From assembly GCF_039654945.1 (NCBI RefSeq), contig NW_027361752.1, positions 31,819,796 to 31,870,000 on the forward strand: a DNA stretch of 50,205 nt, written 5' to 3'. The stretch comes from Dendrobates tinctorius. Lineage: Eukaryota. Of the stretch, positions 1 through 50,205 are shown in pieces. Positions within the stretch are counted from its first letter, which is position 1, and every line of letters begins with the position of its first letter. The notes below the pieces were generated by a model, which was not told where the DNA came from, searched no databases, and was given only the letters and a program-made list of their open reading frames with translations. Made by a program: the position numbers and the translations under genes.

Positions 1-170
1 GTGTATAGTGTATAGATGTAGTGTGTGTGTGTATAGTGTATAGATGTAGTGTGTGTGTGTGTGTGTATAGATGTAGTGTGTGTGTGTGTGTATAGTGTAT
101 AGATGTAGTGTGTATGTAGTGTATAGATGTAGTGTGTGTGTGTATGTAGTGTATAGATGTAGTGTGTGTG

Positions 171-327
171 CCCTCATTCCTCTTGGTATTTGTTATAATC
201 TACTGTATGTGATTATTGTTATGCTGTAATGTCTATTGTCTGTACAAATCCCCTCTGAAATGTAAAGTGCTGCGGAATATGTCGGCGCTATAGAAATAAA
301 ATGTACTATTATTATTATTATTATTAT
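171..327 (+). mobile_element. 3' tail fragment of a non-LTR retroelement (L2/CR1-group LINE or partner SINE), copy 1
   Basis: Ends TGTAAAGTGCTGCGGAATATGTCGGCGCTATAGAAATAAA then (TTA)n; near-identical copy at 1533-1680, related copies at about 31150-31313 and 29884-29945. Confidence 0.65.
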
Positions 328-745
328 GTATAGATGTAGTGTGTGTAGTGTATAGATGTAGTGTATAGATGTAGTGTGTGTGTAGTGTATAGATGTAGTG
401 TGTGTGTAGTGTATAGATGTAGTGTGTGTGTAGTGTATAGATGTAGTGTGTGTGTAGTGTATAGATGTAGTGTGTGTGTAGTGTATAGATGTAGTGTGTG
501 TGTGTAGTGTATAGATGTAGTGTGTGTGTGTAGTGTATAGATGTAGTGTGTGTGTGTAGTGTATAGATGTAGTGTGTGTGTGTAGTGTATAGATGTAGTG
601 TGTGTGTAGTGTATAGATGTAGTGTGTGTGTGTAGTGTATAGATGTAGTGTATAGATGTAGTGTGTGTAGTGTATAGATGTAGTGTGTGTAGTGTATAGA
701 TGTAGTGTGTGTGTATAGTGTATAGATGTAGTGTGTGTGTATAGT

Positions 746-1098
746 NNNNNNNNNNNNNNNNNNNNNNNNNNNNNNNNNNNNNNNNNNNNNNNNNNNNNNN
801 NNNNNNNNNNNNNNNNNNNNNNNNNNNNNNNNNNNNNNNNNNNNNNNNNNNNNNNNNNNNNNNNNNNNNNNNNNNNNNNNNNNNNNNNNNNNNNNNNNNN
901 NNNNNNNNNNNNNNNNNNNNNNNNNNNNNNNNNNNNNNNNNNNNNNNNNNNNNNNNNNNNNNNNNNNNNNNNNNNNNNNNNNNNNNNNNNNNNNNNNNNN
1001 NNNNNNNNNNNNNNNNNNNNNNNNNNNNNNNNNNNNNNNNNNNNNNNNNNNNNNNNNNNNNNNNNNNNNNNNNNNNNNNNNNNNNNNNNNNNNNNNNN
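746..1098. other. Assembly gap (353 N)
   Basis: Run of N inside the satellite. Confidence 1.
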
Positions 1099-1532
1099 TA
1101 GGTGTAGTGTGTGTGTGTATAGGTGTAGTGTGTGTGTGTATAGGTGTAGTGTGTGTGTGTATAGGTGTAGTGTGTGTGTGTATAGGTGTAGTGTGTGTGT
1201 GTATAGGTGTAGTGTGTGTGTGTATAGGTGTAGTGTGTGTGTGTGTATAGGTGTAGTGTGTGTGTGTGTATAGGTGTAGTGTGTGTGTGTGTATAGATGT
1301 AGTGTGTGTGTGTGTGTATAGATGTAGTGTGTGTATAGATGTAGTGTGTGTGTGTGTGTGTGTAGTGTATAGATGTAGTGTGTGTGGGGGTATAGTATAT
1401 AGATGTAGTGTGTGTGGGTATAGATGTAGTGTGTATAGTGTATAGATGTAGTGTTTGTGTATAGATGTAGTGTGTATAGTGTATAGATGTAGTGTGTGTG
1501 TGTGTGTGTGGTGTATAGATGTAGTGTGTGTG

Positions 1533-1680
1533 CCCTCATTCCTCTTGGTATTTGTTATAATCTACTGTATGTGATTATTGTTATGCTGTAATGTCTATTG
1601 TCTGTACAAATCCCCTCTGAAATGTAAAGTGCTGCGGAATATGTCGGCGCTATAGAAATAAAATGTATTATTATTATTAT
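1533..1680 (+). mobile_element. 3' tail fragment of the same non-LTR retroelement, copy 2
   Basis: Nearly identical to 171-327 with the same 5' truncation point (CCCTCATTCC). Confidence 0.65.
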
Positions 1681-3634
1681 AGTGTATAGATGTAGTGTGT
1701 AGTGTATAGATGTAGTGTGTGTGTAGTGTATAGATGTAGTGTGTGTGTAGTGTATAGATGTAGTGTGTGTGTATAGTGTATATATGTAGTGTGTGTGTAT
1801 AGTGTATAGATGTAGTGTGTGTGTATAGTGTATAGATGTAGTGTATAGATGTAGTGTGTGTGTGTGGTGTATAGATGTAGTGTGTGTATAGTGTATAGAT
1901 GTAGTGTGTGTGTAGTGTATAGATGTAGTGTGTGTGTGTGTAGTGTATAGATGTAGTGTGTGTGTAGTGTATAGATGTAGTGTGTGTAGTGTATAGATGT
2001 AGTGTGTGTAGTGTATAGATGTAGTGTGTATAGTGTATAGATGTAGTGTGTATAGGTGTAGTGTGTGTGTATAGATGTAGTGTGTGTGTATTGTGTAGTG
2101 TAGTGTGTGTGTGTATAGTGTAGTGTGTATAGGTGTAGTTTGTATAGATGTAGTGTGTATAGTGTATAGATGTCGTGTGTGTATAGTGTATAGATGTAGT
2201 GTGTGTGTATATAGTGTATAGATGTAGTGTGTGTGTATATAGTGTATAGATGTAGTGTGTGTGTATATAGTGTATAGATGTAGTGTGTGTGTATATAGTG
2301 TATAGATGTAGTGTGTATAGATGTAGTGTGTATAGATGTAGTGTGTATAGTGTATAGATGTAGTGTGTGTGTATATAGTGTATAGATGTAGTGTGTGTGT
2401 ATATAGTGTATAGATGTAGTGTGTGTGTATAGATGTAGTGTGTGTGTATAGATGTAGTGTGTGTGTATAGATGTAGTGTGTGTGTGTATAGATGTAGTGT
2501 GTGTGTGTATAGATGTAGTGTGTGTGTGTATAGATGTAGTGTGTGTGTGTATAGATGTAGTGTGTGTGTGTATAGATGTAGTGTGTGTGTGTATAGATGT
2601 AGTGTGTGTGTGTATAGTGTATAGATGTAGTGTGTATAGTGTATAGATGTAGTGTGTATAGATGTAGTGTGTGTATAGTGTATAGATGTAGTGTGTGTGT
2701 GCGTGTGTATAGATGTAGTGTGTGTGTGCGTGTGTATAGATGTAGTGTGTGTGTGCGTGTGTATAGATGTAGTGTGTGTGTGCGTGTGTATAGATGTAGT
2801 GTGTGTGTGCGTGTGTATAGATGTAGTGTGTGTGTGCGTGTGTATAGATGTAGTGTGTGTGTGCGTGTGTATAGATGTAGTGTGTGTGTGCGTGTGTATA
2901 GATGTAGTGTGTGTGTGCGTGTGTATAGATGTAGTGTGTGTGTGCGTGTGTATAGATGTAGTGTGTGTGTGCGTGTGTATAGATGTAGTGTGTGTGTGCG
3001 TGTGTATAGATGTAGTGTGTGTGTGCGTGTGTATAGATGTAGTGTGTGTGTGCGTGTGTATAGATGTAGTGTGTGTGTGCGTGTGTATAGATGTAGTGTG
3101 TGTGTGCGTGTGTATAGATGTAGTGTGTGTGTGCGTGTGTATAGATGTAGTGTGTGTGTGCGTGTGTATAGATGTAGTGTGTGTGTGCGTGTGTATAGAT
3201 GTAGTGTGTGTGTGCGTGTGTATAGATGTAGTGTGTGTGTGCGTGTGTATAGATGTAGTGTGTGTGTGCATAGTGTATAGATGTAGTGTGTGTGTGGGTA
3301 TAGTGTATATGACTAATCTATCGTTATATACGGGCACATGCACGTTACTTATTCAGTAGACACACACGCAGTCTAGCTGCACACTTTGCATGTCGTGGAT
3401 ATCTGTATACACATTACGTATTGACATACAGTATATAGCATACATATGATGGTGTGTGATGTGTGTACTGCATGTTGTGTATTCACTCTGTATAGTGTCT
3501 GTGCATTGTGTGGATACTGTATCCGCAGTACATACAGACTAAAATAAACGTAACTCCCCTCAATTTTTATTACCCATTATTCTCCTACATCCAAAGAAAA
3601 ATAAGTCAATAAAAGCATATTCCATGTGCAAAAT

Positions 3635-4227
3635 AGGGAATCTGTCACCCAATTTTTCGCATATAAGCTGCCGCCACAGCCATCAGGGGCTTATCTACAG
3701 TATTCTGTAATGCTGTAGATAAGCCCCCGATGTAACCTGAAAGAGAAGAAAAATGAGTTAGATTATACTCACCCAGGGGCGGTGGTTGTCGCGGTCCGGT
3801 GCCTCCCATCTTCATGCAATGTCGTCCTCTTCCTCACTCCTGGCATCGCACTCCTGCGCAGGCGTACTGATCTGCCCTGTTGAGGGCAGAGTAAAGTACT
3901 GCAGTGCTCAGGTGCTGGACTTCTCTGACCTTTCTCGGCGCCTGCACGCTGCAGTACTTGCCTCTCCCCTAAACAGGGGAGATCAGTACGCCTGCGCAGG
4001 AGCCGCGACATGAAGCGACGAGGATGACATTGCATGAAAATGTGAGGCATCGGACCTGGGACACCATCGCACTGGACCGCGTCCCCCGGTGAGTATAATA
4101 AAACTTTTTTCTTACCTTTCAGGTTATATCGGGGGCTTATCTACAGCATTACAGAATGCTGTAGATAAGCCCTTAAAGGCGGTAGCCACAGATTATTATA
4201 TGTGGAAAATGAGGTGACAGATTCCCT
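3635..4227. mobile_element. Palindromic MITE (TTAA-targeting, Kolobok/T2-like)
   Basis: Termini AGGGAATCTGTCACC...GGTGACAGATTCCCT followed by TTAA; internal arms are also inverted copies. Confidence 0.75.
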
Positions 4228-4885
4228 TTAACAACTCTGTTACATATGAGAAAAACGTGGATTTCCCTGGAATAATTGCAGTTTACATTTTGCAGTTGCT
4301 GTCGGGGAGGTGGTTCCTCTGTCTCTCTCTCTCTCTCTCGTTCTTTTGTTTGTCAGGACATGCCACAATCCAGCACAGTCAGCACTTGATCTATACCTTG
4401 AGATCGCCTTAGACTTCTATACCTAAGGCCTTATTCTCATGTCAGTATATTTGCATCAGTATGTCATCAGTATTTCTATGCCAATATCAGGAGTGTTTCC
4501 AAAACAGCTGGAGTCCATCTTTCAATTATAGTATTTTCCTGTAAGTTTCACTATTTGCTTTGACATACAAACCCTGATGCAAAATACTGACCAAATACTG
4601 ATGTGTGAGCGAGACCTTAGAGTGTTTTCAAATATAGAAGTGTTATTAGTTTATTTTTATCAATGCACAAAATGCAAAGTGATTGAACAAAAGAGAAATC
4701 CCATAAGTATATGGTGTGACTGCTCTTTGCCTTCATCAGTTTTCCTAGTTACACTTGCACACGGTTTTGAAGGATTTCAGCAGGAGGTTTTTCCAAACAT
4801 CTTGGAGAACTGACCCCAGATCTTCTGTAGTTTATATCATTATTTTTCTACACTTTCCTAAATATTTGCACTATTCTGTATCTCA

Positions 4886-5906
4886 TGAGAAACTGGGTCT
4901 GAGCAGAAAAAGTAAATTAATGTGCATGCAAAATGTAATTGCATATGAACACATGACCTTTACACAGAGAAAACCAAAAGCGAAACACACAACAAATATC
5001 CTGGAATAAAAAAGTAAAAAAATATATTGCAAAAATTGCATGAAGGTAGTAATAATAGTAATAATAAGGGTATTTAGTTAACATAATTTTGATCAAAATA
5101 ATGTAGAAGCCATCCCGCCACGTCACGGCAACCCTTGTGGGACAGTCCTAACTCTTGTATTTAAAACCTTTCCACTTGTCAAGTGACGTGAATGTGAACA
5201 AGGACAGAGGGACTGAACCACCAGTAATAGTATAGGCCAGACAGGATGGATTTTCCAACTCAGACACAGGGCGGTCACACCCTTATATGCACAGAATGCA
5301 CAATGAAACAAATGAGAAACTGGGTCTGAGCAGAAAAAGTAAATTAATGTGCATGCAAAATGTAATTGCATATGAACACATGACCTTTACACAGAGAAAA
5401 CCAAAAGCAAAACACAAAACAAATATCCTGGAATAAAACTTTTTTATTCCAGGATATTTGTTTTGTGTTTCGCTTTTGGTTTTCTCTGTGTAAAGGTCAT
5501 GTGTTCATATGCAATTACATTTTGCATGCACATTAATTTACTTTTTCTGCTCAGACCCAGTTTCTCATTTGTTTCATTGTGCATTCTGTGCATATAAGGG
5601 TGTGACCGCCCTGTTTCTGAGTTGGAAAATCCATCCTGTCTGGCCTATACTATTACTGGTGGTTCAGTCCCTCTGTCCTTGTTCACATTCACGTCACTTG
5701 ACAAGTGGAAAGGTTTTAAATACAAGAGTTAGGACTGTCCCACAAGGGTTGCCGTGACGTGGCGGGATGGCTTCTACATTATTTTGATCAAAATTATGTT
5801 AACTAAATACCCTTATTATTACTACTATTACTACCTTCATGCAATTTTTGCAATATTTTTTTACTTTTTTATTCCAAGATATTTGTTTTGTGTTTCGCTT
5901 TTGGTT
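4886..5906. repeat. About 1-kb foldback insertion made of a 427-bp unit, flanked by a 14-bp direct repeat
   Basis: Left arm 4886-5438 (ATGAGAAACTGGG at 4885 and 5312), inverted right arm about 5442-5906; TATTCTGTATCTCA at 4872-4885 and 5907-5920. Confidence 0.9.
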
Positions 5907-5985
5907 TATTCTGTATCTCAGCAAGATTCTGAACAATTAATGAAACCAGTAATTGATTTTATCTATTTATTTTTTTGCTTTCTAG

Positions 5986-6603
5986 GAAGAACCCAAACTT
6001 GATGTCCTCATAAACAACGCTGGGGTCTTCCAGTGCCCCAATACGAAGACTGAAGATGGCTTTGAGATGCAGTTTGGGGTGAACCACCTCGGCCACTTCC
6101 TGCTCACTCACCTGCTGATCGGCCTCCTGAAAAGTTCTGCCCCCAGCAGGATCGTGGTCGTCTCCTCCAAACTTTACAAATACGGTGAGATCAATTTTGA
6201 CGACTTAAACAGTGAAAAGGACTACAGTCGAAGCTTCGCCTACAGCCGCAGCAAACTGGCCAATATCTTATTCACTAGAGAGCTGGCCCGGCGCCTGGAA
6301 GGGACCGGAGTAACGGTCAACGTACTTCACCCCGGGATAGTCCGAACCAACCTGGGAAGACATATCAATATCCCCGTCCTGGTAAAACCTCTCTTCAATG
6401 TTGTATCCTGGGCTTTCTTCAAATCCCCGGCTGAAGGAGCACAGACATCAGTCTTCTTGGCCTCCTCTCCTGAAGTAGAGGGGGTGTCTGGAAAATATTT
6501 TGGGGACTGTAAAGAGGAAGACCTTATACCAAAGGCTATGGACGATTTGGTTGCCAGAAAACTCTGGGACATTAGTGAAGTTATGGTCGGACTCATTAAA
6601 TAA
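5986..6603 (+). CDS. RDH14: Retinol dehydrogenase 14 (SDR family), terminal coding exon; exon 1 not found in the window
   Basis: Acceptor ttttttgctttctag at 5985, then [18 protein letters not shown]...[13 protein letters not shown]...YSRSK (YxxxK)...[16 protein letters not shown], matching vertebrate RDH14. Confidence 0.95.
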
Positions 6604-7450
6604 AATTTAGAGCTAATCAGACGTCGACTTCCATGTAATGAACCGAGGAGAAAGACGGAAATAAGAAGACGCCTCCTCCTCAATCACAGTCATTTGTAAA
6701 TGTGAATCCTTGTGTCTCCCTCCGTCGTCCATGTCACGTTTGTTATATCTGTTAGATGAAATGGGCAATTAAAAGGGAAGTCGTTCCCACAATACTCATC
6801 ACTCATCCTATTCTGCTCCTCTCCAAGTTCCCATGCCCCAATAATGACGCCCTGACACACAAAACATGATGTCCCCACCCAATTGCTGGGCACTGTGGCA
6901 ACCTGCTGCAGCCAGTGATTGATGTTACCTCTGCAGCCATAGAACCAGTCTGCATTGAAATGGGAGCTGCAGTAGATTGGCGAGATATTTTGTTTCTTAA
7001 TCTATTTTACCCCATTCTAAGGGGTTTTTTTTTAGTACAGGGGCTAAACATAGAGTGCCTGTTTTCTGGGTATAAAGGAGCAGTTTACTGGGGATTCTCT
7101 CTGTGCCTGGATAGGGAGCGACTTCTAGCCTTTCCACACCACTTTAGATCAGCTCTACGGAAATAGGAACTGGGGCGTGATATGGCTACACCACTCCAAA
7201 CTCATGACAACCGCCAGAATTTCCCACCCCAGAAAAGTTTATCGAGTCTCTGACTACAGTTGTGTTTCTGGCACAGCACACAGGAGTGCACGCCACTTAC
7301 AAGAGGCCCCAAATTCAGTAAGCAGCGTGCTCCTCTGTCGAGATTGGTGTAGTGCGAAGTCTCGCTCAAACATTACATGAAAAAAATACCTAAACTTATT
7401 AGGTATCTACATTTACTACAAACATTTCTATGGATGATTTGAAATAACAT

Positions 7451-7562
7451 TTTCCAGGACGTCCACCTGACAGCACTATGGAGGACGTCCTCCTCCTCCT
7501 TACAGGGACAGGAAAGCACACGAGAGGTTAAAAGGCCATGTCCCACCCCCTTTCTCTCAGTG
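7451..7562 (+). repeat. DIRS left inverted terminal repeat
   Basis: TTTCCAGGACGTCCACCTGACAGCACTATGGAG...CTCAGTG is the reverse complement of 12614-12725 with a few differences. Confidence 0.95.
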
Positions 7563-8077
7563 TTTTTCCTGTCCCTGCACGGAGGGACACGCGAGAGCTT
7601 ACCGGAGGGACCCAGGGGATCGTGCGGCCGGTCCAATCCTTCCCCTGTCAAGAGGTCCCGGGGCCGAAACTTCCCGGTGGGGAGTCCCTCGGCTCCAAAG
7701 GCCAGGAGCAGGACGGCGCTCCTGGAGGGAGCCGTTCCTCCCGGTGGGGGGGGCTCTCGGCTCCAGGACGGGTCGGCTCCCCGCAGGCGGCTGGCCATGC
7801 GGGCACCGATAGAAGTGGGGCGGCGGGCCGAGTACCCGCAGGACGCGCTGACGCTGGGCAGTGGAGGCCGGAGCGTCATAGCAGGAAAGGCTCCCTGCTC
7901 GCGCCGAGTGCGGTCGCGCGCAGATGCCCGGCAGGAAGTGGAGGCGCGGCTTACCAGCGTCACATCCGGTGACGTCAGACGCCGGTTTCAAATCCAGGGC
8001 GCGCGCGCTCCTGGACCAGAGCGTTCTCCAGCGTCACAGGTGGTTCCAGACTGTGTGACTGCATCGGACGCCAGGGG

Positions 8078-9497
8078 ATGGAAGGCAACACTGCATCTGG
8101 TGGAGGGGTAAGTGCGCATAGCGCAGACCACCCTCCCCACCCGTCCCCACAGCCCAGATCTGATGAGGTGCCCCTTATATTATCAGGAAAAGGGAACCCC
8201 GGCTGAGTCCCCCTCGGGGAAGGACCCGGCGAAAGCCACCGCCAAATCAGTCAGATGTCCGGTGTGCAGAGTAAAGCTGCCAGACACCTATAGCAAGACC
8301 CTATGCGGTCCCTGTACCTCCAGGGTCATAGGCGAGGAACAGCCATCTCTGCTTTCCGAAATGAGGTCGCTGATAAGGGAAGAGATTCAGGCCTCTACGT
8401 CCCGGCGTCGATCCCCCAGCCCTGGGCCAGGTCGCAAGCGTCCAAGGTGGGAACCAGTCCCAGTATCAGAGGCGAGCCCTAGCGAGGAATCCGATTTCCG
8501 GAACTCAGATCAGGAGGAAGAAGGCGAGATCCTGGGGGACAGTCAGGAACAGAACAGAAAGTATCTGTTCAGACTGGAGGATACGGACGAGCTGGTACAC
8601 GCGGTCAGAAATACCATGCAGATGGAAGAAGTCCCTAAGCCACAGTCCAGACAGGACTTAATGTTTGGAGGACTGGTGTCCCGCAAACAGGTGGTGTTCC
8701 CTGTGAGCGAGCACATCAAAGCAATGATCCAGGAGGAGTGGAAGGAAGCAGAGCGTCGGTTGACACTCTCCCGAATCTTTAAAAATAGACTGCCCTTCGA
8801 TCCCGAGGAAACTCGGGCGTGGGAAGAAGTCCCTAAGATCGACGTCCCGGTGGCCAAGGTTACGAAGAAATCGGCTATCCCAGCCGAGGACTCATCCGGT
8901 CTTCGAGACCCAATGGATAGAAAGGCGGACGTCTTGTTAAAAAGAACATGGGAGACGTCGGCGGCCCTGATTAGAGCCAACATAGCAGCCACCTCGGTGG
9001 CCAGGTCTATGTTCCTGTGGTTGGGGCAGTTGGAGGAAAACCTAACCAACAAGACCCCGAGGTCAGAGATACTAGCATCTCTTCCTCTTTTGAAATCAGC
9101 CACGGCGTTCCTGTCGGATACGTCGGCGGAATCTGTTAGGTTTGCGGCCAGAAACAGCTCCCTCTCTAATGCGGCCCGGAGAGCAGTCTGGCTTAGATCC
9201 TGGTCGGGGGATAACCCTTCTAAGGCCAAGTTATGTGCCATCCCTTTCTCGGGTCTGAGGGTGTTTGGTCCAGCCCTGGATAATATCCTTGAGCTGGTGT
9301 CTGATAAAAATAAGGGATTCCCGGAAGAAAAACCCAGGTGGTCCCAGTCCTTTCGGAGAGGCTCCTTCTTCAGAGGACAGTCAGAGTTTAGGGGCCGGGC
9401 GAGTTCTAATAGAGGCTCCTACAGAGGCTCCTTCAGCCAAAGTGGGAAGAACAGAGGTCCCCCATTTGCATCGACATCTAGGTCGAGGAGACAATGA
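8078..9497 (+). CDS. DIRS gag-like ORF1 (N-terminal CxxC..CxxC finger, LAP2alpha-like body, RG-rich tail); predicted spliced 8078-8107 + 8187-9497, 446 aa
   Basis: ORF 8112-9497 contains CPVC...CGPC and WEEVPKIDVPV...LRDPMDRK...ARRAVWL. ATG in ggggATGG context joins in phase 0 through GTAAGT (8108) ... TATCAG (8186). The splice is inferred. Confidence 0.85.
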
Positions 9498-11379
9498 CGC
9501 CATAGGCATTGGGGGGAGACTTCGCCACTTTGCAGCAAACTGGTCGCGAGTCACCAACAGTCAGTGGGTCCTCAGAACCATCAGAGAAGGTTACAGGATA
9601 GAGCTCTATTCTCCTCCCCCCGACAGATATATTGCCCCCACTGTCGTCCTGGAGGACTCCGCAATGTGGTCGGATCTTCAGGACATGTTAGACTCGGGGG
9701 TCATAATACCAGTTCCAGCATCAGAAAGAGGGAAAGGTCACTACTCTTCCCTGTTTGCAATTACAAAGAAATCCGGCGAGACCCGCACCATCATAAACCT
9801 GAAGCCACTAAATGCTTGGGTCAGATACAGGAGGTTCCGGATGGAATCTATCCGATCCGCGATTCCTCTGATAGACAGGGACGCAGTTATGTGCACCCTA
9901 GACCTAAAAAAGGCATATTATCAGGTTCCTATTCATCCCTCATCCCAAAGCCTACTAAGGTTCGCGATCAGTTCACCAGCCCGGACCTGCCATTTCCAGT
10001 TCCAAGGTCTTCCATTCGGGCTGGCCTCAGCTCCCAGAATCTTTACGAAACTGGTGGTAGAGGTGGTGGCCTACCTGAGAGATCAGGGTATTGTGATTGT
10101 GCCGTACCTGGACGACTTCTTACTGGTGGCAAGATCCAAAGAAGCGCTCATCCGAGACAGGATCCGAACAACTACTGTGATGGAGTTCCTGGGCTGGGTG
10201 ATCAACTGGGAGAAGTCGGACCTCACACCAAACACCAGAAAGGTATTCCTGGGAGTCCTCCTAGACTCAGCCGACAGAATATCCTGGCTACCCGAGCAGA
10301 AGCAGAAGTCCATTCAGGCCAGAACCAGAGGTCTGTTGAAGCGTCAATGCTCCATAAGGGAAGCAATGGAGGTCCTGGGCCTCATGACGGCATGCATCCA
10401 GTGTGTCCGTTGGGCCCAATTCCACTCGCGGTTGTTACAAAGAGAAATTCTCGCGAGGTGGGACAGGAGTCAGGCGTCGCTAGACAAACCCCTAAGACTC
10501 TCAGGACGAGCAAAGGAGTCCCTTCGCTGGTGGTTACAGGCCAGGAACCTTCAGGTGGGCGTGCATTGGACAACCTCTCCATACGTGGTAGTCACCACAG
10601 ACGCAAGTGCGTGGGGATGGGGAGCCTACATAGAAGGGAAGATCTTCCAGGGGAAGTGGCCAGCAAGCATCAAGGCCAGATCCTCCAATTTCAAGGAACT
10701 CTTCGCGGTCTGGGCAGCGTTGCGGAGAAACCGGTCGGTACTAAAGAGTCGTCATGTTCGCATTCTATCCGACAATACAACGACAGTGGCATTCCTGAAA
10801 CACCAAGGAGGAACCAGACATCAACCACTACAGGCACTGGCGGAAAAGATATTCACGTGGGCAGAACGGACAGTTCGATCCGTGACCGCGGTACATCTAG
10901 AGGGTTCCCAAAACGAAGTGGCGGACTACCTGAGCAGACAACAGATCCACCCGACAGAGTGGGAATTGAACATAGAGGTCTTCAACCAGCTTTGTCAGCG
11001 CTGGGGGAACCCCAGTATAGATCTCTTCGCAAGCCGCAAGAACTCGAAGGTTCCCAGATTCTACTCCCTAAATCCAATGGACCATCCAGAGGGCGTAGAC
11101 GCCCTGAGTCAGACTTGGGGAGAATCCCTCTCTTATGCGTTCCCACCACTGGCCCTCATACCGGCAGTGCTCAGAAAGATACGCGAGGACCACGCAAGAG
11201 TGATATTGATAGTGCCATACTGGCCGAGGAGAAGCTGGTTTTCCCTTCTGGGAGCCATGGCAGTAGAAGATCCAGTCGAGCTGCCCTTGTGGGAGAACAT
11301 CATCCACCAGGGCCCGATCCACCACCCGGACCCAGCAAGACTGCATCTATCGGCCTGGATCCTGAGAGGGACATCCTGA
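9259..11379 (+). CDS. DIRS pol: reverse transcriptase, RNase H and N6-adenine methyltransferase-like domain (start undefined)
   Basis: GGRL..F...W; LDLKKAY; LPFGLASAPRIFTK; YLDD; RNase H TDAS, KEL, SDN, ADYLSR; MT-like IDLFAS...YAFPP. Confidence 0.95.
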   Translation, partial: GCLVQPWIISLSWCLIKIRDSRKKNPGGPSPFGEAPSSEDSQSLGAGRVLIEAPTEAPSAKVGRTEVPHLHRHLGRGDNDAIGIGGRLRHFAANWSRVTNSQWVLRTIREGYRIELYSPPPDRYIAPTVVLEDSAMWSDLQDMLDSGVIIPVPASERGKGHYSSLFAITKKSGETRTIINLKPLNAWVRYRRFRMESIRSAIPLIDRDAVMCTLDLKKAYYQVPIHPSSQSLLRFAISSPARTCHFQFQGLPFGLASAPRIFTKLVVEVVAYLRDQGIVIVPYLDDFLLVARSKEALIRDRIRTTTVMEFLGWVINWEKSDLTPNTRKVFLGVLLDSADRISWLPEQKQKSIQARTRGLLKRQCSIREAMEVLGLMTACIQCVRWAQFHSRLLQREILARWDRSQASLDKPLRLSGRAKESLRWWLQARNLQVGVHWTTSPYVVVTTDASAWGWGAYIEGKIFQGKWPASIKARSSNFKELFAVWAALRRNRSVLKSRHVRILSDNTTTVAFLKHQGGTRHQPLQALAEKIFTWAERTVRSVTAVHLEGSQNEVADYLSRQQIHPTEWELNIEVFNQLCQRWGNPSIDLFASRKNSKVPRFYSLNPMDHPEGVDALSQTWGESLSYAFPPLALIPAVLRKIREDHARVILIVPYWPRRSWFSLLGAMAVEDPVELPLWENIIHQGPIHHPDPARLHLSAWILRGTS

Positions 11380-12392
11380 AGGCAAAAGGATTGTCGGAGC
11401 AGGTCATATCCACCCTACAGGCCAGCAGGAAGCCGGTGACGTCGGCAATTTATCGGAAGATATGGAGGAGATTTTGTCTGGAGGGTGGCAGGTCCGAGCT
11501 CGTGGCAGGTACCCCGGATCTCCCTAACATACTAGGGTTCCTGCAGGCAGGTTTTAATAAAGGCCTCAAGCCCAGCACTCTAAAAGTCCAGGTTTCAGCT
11601 TTGAGCGCCTTCTTTGATTATCAGTTAGCTGCACATCCCTGGGTGATAAGGTTTATAAAAGCCACACAGCGCCTGCGTCCCACGATTAGGCAGCTCACCC
11701 CGCCATGGGACCTGGGCCTGGTACTTCGGTTCCTCTGCTCGGACACTTTCGCCCTTAGTGAGAAGATAACCATCCCTGCTCTCACTCGTAAAACGGCCTT
11801 TCTAGTAGCCATTACCACGGCCAAAAGAATAGGGGAGATCCAGGCCCTATCCACTAAGGATCCATACCTCCAGATAAGAGAGGATAGTATAATCCTAAGG
11901 TTAGACCCGGCATTTACCCCGAAGGTAGCCTCTACAAGAAATCTGAATCAGGAGGTAGTGTTACCCTCTTTCTGTGATAATCCCCGAAATGAGGAGCGGC
12001 GGCTCCACTCGCTAGACGTGAGGCGCGCAGTTATAGAGTACCTAGAGGCCACCAATAGTTGGCGTATCGACCCGAACCTGTTCGTTCTCTTTGGGGGTAG
12101 GAATAAAGGGAAGAGGGCCTCTAAGGCGTCCATAGCGCGTTGGATTACCTCAGTAATCTCGGACGCCTACCAGGCTGAAGGCGCCAGCCCGCCTGATTCC
12201 TTAAAAGCCCACTCTACAAGGGCGGTATCGGCCTCATGGGCCGAGCGGGCGGGGGCGTCAGTTGATCAAATTTGTCGAGCGGCAACCTGGGCTAGTCTTA
12301 ATACATTCTGCAACCATTACAAACTAGATGTGTTAGCTGGCCAACAAACCGCATTCGGGAGAAAAGTTCTCCAAGCAGTAATCCCACCCTGA
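9498..12392 (+). CDS. DIRS tyrosine recombinase ORF (catalytic part about 11370-12392) with a long N-terminal extension overlapping pol
   Basis: RIGEIQAL (R), PKV (K), HSTR (HxxR), AATW, NHY (Y). The frame is open from just after the gag stop. Confidence 0.93.
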   Translation, partial: RHRHWGETSPLCSKLVASHQQSVGPQNHQRRLQDRALFSSPRQIYCPHCRPGGLRNVVGSSGHVRLGGHNTSSSIRKRERSLLFPVCNYKEIRRDPHHHKPEATKCLGQIQEVPDGIYPIRDSSDRQGRSYVHPRPKKGILSGSYSSLIPKPTKVRDQFTSPDLPFPVPRSSIRAGLSSQNLYETGGRGGGLPERSGYCDCAVPGRLLTGGKIQRSAHPRQDPNNYCDGVPGLGDQLGEVGPHTKHQKGIPGSPPRLSRQNILATRAEAEVHSGQNQRSVEASMLHKGSNGGPGPHDGMHPVCPLGPIPLAVVTKRNSREVGQESGVARQTPKTLRTSKGVPSLVVTGQEPSGGRALDNLSIRGSHHRRKCVGMGSLHRREDLPGEVASKHQGQILQFQGTLRGLGSVAEKPVGTKESSCSHSIRQYNDSGIPETPRRNQTSTTTGTGGKDIHVGRTDSSIRDRGTSRGFPKRSGGLPEQTTDPPDRVGIEHRGLQPALSALGEPQYRSLRKPQELEGSQILLPKSNGPSRGRRRPESDLGRIPLLCVPTTGPHTGSAQKDTRGPRKSDIDSAILAEEKLVFPSGSHGSRRSSRAALVGEHHPPGPDPPPGPSKTASIGLDPERDILKAKGLSEQVISTLQASRKPVTSAIYRKIWRRFCLEGGRSELVAGTPDLPNILGFLQAGFNKGLKPSTLKVQVSALSAFFDYQLAAHPWVIRFIKATQRLRPTIRQLTPPWDLGLVLRFLCSDTFALSEKITIPALTRKTAFLVAITTAKRIGEIQALSTKDPYLQIREDSIILRLDPAFTPKVASTRNLNQEVVLPSFCDNPRNEERRLHSLDVRRAVIEYLEATNSWRIDPNLFVLFGGRNKGKRASKASIARWITSVISDAYQAEGASPPDSLKAHSTRAVSASWAERAGASVDQICRAATWASLNTFCNHYKLDVLAGQQTAFGRKVLQAVIPP

Positions 12393-12409
12393 GGAGGTGC
12401 TTTGGTACT

Positions 12410-12496
12410 CTCCATAGTGCTGTCAGGTGGACGTCCTGGAAAATAGGTATTAGACCTACCGGTAATGATGTTTCCAGGAGTCCATCCTGACAGCAC
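12410..12496. repeat. DIRS internal complementary region (ICR)
   Basis: First part is the reverse complement of the left ITR start; second part is the reverse complement of the element's 3' end. They join across AAAA, which predicts the circle junction. Confidence 0.95.
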
Positions 12497-12613
12497 GGGT
12501 AGTTCCCTCCCTCTTATGTTATACTATGTTGTATTATGTTATGTCATATGCTGTAATATGATTGTTTCATTAAACCGTTACTAGCATCATCCACCTTGTG
12601 GTACTTGTCAAAT

Positions 12614-12755
12614 CACTGAGGGAAAGGGGGTGGGACATGGCCTTTTAACCTCTCGTGTGCTTTCCTGTCCCTGTAAGGAGGAGGAGGACGTCCTCCATAG
12701 TGCTGTCAGGATGGACTCCTGGAAACATCATTACCGGTAGGTCTAATACCTATTT
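12614..12755. repeat. DIRS right ITR plus right extension
   Basis: Inverted copy of 7451-7562, then CATCATTACCGGTAGGTCTAATACCTATTT. Confidence 0.95.
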
Positions 12756-15315
12756 TTTTCTATATACATTACATTGTGTGTATGCCAAAACTGCGTTAAA
12801 TAATACAATTTGTGTCTGATACAATCATGGCAGAAGGAAAAAAGTCACTGCTTCTACAATGCAGAGTCAACCTGATGGACATTAAAGAGCAGATAATTCC
12901 CAAATTTTAACCTATCTTAAGGAAAGGTAATTTGCTGATGGTGGGGGTCTGACTGGTGGGAATAGCACCGATTCCGACAATGGGGGAACGACTGGAGTGG
13001 AGCGGTGGTCTCGCACAGGCGGACTGGAGTGCTGCACTTGGCTAATGGGGCATTTCATAGACCGGCTCTTGGGGTCTGTGATTGTAGTAACCCTTCTCGG
13101 GGTGAATATGAACCTTTATGGGGGGATTGTGCACTGAGATGATGTGTATAAATGTCTTGTGCTTCCTTGAGGCCTGCAATGTAGATCTGTAGAGAAGTCA
13201 TGAAGTGTCATTCTGTGGACGCCGTGTGTGTACAGCGCTGTACAACTTTTATTAAACGGGTCATTCAAAAACCAAACATTTACTCTGAGTCCAATCTGTT
13301 CACAACCGACTGCTGAGCTTTCCTGGGAAATGGGAAAGCGTTAATGCACACACTGGACCCTTCCCCATGGTTAGGACTGGCAAATATTTAATGAGTATGA
13401 CACCTTTAAAAGTGTAATTATCTAGACCTTCATATTGGGGACATCGATCCTATAAAAATAATCCTGTTACTGTTGATTTCAGTAAATGGGTTTTAAAGAA
13501 AAACAATTACATGAATAAGGTGGTTTTGGTCCACCCTTGGTGCACCCACGGGATGCACAGATATGTCCCCTCGATTACAATAGCCTCCCCTCATGGAGGT
13601 TTGGAGCACAGTCTGGTCCAACTCCCCAGCCCTTAATATACGGACACTGGAGCGCCTGTATACACAGTGTCGGTGTGCAGGAGAAGCTCTCTTCTCTGTG
13701 TATAGCAGCCGCCAGTGCTGTCGTTCCGTGTGTAGCGAGCGGCTGCTCTACACACAGGAGAGGGAGAGGATGGCGTGCCTGCACAGACGGCTCGTGCACA
13801 CTCTCAGGCCCTGTAGTGTCAGTGCAGAGTTAGATCAGAGACAACGCCATCATGGGTTGGATCAGTGCCTCGAATGCATGGCTACCCCAAGGGTGCACCA
13901 ATTTAAAAAATTATAGGAGAGAAAATCCTCACGTTTACTGAACTTTGATGTTTTATAAGGACTGAGTCCCAAATATGAAGATCTGAATGGTTAAATTTCA
14001 CTTTTGGGGATGACAGACTTCCTTTCTAGGAATTGAACCTATATCGGCAATTTTTAGAAGAGACCGTTACTTTACGATGGTCGGCAGTCCGACTCTTGGC
14101 TAATACTGCACATTACATGAAGATTTGCCGGAAAGTTTATCCCATTCATTGCAAAGGGTGAAATCCGCATTGGAAGAAGTGATTTATTTCGGATTCCAAA
14201 GTCCAGACCAGGATATGTTCCGCTGGTACTGTAATATGTAACATCTCCTTTTTTTTTTTCTGGCATTTTGGATCACAAGGGCCAGTACAAGAACTGTATC
14301 TGCGCTGAGAAGAAGCAGCAGGGCGCTGGTTCACAAACGACGTAATGGCGGCAGAGACTGCCTGTTTAGAGAAGTGAAGGAACCTCTGTGTTAACAGGCC
14401 GCTCTGTGTCGGGAGAGATCATTGCAGGGCAGTACAGGCAGGTAGTTAGCAACTGCCTGCTGCCAAGTGCTTAGTACCATAGAAGACAAAAGCCCTAGAT
14501 AACCCCTTAAAGGGAATGTTCACACAGGACACAAATTGCAGTGGACAAAAAATATTGCAAATTTGCAACATAAATTGACTCGTTGCAAATTTATAGCACC
14601 ACTTCAGCAGGTTTTATTTTTTAATCTCGTCGCTGAAGTGGGGCAGCTAGATATACGTTCTCTGGCACTAGTATAATACCAGCTGCCGTCTTCAGCTCCA
14701 GTCCTGCGCCATCTTGTGACCCCCAACGTCTGAATGACCGGAAGTCAGAGGTAACAGTCATAAGCGTTCAATAGAAGTTTGAGACCCTCGTTCTGGCTCT
14801 ACTGCATTAACATTGAGTTGGGGTCCGCCCAGCAAACACTGGAGAGACCACCGCAGCTCAGAGCGGCGCTAATAATGGATGAAGACGACAACTGCTAAAT
14901 AAGACTAGGGGCATTGAACTTAGATTATTAGCACCATAGATTAGAGCGCTGCAAGAAAAAAACACCCTCTGGAGTGGCGCTTTGAAGTCCGCACTCCAGG
15001 GTCTGCGTATATTCTGTGCAGCATCTAGGTGAGATTTGGTAAGATCTATACAGAAATCCTGCAGCGTATCTGCTCGTGCGAATGGCTGGTCATGAATAGT
15101 TTGTGCACTGTCAACATGGAGTAAGTACTTGGAAGAGCTGCAACTACAGATGTGGAAACACTCAACGAGTGGCGTTGTTGGCTGACTGCTGTGCCACTCC
15201 ATTTATCTCTCCCACATGCCTATTTCTAACTCTTCAGTATGTAGCGTGTGCCTCTGTCTACCCCCAGAGTGCTGTTAGATGATGGGATGTAATATAACAT
15301 TGGGCCATCCATGCC

Positions 15316-16163
15316 TGTTGTGAATTCCCTTGCTCGGATCTCTGAGCCGACGCTCCCTCTGGTGGTTACTGAGAGTAGTGGAGCTGGCCAGGTTGATGGA
15401 AGTTCCCCACCTGACGACGATAATTGGGAACCTGGGATTACTGGCTGGGAGCATATAATTGAGCTGGCTGCTCTTGAAGGTTGCTGGTGATTTTCTTCCT
15501 TGTGCATTTGGAGTTCTTTTGTCCCCTGCCTTATCTTCATGGTTCAGTTAAGTGATTCTTTTGCATCTAATTTGGTTGTGCCTTTTTTTGCTTTCTGCTT
15601 TGCTAGGGATCAGCGTACTCCCTGCTGGGGGCAGCGCTGAGCCCTGCTCTATATGTTACAGATTGTGTCAGTTTGTTCAGTCCCGTTATGTTAGTATCTT
15701 TTGCTTTGCTTCCAGTTTGTACCAGAGTGCTAATCTAGCGGGGGTGAGGTTGTGTGGCCTATTTTTTTGTATATCAGAAGTGTTGGATTTTTTTAGGGTT
15801 TTGTGCGTGATTGCAGTGTCTCTCCTGTCCTGTCTAGTCAGTGTGGGCCCCACCGTTTGCTCAGTCTATTTTCTGCCTGTGTTTGTGTCTCATCTTGTCT
15901 CTCCGACAATATATGTTTGAGGGCTGTCTATTCCTTTGGGGATCTGCTCCGGGGCAGTTTAGATTTCACCACCTTTCTAACGTCAGGCTTAGTTAGTTCT
16001 ACGGCTGTGACGAAGCGTCTAGGGCATCGTAGGAACGCTCCACGGCTACTGCCAGTTGTGTTGATAGGATCAGGGGTCTGCAATCCTCTTAGTTACCAAC
16101 CTCTCTGGTTTTCTGGTGGCTTAGCCTGTTCCTGCCATCCTCCTCGGTGTCCCATTCATAACA
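15316..16163. mobile_element. Probable solo LTR (848 bp)
   Basis: TGTTGTGA...TCATAACA (TG..CA, imperfect terminal inverted repeat) flanked by CATGCC at 15310-15315 and 16164-16169. Confidence 0.7.
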
Positions 16164-16320
16164 CATGCCCGTCCCAGGGATGGGGTGATTGTTGGTGTTT
16201 CCAATCCCATCAGTTTAACCCTTACGATGCCACAATAGTGACCATAGCACATGAGTTGCAGATAAAAAGCCTCAGTGTTAGCCATATACCGCAGCCTTTA
16301 ACTTCTCGCCAGAGGGAGGT

Positions 16321-17940
16321 CTACTCCGCTGCCGGTCAGTGATGAGGGGGGTCTACTCCGCTGCCGGTCAGTGATGAGGGGGGTCTACTCCGCTGCCGGT
16401 CAGTGATGAGGGGGGTCTACTCCGCTGCCGGTCAGTGATGAGGGGGGTCTACTCCGCTGCCGGTCAGTGATGAGGGGGGTCTACTCTGCTGCCGGTCAGT
16501 GATGAGGGGGGGAGACTACTCCGCTGCCGGTCAGTGATGAGGGGGGGAGACTACTCCGCTGCCGGTCAGTGATGAGGGGGGGAGACTACTCCGCTGCCGG
16601 TCAGTGATGAGGGGGGGAGACTACTCCGCTGCCGGTCAGTGATGAGGGGGGGAGACTACTCCGCTGCCGGTCAGTGATGAGGGGGGGAGACTACTCCGCT
16701 GCCGGTCAGTGATGAGGGGGGGAGACTACTCCGCTGCCGGTCAGTGATGAGGGGGGGAGACTACTCCGCTGCCGGTCAGTGATGAGGGGGGGAGACTACT
16801 CCGCTGCCGGTCAGTGATGAGGGGGGGAGACTACTCCGCTGCCGGTCAGTGATGAGGGGGGGAGACTACTCCGCTGCCGGTCAGTGATGAGGGGGGGAGA
16901 CTACTCCGCTGCCGGTCAGTGATGAGGGGGGGAGACTACTCCGCTGCCGGTCAGTGATGAGGGGGGGAGACTACTCCGCTGCCGGTCAGTGATGAGGGGG
17001 GGAGACTACTCCGCTGCCGGTCAGTGATGAGGGGGGGAGACTACTCCGCTGCCGGTCAGTGATGAGGGGGGGAGACTACTCCGCTGCCGGTCAGTGATGA
17101 GGGGGGGAGACTACTCCGCTGCCGGTCAGTGATGAGGGGGGGAGACTACTCCGCTGCCGGTCAGTGATGAGGGGGGGAGACTACTCCGCTGCCGGTCAGT
17201 GATGAGGGGGGGAGACTACTCCGCTGCCGGTCAGTGATGAGGGGGGGAGACTACTCCGCTGCCGGTCAGTGATGAGGGGGGGAGACTACTCCGCTGCCGG
17301 TCAGTGATGAGGGGGGGAGACTACTCCGCTGCCGGTCAGTGATGAGGGGGGGAGACTACTCCGCTGCCGGTCAGTGATGAGGGGGGGAGACTACTCCGCT
17401 GCCGGTCAGTGATGAGGGGGGGAGACTACTCCGCTGCCGGTCAGTGATGAGGGGGGGAGACTACTCCGCTGCCGGTCAGTGATGAGGGGGGGAGACTACT
17501 CCGCTGCCGGTCAGTGATGAGGGGGGGAGACTACTCCGCTGCCGGTCAGTGATGAGGGGGGGAGACTACTCCGCTGCCGGTCAGTGATGAGGGGGGGAGA
17601 CTACTCCGCTGCCGGTCAGTGATGAGGGGGGGAGACTACTCTGCTGCCGGTCAGTGATGAGGGGGGGAGACTACTCCGCTGCCGGTCAGTGATGAGGGGG
17701 GGAGACTACTCTGCTGCCGGTCAGTGATGAGGGGGGGAGACTACTCCGCTGGCGGTCAGTGATGAGGGGGGAGACTACTCCGCTGGCGGTCAGTGATGGG
17801 GGGGGGGAGACTACTCCGCTGGCGGTCAGTGATGGGGGGGGGGGAGACTACTCCGCTGGCGGTCAGTGATGAGGGGGGGGGTCTACTCCGCTGCCGGTCA
17901 CTGATGAGGGGGTCTACTCCGGTGCCGGTCAGTGATGAGG
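16321..17940. repeat. G-rich minisatellite, 35-bp unit CTACTCCGCTGCCGGTCAGTGATGAGGGGGGGAGA (32-bp variant at the start), about 46 copies
   Basis: Direct reading. Confidence 0.97.
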
Positions 17941-18182
17941 AGCATTATTCACACCAACAATTTTCCCATCTCATTTAGACCCTATTATAGTCAATGACCT
18001 CACACAGAGGAAGATGGGTTCGACTGCATTTTCCTAACGTGCATTTCAGATTCTGTTTTCTGGATGAAAATTGTCAATAGAGGAAATAAAATCAAAAAAT
18101 AACCGTTTAACCCAAAAATAAATTATTTCTGATCTGTATAATGGATCATGCAGTACAGATGTCAAAACTAATCTGCTATAAA

Positions 18183-18390
18183 GGCGGCATGGTGGCTCAG
18201 TGGTTAGCACTGAAGCCTTGCAGCTCTGGGGTCCTGGGTTGAAATCCCACCAAGGACAACATCTGCAAGGAGTCTGTATGTTCCCGTGTTTGCATGGGTT
18301 TCCTCCGGGTTCTTGTTTCTTCTCACTTTCTAAAGACATACTGATTGTGAGCCCCAGTGGGGACAGTGATGTCTGTATGGCGCTATATAA
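18183..18390 (+). mobile_element. tRNA-derived SINE with V-SINE-like core
   Basis: A box GGTGGCTCAGTGG, B-box-like GGTTGAAATCC, core TGTATGTTCCCGTGTTTGCATGGGTTTCCTCCGGG. Confidence 0.75.
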
Positions 18391-19730
18391 GGGTTCTTTC
18401 AGACATCCGTGTCTCTGGTATGTGTGGTGATCGTTTTCACTCGTAATGGAGACACATTCAAGTGAATGGGTCTGTGCACGTAAGTCTGTTTCTATAGACC
18501 GTTTGACTGCAGGCAAAAGACACGGTCAGGTCCGTTTTTTAACAGCAGCACGGGCCGCAAAGCATTCTGCACACTGATGACACATGGATGACATCCGTGT
18601 GTCATCAGTGTGAGCCGTACTGGAGCCTGGGAATCCGCGGCACTGTCAACGCTGTTTCCCAGTGTCTGGTGCTGAAGACAGCTCACATCATTCTCCCCTG
18701 CTCACACTGCGATCAGCGCTAGCAAGGGAGAATATTGAGATATATTCAACTGATAACAGCAAGAGAAGGCGGCGGCTGATGGGTGTAGTATTCCTCAGCC
18801 GCCACTTGTGCTACAAATAAAAAATGGTGTGGGTTTCCTTGTATTTTTTGATAACCAGCCAGGCAAAACTGACCGCTGGGGGCTGCAACCCTCAGCAAGG
18901 CTGGTTATCAAGAACAGGTGGGGGACTCCTAGCAGTTTTTTTTTTTTTAAATTACTTATCTAGTTTTTGACAACCAGACAAGCTAAAGCTGACAGCTGGG
19001 GGATGGTATTCTCAGGCTGTTAAGAGGTCATGGATATTGGCGCCCCCCCCCCCCAGCTTAAAAATAACAGCCCACAGCCACCCGGAAAAGGCACATCTGT
19101 TAGATGCACCAATTCTGGCACTTTTCCCACTTGCCCTGTAGCGGTGGCAAGTGGGTTCATATTTGTGGGGTTGATGTCACCTTTGTATTGTCAGGTGACA
19201 TCAAGCCCACGGCTTAGTAACGGAGAGGCGTCTATGAGACACCTATCCATTACTAATCCTATAGTTGTATTGTAAATAATCTCACAGCCAGAATAAAGTC
19301 CTTTATTTGAAATAAAACAAAACACAGGTCTCGCCCAAATAACAAACACAGTTATACTCACCTAACGCCTAATTCCACTGAATCCCTCGTCTCCTGTATT
19401 AAAATAAAAAAACAATATCCCTCACCTGTCCGTCGTTCCATCCCATGCTGTAATCCATGTGTGGGGGATAAATAATCTTCAACGCTTTTTTTTTTTTATT
19501 TATTAATGATGAATACTCCCATCAGCCACCGCCTGCTCTCGCTGTTATCAGTTAAGTACAACTCTCCACATTCTTCCCTGATCACCGGCAGAGCAGAGAA
19601 TGATGCAAGATGTCTTCAGCACCGGCACTGGGGAACAACGCAAACAGCACCTCTCTTTCCAAGGCGCCAGTGCATCACACGGACACCGATATCTCCGGTA
19701 CTGGGTATATCAGAAGATGTAAAGGAGCCC
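18391..19730. mobile_element. Non-autonomous DNA transposon, PIF/Harbinger-like
   Basis: GGGTTCTTTCAGACATC...GATGTAAAGGAGCCC with TAA on both sides; inverted subterminal blocks about 18640-18800 and 19515-19640. Confidence 0.55.
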
Positions 19731-20520
19731 TAAGTGAGGAAAATCAAATATCGAGATGAAAACGGTTTTCAAAATCAGCTTTGTGAAGAAGTGTAAAAAA
19801 GAAAATAAAATTATTAAAAAAAAAAATAAAATCCATTATCAAATGTGTTGTTTTTGTTCATCTGGCCTAAAAAATAATACATTTTGATTGAAAAGCTCAT
19901 TATGGAAAAATAAGCCCTCGCACAGCTCTATCGATGGAAAAAATGGATTTAAAAAACTTTTCAGGAAATAAACAGCCATGAAAAGTTTTTTGCTTGTTTT
20001 GAAAGTAGTAAAAAAAAGTATAAAAATAAAAAATTGGGGTCATTCATACTGGCCTGGAGAACAGAGGTAATATTATATGGCGAAAAAATTAACGCACAGT
20101 TCCAGATCTGTTGTGTTTATGTTCATCCCTCCTACAAAAAAAGCAAACACCCAAAAAAAACTACAGTTTTCGAAGCCAAACAGCAGCTCTGGGCTGTAAC
20201 CACAGAAATACTCAGAATATGAATATACAAAAAATGATAGATCCGGTGAAGGCGTAATCGTACAAACCCAAATAAACCTGCAGGGGAGGGTGCCACTGTC
20301 AGGGCAGATTGGGCATCTGCTGCAGACCACCTGTCGGCCATGTTTGTACACCCATGAAGCGCGGCCTCTGGGGCAGGTGTCACAGGAGAGTGATCGTATA
20401 TGCTGGGTTTGTCGTGTGTTGTACAAGTGATCACATGGTTTAAGTTTATATATATATATAAAGAAAATTATATTCAATTAAAAAAAGTTAAAATAAAAAT
20501 AACATCCACATAAATAAATA

Positions 20521-21296
20521 CCGTATTTTTCCGACCATAAGACGCACTTTTTTCCCCCAAAATTTTTGGGGAAAGTGGGGGGTGCGTCTTATGGTCGCAA
20601 TACACGGTACTAACCTGGTGGCAGCGGGCGGGGCTCTGCGGTGCGGTGGTGGCAGCGGGCGGCGCTCTGCAGTGCGGTGGTGGCAGCGGGCTGTGCTCCG
20701 GTGCAGGGGCGGCGGCTCCGCCGGCATTTCTTCGCAGCCCGGAGGCCTCCGCACTTCCCTTGCTGGCCGCCGCCATGTTGCGGTGGCCTCCGGGAGCATG
20801 GACGCCGGAAAGATGGCCGCCGGTCCGGGGACGGCGCATGCGCGGGATCAGATCTCATCCCGCGCATGCGCCGTCCCCGGACCGGCGGCCATCTTTCCGG
20901 CGTCCATGCTCCCGGAGGCCACCGCAACATGGCGGAGGCCAGCAAGGGAAGTGCGGAGGCCTCCGGGCTGCGAAGAAATGCCGGCGGAGCCGCCGCCCCT
21001 GCATCGGAGCACAGCCCGCTGAGCCCACCTGCCCCAGCACTGCTGCCCCTGCCTCAGAACAGCTGCCCCAGCACAACCAACCTGCCCCAGCGCAGATCTG
21101 CCACCGCACGAGCCTGGACCACTGAATAACCCCTGTGACTACTTCTCCACCTGTGCCGGATCCCTTCCCAGGTAAGCTGAATTCGGACTGTAAGACGGAC
21201 CGCCATTTGACACGTTATTTTTTTTCCCCCTATTTTCCTACTGAAAATTGGGGTGCGTCTTATGGTCCGGTGCGTCTTATAGTCCGAAAAATACGG
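20521..21296. mobile_element. Tc1/mariner-superfamily (Tc2/pogo-like) MITE with an internal GC-rich palindrome of about 340 bp
   Basis: TA|CCGTATTTTTCCGACCATAAGACGCAC...GTGCGTCTTATAGTCCGAAAAATACGG|TA; palindrome about 20683-21020 centred near 20852. Confidence 0.85.
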
Positions 21297-21465
21297 TATG
21301 TCTCCAAGAAAGGCCTGGAGTGCGGTGACGTGTTTATAGCGTGTATAACTAGCAACATTTAAAAACAAATTCCCAATTTCTGTTTCTTTTTAATCAACCA
21401 CCTCCTTCATCGAAAAAGAAAACCACCAAATCAATCCCCGCCGCCATCACCTCCATGTCCCGCCC

Positions 21466-22844
21466 GCGAGTTTTTACTTTGCAGTGTAGATCTGTAGTGG
21501 GCGTGGCAGGGGTTGTGAGCTGCAGCGCTGATTGGTTCACCACGGCAGTGAGGGCGGTGCATTTATGAGCGCGCTCACATCCAGATCCTGGGGCAGGCTG
21601 GGAAGGTGAAAGGCAGCGTCTGTGCATTTCACAGGTGCTGGGCACGCTTTTCACAGGTGCAGCGTCTTCGCATTTCACAGGTGCTGGGAGCATATTTCAC
21701 AGGTGCAGCGTCTGCGCATTTCACAGGTGATGGGCCTGTGAAAAACACACCTGTGAAATGCGCGCCCAGCACCTGTGAAATGCGCAGACGCTGCACCTGT
21801 GAAAAGCGCGCCCAGCACCTGTGAAATGCGCAGACGCTTCACCTGTGAAAAGCGCCCAGCACCTGTGAAATGCACACTCTGCACCTGTGAAATGCGCCCA
21901 GCACCTGTGAAATGCGCAGACTCTGCACCTGTGAAAAGCGCCCAGCACCTGTGAAATGCACACTCTGCACCTGTGAAATGCGCAGACGCTGCACCTGTGA
22001 AATGCGCAGATGCTGCACCTGTGAAAAGCGCGCCCAGCACCTGTGAAATGCACACTCTGCACCTGTGAAAAGCGCCCAGCACCTGTGAAATGCGCAGACG
22101 CTGCACCTGTGAAATGCGCAGACGCTGCACCTGTGAAATGCGCAGACTCTGCACCTGTGAAATGCGCCCAGCACCTGTGAAATGCGCAGACGCTGCACCT
22201 GTGAAATGCGCAGACGCTGCACCTGTGAAATGCGCAGACGCTGCACCTGTGAAATGCGCAGACGCTGCACCTGTGAAATGCGCAGACTCTGCACCTGTGA
22301 AATGCGCCCAGCACCTGTGAAATGCGCAGACGCTGCACCTGTGAAATGCGCAGACGCTGCACCTGTGAAATGCGCAGACTCTGCACCTGTGAAAAGCGCC
22401 CAGCACCTGTGAAATGCGCAGACGCTGCACCTGTGAAAAGCGCCCAGCACCTGTGAAATGCGCCCAGCACCTGTGAAATGCGCAGACGCTGCACCTGTGA
22501 AATGCGCAGACGCTGCACCTGTGAAATGCGCAGACGCTGCACCTGTGAAATGCGCCCAGCACCTGTGAAATGCAGACTCTGCACCTGTGAACCTGTGAAA
22601 AGCGCGGCGAGAGGTAAAAATGCGCGCTCCTGAATGCGCGCGCCGCCTTGAGAGGGGTAGAAAGGCGTGCTCCTGAATGCGCGCCTTCCACCATCCCAGC
22701 CTGCCCCAGGATCTGGATGTGAGCGCGCTCATAAATGCACCGCCCTCACTGCCGTGGTGAACCAATCAGCGCTGCAGCTCACAACCCCTGCCACCCCACC
22801 TGACACGCCCACTTACAGATCTACACTGTAAAGTAAAAACTCAC
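21466..22844. mobile_element. Mutator/foldback-like non-autonomous element: TIRs of about 150 bp around a 20-24-bp minisatellite
   Basis: Arms 21466-21614 and about 22683-22844; 9-bp flanks GTCCCGCCC (21457-21465) and GTCCTGCCC (22845-22853); unit GCACCTGTGAAATGCGCAGACGCT. Confidence 0.8.
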
Positions 22845-22864
22845 GTCCTGCCCGACTCGACTGC

Positions 22865-23115
22865 TCCTGTCACGTGGCAACCCGGACCCTTTAGCGCGCC
22901 GCACGCTGCCAAGCCCCGCCCACTGACTTCTTTCCCGCTGATTGAGGTCGAGCGGAAGTGCGTCACTCTACTTCCGGTAGTATACAGACAGGCACAGTGT
23001 CGCCGTTTCCGCCCGAGCTGTGTTTTGTTTCCGTTGGCCGCGCTGCGCGTTGACGCCACGGTTCATTTCCGTGAGTGGAGGTCGGAAAAAGAAGAGAGGG
23101 CGAGAGAAAGAGGCG
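22865..23115 (+). promoter_or_regulatory. GABPA: GABPA core promoter and non-coding exon 1
   Basis: CpG-rich; E-box CACGTG 22871, GC box 22913, ETS sites GCGGAAGTG 22952 and ACTTCCGG 22970; splice donors GTGAGT 23071 and GTAAGT 23116. Confidence 0.75.
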
Positions 23116-25946
23116 GTAAGTCTGGAATGGAGGTGTCCGTGCCGAGAGGAGGCCTGCTATTAACCCTGTTACTGCCAGAGGGCTAGCGGTTCTAGTGGAT
23201 TAGTAACTGGCTGCTGTCACATGGGGCCGCTGTGTGGGACTACAAGCCTCAGCAGTCGCTGCTCCTCGCCCCCTCCTGCTGTGCTCGGTGTGACTTGTCA
23301 CCATGGCAACTGACCCATCTGGGGGCCACAGTGTCACCAGGAGCCCCAGTGAGCTGGCTGCGATAATTGTGGCCCAGAGCAGAGTCTATGCATCTGTCTG
23401 CTGCCTCCGCAGGGTCTGGTGCGGCTTCCGTCATCTGACAGCAAACATGGCTGCTACCGTGTGTGTTCCCTTGAGTCTGCACTGTCAGGTCGGTGTTCCC
23501 AAAATCTCAAGCGATCACCAATATTATAGGTGGTCTGACCCCCTATAGGTCCCATGGGGAAACCTGCTGCTCACTGAGGCTTTGACCACTGGAACCCCCC
23601 CCAGCTATTGTGAGACCCCTACCCCAGCAACTTTCGGAGCAGAGGAGCACATGCTCAACCTCCTCTCATCATCTATGGACACCAGAAATCCTCGGGGGTT
23701 TCCAGCACTCCCATGGACAATGAATGGAGTGACGTTCCAGCGTGCACATCTTCCATCCAAGAGGGGACTGACCAGCCCCGATCACAGGATCGCTGGTAAC
23801 CCACAAGTAACTTGTGATATCTTTCCTGTTAAAGCATATGGATGTTATCGAGAGTAACTCCCTCTGTGAGTGGAGCACGGCTCTGTATGAGTAGCCCCTA
23901 ACTTCTAACACCCTTGTATTACGGGGATGCTCAGTTTTACCTGCTAGAGGAAAAAAAAAAGAGTAGGATTGTAAACGCTCATGTGATTGCCTCCAGGGCG
24001 GCATTCTCTGATGAGACAACCCGTCGCACATAGTGCTTCTAGGGATATGCTAAAAGTGGGCACACTTTAACCTTTTAATTTACAGTGATTTTGTGGCAAG
24101 CACAGGTGACGTGTACAACATGACATAAATGTGTGTTGTGGTCGTCCCCCTTGGCACGCGGTTCCATCACAGTGATATTTCAGGTGCTGTGAGTTCAGGA
24201 GTGGGTCTGTAATACTCAGCTATGCTGCTGCTGTAAGCTCCTCTTACATGCCACCAGCAATAGTGAAGACAGGCTCAGGGTGTCAGACAGAGATAAAGGT
24301 GTGTGTTTTTTATATTTTTTGCTTTTCCTCCCCTTAAAATAAGTCTCACCTGATGAGGTGCATCCTCTAAGCCTCAGGTCCATGTGAAAAGATGTAAAAG
24401 GGGTTATCCAGGACTATTGTATTTTTTCATTATTGGCTGAAGAACAGGCAGGTACTTGCTAACTACCTGTCTGGTGGCACAGAACAGTCACAGACCGCTG
24501 CTGCAGTAGATTCTGCAACTTCTCTTCCGCACCTCTCCTTTGATGAGTGAATGGTGACGTCATGCTGATTGACATCCAGCTCTCTGCTGCCTGAGTGCAT
24601 GGAGCCACCTGTCAATCAGCATATCATCTATCGGCAGTCACATCTTGTCAACAGAGCAGCCCGGAAGAAGAGGCGCTGCTCTGTTGACGTGGATCAGCAG
24701 GCTTGCCAGAGCCGGCGCTGGGTAGAACAGACAGGTAGTTGCCTCTGTTAGCAACTACCTGCATGTTTATAAGAAAGAGGGGGGGGGGAAAGGTCCTGGA
24801 AAATCCCTCTAATCAGCACAGGCAGGTGACACGGGTGCAGCAGGGTAGAACCCCTTCGGTGTGGGAGATGTAGTGAAGCCGTACTGATGTTGCTGAGCTG
24901 AAGGACTGAAATGGGGGAGACAGATGCAGCCTACTGAATACGTCTGAATAGCGCCAGAACTCAACTCTTAAGATTATTAATTTTGCCTTTATTAATGGAT
25001 ATTGAAAATGTTCACAAAATCTAAGATTCCAGCTTTCTGTAAAAACTGGATTAATTTTGAGGTACCTTATAACAGTCAGAACAAGTTCTGTAGTGTGTGC
25101 AGCTGAGTTCCATATTAACATCTTTCCTCTCCATCCGTTTCCTGACCCCCATCTGCTCTTCCTGTACAGGCTTCATCCAGAATCGCATATAAATGCCAAG
25201 CTACGTTTTTTTGTTTTTTTTTTATTGTGCTTTCATCAGAACTTGCTTTTTAATTAATATTAATTCATAGAGTTCCCCTGATCCATCTGCTTTGTAAGCG
25301 CACAGGGTTGTAGGTGGTTTCCTGCTTTGGAGACGCGGAGCTGATCTAGTTCTGGATGACCCGTACCGTCAATTTCAAGGACAACTTTTAGCATCAGTCA
25401 GGGTAAAATCTCCTATACAACTGATTGCTTAATGTAGACTATTCCTTTAAGCTTCAATTACCCACGTAGTTACTGCTGCAGTCGTGTGAGCCAAAGCTCT
25501 GCATGGATCCAGCAGGAAAGGGAAGTGTAACCCCTCCTTTATGTTCTTCGTTACCCCCAATTCTTTTTTATCCCTAGTGAGCATTTTCCTATCTGCTGCC
25601 GTATGTTTGTTGGTACATGTTGCACAGCCAGGCTGTGCTCTTCCTGTCCACCCTGCAGCATATGGACCTGTCGCATTTATTATAGCAGCGCAGCAGTGAT
25701 GTCACGGAGGATTGATGACGACCTCTGATCGACTGTCTCATTCGTTTTGTGACATCATGTTTTAAATGGCCAAAGTAAATGACAGCAACGTGTGACTTTA
25801 TAGATCCGTTCAGGTGTTTTTGCTGCTGAATGTGATGTAAATCCATGCTGTATATATGACAATGTTTTGCATTGCTTGTTATGTCAGCAGTAATCTTTAT
25901 CTGTTTTCTGAAATCATATAGGTTTATATCAGAAAAAAAAATCGCC

Positions 25947-26023
25947 ATGACGAAGAGGGAGGCCGAGGAGCTGATAGAGATAGAAATCGATGGGACAGAA
26001 AAGACAGAGTGTACAGAAGAAAG
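25947..26023 (+). CDS. GABPA: GA-binding protein alpha, coding exon 1 (MTKREAEELIEIEIDGTEKTECTEE)
   Basis: gccATGA start; acceptor at 25921; donor gtatgg. Confidence 0.95.
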
Positions 26024-26572
26024 GTATGGAAAATCCCAACTGTAACATTACCCTATGGCTATGTTTACACGTTGTTTTTTAATGCAACTCTTCAGCTGCG
26101 TTTTACAGTACCAGTGAAGTATGAGATTTCAGAAATGTCACGCACACAACTTATTTATTTTGTGCAATTCTTTATTTTTGCCAAATGCAGCATGCCACTT
26201 TTTTCAGCGTTTTTTTTCACCCATTGAAAGCAATTAAATTTTGGCGTAAAAACGGATACCTGCTTTTTTTTTTTTTTTTTTGTGCCAAAACCTGTTAAAG
26301 TAGAATCAAGTTATTTTTTTATGCACTAAACTTTCTCAGCATGCACAAGAGACAAATGTACGATGACCAAAACACTGGGAAAAAAAATGTAACAAAAACC
26401 AGGCAATACCTGTTTTTTTTAAACAAATTTCTTACTGCCGAGAGACCTGCAGAAAAAAAACTCATCACAACGCAACGTGTGAACATAGCCTATGTGTTAT
26501 AACACATGGGTTGGAGGAATGCATGCAAATTAAAAGGGTTTTCCAGTTTAAACACAAACCTCTCCAGTCTAA

Positions 26573-27233
26573 AGGCCCCGTCACACTAAACGACTTACCA
26601 GCGATCCCGACACCGATATGAAGGTGTCAGGATCGCTGGTAAATCGCTATGTGATCGCTGGTGAGCTGTCACACAGACAGCTTCACCAGCGATCAGCACA
26701 GCGATGCCGAGCGCCCGGCATTGCTGGCCATCCTGTAAAAAATAGAATCAAAATAAAAAATATAGTTATTCTCACCTTCCGATGTCGCGTTCAGCCATCC
26801 TGCCTCTCTCCACGCTCCGGTCCCAGTGATCCTTTGCGAGAATGACCGCGAGATGTCACAGTCTCGTGGGATAACAAAGTCTCGCGGTCATTCGTGCAAA
26901 GGATCACTGGGACCGGAGCGTGGAGAGAGGCGGGATGGCTGAACGCGACATCGGAAGGTGAGAATAACTATAATTCTTATTTTTTTAATTATTTTTTACA
27001 CCTGATCGCTGGTCTCCCGCCTGTCACACGCAGCGATGCGTGCTGGCCAGCGGGAGACCAGCGACCAAAGAAATGTCCAGAGATTTCTTCCAGCGATCAG
27101 CGATACCGGCAGGGGGGCCGCTCGCTGATCGCTGTCACACACAGCGATCTCGCTGGTGAGATCGCTGTTACGTCACAAAAGTTGTGACTCAGCAGCGATC
27201 TCGCTACTGAGATTGCTTAGTGAGACGGGGCCT
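26573..27233. mobile_element. PIF/Harbinger-like MITE with internal hairpin
   Basis: TAA|AGGCCCCGTCACACTAA...TTAGTGAGACGGGGCCT|TTA; many CAGCGATC subterminal motifs; hairpin about 26770-26965. Confidence 0.8.
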
Positions 27234-27665
27234 TTACTGTAGATTGCTGAATCCTAACTGCGAGCAATATGCATCCGATCGGGGCATCCCTCCATTACCT
27301 TCTCCAGTGGTCGTCACGTGACAGCTCATGCAATCTGTGTTTTGGCAGTCACATGATGACTAGTCATCTTTCCTGCTTCTGTTATTGCTCTGTTTGGAGA
27401 AGCCAGTTGGCAGGTGATCGCAAGTTGCATACGGACAGTGTACAGATTGCAGGATTCATTAATCTACAGCCAGACTGCAGAAATGTGTGATTTGCCCAGA
27501 AACCCCTTTGAGATTTTTTCAGTAATAATTAGGTCATTTGCTTCTCCTGCTCCAGGGAACAATTGAAGTTTTTTTGCAGTTAACCATGTAAGCTAATGAT
27601 GCCTGTGTTTAACGCTTCTGAAATCTTACAAGTAAAAGTTCTTTTGCCGTACCTTTACATTTCAG

Positions 27666-27810
27666 CATCATAGAGCAGACCTATACCACTGCAGAGTTTG
27701 TCAGCCAGTCTATCGACATAAATGAGCCAATTGGAAATCTTAAGAAACTGTTAGAGCCCAGACTTCAGTGTTCGCTGGACGCTCATGAAATCTGTTTACA
27801 AGACATCCAG
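27666..27810 (+). CDS. GABPA: GABPA coding exon 2 (OST domain: SQSIDINEPIGNLKKLLEPRLQCSLDAHEICLQDIQ)
   Basis: ttcag / gtacgt boundaries, phase consistent. Confidence 0.96.
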
Positions 27811-28334
27811 GTACGTGCACTTGTTATATATATGTGCGACTACAACATAAGGGCACATACATATAGTGTCGTCTTCAGGCGGGTCTGCGCTGAATCCTGA
27901 AAAAGTTCTCAGAAAATGCTCAGAAGTGGTAAAATAACTCCCTTCTTCAGGTGTTCTTGGTTTATAGACACTTTGTATTTTACAACACAAGGAAATGGGG
28001 TGGCGTAAAAAAAAGTTTGTGAAAGATGATGAAAACCCCACCACCACCATCCCTGCAAAAAAGACACTTGGGGCACTCTCAGTATTTGTAAGCCAAAACT
28101 AGGAGTGGGTGAAAAATGTAAAAGTGAGTGACAAAAATGTAGAAGTGGTTGAAGTCTTTCTATTACACTTTTCCTCTGATTGTTCCACTTTTAGTATTGG
28201 CTTACAAATACTGAAGGTGTGAACGTGGCCTTAAGGGGAAAAAAAAATTCTGTCGTTTCCTGAACGGCTGGTTGGCCTCGTGTAAAAATCATGTGCACAT
28301 TTCTTAATAGTCATTCGCATTGTGATGATATGAG

Positions 28335-28580
28335 GGCAGCTCAGTGGTTAGCACTGTTGCTATGCAGCGCTAGGGTCCTGGGTTCAAAGGACAAAATCCA
28401 CAAGGAGATTGAATGTTCTCCCCGTGTTTTCGTGGGTTTCCTCTGGGTTCTCTGGTTTCATCCCACATTCCAAAGACTTAATGATAGGGAGTTTAGATTG
28501 TGAGTCCCATTGGGGACTGTGCTGATAATGTCTGTTAAGCGCTGTGGAATTAATAGGGTTTAATAAATGAGTAAAATAAA
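28335..28580 (+). mobile_element. Degenerate V-SINE-like element
   Basis: GCTCAGTGGTTAGCACTG...ATGTTCTCCCCGTGTTTTCGTGGGTTTCC; related to 18183-18390. Confidence 0.7.
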
Positions 28581-28674
28581 TAAAGTGCTGTGGAGTTAAT
28601 GCCATTATTTAAGTGAGTAAAATAAAACATTTTGCATTCATTTTTTTCCATCATTTGCCTTATTTCTTCAACAG

Positions 28675-28759
28675 CTCGATCCAGACAGAAGTTTATTTGA
28701 CCAGGGAGTTAAAACCGATGGATCCGTACAACTGAGTGTGCAAGTTATTTCTCAGCAAG
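28675..28759 (+). CDS. GABPA: GABPA coding exon 3 (LDPDRSLFDQGVKTDGSVQLSVQVISQQ)
   Basis: caacag / gttagt boundaries. Confidence 0.96.
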
Positions 28760-29423
28760 GTTAGTAGTCTGACCTGGATGCATATGTACATACTAAAATA
28801 CATGTCATAGCAGTATGAGTTGAACGAGCTACATACAACAAATCTCACTTTTTCACTTCTTTTCAGTAAATTATATGATAAACTTACAACTCTCCCTGCA
28901 ATAGACAAGGCATCACATGGCTAGGTTGACAGAAAAAGAAATGTTATGACATCTGCCATCCACTTTTTATCATTAAAAAAAAATCCTTGCAAAAGCGCGC
29001 AGCAGATTTTGATATCCGCAGAATCATATATTTGTTGGGTTTTGTCACTGAATACACACATTGCAGTGCATATTTGAGACCTTAACCTAAATGTCAATGT
29101 AAGAGACAGTGGGACAGATTCGCTGTCACGCTCTCATCAGAGGTGACAGTAAGGTGTCAGCGCTGCCTCACTGTGTGGGAGACTGAGGACGGATGCTGCA
29201 CTCCTGTCACTAATCAAGGGTGATGGAGACCATGCTTGCTGTGGCCTTTTCATAACTGCTTATTATACCCTATTATATTTTGTTGGAGTCCTATTTTATA
29301 TGAACATATATGATCACAATAATTTGAGTCCATTTCTATGTCATAAATAGTTTTCCTTCTTGATTTGGTGCAAGGCTTGCACACACTTCATGTTGTGCAA
29401 TGTTTTGTCATTTATGTGCATAG

Positions 29424-29666
29424 GCCTTGAGCCAAAGCTCAACATACTTGAGATAGTCAAACCTGTAGAGACTGTAGAAGTGGTGATCGATCCGGACGCC
29501 CATCATGGAGCGGTGGAAGCTCAGCTTGTAGAAGAGGCTCAGGTGATCACGCTGGACGACACAAAGCATGTCACCATCTCAGATGAAACCTCAGAACAAG
29601 TGACCCGGTGGGCTGCGGCATTGGAGGGTTATAGGAAGGAGCAAGAGCGCTTGGGCATACCGTACG
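29424..29666 (+). CDS. GABPA: GABPA coding exon 4 (LEPKLNILEIVKP...EQERLGIPY)
   Basis: gcatag / gtgagt boundaries. Confidence 0.96.
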
Positions 29667-30234
29667 GTGAGTGATGGCACATGTCTGCTTGGTGTAGTAT
29701 ATGTGAAGTCTGTTACATTGGGGGATAATTAAGTGTCCTAAATTTAGAGAACGTGACACTAGATCTGACGGCTGAAGTCCAATTTTACAGACTCCACTTC
29801 CAGGTTCCTTCCGACATGGGAGGGGGGGATAATCCCCAGTGCCTCCCCTGACCACATCCTTCCCTGCTTTATTTTTTTCTTAATTGTAAAGTGCTGCGGA
29901 ATATGTTGGCGCTATATAAATAAAAATTATTATTGTTATTATTATTTTCTTTGTTGGTGCCTGACTAGTGATGTGTATGAAGGGATTGGTTCAATTCAGT
30001 AGATAAGCCTGTACCCTTTCTTTCTTGGCTAAGCATGGAAGTGCAGCAAGGCCATTGAGACCCAGAGGAGGGTTTTTTTTTTTTTTTTTTCTACATGTAA
30101 GAAGCACGTTTTGTCTCGACTTCATAGAACGTTATGCATGAAATAAACTGCAATACTATAGTATTGCAGAGTATTGTATCGGTGATCCTGGCAGGTACAA
30201 GCACCCTGGGGAGATTGATTTTACATATATTTAT

Positions 30235-30426
30235 TTCAGAAAAAAGAGGCAGCACTCCAGTATTTTCAAAAATACGAAAGGGACTTAAATAGCCCTGGTG
30301 GCGTGGCGGCGTTATTTGCTTGAGAGAGGCTCATTCTAGCCGAAACGTCGCCACGCCACCAGGGCTGTTAAAGTCCCCTTTGTATTTTTGAAAATACTGG
30401 AGTGCTGCCTTTTTTTTTTCTCTGAA
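30235..30426. mobile_element. Inverted-repeat remnant, probably Penelope-like, with a hammerhead-like core in the loop
   Basis: Arms about 30235-30313 and 30344-30426; CTTGAGAGA-GGCT-CATTCT-AGCC-GAAACGTCG at 30319-30350. Confidence 0.55.
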
Positions 30427-31989
30427 TTTATTTCCTTTGGCAGGGAGGGTCTCTTTGCTGAGAGGCCCTGGCACCCATAGTACTTTTATGTGTGCTGTTC
30501 CAATTTTTTGTATTAAAAAAAAGAAAAATTGCTGTGTGTAATTGTACTAATGTTTTACTCCATACTACGTTGAAGATTAAGACTGAAATTAGAATCAAAA
30601 TGGCAAAATATAGATTAAAAAAAAGGTCAAAGTCGTATGAACTCCAAAAACCAACTACAACTTATATTGCAAAAACAAGTCATACGGTTTGAAAAATAAA
30701 GGTATGGCGACTGAAACCAAATGGCTTTCAATTTTCAACACTAGCAAGGGGTAATATGTTTGAAATGCCTCAATAATTGCAGCACATAATGAAATTGCCA
30801 CCCTCGCCTTGTTCTTTCACACGGTGTAACATTGATAAAATGCATATGAAGAGCCATGTGTGAGTGAATGAGGCCTAAAATAGGATTTACTATTGCTTAC
30901 AGCCATGAGGAAAGATAAGTACACCCTATTAGAGTTGTATGGTTTTGCGTATCGGGACATAAAGGGAACCCGCCGCCTGAATCATTGGCACAGCCAAAAG
31001 TTTTACCATAACCAGGTTCCCCGCATCATGTTCCCACATGCTTTATGCATCCATTAGCCCTCTGCGTCTGTACTGTTACACACTTAACATTATGGCTGGT
31101 CCATACAATCAGGGCAACTGTTACCACCCACCTTTCGTGTCTCCCCTTTTTCCCTCATAGATTGTAAGCTTGCGAGCAGGGCCCTCATTCCTCTTGGTAT
31201 CTGTTATAATCTATGTGATTATTGTTATGCTGTAATGTCTATTGTCTGTACAAGTCCCATGTAAAGTGCTGTGGAGTATGTCGGCGCTATAGAAATAAAA
31301 TTTATTATTATTATAATCTCGCTGCCTAATCCGCGGGCAGCATAAATTGGATTCTGGCTTTACAATTGCAGCCAGGTATATTTTTATTTGAAACTCTGTT
31401 TCAGGAGAAATAATCTTTTAAATGGTTTGTCTCAGAAACTGAGTAAACATTTAATCTATAGATCTTGGAATAATAATCAGTTCCACATTTGGATATATTA
31501 AAAAAAGAAAATAAAAAAATGTTCCTGTTCTGAGGTAATCTTCTATATGTGACCCTGCTATGTACTGTGTTTGCGATCATGCAGTGCATCGGAGCTCGTA
31601 TGTCACAGACTTGATTTATGATGAGCTCACAGGACTGGTGACACAGCAGAAACACTCGCTTTTGTGATGAAACAAACAAGCAGAGAAAATGTGCTGTCTC
31701 ACATAAAGAAGTAGTTGCAATTCCCTTGTGTGTCATCAGTATACTCACTTCTGCCAGAAGATTAACACTTGAGGACTTGTACACCTGCTGCCATGTAGTC
31801 CTCCATAGTCATGATCTCTGTATAACCCTGCCCCCTCCAGTGAATAGCAGCTTTCTGCCTATGTACAGTGTAGTGTGATGTGGGGTTATACAGAACTCCG
31901 CATACTCAGCAGTTCTCTACCTGCTAGATCTGCAGCGACACAGTGCCATCTATATCTGGTGTAATCTGCTTCTCTTTGTTCGTTTCCAG

Positions 31990-32184
31990 ATCCACTCCAG
32001 TGGTCCACAGACCAAGTGCTACACTGGGTGCTATGGGTGATGAAGGAGTTTGGTATGACCGATATCAATGTGAACGCCCTCAGTATTCCCGGAAGAGAGC
32101 TCTGCCAGATCGGGCAAGAAGACTTCTTTCAGAGAGTCCCCAGAGGCGAGATATTATGGAGTCATCTGGAGCTGCTAAGGAAAT
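31990..32184 (+). CDS. GABPA: GABPA coding exon 5 (Pointed/SAM domain: PLQWSTDQVLHW...GEILWSHLELLRK)
   Basis: ttccag / gtacga boundaries. Confidence 0.96.
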
Positions 32185-32835
32185 GTACGAAAACGTTCAG
32201 GACATGTGCAGAGGAAATGGTTCTTATGTGTCTGCATGTAATAGTGTTCTTGCTGGTGTCAGCGCTCTGCTTTCAGAGGCCGACTCTATTGGCCCATTGT
32301 GTATTGTCTGACAGGCTGGCTACACTTAGTGTAAGATGTGTTATGTGGCTCTTCTGTATGACTACTGAATGGTAAGGTGTGTCCAAGCAGCCGGCTGAGT
32401 GTGGCAGGTCCTGCTCGTCTACCCCGCTGTTTGGCAAACCTCAGGAAAGACTGATCATGCAGGGATTAGATTGGGCCAGTGTGCTCCAGAGCACAAGCAA
32501 CTCTGCAAAATGTTTTTTTTCTTTTTTTTTCTCTGTTGGATGTGCATCTGTGACCGGCATATATCCTCTTAGTGCATATGAGCCCCAGTATATAAATAGG
32601 TTTCCTGCTAACAAAAAGCCCTTTTATTTAAAAAATGTTAAACACCTTAGAGCAAATGGACGTGCCTGTAAGTCCACATATGTGTAGGGGGCATAGGAGC
32701 TGAGCCCTCGCAACATGCAGCAGATGTCAGCTCTGTTTAACAGCCAGCGTCTGCCTGTAACGGCTTTGTTTGCAACTCTGTTTAACCATTTAGTTGGAGT
32801 CAGAGACCCTGATCCCAGCGATGTGTCGTTTACAG

Positions 32836-32997
32836 CAGGGTTCCCCAACTCCAGTCCTCAAGGCCCACCAACAGATCATGTTTTCAGGATTTCCTTTGTA
32901 TTGCACAGGTGAAGCCATTATCACCTGAGCAACACTAAGGAAATCCTGAAAATATGATCTGTTGGTGGGCCTTGAGGACTGGAGTTGGGGAACCCTG
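32836..32997. mobile_element. hAT-type MITE (162 bp)
   Basis: CAGGGTTCCCCAACTCC...GGAGTTGGGGAACCCTG, almost fully palindromic; perfect 8-bp TSD GTTTACAG at 32828-32835 and 32998-33005. Confidence 0.92.
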
Positions 32998-33334
32998 GTT
33001 TACAGGGTTATGTTTTGCTTTTTTTCAATAAAATCGGTGTTTTATCAGCAGGACATTATCGCTACAGGACTATGTGTCTCGTGCCTCCTGGTCCAACTCT
33101 GACGGAGCCGCATTCTGCCAATCAGTTGTGTGGGCGGGGTTCTACAGGGCTCAGCATTCAGACCTCTGATGGATTGTATCCCAGCTGCTGCCCCCAGTAA
33201 CCTAAGTGACACATCCCTGGAAGCAGGGTCTCCGCTCTTAAATCAGATTACACAGCAAAAACCTGTTGACAGATTCCCTTTAAGACTGTTGTTATGGCGT
33301 CACTTCATTTATTTTGGTGTTTTTTTCCCACCAG

Positions 33335-33391
33335 ATGTACTAGCAAGCCAAGAACAAGGAGGAGAGATTGCAACGGTCACCATCGATCAGC
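33335..33391 (+). CDS. GABPA: GABPA coding exon 6 (VLASQEQGGEIATVTIDQ)
   Basis: caccag / gtaagt boundaries. Confidence 0.93.
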
Positions 33392-33896
33392 GTAAGTTAT
33401 ACTTATGTCCTGTGTAATAGAAATGCACTCACCTAAAGCTTAAAGTAGATTTACATTAGTAAGCCTGATGTTGGGATTTTTACATTCTGATGACAAAAGT
33501 TTAGTCACATCTTTCTGAAAAACTAAATCGCAGCGTGGCAGCACTTCTGTTATCAGTTTTTCCATAGCAGCCACCTTGAGAAAAATGTCAGATACCGACC
33601 CCGGTTACTGCTGGTGTGCAGCATCATACAGAGCATACATGGTTGTCAGGTCACACATACAGGATGTGTGATCTGAAAGCCATAAAGAAGTATCACTATC
33701 CCAGACGTGTATGGCAACTATGCCGACCATGCCATAAATATCTGGATATGGGACCTAGAGGCAACATCCGCACTTATGTGGAGAGCCAGTGTACAGGAGA
33801 TGTGGCCGCTTTCTCCATTCGCTTCCCACTGATTGCTTCTGCTGATCTCATACCTGCAGTAGAAATGAATGTGGAGAGCCCACATGCACGTGGTGC

Positions 33897-34176
33897 CGCC
33901 TCTGCCGTTCATTCTCTGCCCTCACGACCGCCTCTGCCGTTCATTCTCTGCCCTCAAGACCGCCTCTGCCGTTCATTCTCTGCCCTCACGACCGCCTCTG
34001 CCGTTCATTCTCTGCCCTCACGACCGCCTCTGCCGTTCATTCTCTGCCCTCACGACCGCCTCTGCCGTTCATTCTCTGCCCTCACGACCGCCTCTGCCGT
34101 TCATTCTCTGCCCTCACGACCGCCTCTGCCGTTCATTCTCTGCCCTCACGACCGCCTCTGCCGTTCATTCTCTGCC
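33897..34176. repeat. 32-bp minisatellite CCGCCTCTGCCGTTCATTCTCTGCCCTCACGA, about 9 copies
   Basis: Direct reading. Confidence 0.95.
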
Positions 34177-34580
34177 CATTTATTCCATGGCGCTTTACAT
34201 GGGAAAAGGGGAAATATAGACAAGTAAAATAAACATGTGCAAGACAAGGGACACACAAGTACAGAAGGAGAGAGCACACTGCCTGTGAGGGCTCACAGTC
34301 TACAGGGATGGGTGAGGATATTGATAAAATGTCATAGGCCGCATAGGTTGATTCTGCACCATAATTGTTTCCAATATTTCATTTAAGCTGTTTTTTTTTT
34401 TTTTTCTGCAGCCTGTACCAGATGTCACTGATGACTGACAGGGCAGATGTAAAGTTCTCAGGCTGATTTTTGCCACAGATTTGGACTTGGCCTTACAGAC
34501 TTTATGCCTGGTCTTCAGCAAAAATCTCAGTTCCTGGCGAAATCTACAAAGCTAAAGAAAATGTTCTTGTTTCCTTGCAG

Positions 34581-34724
34581 CCGTTCAGATCATCCCCGGG
34601 ACATTGGCGAATACGACGCCAACAACAACCATAAAGGTTATAAACACTCAAACCAAAGTAGCAAAAGTCCAGCGGGCGCCTCGTATATCCGGAGAAGACA
34701 GAAGTTCTCCTGGAAATAGAACGG
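34581..34724 (+). CDS. GABPA: GABPA coding exon 7 (VQIIP...RAPRISGEDRSSPGNRT)
   Basis: ttgcag / gtaaat boundaries. Confidence 0.95.
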
Positions 34725-35000
34725 GTAAATGTCACCACTTCAGCTGCATGGATCCTATACATCTAGAGCTGCATTCACAATTCCACTCGGTTACAACTAG
34801 AAATCATCCAACACTTTGATAACAGACACAGATATTTTAATTCGTATTAGTGAAATCAAAATTTGACTTCAGTATATGCTTGTACATTGCGTGCAAACTC
34901 AACCCCTGAGAATGAGCCATATATCCGTTCCCACCTGAAGGATGAACACACGTGCATCCTATATTAATATTAGACCTAATTGTACCTGTTTTTCCTGCAG

Positions 35001-35193
35001 GCAATAATGGACAGATTCAGCTCTGGCAGTTCCTCTTAGAGCTGCTCACAGACAAAGATGCCAGAGACTGTATATCTTGGGTGGGAGATGAAGGAGAATT
35101 TAAGTTAAACCAACCGGAGCTCGTTGCTCAGAAATGGGGACAACGTAAAAATAAGCCCACCATGAACTACGAGAAGCTCAGTCGTGCACTTAG
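35001..35193 (+). CDS. GABPA: GABPA coding exon 8 (ETS domain: [14 protein letters not shown]...[10 protein letters not shown])
   Basis: ctgcag / gtaaga boundaries. Confidence 0.98.
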
Positions 35194-37130
35194 GTAAGAT
35201 ATGCACACTCTCCGTGTTCTTAGATGTTCATCATAATTGTGCTTTTGCAAAAGTTCAACGTGGGAGGCTGAAAATGTATGTTTTGCATCCTTACAGGCCA
35301 TGCTCATGTCTTGTTGGTTCCGATTGATGACCAAAATGGATCTGTTAGCTAATTGATAAAAACAGATGCCGAATACGACCCTACTGACTATTAGGTGGAT
35401 TATCTGCTTTATGTTTGGTGTCTGTTTTCAGAATAGATATACACTAAAAGAAGGAACACAAAAAAAAAAGTCGAAAAAAACCCACGGTAATACTCCTACT
35501 AATCAGGACAATCCCAAGAATGCTGGGTAGGGGTGACCCACAAAATAGTATGAGCAATCCATATAATTGGGGATAGGGTAAAGAGGAGCACATAGAAAAC
35601 TATTAAATGATGACCTTTACTCACCCTCGACCTATCCCAATTTTACAACTTCCTACCAGCGGAGATTAACTGTGGAGAGCCGCTGTGCTGTAGGGGCGCC
35701 ATTATCGATACAAGTAGGGTGCCAACCTCCGCGGACAGGCAGGTGATCAGTATTAGGGATACAGTATAGTTGAACTGATATTTATGGTCTTTGCTATAAG
35801 GAACTTTTTATTGCACTTTTCTTTTTTTTTTTTTTAACTTTTGCACATTGTGACTGTAATTAGATGGTATACGCCGATTAGGTGGAATTGTCCACAGCAT
35901 TTCCACAACTCCCCGCCGTGGGTAAAGCGCATGTGTTTTGCGATTTGAAGCATCGCTTGGAAAAGTGATTGACTGGTTGGTCACACTTGTCAAGCATAGT
36001 GCTTGACAAGTGGGACCAACTTTTTACTATTGATGCTGCATAGGCAGCATCAATAGTAAAATATAGAATGTTAAAAATAATAAATAGGGATATACTTGCC
36101 CTCTGTCTGCCTCCGGAGGGCTCCCGGTCCTCAGCGGCGCTGCCAGCAAGTTCCGTTCCCAGGGTTGCTTTGCGACAATGCATCCCTGGGAACGGAACTT
36201 GGAGGACATTCAGGGATATTTAGGGGCAGCCGCCGTTGAGTGGTGGTGCCATTTGCCTTGAATAGGGTGCCAACCTCCGCTGGTAGGCAGGTATAAGATT
36301 GAGATAAGTCTAGGTTGAGTAAAGGTCATCATTTAATAGTTTATTAAAAGATGTCTTTAGGGTTCTGTGTTATTAATGATGTCATTGTTCCCTAAAGTGT
36401 TTTGGATTATGTTTTTAGAACAAAAGAAAAAGCGCAAAATGTGGAACTTTTTTTTAATTCTGTTTGTATGAGATAGCAAACAGATCCATTCTCAGAGTAC
36501 TGTTTGTCTTTTCCTAAAAGGGCACCCACTAAGCTCCCAAACATGTGAACAGATGCTAAATGGTCCTTGTCTTTGCTACAAATGTTACAGCAATCAATAG
36601 TACAATTGAAAATGGGAAACTTTGTAACGAATCACATTAGTGAAATCTGCTTCTTTTTTCCCTTATGAGACATTTCTTTTCCTCTCCCCTGAACATTTCA
36701 TTCACTATGGGGGAAAAAACTGCTAAGATCCAATTTGGTCAAAACAAGTCAGCCAGTCCACTGAGATATCAGCTGCCTATTGAAGCCTATGTAAAGGGGA
36801 GTATGATGGAGAGGAGCGATACACATAAGGAGACACACAGGCAGTGCTGCTTTCTTATCAGTGCTTTAGATCACTTAAGAACAGGTTTCACAGCTGCATA
36901 TGGAGACCAGAGCAAGAATCCCTTGTATGTGTTCCGTGTATGGGGATCTAGCAGCTGGCCTCCACCCCACTAGCTCAGAGACATCTGAAAATTAGAGACT
37001 GCAGAGGCGAAAAATGCAGGATACAAGTAATTTCCTGAAACAGTGTTATTCTTTTGTATATTAGACAGCTTAATCTAAAGTGTCCCTAAACTGACAGGTA
37101 TTCTGTAAAGGAGTTTTCTCATCTTATTAA

Positions 37131-37972
37131 CCCCTTAACGACCAGGGGTATTTTTGGTTTTACATTTTCATTTTTCCCTCCCCTTCTTTCCAGAGCCATA
37201 ACTTTTTTATTTTTCCGTTTATATGGCCATGTGAGGGCTTATTTTTTGCGGGACGAGTTGTACTTTTAAATGACATCATTGGTTTTACCATATCGTGTAC
37301 TCGAAAACGGGAAAAAAATTCCAAGGCGGTGAAATTGCAAAAAAAGTGCAATCCCACACTTGTTTTTTGCTTGGCTTTTTTGTTAGATTCACTAGATGCT
37401 AAATCTGACCTGCCATTATGATTCTCCAGGTCATTGCGAGTTCATAGTCACCAAACATGTCTATGTCCTCTTTTATCTAAGTGGTGAAAAAAAATTCCAA
37501 AGTTTGCTAAAAAAAAAAAAAAATTTGCGCAATTTTCCGAGACCCGTAGCGTCTCCATTTTTCATGATCTGGGGTCGGATGAGGGCTTATTTTTGCCGTG
37601 CCGGACTGACGTTTTTAATGATGCCATTTTTGTGCAGATACGTTCTTTTGATCGCCCGTTATTGCATTTTAATGCAATGTCGTGGTGACCAAAAAAAACG
37701 TAATTCTGGCGTTTTGAATTTTTTTCTCGCTACGCCGTTTAGCGATTGGGTTAATGCTTTTTTTTATTGATAGATCGGGCGATTCTGAACGCGGCAATAC
37801 CTAATGTGTATGTGGGATTTTTTTTTACTGTTTTATTTTGATTGGGGCGAAAGGGGGGTGATTTGAACTTTTAGGTTTTTTTTAATTTTTTTTTATTTTC
37901 AGCGCCGGAGCCCTCATCAAAGCAGGGGAAATGTCTGATGACGGACTGTGTCCGTCATTGGACATTAAGGGG
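37131..37972. mobile_element. piggyBac-like non-autonomous element
   Basis: TTAA|CCCCTTAA...TTAAGGGG|TTAA; related degenerate sequence in opposite orientation at about 43450-44245 and 19800-20160. Confidence 0.8.
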
Positions 37973-38298
37973 TTAAATAAGTAAAATTCCAAAGTGCTTG
38001 TAAAAAAGAGAAACTTTAGCATTTTACCCCTTTGTAAAAAAAAAAAAAAAAATACTCAACAATAGAGGGATTTTTAGTTTCTAGATTTCCCTGCCCATTG
38101 CCTAGGGTGTAAGCGCACACTCTTGTGTAGGAAACCAGCCACTTCGGATTTACTGCAGATGTGGCTGGTTTCTTGCGCAAGAGCGTTCGCTTATGAGCTG
38201 TTTGATACGCAGCTTGCACGTGCTGCTCTGAAGCTGCCAAGATCTGTCCTGCTTCAGTGCCCCTGTTGCGGGCACATGGGTTATACCAGGAGCCCAAC

Positions 38299-39889
38299 CG
38301 TGCTTCTGGACTGAACTGTCCATCTTCAGCAGGGCAGCCGTGCCTCTGGACTGAACTGTCCATCTTCAGCAGGGCAGCCGTGCCTCTGGACTGAACTGTC
38401 CCATCTTCAGTAGGGCAGCCGTGCCTCTGGACTGAACTGTCCCATCTTCAGGAGGGCAGCCGTGCCTCTGGACTGAACTGTCCCATCTTCAGCAGGGCAG
38501 CCGTGCCTCTGGACTGAACTGTCCCATCTTCAGCAGGGCAGCCGTGCCTCTGGACTGAACTGTCCCATCTTCAGCAGGGCAGCCGTGCCTCTGGACTGAA
38601 CTGTCCCATCTTCAGCAGGGCAGCCGTGCCTCTGGACTGAACTGTCCCATCTTCAGCAGGGCAGCCGTGCCTCTGGACTGAACTGTCCCATCTTCAGCAG
38701 GGCAGCCGTGCCTCTGGACTGAACTGTCCCATCTTCAGCAGGGCAGCCGTGCCTCTGGACTGAACTGTCCCATCTTCAGCAGGGCAGCCGTGCCTCTGGA
38801 CTGAACTGTCCCATCTTCAGCAGGGCAGCCGTGCCTCTGGACTGAACTGTCCCATCTTCAGCAGGGCAGCCGTGCCTCTGGACTGAACTGTCCCATCTTC
38901 AGCAGGGCAGCCGTGCCTCTGGACTGAACTGTCCCATCTTCAGCAGGGCAGCCGTGCCTCTGGACTGAACTGTCCCATCTTCAGCAGGGCAGCCGTGCCT
39001 CTGGACTGAACTGTCCCATCTTCAGCAGGGCAGCCGTGCCTCTGGACTGAACTGTCCCATCTTCAGCAGGGCAGCCGTGCCTCTGGACTGAACTGTCCCA
39101 TCTTCAGCAGGGCAGCCGTGCCTCTGGACTGAACTGTCCCATCTTCAGCAGGGCAGCCGTGCCTCTGGACTGAACTGTCCCATCTTCAGCAGGGCAGCCG
39201 TGCCTCTGGACTGAACTGTCCCATCTTCAGCAGGGCAGCCGTGCCTCTGGACTGAACTGTCCCATCTTCAGCAGGGCAGCCGTGCCTCTGGACTGAACTG
39301 TCCCATCTTCAGCAGGGCAGCCGTGCCTCTGGACTGAACTGTCCCATCTTCAGCAGGGCAGCCGTGCCTCTGGACTGAACTGTCCCATCTTCAGCAGGGC
39401 AGCCGTGCCTCTGGACTGAACTGTCCCATCTTCAGCAGGGCAGCCGTGCCTCTGGACTGAACTGTCCCATCTTCAGCAGGGCAGCCGTGCCTCTGGACTG
39501 AACTGTCCCATCTTCAGCAGGGCAGCCGTGCCTCTGGACTGAACTGTCCCATCTTCAGCAGGGCAGCCGTGCCTCTGGACTGAACTGTCCCATCTTCAGC
39601 AGGGCAGCCGTGCCTCTGGACGGAACTGTCCCATCTTCAGCAGGGCAGCCGTGCCTCTGGACGGAACTGTCCCATCTTCAGCAGGGCAGCCGTGCCTCTG
39701 GACGGAACTGTCCCATCTTCAGCAGGGCAGCCGTGCCTCTGGACGGAACTGTCCCATCTTCAGCAGGGCAGCCGTGCCTCTGGACGGAACTGTCCCATCT
39801 TCAGCAGGGCAGCCGTGCCTCTGGACGGAACTGTCCCATCTTCAGCAGGGCAGCCGTGCCTCTGGACGGAACTGTCCCATCTTCAGCAG
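38299..39889. repeat. 41-bp minisatellite GTGCCTCTGGACTGAACTGTCCCATCTTCAGCAGGGCAGCC, about 39 copies, in the last GABPA intron
   Basis: Direct reading; the last 7 units carry a T>G variant (GGACGG). Confidence 0.97.
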
Positions 39890-40029
39890 CGCTGGGGGGG
39901 TTGCGCTCTTGTAAAAAGAGAATTTATTTTAATCACTTGTCTTATTTTGCTTTTTCTTTTATTTACATTTTAACCATAAACCCTCATGCTGTATATTTAT
40001 ATATATTTTTTTTCTCTCTGGTCCTCTAG

Positions 40030-40258
40030 ATATTACTATGATGGGGACATGATCTGTAAAGTTCAAGGCAAAAGGTTTGTCTACAAGTTTGTTTGTGACC
40101 TGAAGACTTTAATCGGATACAGCGCAGCTGAGCTGAGCCGCCTGGTGTCCGAGTGCGAGCAGAAGAAGATGGCCAAGCTGCAGTTACATGGTTTAGGACA
40201 GCCGGTCACAGCCGTGGCCCTGGCCACAGCATCATTGCATTCGGACAAAGACAACTAG
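40030..40258 (+). CDS. GABPA: GABPA last coding exon ([24 protein letters not shown]...HSDKDN*)
   Basis: ctctag acceptor; the nine exons sum to 1368 nt, i.e. 455 aa plus stop. Confidence 0.97.
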
Positions 40259-43200
40259 GCATTTCAGAAACCCGCCTGCACCCACGGGCCACATTCTACC
40301 ACCATGCAAGTTTCTCACCTCAGAGCCCAAGGCGCTTTTATTTTCAGACTGTACAGTGTTCGGCTTGATTTTCTACAGAGGACTTTAATGAATTTGGAAC
40401 TTGTTATTTTTTCATATTACAAGTTTCTTTGCCAGAGCCCTTTACACAAAGGGAGCAGGAAATATTTTATATATTTTGAATATGAAGCGATAATTTACAA
40501 TTTTTAGTAAGGTTTCCTCATGGAGGATATATTATTCATCCATCATTTCAGTTAGAAATACCCTAAACTTTTCCAAGTCTTTATTATTTTTATTTTTTTG
40601 TTTCTATTTTTTTATATAAATCTGCTGATCTTCTTTATGTCGAGGATCCCAAGATGCATTTTGTTTTCTGCTTCAATAACACTATACAGTATAGATTTCT
40701 CAATGTGTTCAAAGCTTTTATGCTCAAAATATATGAATTCAGATATTTTGGGGGGGAGGATCAGAATGTTTTGTAGAGGAGGCAACACACCACATATAAA
40801 ATGTATGTTAGCGTTCAGCTAAAAAGGTGTGCAGGACCCTGGTCCAATGGCCATGTACATGGCTGCTGGATTAAAGCTCTGAGAACCTCCTCTTACCTGT
40901 TGGTGTCCCCGGAGGGCCTCTTCTGATTAGATGGGTCCGTGGCCTCATTATATGGCAGCACAATGCCCACATGACATTGCAGGAGGGCCAACAAATCAGA
41001 AGAGGCTAAGGATCCATCATTGCAATAAAACAACAATCACCTTCTGGCTGATCCCATGCCGGTCTCTGTATTTGGGCCCCTAGCTTGTCACATGTGGCCA
41101 CTACAATCTGCGCCTACTGGGGACAGGCTATATGATACTCTGCTCCATTGTTATGGGGATTTAGTTTGTTCAGATCTTTGAAAACCTGGAATTTGTCTAC
41201 AGGGGTCTGCAATTCCACTATTTGTGAACAAACCTGTAAGATTGGTGAAATATAAGAGGATGTCCACTACTTTATCATTGATCACCTATCTTCAGGATAG
41301 GTCATCAATGCCTGATGGTTCAGGGTCCGGCATCCCCTCCCCCGTTCAGCTGTTCTTGGCAGCCGCCGGCCGGAACTCCTCATTTGTGGAGCTGTTCCAT
41401 CGTCTTATAGATGCCATGGCTGGGTACTATCGGAAGACGGAGCTGCTCTGCAATTGACCAGTTGTGGCCTGCGGACACTGAGGGCAACAGATCCCCGGGA
41501 CATACACCAAGGAGATGGGATGAACTTTTGTAGATATGGTGAAACCAAGTATGCTCATTATTTTATCTTTTATTTTTGTATTCGTAAAATGGGGTGATTC
41601 AAATATTTTTTTCATTTTTTTTTAGTTTTATGAGCTTTTCAAGTGAGTGATGCTACTAGTAATTGATAACTGTCTGTGCATGCAGTCATGTAGGAAAGAC
41701 TGGTACTCGCGGAGTTGGACCACCCACTGGACTGGTATATGCACAAACTTTACCAGGGAGATTTCAATCAGTAAAACTTTCAGAGCTGTTTGACATGTCT
41801 ATGCAATTCAGTTTGATGTCAGACTGCAATGCACGGAGTGGCCGGGGCTCTCCAGATTGGTGCGTGACAGCTTCATATATTTCCATGAAGCGATCATGCT
41901 CAGGTCAGGAGATGTGCAGCCAAGTCCGTACATTGCAATTCAACATCAGACCGAATTACTGAAATCAACCTGATTAGCGCCTCCTGCTTTATACTGTTAC
42001 ATCCTGCCTGCAGATCAGATGCAGTTTGCGTCCTGACGGGTTTCCTTTTAAGGATTTTGCAGTTTGAAAGGAATAGCGCAACATTTTTCTTTTCAGATCA
42101 TAATATTAAAAAAAAACTTCAAAATAAAATGAGTAATCTTGCAATTTTCACATTGGCCACTGGGCCTTATTTAGACTCCAAATTCAAGTCCTTTATGGAA
42201 GAGATTTCATCAGTCTCCGTATTATCAGAGGCAGGATTACAATGACGGGTAACTCCTCTATACACAGCTGATAACACAGGATTCGCCATAGGCAATGTCA
42301 CAGTCCACCTCCTGTTTCACAATGACTCATTAGATGCTTCAGTACGAAAGATAGGGTTGAGGTCTGTACATTACGGCTATGTACATGTTTCCTTTGTACA
42401 GGGAGTTGATCTAAAAAAGAAAAAAAAAAAAAAAAAAAAAACTTGTGGCCAGTGTGAAAACATTTTTCTTTCAAAGCAGATTGTGATATGAGTTTAAAAA
42501 AAAAAAAAAAAACCATTAACACAAATGAAAGGAGTTGGGTCTCCTGTACTAGACCTTCAACTTTTAGTCAAAGTGGAGAGCAGCTCCAATAACCATGCCT
42601 CAGTATGGAGGACCTGGCATGTCTGTACATTACACAGACGGCCTGTTAATTTTCATGAAGCCTGTGATACTTTCTCTCACCTGCGGAGGTGCTGCAGAGA
42701 AATTTGAACACTTGCTATCAATGTCCCTCACTACATAGCTACCTGTGTCACATAAGTGTGAAGCCCGAGAGATGTGAAGTCAAAACCATAGTGTAATGGA
42801 GCTGTGTCCTTGTCCGATATGTCTGAAATATAAATGCTGCATAGAACTCAATAGATGCGGACATCTTTGGGGAAAATGTATATGCTTTTTTTTTTTTTTT
42901 TTTTTTACTGTATTTTGGGATAAAAAAAATAATGCAGTTGCGTTTCATTGAATATTTCTGAACTGTTTGCTTGCTATGAGCCGTGTTACTGTGTATTACT
43001 GACTGCAAAATGAGTTAACTGAGGATCCATCAGTGAGCTTGTTCTGACCGGGAGTTTTTAACTCTTCTTTATACCATTGTTGGAGCTCATCTCATCTGAT
43101 TTATGAACACATCAAAGTTGAGCTGATCTTTGATACGAGTCGGCTGCCAGGAGCTCGGAAAGAGACAATGGAATTACAAACTCGCTGTCAGAATGAGCTC

Positions 43201-45818
43201 ATTGACAAATTCTCAATCAAAGGGAAACTTGCCCCCTGATTTTTGCTGCCCAAACCGTAGCCAGCATAAATCAGAGCCCGGTCTGCTGTGCAGTTTGGGG
43301 CCCATGACCAGAGCCTAGTTCCAGTGCTGCTGTAGATGACTGACAGGTCTCTCCCACAGCAGCTCACTTGTCAATCAACTGCAACGGTGCTGGGAAGAAC
43401 TGTCCGAGGGGGCCACACTGGACTAAGGAAGGCTGGAAGGGGGTGTAACCCCTTCACTACCATTTTTATGTCAAAGGTCCTGTCCCTGCCTTTGATGTGG
43501 ACTCACTGGCCAAGTTTGCAGCTTTCCCTGCAGGTGACAGCTGATTTAATCAGTGATCATGTGCCTGTAACAGCTGCCCAATAAAAAAAATATGCACATT
43601 TGGTATCGCTGCGTTCACAACGTCCGATCTATCAAAATCTATTAATCCGATCGGGAAACTGTGTATCGAGGAAACAAAATCTAAACGCCAGAATTACTAC
43701 TTTTTTTTTTTTAGCTGCTGCAACATTGCAATAAGAGGTGATAAAAGCATTATATCTACCCCAATATGGTGTCAGTAAAAACATTGGCTCAGGGTGAAAA
43801 AAAAAAAAACCCTTTTCCTGCCCCAGATCTCTGAAAATGTTGACATAAGCAAAACATTTTTTTGTCACACATATTTCTGTATTATTTTTTTTTCACTTCT
43901 TAAATAATTAAAAAAAACAAAAAAAAAAAAAAAAAACCTATACATGTTTGCTATCTACCCACTGCTACTGCCTTGGAGAATTATATTACCGGGTCAGTTT
44001 TACCATATAGTGAATGTGGTAAATGAAAAAACACAAAAAAAAAAATTGTGGAATTGCACTTTTTTTTTTTTTTTTTTCTTTCAATTTCCCTACACTTGGA
44101 TTTTTTTTTCCCACTTTCCAGTACACTGTGCGGTAAAATCAATGGTGTCGCTCAAAAGTACAACTCGTCCCGCAAACCACAAACCCCATGTGGAAAAAAT
44201 AGAAAAAAAGTTATGACTGTGGGAAGAAGGGGAGAAAAAAAATGGAAGGTCATGATATATAATGGTCATGATCATAATATGCCTGCCTGCAGTTTTGCAT
44301 CCGGGTTCCATTACATGCTGCCTGATGAGGGGTTTGTGCAGCATTAATCAGGTGACACAGAGAAAGTTGGCTCTGTTCTTTGGGGGACGGTTTCTTCTGT
44401 TCCTGTATGTTTCTTCCTGCTTATGATTGGTCAACGTTAGGCAGGGGAAAAAGTAAACGCCCACAGAGACTCATTTCTGCTAGCGCCCCATTGGCTATCG
44501 TGGAAATTAGCATTTTGGATGCCATAAACTACCAGCTGATATTTCCACAGTAGAGATGAGAAATATAATAATAATTTATTTTTATGGGGGTTTTTTTTCC
44601 AGCTCTGCAGCTGCTATTCCATAATGTGGCCAGTTTACGGTCTCTCTTGGTGGCGTTTTTCCTTTTTCCTGTGATGTCCCAGCGCAGCTCCTTCTTTTTA
44701 CACTCTGGCAGTGACGCACCATTAAGTTGATTGTACCTAGCTGCTGGGAATTTTATTTTCTTTATCGCCTTATTGGGGGACACAGAATACCATGGGTGTA
44801 TACTGCTGCTGCTAGGAGGCTGACACTATGCAAAAACAATAAAATTAGCTCCTCCCCGGCAGTATACACCCACCGACAGGCACCAAGCACCTCAGTTTGT
44901 GCTTAGTGTCTGTAGGAGGCGGACCGGGATCTCCCCAGATCCGCATTTTTCTTTTCAGGTTTAGTCTGAACTTTTTAATTTTTCCCTCTTTTGTCTTTTA
45001 GGTTATTTTCCATCGGGAAACAGGGTGTAGTTGTCACCCTGATTTCCCATATCATGCGGCTGAGCGAGCAGTGTGGTGTCATCCACATCGCAACTCTCAG
45101 TACCGCAGGCAGGATTTTTCCCTTTCGCCTTCCGGTGATAAGGGTTGTGGACAGGTGGCTAGTCCTTGCCGAATCCCCCTCCTCACCCCTCTCTCGGGAC
45201 AGGGCTGAGAGGAAGACGGCGATCGCAGGTGTTTTAAGCCGTCTTCTGCAGGATGCGGGTACAGAGGACTCCCTTCCCCCCAGCGGCCTGCCGTTTCCCC
45301 GTGGGCCCCTGTGGTCATCCTCTTCAGGGACGTCAGGTAAGTGCCTGTACGTTCCCTCCGGCCCCGCATAACCTCCGTGAATGGCAGAAGTTGTACCTTT
45401 GTGATTTCAGGTCCACAATTTTTGAATTTCCCGCCCTCTCTGCCTGCCGCGCGCTCACGCCGCTTGTTTCTCACTCCCAGGGAGACACTGGGGATTCCTC
45501 CACTCACCACACAGCGTCACAAGCAGGGGAGGCAGACTTCCCAGGGCCACTGTCAGATCAGCTCCGTTATGTCGGCGCTGGCATGGGGCTGCGGCGTCTT
45601 CACTTTCACTTTCCCTCACAGTCTCCTCATCGCTGTGCTCCCTCCTCCCTTCCTGAGCGCGCTCTTTTCAGCGCGCCTTTACTAGCCCATCACAGGGCTC
45701 CTTTTCGTTTCATATGCCAGCCTTCTCCTTCGGCCATGCCCTCTCCTTCGCTGTTAACCAGTCATGGAGCCTCCAGCACAAGGATTTCCTGGTTGTTTCA
45801 CTCCTTCCTGCGCTGTTT

Positions 45819-46911
45819 CATAGAATCGTAGAGTTGGAAGGGACCTCCTGGGCCATCTGGTCCAACCCCCTGCTCTAAGCAGGATTCGCTAAATCATCCC
45901 AGTCAGATGTCTGTCCAGCCTCTGTTTGAAGACTTCCATTCAAGGAGAACTCACCACTTCTCGTGGCAGCCTGTTCCACTCATTGATCACTCTAACTGTC
46001 AAAAAGTTTTTTCTAATATCTAATCTGTGTCTCCTCCCATTCAGTTTCATCCCATTGCTTCTAGTCTTTCCTTGTGCAAATGAGAATAAAGTTGATCCTT
46101 CTACAATGTGACAGCCCTTTAGATATTTGTAGACAGCTATTAAGTCTCCTCTCAGTCTTCTCTTTTGCAAACTAAACATTCCCAAATCCTGCAACCTTTC
46201 CTCATAAGACAGGGTTTGCAGACCGGTCACCATTCTGGTCGCTCTTTTCTGAACTTGCTCCAGTTTGTTGATGTCTTTTTTAAAATGTGGTGCCCAAAAC
46301 TGGACACAATATTCCAGATGAGGTCTGACCAAAGAGGAGTAGAGGGAAATAATGACTTCACGTGATCTAGACTGTATGCTTCTGTTAATACATCCTAGAA
46401 TTGCATTTGCCTTTTTTGCTGCTGCATCACACTGTTGACTCATATTCAGTCTGTGATCTATTAGTATACCCAAGTCTTTTTCACATGTGCTGTCACTTAG
46501 CCCTATTCCTCCCATTCTATATATGCTTTTTCCATTTTTATTGCCCAGATGTAGTACTTTGCATTTCTCCCTGTTAAAAACCATTCTGTTAGTTGCTGCC
46601 CACTTCTCCAGTTTATTTAAATCTTTTTGAATCCTCTCTCTCTCTTCTCTAGTATTAGCTATCCCTCCTAGCTTTGTGTCATCAGCAAATTTAATCAGTT
46701 TACCCTCAATTCCTTCATCTAAATCGTTGATAAAGATGTTGAACAATACAGGGCCCAGGACAGAGCCCTGTGGTACCCCACTTGAGACATTCTTCCAACT
46801 GGATGTGCAGCCATTTACGACCACTCTTTGGGTCCGATCACTAAGCCAGTTATGAATCCACCTAACAGTTGCCTTGTCCATTCCATACTTAATCATTTTT
46901 TCAATAAGGAT
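45819..46911 (-). mobile_element. 5'-truncated CR1 LINE (C-terminal RT, ORF 46896-45940) nested in element 2
   Basis: SGVPQGSVLGP, FADD, SLVRPHLEYCVQFW, LQKRRLRGDLI; 3' tail ATTCTATG; 5-bp TSD TGTTT at 45814-45818 and 46912-46916. Confidence 0.95.
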
Positions 46912-47037
46912 TGTTTGGGGGACACTTCAGCGTTTTCTGCTGCTCACAGAATCTCGGTAGGCTCTGCTCTGAGGCAAAGATTAGCTCTCCTCGGCAGTTA
47001 TTCCTTAAATCCTGCGGCCATTCAGTGCAGTCTACTT

Positions 47038-48527
47038 ATGCCCAACCCTTCAGGGGATCTCTGCTTCAGGCCCACCGCTATCTATTACGCCTGTGCGCGC
47101 TGTAAAAAGAAGTGGGCATCGGGTCAGTCGTCTCCATTCTGCCCCCCCTGCAGTCCTTCCAATATGTCAGCATCTCAGGAGCGCACAGAGTCCCGGGCGG
47201 AGGGCGCTCTTCCCTCCTCTCTCCCCCCGGAGTGGGCCGTTACTTTTGTCAAGTCAGAAACAGACTGTGACATTGTATCACAGTCGCTGGTCCAGGTTTT
47301 AGAACGATTACCTCAGCTATCCTCAGCCACCTCTGCCCCGACCACCTCTCGGGGTGAGTCGTCCGCACCTGACCGCGACCTTCAGAGAGACAGACTGGGA
47401 AGGTCTTCTAGGAAGCGGGCTCTGTCCACTTCGTCCTCGAGCTCGCAGGGCCCTTCCGCTCCCAGGCCTCCTTCTCCTTCCTCAGATGACAGCCTTCAGT
47501 CAGGCGATGATTCTCATTCGGAAGCTAGCTCTGAGGGGAACAGCGTTTCTAAAACGCGGGACATGGTCGATAGTCTTCTTGCAGCTATCTTCCAAACACT
47601 AAAACTTAAACAGGATGAGGCTCCAGCTCAGGAAAGCTCGGTTGTCCTTAGACGAGCCAGACCTCCGTCCCGAACCTTTCCCAATCACAACGATTTCAAT
47701 ACTACCTTAGCCAAACACTGGGAGCGCCCTGAACAACGTTTCTCAGGCCGCAAGTATTTGGACGTTCTGTACCCCTTTGACGCAGAACTGCTCTCAAAGT
47801 GGTCCAAGGCTCCAGAGGTAGATCCTCCAGTATCCCGGATAGCCTCTAAAACGGTGCTCTCTCTGCCAGACGGGGCGTCGCTCAAAGATCCTACTGACAG
47901 GCAGATTGAATCTCTGGCTAAGTCTATCTTTGAGGCATTGGCGCCTCTCTCTGCCCTATTTTCGCATCCGCCTGGGTGGCGAAGGTCATTTCCGCTTGGG
48001 CAAAAATCCTTCGCAGAGGCATCTTAGCGTCAGCTCCTCAAGACGAATTGGCAGATCTTGCAGATCAGATTAACCAGGCGGGAAAATACCTTTTGGCCGC
48101 CTCCTTAGACGCGGCCGGCTGCGTAGCAAGGGCTAACAGCAACATAGTAGCTGTACGCCGAGTCCTTTGGCTAAAGTCATGGAATGCGGACACTACTTCG
48201 AAAAAGTCGCTTACCAATCTGCCATTCCATGGCTCTAGGCTCTTTGGAGCAAAGCTGGATCAGATAATTTCCGATGCCACTGGAGGCAAAAGTACTTCGC
48301 TTCCCCAGTCTCGACCAAAACGTCCCTTCAATAGAAGGGGGTTTCGACCATTCAGGCCTTTTCGTCCCTTCTCTGCCACGGAGAGAGCCACTCAACAGGA
48401 TCGGCCGCCTGCCACCAGGGAGCGGGATCAGAGGAAACCTTCCTACAAACCCGCTCCTCGCTGGAGATCTAGAGGACAATATTCCAGATCTGCAGGAGCC
48501 AATTCCGGCAGATTTTCGTCTAAGTGA
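47038..48527 (+). pseudogene. Element 2 gag-like ORF with a 1-nt deletion frameshift near 47937
   Basis: CARC...CPPC finger; WSKAPEVDPPV...LKDPTDRQ; homology resumes in another frame as GASLCPIFASAWVAK...VRRVLWL. Confidence 0.85.
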
Positions 48528-50205
48528 CGGGTCACCCCCACCTGGAATTTCTTCCAGGGTGGGCGGCAGACTTTCCTTTTTCGCGGATGCTTGGCTGTCC
48601 GTTGTAGACGACGATTGGGTCAGAGAACTCGTCGCATCCGGTTACAAAATCGAATTTGCTTCACTCCCGAACAGACGGTTTTTCCCGGTCTCGGCCTCCG
48701 CGACAGCGGGCCCAGATTCCGGGTTTTCTGCAGGCCATTTCCTCCCTTCTTTCCGCCGGAGTCATTGTTCCCGTTCCCTCAGACGAACGGTTTTCCGGGT
48801 TCTACTCCAATCTCTTTGTAGTCCCGAAGAAAGACGGCTCTCTTCGTCCTATTCTGGACCTCAAATTGCTCAATCGCCACGTGAAGATTCTTCATTTCAG
48901 GATGGAGTCTCTTCGGTCGGTGATTGCTTCCATGGAGCCCGGGGAATTTCTCTGCTCGGTGGACATTCGGGATGCCTATCTCCACATTCCAATATGTGTG
49001 CAACATCAGAAGTATCTTCGATTTGCGTTTCAGGGAGACCACTTTCAGTTCACAGCTCTTCCTTTCGGCCTGGCTTCAGCGCCCCGGGTTTTCACGAAGG
49101 TGATGGCGACTGTGATGGCCATCCTTCGCTCCAGAGGGATCCTCATCATCCCTTATCTGGACGATCTTTTGATCAAGGGTTCGTCTCGCCAGGACTGTCT
49201 CCGGAGCCTTCAGATAACCCTGGACACTCTCAGCCGCCTAGGTTGGCTAGTCAACAAGGAGAAGTCCATTCTGGTCCCCACCCAGCGTCTGACCTTTCTG
49301 GGTATGGAATTCGACACGGAGCTAGCCCGTGTTTTTCTTCCAAAGGAAAAATTTACAACTCTGTCCAAGTGCATCAAAACTCTCAAGAGGCCTGCTCCCA
49401 TTCCCATTCGGTTCGGCATGAAGGTCCTGGGGAAGATGGTGGCCTCCATGGAGGCAGTGCCCTTTCCGCAGTATCACCTTCGCCCTCTCCAGCTGTCTCT
49501 GCTTTCAGCCTGGGACAAGACCACGATGTCCTTGGACCGTCCTATTCGGCTTCCTCTCAGAGTGAGGCAGTCTCTCACTTGGTGGCTACGGCCAGCGTCA
49601 GTTCTCCAAGGGAGGTCCTTCCTTCCGCCTCAGTGGCAAATCATCACCACCGATGCGAGCCTTCTAGGATGGGGAGCCGTGTTCCATCAGAAAGCGGCCC
49701 AAGGACGCTGGAAGCCACAGGAGTCTCTCCTTCCTATCAATCTTTTGGAGATCAGGGCGATTTTCCTGGCCCTTCTTCACTGGCAGCCCCTCCTTTCCGG
49801 CAAGCCGGTCCGCATTCAGTCGGACAACGCCACGGCCGTGGCGTACATAAACCATCAGGGGGGTACGCGCAGCAAACAGGTAATGTCAGAAGTGGCCAAG
49901 ATATTCCGCTGGGCAGAATGTTACGTTCCGACAATCTCCGCCGTCCATATTCCAGGGGTGGAAAATTGGGCAGCCGACTTTCTCAGTCGCCAGGGCCTAG
50001 CGTCCGGCGAATGGTCCCTGCACCCCGCGGTTTTCTCTCAGATATGCGACCGTTGGGGCACCCCGGATGTCGATCTCATGGCATCTCGGATGAACCACAA
50101 GGTGCCGCAGTTCGTAGCCAGGTCCAGGGACCCTCTAGCCGTCGCATGCGACGCACTGGTGACTCCGTGGTCCCAGTTTCAACTTCCGTATCTGTTCCCG
50201 CCTCT
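48268..50205 (+). pseudogene. Element 2 pol (RT-RNase H-MT), partial, with a 1-nt insertion near 48685
   Basis: VGGRL..F...W...GYKIEF; after the extra C: FYSNLFVVPKKDG, DIRDAY, LPFGL, YLDD, TDAS, SDN, ADFLSR, DLMAS, YLFPP. Confidence 0.9.

Follow-up and report, generated by a model that had tools for sequence, protein, structure and literature searches.

We find that TCC_TTT_CGG, a motif in the gag frame of a DIRS1-like retrotransposon (element 1) of Dendrobates tinctorius, is a real, conserved signal and not a chance occurrence, and we put at roughly 80% the probability that it acts as a UUU_CGN +1 frameshift site feeding the pol open reading frame (ORF). In the mechanism that we propose, most ribosomes would continue to the gag stop and make Gag (446 aa predicted), while a few would slip from UUU to UUC at positions 9351-9354, with tRNA-Phe in the P site and CGG waiting in the A site, to yield a Gag-RT-RNaseH-methyltransferase protein of about 1073 aa. 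A few others would read through the UGA-C gag stop to give a Gag-recombinase fusion of about 1411 aa, and a single RNA could in this way supply all three proteins as Gag fusions. We infer slippage and readthrough from the motifs, frames, conservation and codon bias described below, and by analogy both may occur at levels of about 1%.

Element 1 lies in a window (the whole stretch of DNA that was analysed) of 50,205 nucleotides and is a complete DIRS1-like retrotransposon with inverted terminal repeats (ITRs), an internal complementary region (ICR), gag, RT-RNase H-methyltransferase and a tyrosine recombinase. Its features, in window coordinates, are:

7451-7566, no strand: left ITR, 94% complementary to 12610-12725
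8078-8107, plus strand: predicted first exon of gag, 10 codons from its ATG, in phase with the remainder
8108-8186, plus strand: predicted 79-nt gag intron (GTAAGT...CAG, phase 0), with short introns at the same place elsewhere
8187-9497, plus strand: gag main exon with LAP2alpha domain (PF11560, E 2.6e-15) and Arg/Ser/Gly-rich tail
9256-9258, plus strand: last +1-frame stop (TGA) ahead of pol
9259-11379, plus strand: pol ORF of 706 codons between stops (RT, RNase H, Dam-like methyltransferase), frame +1 to gag
9348-9356, plus strand: TCC_TTT_CGG in the gag frame, predicted +1 shift site from sequence and conservation
9492-9498, plus strand: gag stop in CAA TGA C context, predicted readthrough site
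9498-12392, plus strand: 964-codon ORF in the gag frame that covers all of pol, with the recombinase at its end
12410-12496, no strand: ICR, 100% complementary to both termini
12610-12756, no strand: right ITR (complementary to the left ITR) and extension

A domain search of element 1 placed RVT_1 over the cut-off in pol and the RNase H and Dam matches under it; the recombinase match (Phage_integrase, E 1.6e-4) was likewise under the cut-off, with the HSTR motif present, and no integrase match of the DDE type was returned. Within the long ORF, the 627-codon stretch overlapping pol (9498-11378) gave no Pfam match even at E 5 and is possibly a linker only. Given the predicted 79-nt intron near its start, Gag likely begins at 8078: the ATG and GT donor of the predicted first exon are also present in related subfamilies, and families of two RT clades have short predicted introns at the position of this one, within which a further ATG (8163) falls. 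The sequence-only reading from which this analysis started had missed both this intron and the recombinase ORF that opens in the gag frame after UGA-C. Elsewhere in the window we noted a short-chain dehydrogenase exon (5986-6603, plus strand), which we take to be RDH14-like, an exon resembling an ETS pointed domain (31965-32375, plus strand), presumably GABPA-like, and, adjoining element 2, what we take to be the 3' part of a CR1-like LINE reverse transcriptase (45940-46926, minus strand).

The motif sits 31 codons into the 80-codon gag/pol overlap of element 1, and the pol frame is open from there onwards. Our coordinates agree with those first proposed for element 1 (TGA at 9256-9258, TCC_TTT_CGG at 9348-9356 in the gag frame, pol at +1 and open from 9259) as well as with those for element 2 (TAA at 48265-48267, TTT_CGA at 48342, CCT_TTT_CGT at 48357-48365 and an acceptor-like TTTCTTCCAG at 48548-48557), and conceptual translation bears out the junction SQSF/GEAPSS and gives 1071-1073 aa for the Gag-Pol product, which had been predicted at about 1070 aa. 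The sequence-only reading had also held that pol lacks an early ATG, which is true of element 1 (first ATG at 9664, past GGRL at 9510) but not of element 2, whose first pol-frame ATG lies at 48274, two codons past the TAA, and not at 48902, a position put into a different frame by the break in the RT frame of this copy. The relevant features of element 2 are:

48268-50205, plus strand: pol, disrupted by a frame change near the beginning of RT and truncated at the window end
48274-48276, plus strand: ATG in the pol frame, present in 3/3 intact copies of that family
48342-48365, plus strand: two TTT_CGN sites in the gag frame, also in two other loci (L061, L119)
48522-48528, plus strand: gag stop, AAG TGA C

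An RT-start pattern gave 12,415 matches in this 6.36-Gb genome versus 196 for the reversed control. The junctions compared are a non-random sample (the places listed first for a few contigs, with targeted picks added) and comprise 156 distinct junctions in 54 clusters, 79 of them with an intact gag tail, with 40 loci added later. In class A, pol is at +1, gag terminates at TGA (mostly TGAC) and its frame runs on for ~965-1005 codons to the recombinase; in class B, pol is in the gag frame behind one stop, mostly CAA TGA CTA G; in class C, pol is at +1 with a variable stop and no long ORF. These classes and a 28-41 codon window were set after seeing the data, and single decayed copies were assigned by stop context; L126 (TGAC, no long ORF) was assigned to class C by kinship and later shown to carry the class C intron described below. 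Class A is found in all three deep RT clades, which are ~40% identical, and classes B and C each form one group within one RT clade.

With one copy per family picked blind to the motif, an in-frame TTT_CGN was present in the gag tail of 15/16 class A, 1/4 class B and 0/4 class C families, a between-class contrast that rests on about two losses because B and C are one group each. Fisher tests between classes overstate this contrast, since the families are related and the motif-less classes probably have one origin each, and an independent-pairs test gave no significant result (5 pairs, median p 0.25, with L276 and L315 coded motif-less although the motif is present). Within class A the motif lies 29-40 codons past the LFG motif, TTTCG is the top in-frame 5-mer of the gag tails, and synonymous-codon shuffles of the 16 tails gave a mean of 5.2 motif-bearing tails and a maximum of 12 in 20,000 rounds, compared to the 15 observed. 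The codon bias that the sequence-only reading had called for is indeed seen, as TTT-CGN encodes 20/29 Phe-Arg pairs in these tails when ~14% would be expected. The sole class A exception, L181, has CTT_CGG, and its siblings have TTT_CGG.

Counted by eye, the first 100 listed of 280 matches in element 1's clade comprised 63 TTT_CGG, 35 TTT_CGT, 1 TTT_AGG and 1 CTT_CGG and no TTC, while the third Arg base and nearby synonymous sites vary between subfamilies of the clade. Among the 40 later loci, 4/4 intact class A copies carried the motif versus 0/11 intact copies of other layouts. TTTCG in any frame occurs 100-260 nt before RT in 31/38 class A, 2/9 class B, 2/8 class C and 2/7 unclassed clusters, compared to 58/784 gag-body control windows (from all 196 junctions, intact or not). 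The motif was found in 45/47 intact class A copies, and the expectation that it should lie 3' of the last +1-frame stop held for 42 of the 45 copies that have it; the other three have a +1 stop downstream of it, probably through decay after insertion. One in-frame pol family of this genome (L094) has TTT_CGN though its pol is not at +1. Open frames of 1043-1045 aa, inspected in L022 and L025, were ruled out as a shared fusion, as they arose from gag indels upstream (L025) or loss of a +1 stop. None of 91 pattern matches in viral contigs was a relative.

The bias recurs in an independent set of metagenome loci. Of 80 such loci, 12 had too little upstream DNA and 68 were mapped, giving 49 with layout A (collapsing to 36 families), 4 with in-frame pol, 8 with pol at -1 and 7 broken or too short. 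An in-frame TTT_CGN was present in 13 of the 36 families (shuffle mean 7.0, p 0.0013), with 13 in frame 0 versus 3 and 3 in the other frames, and some in-frame TTT_C in 22/36 (shuffle mean 14.9, maximum 21 in 3000), with 14 having neither. Phe-Arg is encoded TTT_CGN at 15/23 pairs in the overlap versus 5/28 in the gag body (p 0.0012), which upholds the predicted codon bias in this set too. The motif is not universal across DIRS families: 23/36 metagenome layout A families are without TTT_CGN. Where it occurs, it can be close to the overlap start or as little as 7 codons ahead of the stop (a range of 7-77 codons), and the codon 5' of it is TCC, TCT or CCC at 10/15 sites. One locus does not fit (L276), having pol in frame and a TAA stop, yet TTT_CGC.

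The UGA-C gag stop of element 1 is probably read through to the recombinase ORF, to judge from the arrangement of the DNA: because this stop is followed by a 964-codon in-frame ORF ending in recombinase, readthrough would likely give a second fusion. Over the first 380 pol codons the gag frame contains 0 stops in 5 class A copies, where about 10-11 would be expected (minimum 3 in 500 shuffles), versus 19-25 gag-frame stops over pol in 7 class B and C copies; two further class A copies, with 7 and 10 such stops, look frame-broken. The gag stop is TGA in 43/43 intact class A copies, 38 of them TGAC, and is TAA in 0/36 metagenome families versus 16/43 pol and recombinase stops (p 2e-5). Since classes B and C lack the Asp that the pol frame encodes across the gag stop, protein constraint fails to explain TGAC. 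A search for RNA structure 3' of the gag stop found none that was consistent (z -0.1 for element 1, -3.1 to +0.9 across 25 families).

When pol lies in another frame relative to gag, the signal at the junction changes with it: UGA-CUAG accompanies in-frame pol, classic -1 slippery heptamers accompany pol at -1, and a 94-nt intron is present in the motif-less +1 clade. In class B, where pol itself would need readthrough, CAA TGA CTA G splits gag from pol 18 nt before GGRL (L137, L164, L171, L095, L103). The recombinase of this class may be served by a phase-1 acceptor located 21 nt ahead of the SDN motif, for which donor searches identified no donor. The in-frame and spliced classes have a shorter recombinase ORF, and a search at its start found no shared -1 slippery site; what they do have is a fixed-place phase-1 acceptor. 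Past the last -1 stop, 7/8 metagenome loci with pol at -1 carry a gag-frame G_GGA_AAC or U_UUA_AAC (L270, L289, L315, L280, L287, L303, L308). Two loci (L291 and L315) have a long recombinase ORF in the +1 frame together with in-frame TTT_C sites; in L315, TCC_TTT_CAA lies three bases ahead of the heptamer, with the recombinase ORF at +1.

Class C has lost both the motif and the UGA-C with its long ORF, and its sequences indicate that it likely makes pol by splicing. A donor, G|GTRAG, is found three codons before LFG in 31/31 intact class C copies versus 0/48 class A and 0/15 class B copies, and together with a branch-like sequence, a pyrimidine tract and an AG it delimits a predicted intron of 94 nt in 11/11 class C copies examined (L032, L047, L179, L101, L317, L320, L133, L141, L112, L340, L126). 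As 94 is 3n+1, removal of this intron would put gag into the pol frame, and splicing from the same donor to a phase-1 acceptor in RNase H would lead into the recombinase frame. A comparable search for a 3n+1 intron in the motif-less metagenome families yielded, with a vertebrate-style matrix, candidates in 2/14 that are not convincing.

The alternative that the class of element 1 also makes pol from a spliced mRNA, for example by joining the first gag exon to an acceptor ahead of RT, with the motif incidental, draws on the existence of DIRS introns in this genome (the 5' gag intron and the 94-nt gag-to-pol intron of one +1 clade), but we consider it improbable. The spliced pol that the sequence-only reading had offered as an alternative is thus probably real in class C, yet has no conserved donor in class A: the internal donor is missing from every intact class A copy, no strong gag donor or in-phase acceptor is shared by the class (rough matrices), and the acceptor-like TTTCTTCCAG of element 2, which that reading had singled out, is in phase 2 and not shared. 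Phase-0 acceptors are weak in element 1's clade, the best scoring at most -0.7 compared to 1.7 to 7.7 in 12/13 predicted gag introns (rough matrix), and splicing leaves the codon bias unexplained. Contigs from 4/9 sequencing runs (none recorded as RNA) over 7300-12800 contained no joint at the gag-pol junction, one of them covering 7930-11708 gap-free; since the predicted gag intron does not show up as spliced in them either, these contigs count neither way.

A +1 shift at the gag stop codon itself, of the antizyme or Euplotes type, could take the place of one at UUU_CGN, as all +1 families have a pol frame that stays open past the gag stop and several motif-less metagenome families (L240, L255, L260, L246, L241, L298, L285, L293) end gag in TCC_TGA, TTT_TGA, CCC_TAG or AAA_TGA. 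These contexts resemble known shifty stops. A shift at the stop may hold for some motif-less families, and one stop might there serve shift and readthrough alike. For element 1 we regard it as very improbable, because the pre-stop codon in this genome is mostly CAA, which is unable to re-pair at +1, because the same CAA UGA C is also found with pol in frame, where a +1 shift would be a dead end, and because the TTT_CG bias is unexplained by a shift at the stop.

It is more doubtful still that Pol starts on its own, from an internal AUG or non-AUG codon or by reinitiation past the gag stop. Pol-frame AUGs before GGRL do occur in most copies of 10/17 families of this genome, including that at 48274 in element 2, and in 20/36 metagenome families; they are, however, scattered (-330 to -63 in this genome) and absent from 12/14 intact copies of element 1's family and from at least four other families, and initiation at the first AUG of element 1 would remove the conserved GGRL block. 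Least probable of all is that TTT_CG is kept for some other cause (RNA packaging, a DNA/RNA binding site, or Phe-Arg with shared ancestry): the motif position in the frog families is common by descent and an in-frame family retains TTT_CGG, but the metagenome sites, at their varied distances from the stop, still favour frame 0, TTT_CG is lost where splicing or readthrough takes over, and protein-level selection is blind to TTT versus TTC and to CGN versus AGR, while CpG decays in vertebrates.

We return to the UUU_CGN shift as our preferred reading for element 1, and we lean, with more reserve, towards a general scheme in which DIRS elements across eukaryotes would make Gag fusions from one RNA, with a PA-X-type shift for Pol and readthrough for the recombinase, and in which lineages would freely swap in UGA-CUAG, -1 sites, or a 94-nt intron sharing its donor with a long recombinase intron. 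How DIRS pol and recombinase ORFs without their own start are expressed was left open in the literature covered, and exact sites are now proposed. The scheme would carry UUU_CGN frameshifting beyond RNA viruses, into elements that are very abundant in eukaryote genomes (with 12,415 or more junction matches in this one), with hundreds of natural variants from which to learn what stimulates this poorly understood shift, and would show frameshift, readthrough and splicing replacing one another at one gene junction. If true, DIRS would count as the first case of a nuclear, genome-encoded family that relies on the UUU_CGN shift at scale, and the long pol/recombinase overlap would be explained as the cost of gaining access to the recombinase through readthrough.

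What looks new is the exact site and the exchange of one device for another, the kinds of recoding themselves being known. Full-text literature searches returned no link of DIRS to UUU_CGN or readthrough; Poulter and Butler 2015 and two related papers may already suggest either in general terms, and supplements with Repbase-style annotations could bear on novelty. The accessible text of PMC13003380 quotes Poulter and Butler 2015 for frameshifting proposed for the Ngaro YR ORF, that of PMC5009743 makes no mention of DIRS, and PMC8547959 gave no keyword match; accessible parts of PMC7192593, PMC5633606, PMC3783388, PMC6681497 and PMC2685390 were also covered.

In its anatomy element 1 resembles the DIRS1-like YR retrotransposons, with three ORFs, LAP2alpha gag, RT/RH/MT, a long YR overlap, ITR and ICR (PMC3266345; bioRxiv 2021.08.05.455354), whose ORF overlaps are described in the accessible portions of these sources, the latter a Xenopus survey, without a translation mechanism. 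Among recoding systems, influenza A PA-X undergoes a 0.7-1.3% +1 shift at UCC_UUU_CGU (Firth et al. 2012, PMC3498833) and shares with our site the core, the direction, the UCC-like 5' codon, the CGN A-site codon and the lack of an evident stimulator (PMC3498833). Unlike PA-X, the DIRS site uses CGG or other CGN codons, belongs to a nuclear retrotransposon, would give rise to a replicative enzyme and is here a predicted one. The UUU_CGN of the amalgavirus ORF1-ORF2 junction is likewise placed where a structural gene overlaps a +1 polymerase gene, all four CGN codons are used and some members are without the motif (Nibert et al. 2016, PMC5052127); amalgaviruses differ in being plant dsRNA viruses, and the accessible text describes no second recoding at the ORF1 stop (PMC5052127). 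In class B, gag and pol are separated by exactly the UGA-CUAG motif that in vertebrate genes supports readthrough (Loughran et al. 2014, PMC4132726), whereas element 1 has a weaker UGA-C(GC) context that leads to a recombinase ORF, unlike the UGA-CUAG genes. Finally, Ty1 and Ty3 of yeast are also retrotransposons that make Gag-Pol via a +1 shift (named in PMC3498833). They differ from DIRS in needing scarce yeast tRNAs, in being far more efficient and in being LTR elements with an integrase. Their shift sites differ as well, being CUU_AGG_C and GCG_AGU_U.

Follow-up and report, generated by a model that had tools for sequence, protein, structure and literature searches.

How does a DIRS retrotransposon express its tyrosine recombinase (YR)? 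This question, which as far as we could find has never been explained, was raised by a 50,205-nt stretch of the Dendrobates tinctorius genome (contig NW_027361752.1, hereafter the window), in which gag and YR of a DIRS element appear to be one reading frame interrupted by a single stop codon. The initial annotation proposed that readthrough of this stop yields a Gag-linker-YR fusion of about 1410 aa. We confirmed the underlying observation and found the proposal to be supported by comparative, rather than experimental, evidence: in this element and in about 45 other DIRS families, the shared frame is broken by one stop of a leaky type, so the recombinase is probably made by occasional stop-codon readthrough.

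We first examined the architecture of the element (element 1; all features described here are on the + strand), which is an apparently intact DIRS1-like retrotransposon. Its left terminus (7443-7566) contains an inverted repeat (7451-7566) that pairs with 12610-12725 over 116 nt at 94-97% identity. The right-hand region (12410-12756) comprises an internal complementary region (12410-12496), in which 12410-12451 is complementary to 7443-7483 and 12440-12496 to 12700-12756, and the right inverted terminal repeat with its extension (12610-12756). The gag frame is open from 8112, has its first ATG at 8163 and encodes 444 aa from that ATG to a TGA ending at 9497 (LAP2alpha, Pfam accession PF11560, 2.9e-15). 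Pol (9508-11379) lies in the +1 frame relative to gag and matches RVT_1 (1.5e-18) and, below Pfam's curated cut-offs, RT_RNaseH (1.6e-4) and a Dam-like methyltransferase (7.3e-5). YR (11361-12392) is in the gag frame and starts where pol ends. Its Phage_integrase match is weak (1.7e-4; 21.8 bits, below Pfam's 27.1-bit cut-off), but H-x-x-R and Y motifs are visible in the translation, identity to YR of other DIRS loci is 40-50%, and AlphaFold2 confidently predicts a recombinase-like fold (a helical N-domain plus a catalytic domain) for residues 622-961 of the post-stop frame.

The proposed readthrough site of element 1 is CAA-UGA-CGC (9492-9500), with the TGA at 9495-9497. Between 7560 and 12400, the gag frame has stops only at 8109, 9495 and 12390. 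After the gag stop, 964 sense codons run to the YR stop at 12390-12392, and a fusion starting at the first gag ATG would thus be 444 + 1 + 964 = 1409 aa, in agreement with the initial annotation. Of the 964 codons, 626 overlap pol, whose frame is open from 9265 to 11379. Synonymous-codon shuffles of pol produced 16.1 +/- 3.3 stops in the overlapping frame (minimum 6 in 2000 shuffles), whereas none are observed, and none of the 146 vulnerable sites has the T that would make a stop.

A second DIRS element in the window belongs to a different family (pol 42% identical) and presents a similar junction. Its gag (47509-48527) ends AAG-UGA-CGG, with the TGA at 48525-48527. The initial annotation restored the downstream frame by removing one extra C near 48685. 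We find that the pol homology (48559-50205) changes frame once between 48685 and 48736 and that the overlapping frame shifts with it; measured against the local pol frame, the -1 frame has 0 stops in 531 codons up to the window end, with YR lying beyond it. The initial annotation did not mention that gag of this element also has a frame break, near 47950.

We next asked whether this arrangement is general, and checked against related elements each outcome that the initial annotation had named as contrary to its hypothesis; the hypothesis held for the large majority. Gag and YR form one frame with one stop in 35 of 41 full-overlap families and, after indel-broken copies were re-read, in 42 families with pol under 80% identical (38 of them from metagenome contigs). 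The same holds in three further frog species. By contrast, families without the overlap have 49-58 stops in that frame. Pfam searches of the upstream ORFs of metagenome loci gave only one weak LAP2alpha hit, though BLAST linkage shows that many, but not all, are homologous to each other. Other arrangements exist: gag is in a third frame in families L005 and L050/L067, gag of family L020 is in the pol frame behind a single TAG-G, and one snake family (L090) has only a partial overlap, with 28 stops after gag. The families are related, so shared ancestry inflates these counts. A shared frame is also partly forced, since only the -1 frame of pol can be kept open by synonymous choices and gag is -1 of pol for its own reasons.

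Across the 42 families, gag ends in TGA in 31, TAG in 11 and TAA in 0, and the absence of TAA is significant against the pol-frame codon background (p=1.4e-8). In the first set of 35 families, TAA ends gag in at most 1 of 35 (the one call was a mis-assigned internal stop) but ends 20 of 66 pol and YR ORFs of the same elements (p=7e-4). The following base is likewise biased, with TGA-C in 22/31 (p=5e-5) and TAG-G in 9/11 (p=0.003), and motifs include TGA-CTA (seven families), TGA-CGC (four) and TGA-CGG (two). These match Beier and Grimm's type II (UGA-CGG/UGA-CUA) and type III (UAG-G) readthrough motifs as summarised in PMC3159437, although the CGC of element 1 is not the textbook CGG or CUA. 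All 9 anuran families examined keep [C/A]A[A/G]-TGA-CG[C/G], although four-fold sites are saturated.

A hairpin follows the stop across families. The best hairpin within 80 nt after the stop is on average 5.6 kcal/mol more stable than control windows of the same element (Wilcoxon p=1.3e-6) and is in the best 10% of controls in 22 of 41 families (p=4e-12). The stem starts a median 12 nt after the stop, and related families have different stem sequences at the same place. Element 2 has a hairpin of 11-13 bp (48535-48565) starting about 10 nt after its stop. The best local hairpin of element 1 (9514-9557, -13.9 kcal/mol), however, is a weak candidate only, as 37% of control windows in the same element fold as well (z = -0.56). 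Folding z-scores of whole windows showed only a modest effect (-1.89 against -0.85 to -1.34). Long-range pairing between the G-run of the pol VGGR codons and the C-run of the PPP codons was not supported: covariation in frogs is weak, and there was no significant difference from loci then classed as non-overlap (p=0.16), most of which were later reclassified.

The stop-proximal signal is not needed for pol. In element 1, the pol frame is already open across 9265-9497 but contains no ATG there, and entry into pol must occur in this stretch by an unidentified shift. Across 44 families, the pol frame is open a median 255 nt upstream of the gag stop, against 32 nt for the third frame (p=9e-9). A +1 shift into pol at the stop itself was suggested by TTT-TGA, TCC-TGA and CCC-TAG and by family L009, where the pol frame opens 8 nt before the stop, but was set aside in view of this pattern and because L009's relative L017 is open 339 nt upstream of the pol start. 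Frameshifting could alternatively provide entry to YR, with ribosomes in the pol frame slipping -1 shortly after the gag stop or taking a +1 then -1 detour around it. L020 and L005 must use a frameshift from gag or pol to reach the YR frame, which in them opens 90-100 nt before the gag stop, as a frameshift needs, and a hairpin can also stimulate frameshifting. In the main arrangement, though, the YR frame is open exactly from the gag stop and gag is already in that frame, so a detour is unnecessary. No slippery heptamer was identified, and the leaky-stop statistics would be left unexplained. We thus consider this route improbable.

A somewhat less remote, but still unlikely, alternative is that ribosomes finish Gag and some restart within the next 10-20 codons, by reinitiation or at a non-AUG codon, making a free spacer-YR protein. 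Five of nine frog families have an ATG 13-21 codons after the stop, the homologous codon in the others is GTG or CTG (near-cognate starts), and the hairpin could serve such a mechanism. This codon nevertheless overlaps a conserved pol Trp codon, so any preceding base gives NTG and it carries no information. Across the 42 families, the first in-frame ATG is scattered, lying 13-299 codons after the stop (283 in element 1), and the N-terminal 'M' of the ~950-aa Logan and ENA proteins is a GTG/TTG call by a bacterial gene caller. Reinitiation gives no reason to avoid TAA or to prefer TGA-C and TAG-G, its signals generally seem to lie upstream of the stop rather than downstream, and restarting after a 444-codon ORF would normally be very inefficient.

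It is also very unlikely that YR starts at an internal AUG (10347, 10392 or 10617 in element 1), with the upstream stretch open by chance or for a reason unrelated to its translation. An NCBI model (P0001, 97% identical, 682 aa) does start inside the spacer, but about 7 stops would be expected in the 283 codons before the first ATG, the same openness recurs in more than 40 families, and the ATG positions are not conserved.

Splicing of gag, or of the 5' leader, to the YR frame appears equally unlikely. NCBI's gene model P0068 for a snake element joins gag to the YR frame through an in-frame 1071-nt GT..AG intron, and that family has 28 stops after gag, so it cannot use readthrough; the model may, however, be a predictor's artefact. 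Splicing would not need 620 stop-free codons. Contigs of four runs, whose RNA status is only a guess and which miss rare forms, cross 7930-11708 colinearly, keep the TGA and show no joints inside 7930-12407. Two further NCBI Gag-YR fusion models (P0062 and P0010) are mosaics that hop between frames or elements.

The 620-codon spacer (9498-11360; gag frame, -1 of pol) is G/S/R/P-rich, has no Pfam domain and is predicted to be disordered, with AlphaFold2 pLDDT below 50 and no secondary structure for residues 1-620. Its amino-acid identity among frog families is 19-25%, against 43-64% for YR, and four-fold-site identity in pol is only 0.04-0.06 above expectation, giving little sign of selection on the spacer sequence. 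The spacer is kept open but barely constrained, though a 620-aa junk linker is an odd thing to translate.

Taken together, these observations favor a model, more likely than not in our view, in which most ribosomes stop at the gag UGA and make Gag, while a minority decode it as a sense codon and continue across the spacer to YR, and pol is reached separately by a +1 shift somewhere in the roughly 230 nt before the gag stop. That the stop is actually read through, and that fusion to Gag delivers YR into the particle, remain inferences. Such a mechanism would explain the long pol/YR overlap, set a low, fixed ratio of YR to Gag and tie the recombinase to the particle-forming protein. More tentatively, DIRS1-like elements could split one mRNA three ways: termination giving Gag, a +1 shift about 250 nt before the gag stop giving Gag-Pol, and readthrough of a hairpin-backed leaky stop giving Gag-spacer-YR. 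In this view, the 600-620-codon spacer would be a translated tether selected only to lack stops, the arrangement would be old and nearly universal in the superfamily, and rare lineages (L020, L005) would swap which product is reached by readthrough and which by frameshift. DIRS elements make up a large share of amphibian, fish and many invertebrate genomes. Gene predictors currently annotate the overlapping frame as about 950-aa 'uncharacterized proteins' or invent introns to join it to gag.

A comparison with known systems places these features in context. The Candida albicans retrotransposon Tca2 also has an in-frame UGA and a downstream structure (a 3' pseudoknot) between gag and the next ORF, pol, yet reporter tests found no readthrough from the junction sequence (PMC2194720), which shows that the architecture alone does not prove the mechanism. 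The long ORF overlap of DIRS1-like elements is itself already known, having been reported in half of 28 elements, including Xenopus and Anolis, with the catalytic domain in the non-overlapping 3' end (Piednoel et al. 2011, PMC3266345). That paper gives no mechanism and does not mention the frame identity with gag, the single stop or its context; our full-text searches found no DIRS paper that mentions readthrough, although prior mention of the frame relation cannot be excluded. In our sample, nearly all loci have the overlap once indel-broken copies are read piecewise. Alphavirus nsP3/nsP4 and plant-virus type II readthrough use UGA-CGG or UGA-CUA plus an extended 3' stem-loop (PMC3159437), and we observe the same stop and 3' triplets, with TGA-CTA in seven families and TGA-CGG or TGA-CGC in all the frog families, and a hairpin downstream. 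These viruses are RNA viruses with no overlapping frame, and element 1 has CGC and a weak hairpin of its own. Finally, in murine leukaemia virus, a retroelement gag stop (a type III signal, UAG-G plus a 3' pseudoknot after an 8-nt spacer) is suppressed in a minority of ribosomes to give a Gag-enzyme fusion. Eleven DIRS families use TAG, nine of them TAG-G, and several have a stem starting about 5-8 nt after the stop, though no pseudoknot was shown. In DIRS, the fusion partner would be the recombinase rather than pol, reached only after 620 codons laid over pol in another frame.

We first examined the content of the window and found that element 1 (about 7443-12756) is a complete DIRS1-like retrotransposon, with inverted terminal repeats (7451-7566 and 12610-12725) and an internal complementary region that matches both termini. 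Its gag ORF contains a LAP2alpha-type domain, and its pol, which lies in the +1 frame relative to gag, has RT, RNase H-like, and Dam-like methyltransferase matches, of which only the RT match is above the Pfam cut-off. The tyrosine recombinase (YR) is in the gag frame, and the closest database protein is 97% identical and comes from Dendrobates tinctorius. Upstream of gag, a 183-codon open stretch in the gag frame (7560-8111) is separated from gag by one stop at 8109, though this region is GC-rich, with an Arg/Gly/Ala/Pro-rich translation, and the open stretch is probably compositional. Elsewhere, the window contains a near-perfect palindrome at 5018-5862 (two 421-nt arms, 99% complementary and 3 nt apart, with a further 131-nt inverted match linking 4885-5015 and 5438-5568), long and very regular tandem arrays at 38196-39900, 16328-17700, 2489-3404, and 33864-34215 with periods of 41, 35, 27, and 32 nt (98-100% identical units), and GT-rich microsatellite-like repeats at 1-2100 around an assembly gap (N run 746-1098).

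The initial annotation proposed that gag and YR are one frame split by a single stop codon, and we found this observation to hold. In element 1, gag ends CAA-TGA-CGC at 9495-9497 and the same frame has no other stop until 12390. Of the 964 codons after the gag stop, 626 overlap pol. Shuffling the synonymous codons of pol gives 16.1 +/- 3.3 stops in that frame and never fewer than 6, and none of the 146 positions that could create a stop carries the T needed. By contrast, the other alternative frame has 41 stops, as expected by chance. Neither pol nor the YR frame has a usable early ATG, and the first in-frame Met after the gag stop is 283 codons in. Element 2, which belongs to a different family (pol 42% identical), ends gag with AAG-TGA-CGG at 48525-48527. 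One frame break between 48685 and 48736 shifts pol and the overlapping frame together and, read piecewise, the overlapping frame has no stop in 531 codons up to the window end. The gag of element 2 has a second frame break near 47950.

We next asked whether this arrangement is conserved among frogs. A protein search with the 964-aa frame found relatives of about 950 aa in many anurans, and DNA was retrieved for seven further frog families (Bufo, Xenopus, Rana, Hyperolius, Engystomops, and two from Logan assemblies). Together with the two window elements, all nine have [C/A]A[A/G]-TGA-CG[C/G] at the gag stop, followed by 961-971 open codons in the gag frame up to the YR stop where the locus reaches it (element 2 runs off the window). 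Four-fold degenerate sites between these families are saturated (identity 0.30 against 0.26 expected), and the conserved nine nucleotides are therefore under selection of their own. Both overlapping translations are unconserved at that spot.

A wider scan of metagenome contigs with a pol alignment returned 80 DIRS loci. In 41 full-overlap families (pol under 80% identical), 35 have a long gag-position ORF directly upstream in the same frame, one stop, and then about 960-1020 open codons to the YR stop. Most loci that initially appeared to lack the overlap turned out to be copies with an indel in pol which, read against the local pol frame, also have 0 stops over 580-690 codons. Only three loci truly lack the overlap (49-58 stops). 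In the enlarged set of 42 families, the gag stop is TGA in 31, TAG in 11, and TAA in 0, and the absence of TAA has p=1.4e-8 against the share of AAN codons in the pol frame. In the first set of 35 families, TAA ends gag in at most 1 of 35 (and that one call was a mis-assigned internal stop) but ends 20 of 66 pol and YR ORFs of the same elements (p=7e-4). The base following the stop is C after TGA in 22 of 31 (p=5e-5) and G after TAG in 9 of 11 (p=0.003). The three families without the overlap have gag in a different frame relation (pol is -1 of gag), and their stops are TGA-A, TAA-C, and TAG-A.

An analysis of RNA structure revealed that the best hairpin within 80 nt after the stop is on average 5.6 kcal/mol more stable than in 20-27 control windows of the same element (Wilcoxon p=1.3e-6). 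This hairpin ranks in the best tenth of controls in 22 of 41 families (p=4e-12) and beats every control in 15, with the stem beginning a median 12 nt after the stop. Related families carry quite different stem sequences at the same place, which is the pattern expected of a conserved structure, although no formal covariation test was possible. Element 2 has an 11-13 bp hairpin starting about 10 nt after the stop, whereas the best hairpin of element 1 (9514-9557, -13.9 kcal/mol) is not better than background.

Comparison of the overlapping stretch among frog families shows an amino-acid identity of 19-25%, against 43-64% for YR, and a composition that is 43% Gly, Ser, Arg, and Pro. Four-fold sites of pol, which are first codon positions of the overlapping frame, are only 0.04-0.06 more alike than composition predicts. 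AlphaFold2 with a 19-sequence alignment gives pLDDT below 50 and no secondary structure for residues 1-620 and a confident predicted fold for residues 622-961, which starts at about nucleotide 11361, just where pol ends at 11379. The stretch is therefore kept open and little else, as expected if ribosomes merely have to cross it.

Several codons before the stop (TTT, TCC, CCC) are reminiscent of +1 shift sites, raising the possibility that the signal instead serves pol. However, the pol frame is open a median 255 nt upstream of the gag stop (IQR 217-309), against 32 nt for the third frame (p=9e-9, n=44), and is kept open in this way in 42 of 44 families. Pol entry thus lies upstream of the stop (9265-9497 in element 1), though the pol frame has no ATG there, its translation is not conserved before the VGGRL motif, and no site for a shift (+1 or -2) was identified.

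A few loci depart from the main arrangement. In L005 (167-4874; also L006 and L007), which has an intact 1005-aa spacer-YR ORF found in 95 sample blocks, and in L050/L067, gag is in the third frame, and the YR frame opens 92 nt (L005) to about 370 nt (L050/L067) before the gag stop. In L005, pol is gag -1 and the YR frame is gag +1, and kinesin or ubiquitin-conjugating enzyme genes lie within 100 nt downstream, so the unidentified host genome is compact. In L020 (371-2270 and 2167-5196) the roles are swapped: gag and pol are one frame separated by a single TAG-G, as in MuLV, and the YR frame, 1009 codons and -1 of pol, opens about 100 nt before the gag stop. In L013 (1446-6326), gag, spacer, and YR form one uninterrupted ORF of 1626 codons, though a gag-tail-like peptide is left in another frame, so this is probably a copy fused by an indel. 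In every arrangement the YR frame is -1 of pol and its 5' end sits at or just before the end of gag, which fits entry from gag by recoding, with readthrough when in frame and a shift when not.

Splicing could provide an alternative route from gag to YR. The corn-snake (Pantherophis guttatus) element (L090, 2501-7219) has only a partial overlap and 28 stops after gag, which the 1215-aa NCBI model bridges through an in-frame 1071-nt GT..AG intron (4181-5251). This model is either a predictor's artefact or a splice route to a Gag-YR fusion. For element 1, four public runs hold the element, one contig covers 7930-11708 colinearly, the TGA is kept, and no joints fall inside 7930-12407. As these are contigs whose RNA origin is only guessed, they argue weakly against an abundant spliced form and say nothing about translation.

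Readthrough of the gag stop is the best-supported explanation, which we hold with moderate confidence. It is not proven and rests on five independent comparative signals: the single in-frame stop, the stop type, its context, the hairpin, and an open but unconstrained spacer with no conserved start. A cautionary example is provided by Tca2, which shows that such an architecture can fail reporter tests (PMC2194720).

The overlap itself was already known. Piednoel et al. 2011 (PMC3266345) describe a 'long ORF overlap' between pol and YR in half of 28 DIRS1-like elements and note that the catalytic domain lies in the non-overlapping 3' end. Neither that paper, nor the Xenopus survey (PMC9210276), nor the Dictyostelium papers mention readthrough, the frame identity with gag, or the stop context, and full-text searches for papers combining DIRS with readthrough or recoding, which did not extend to the older key papers, found nothing. 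Viewed against characterized readthrough systems, the favoured stop contexts of the 42 families (TGA-C and TAG-G), among which TGA-CTA (7) and TGA-CGC (4) are the commonest, match the type II (UGA-CGG / UGA-CUA) and type III (UAG-G) readthrough motifs summarised by Firth et al. 2011 (PMC3159437).
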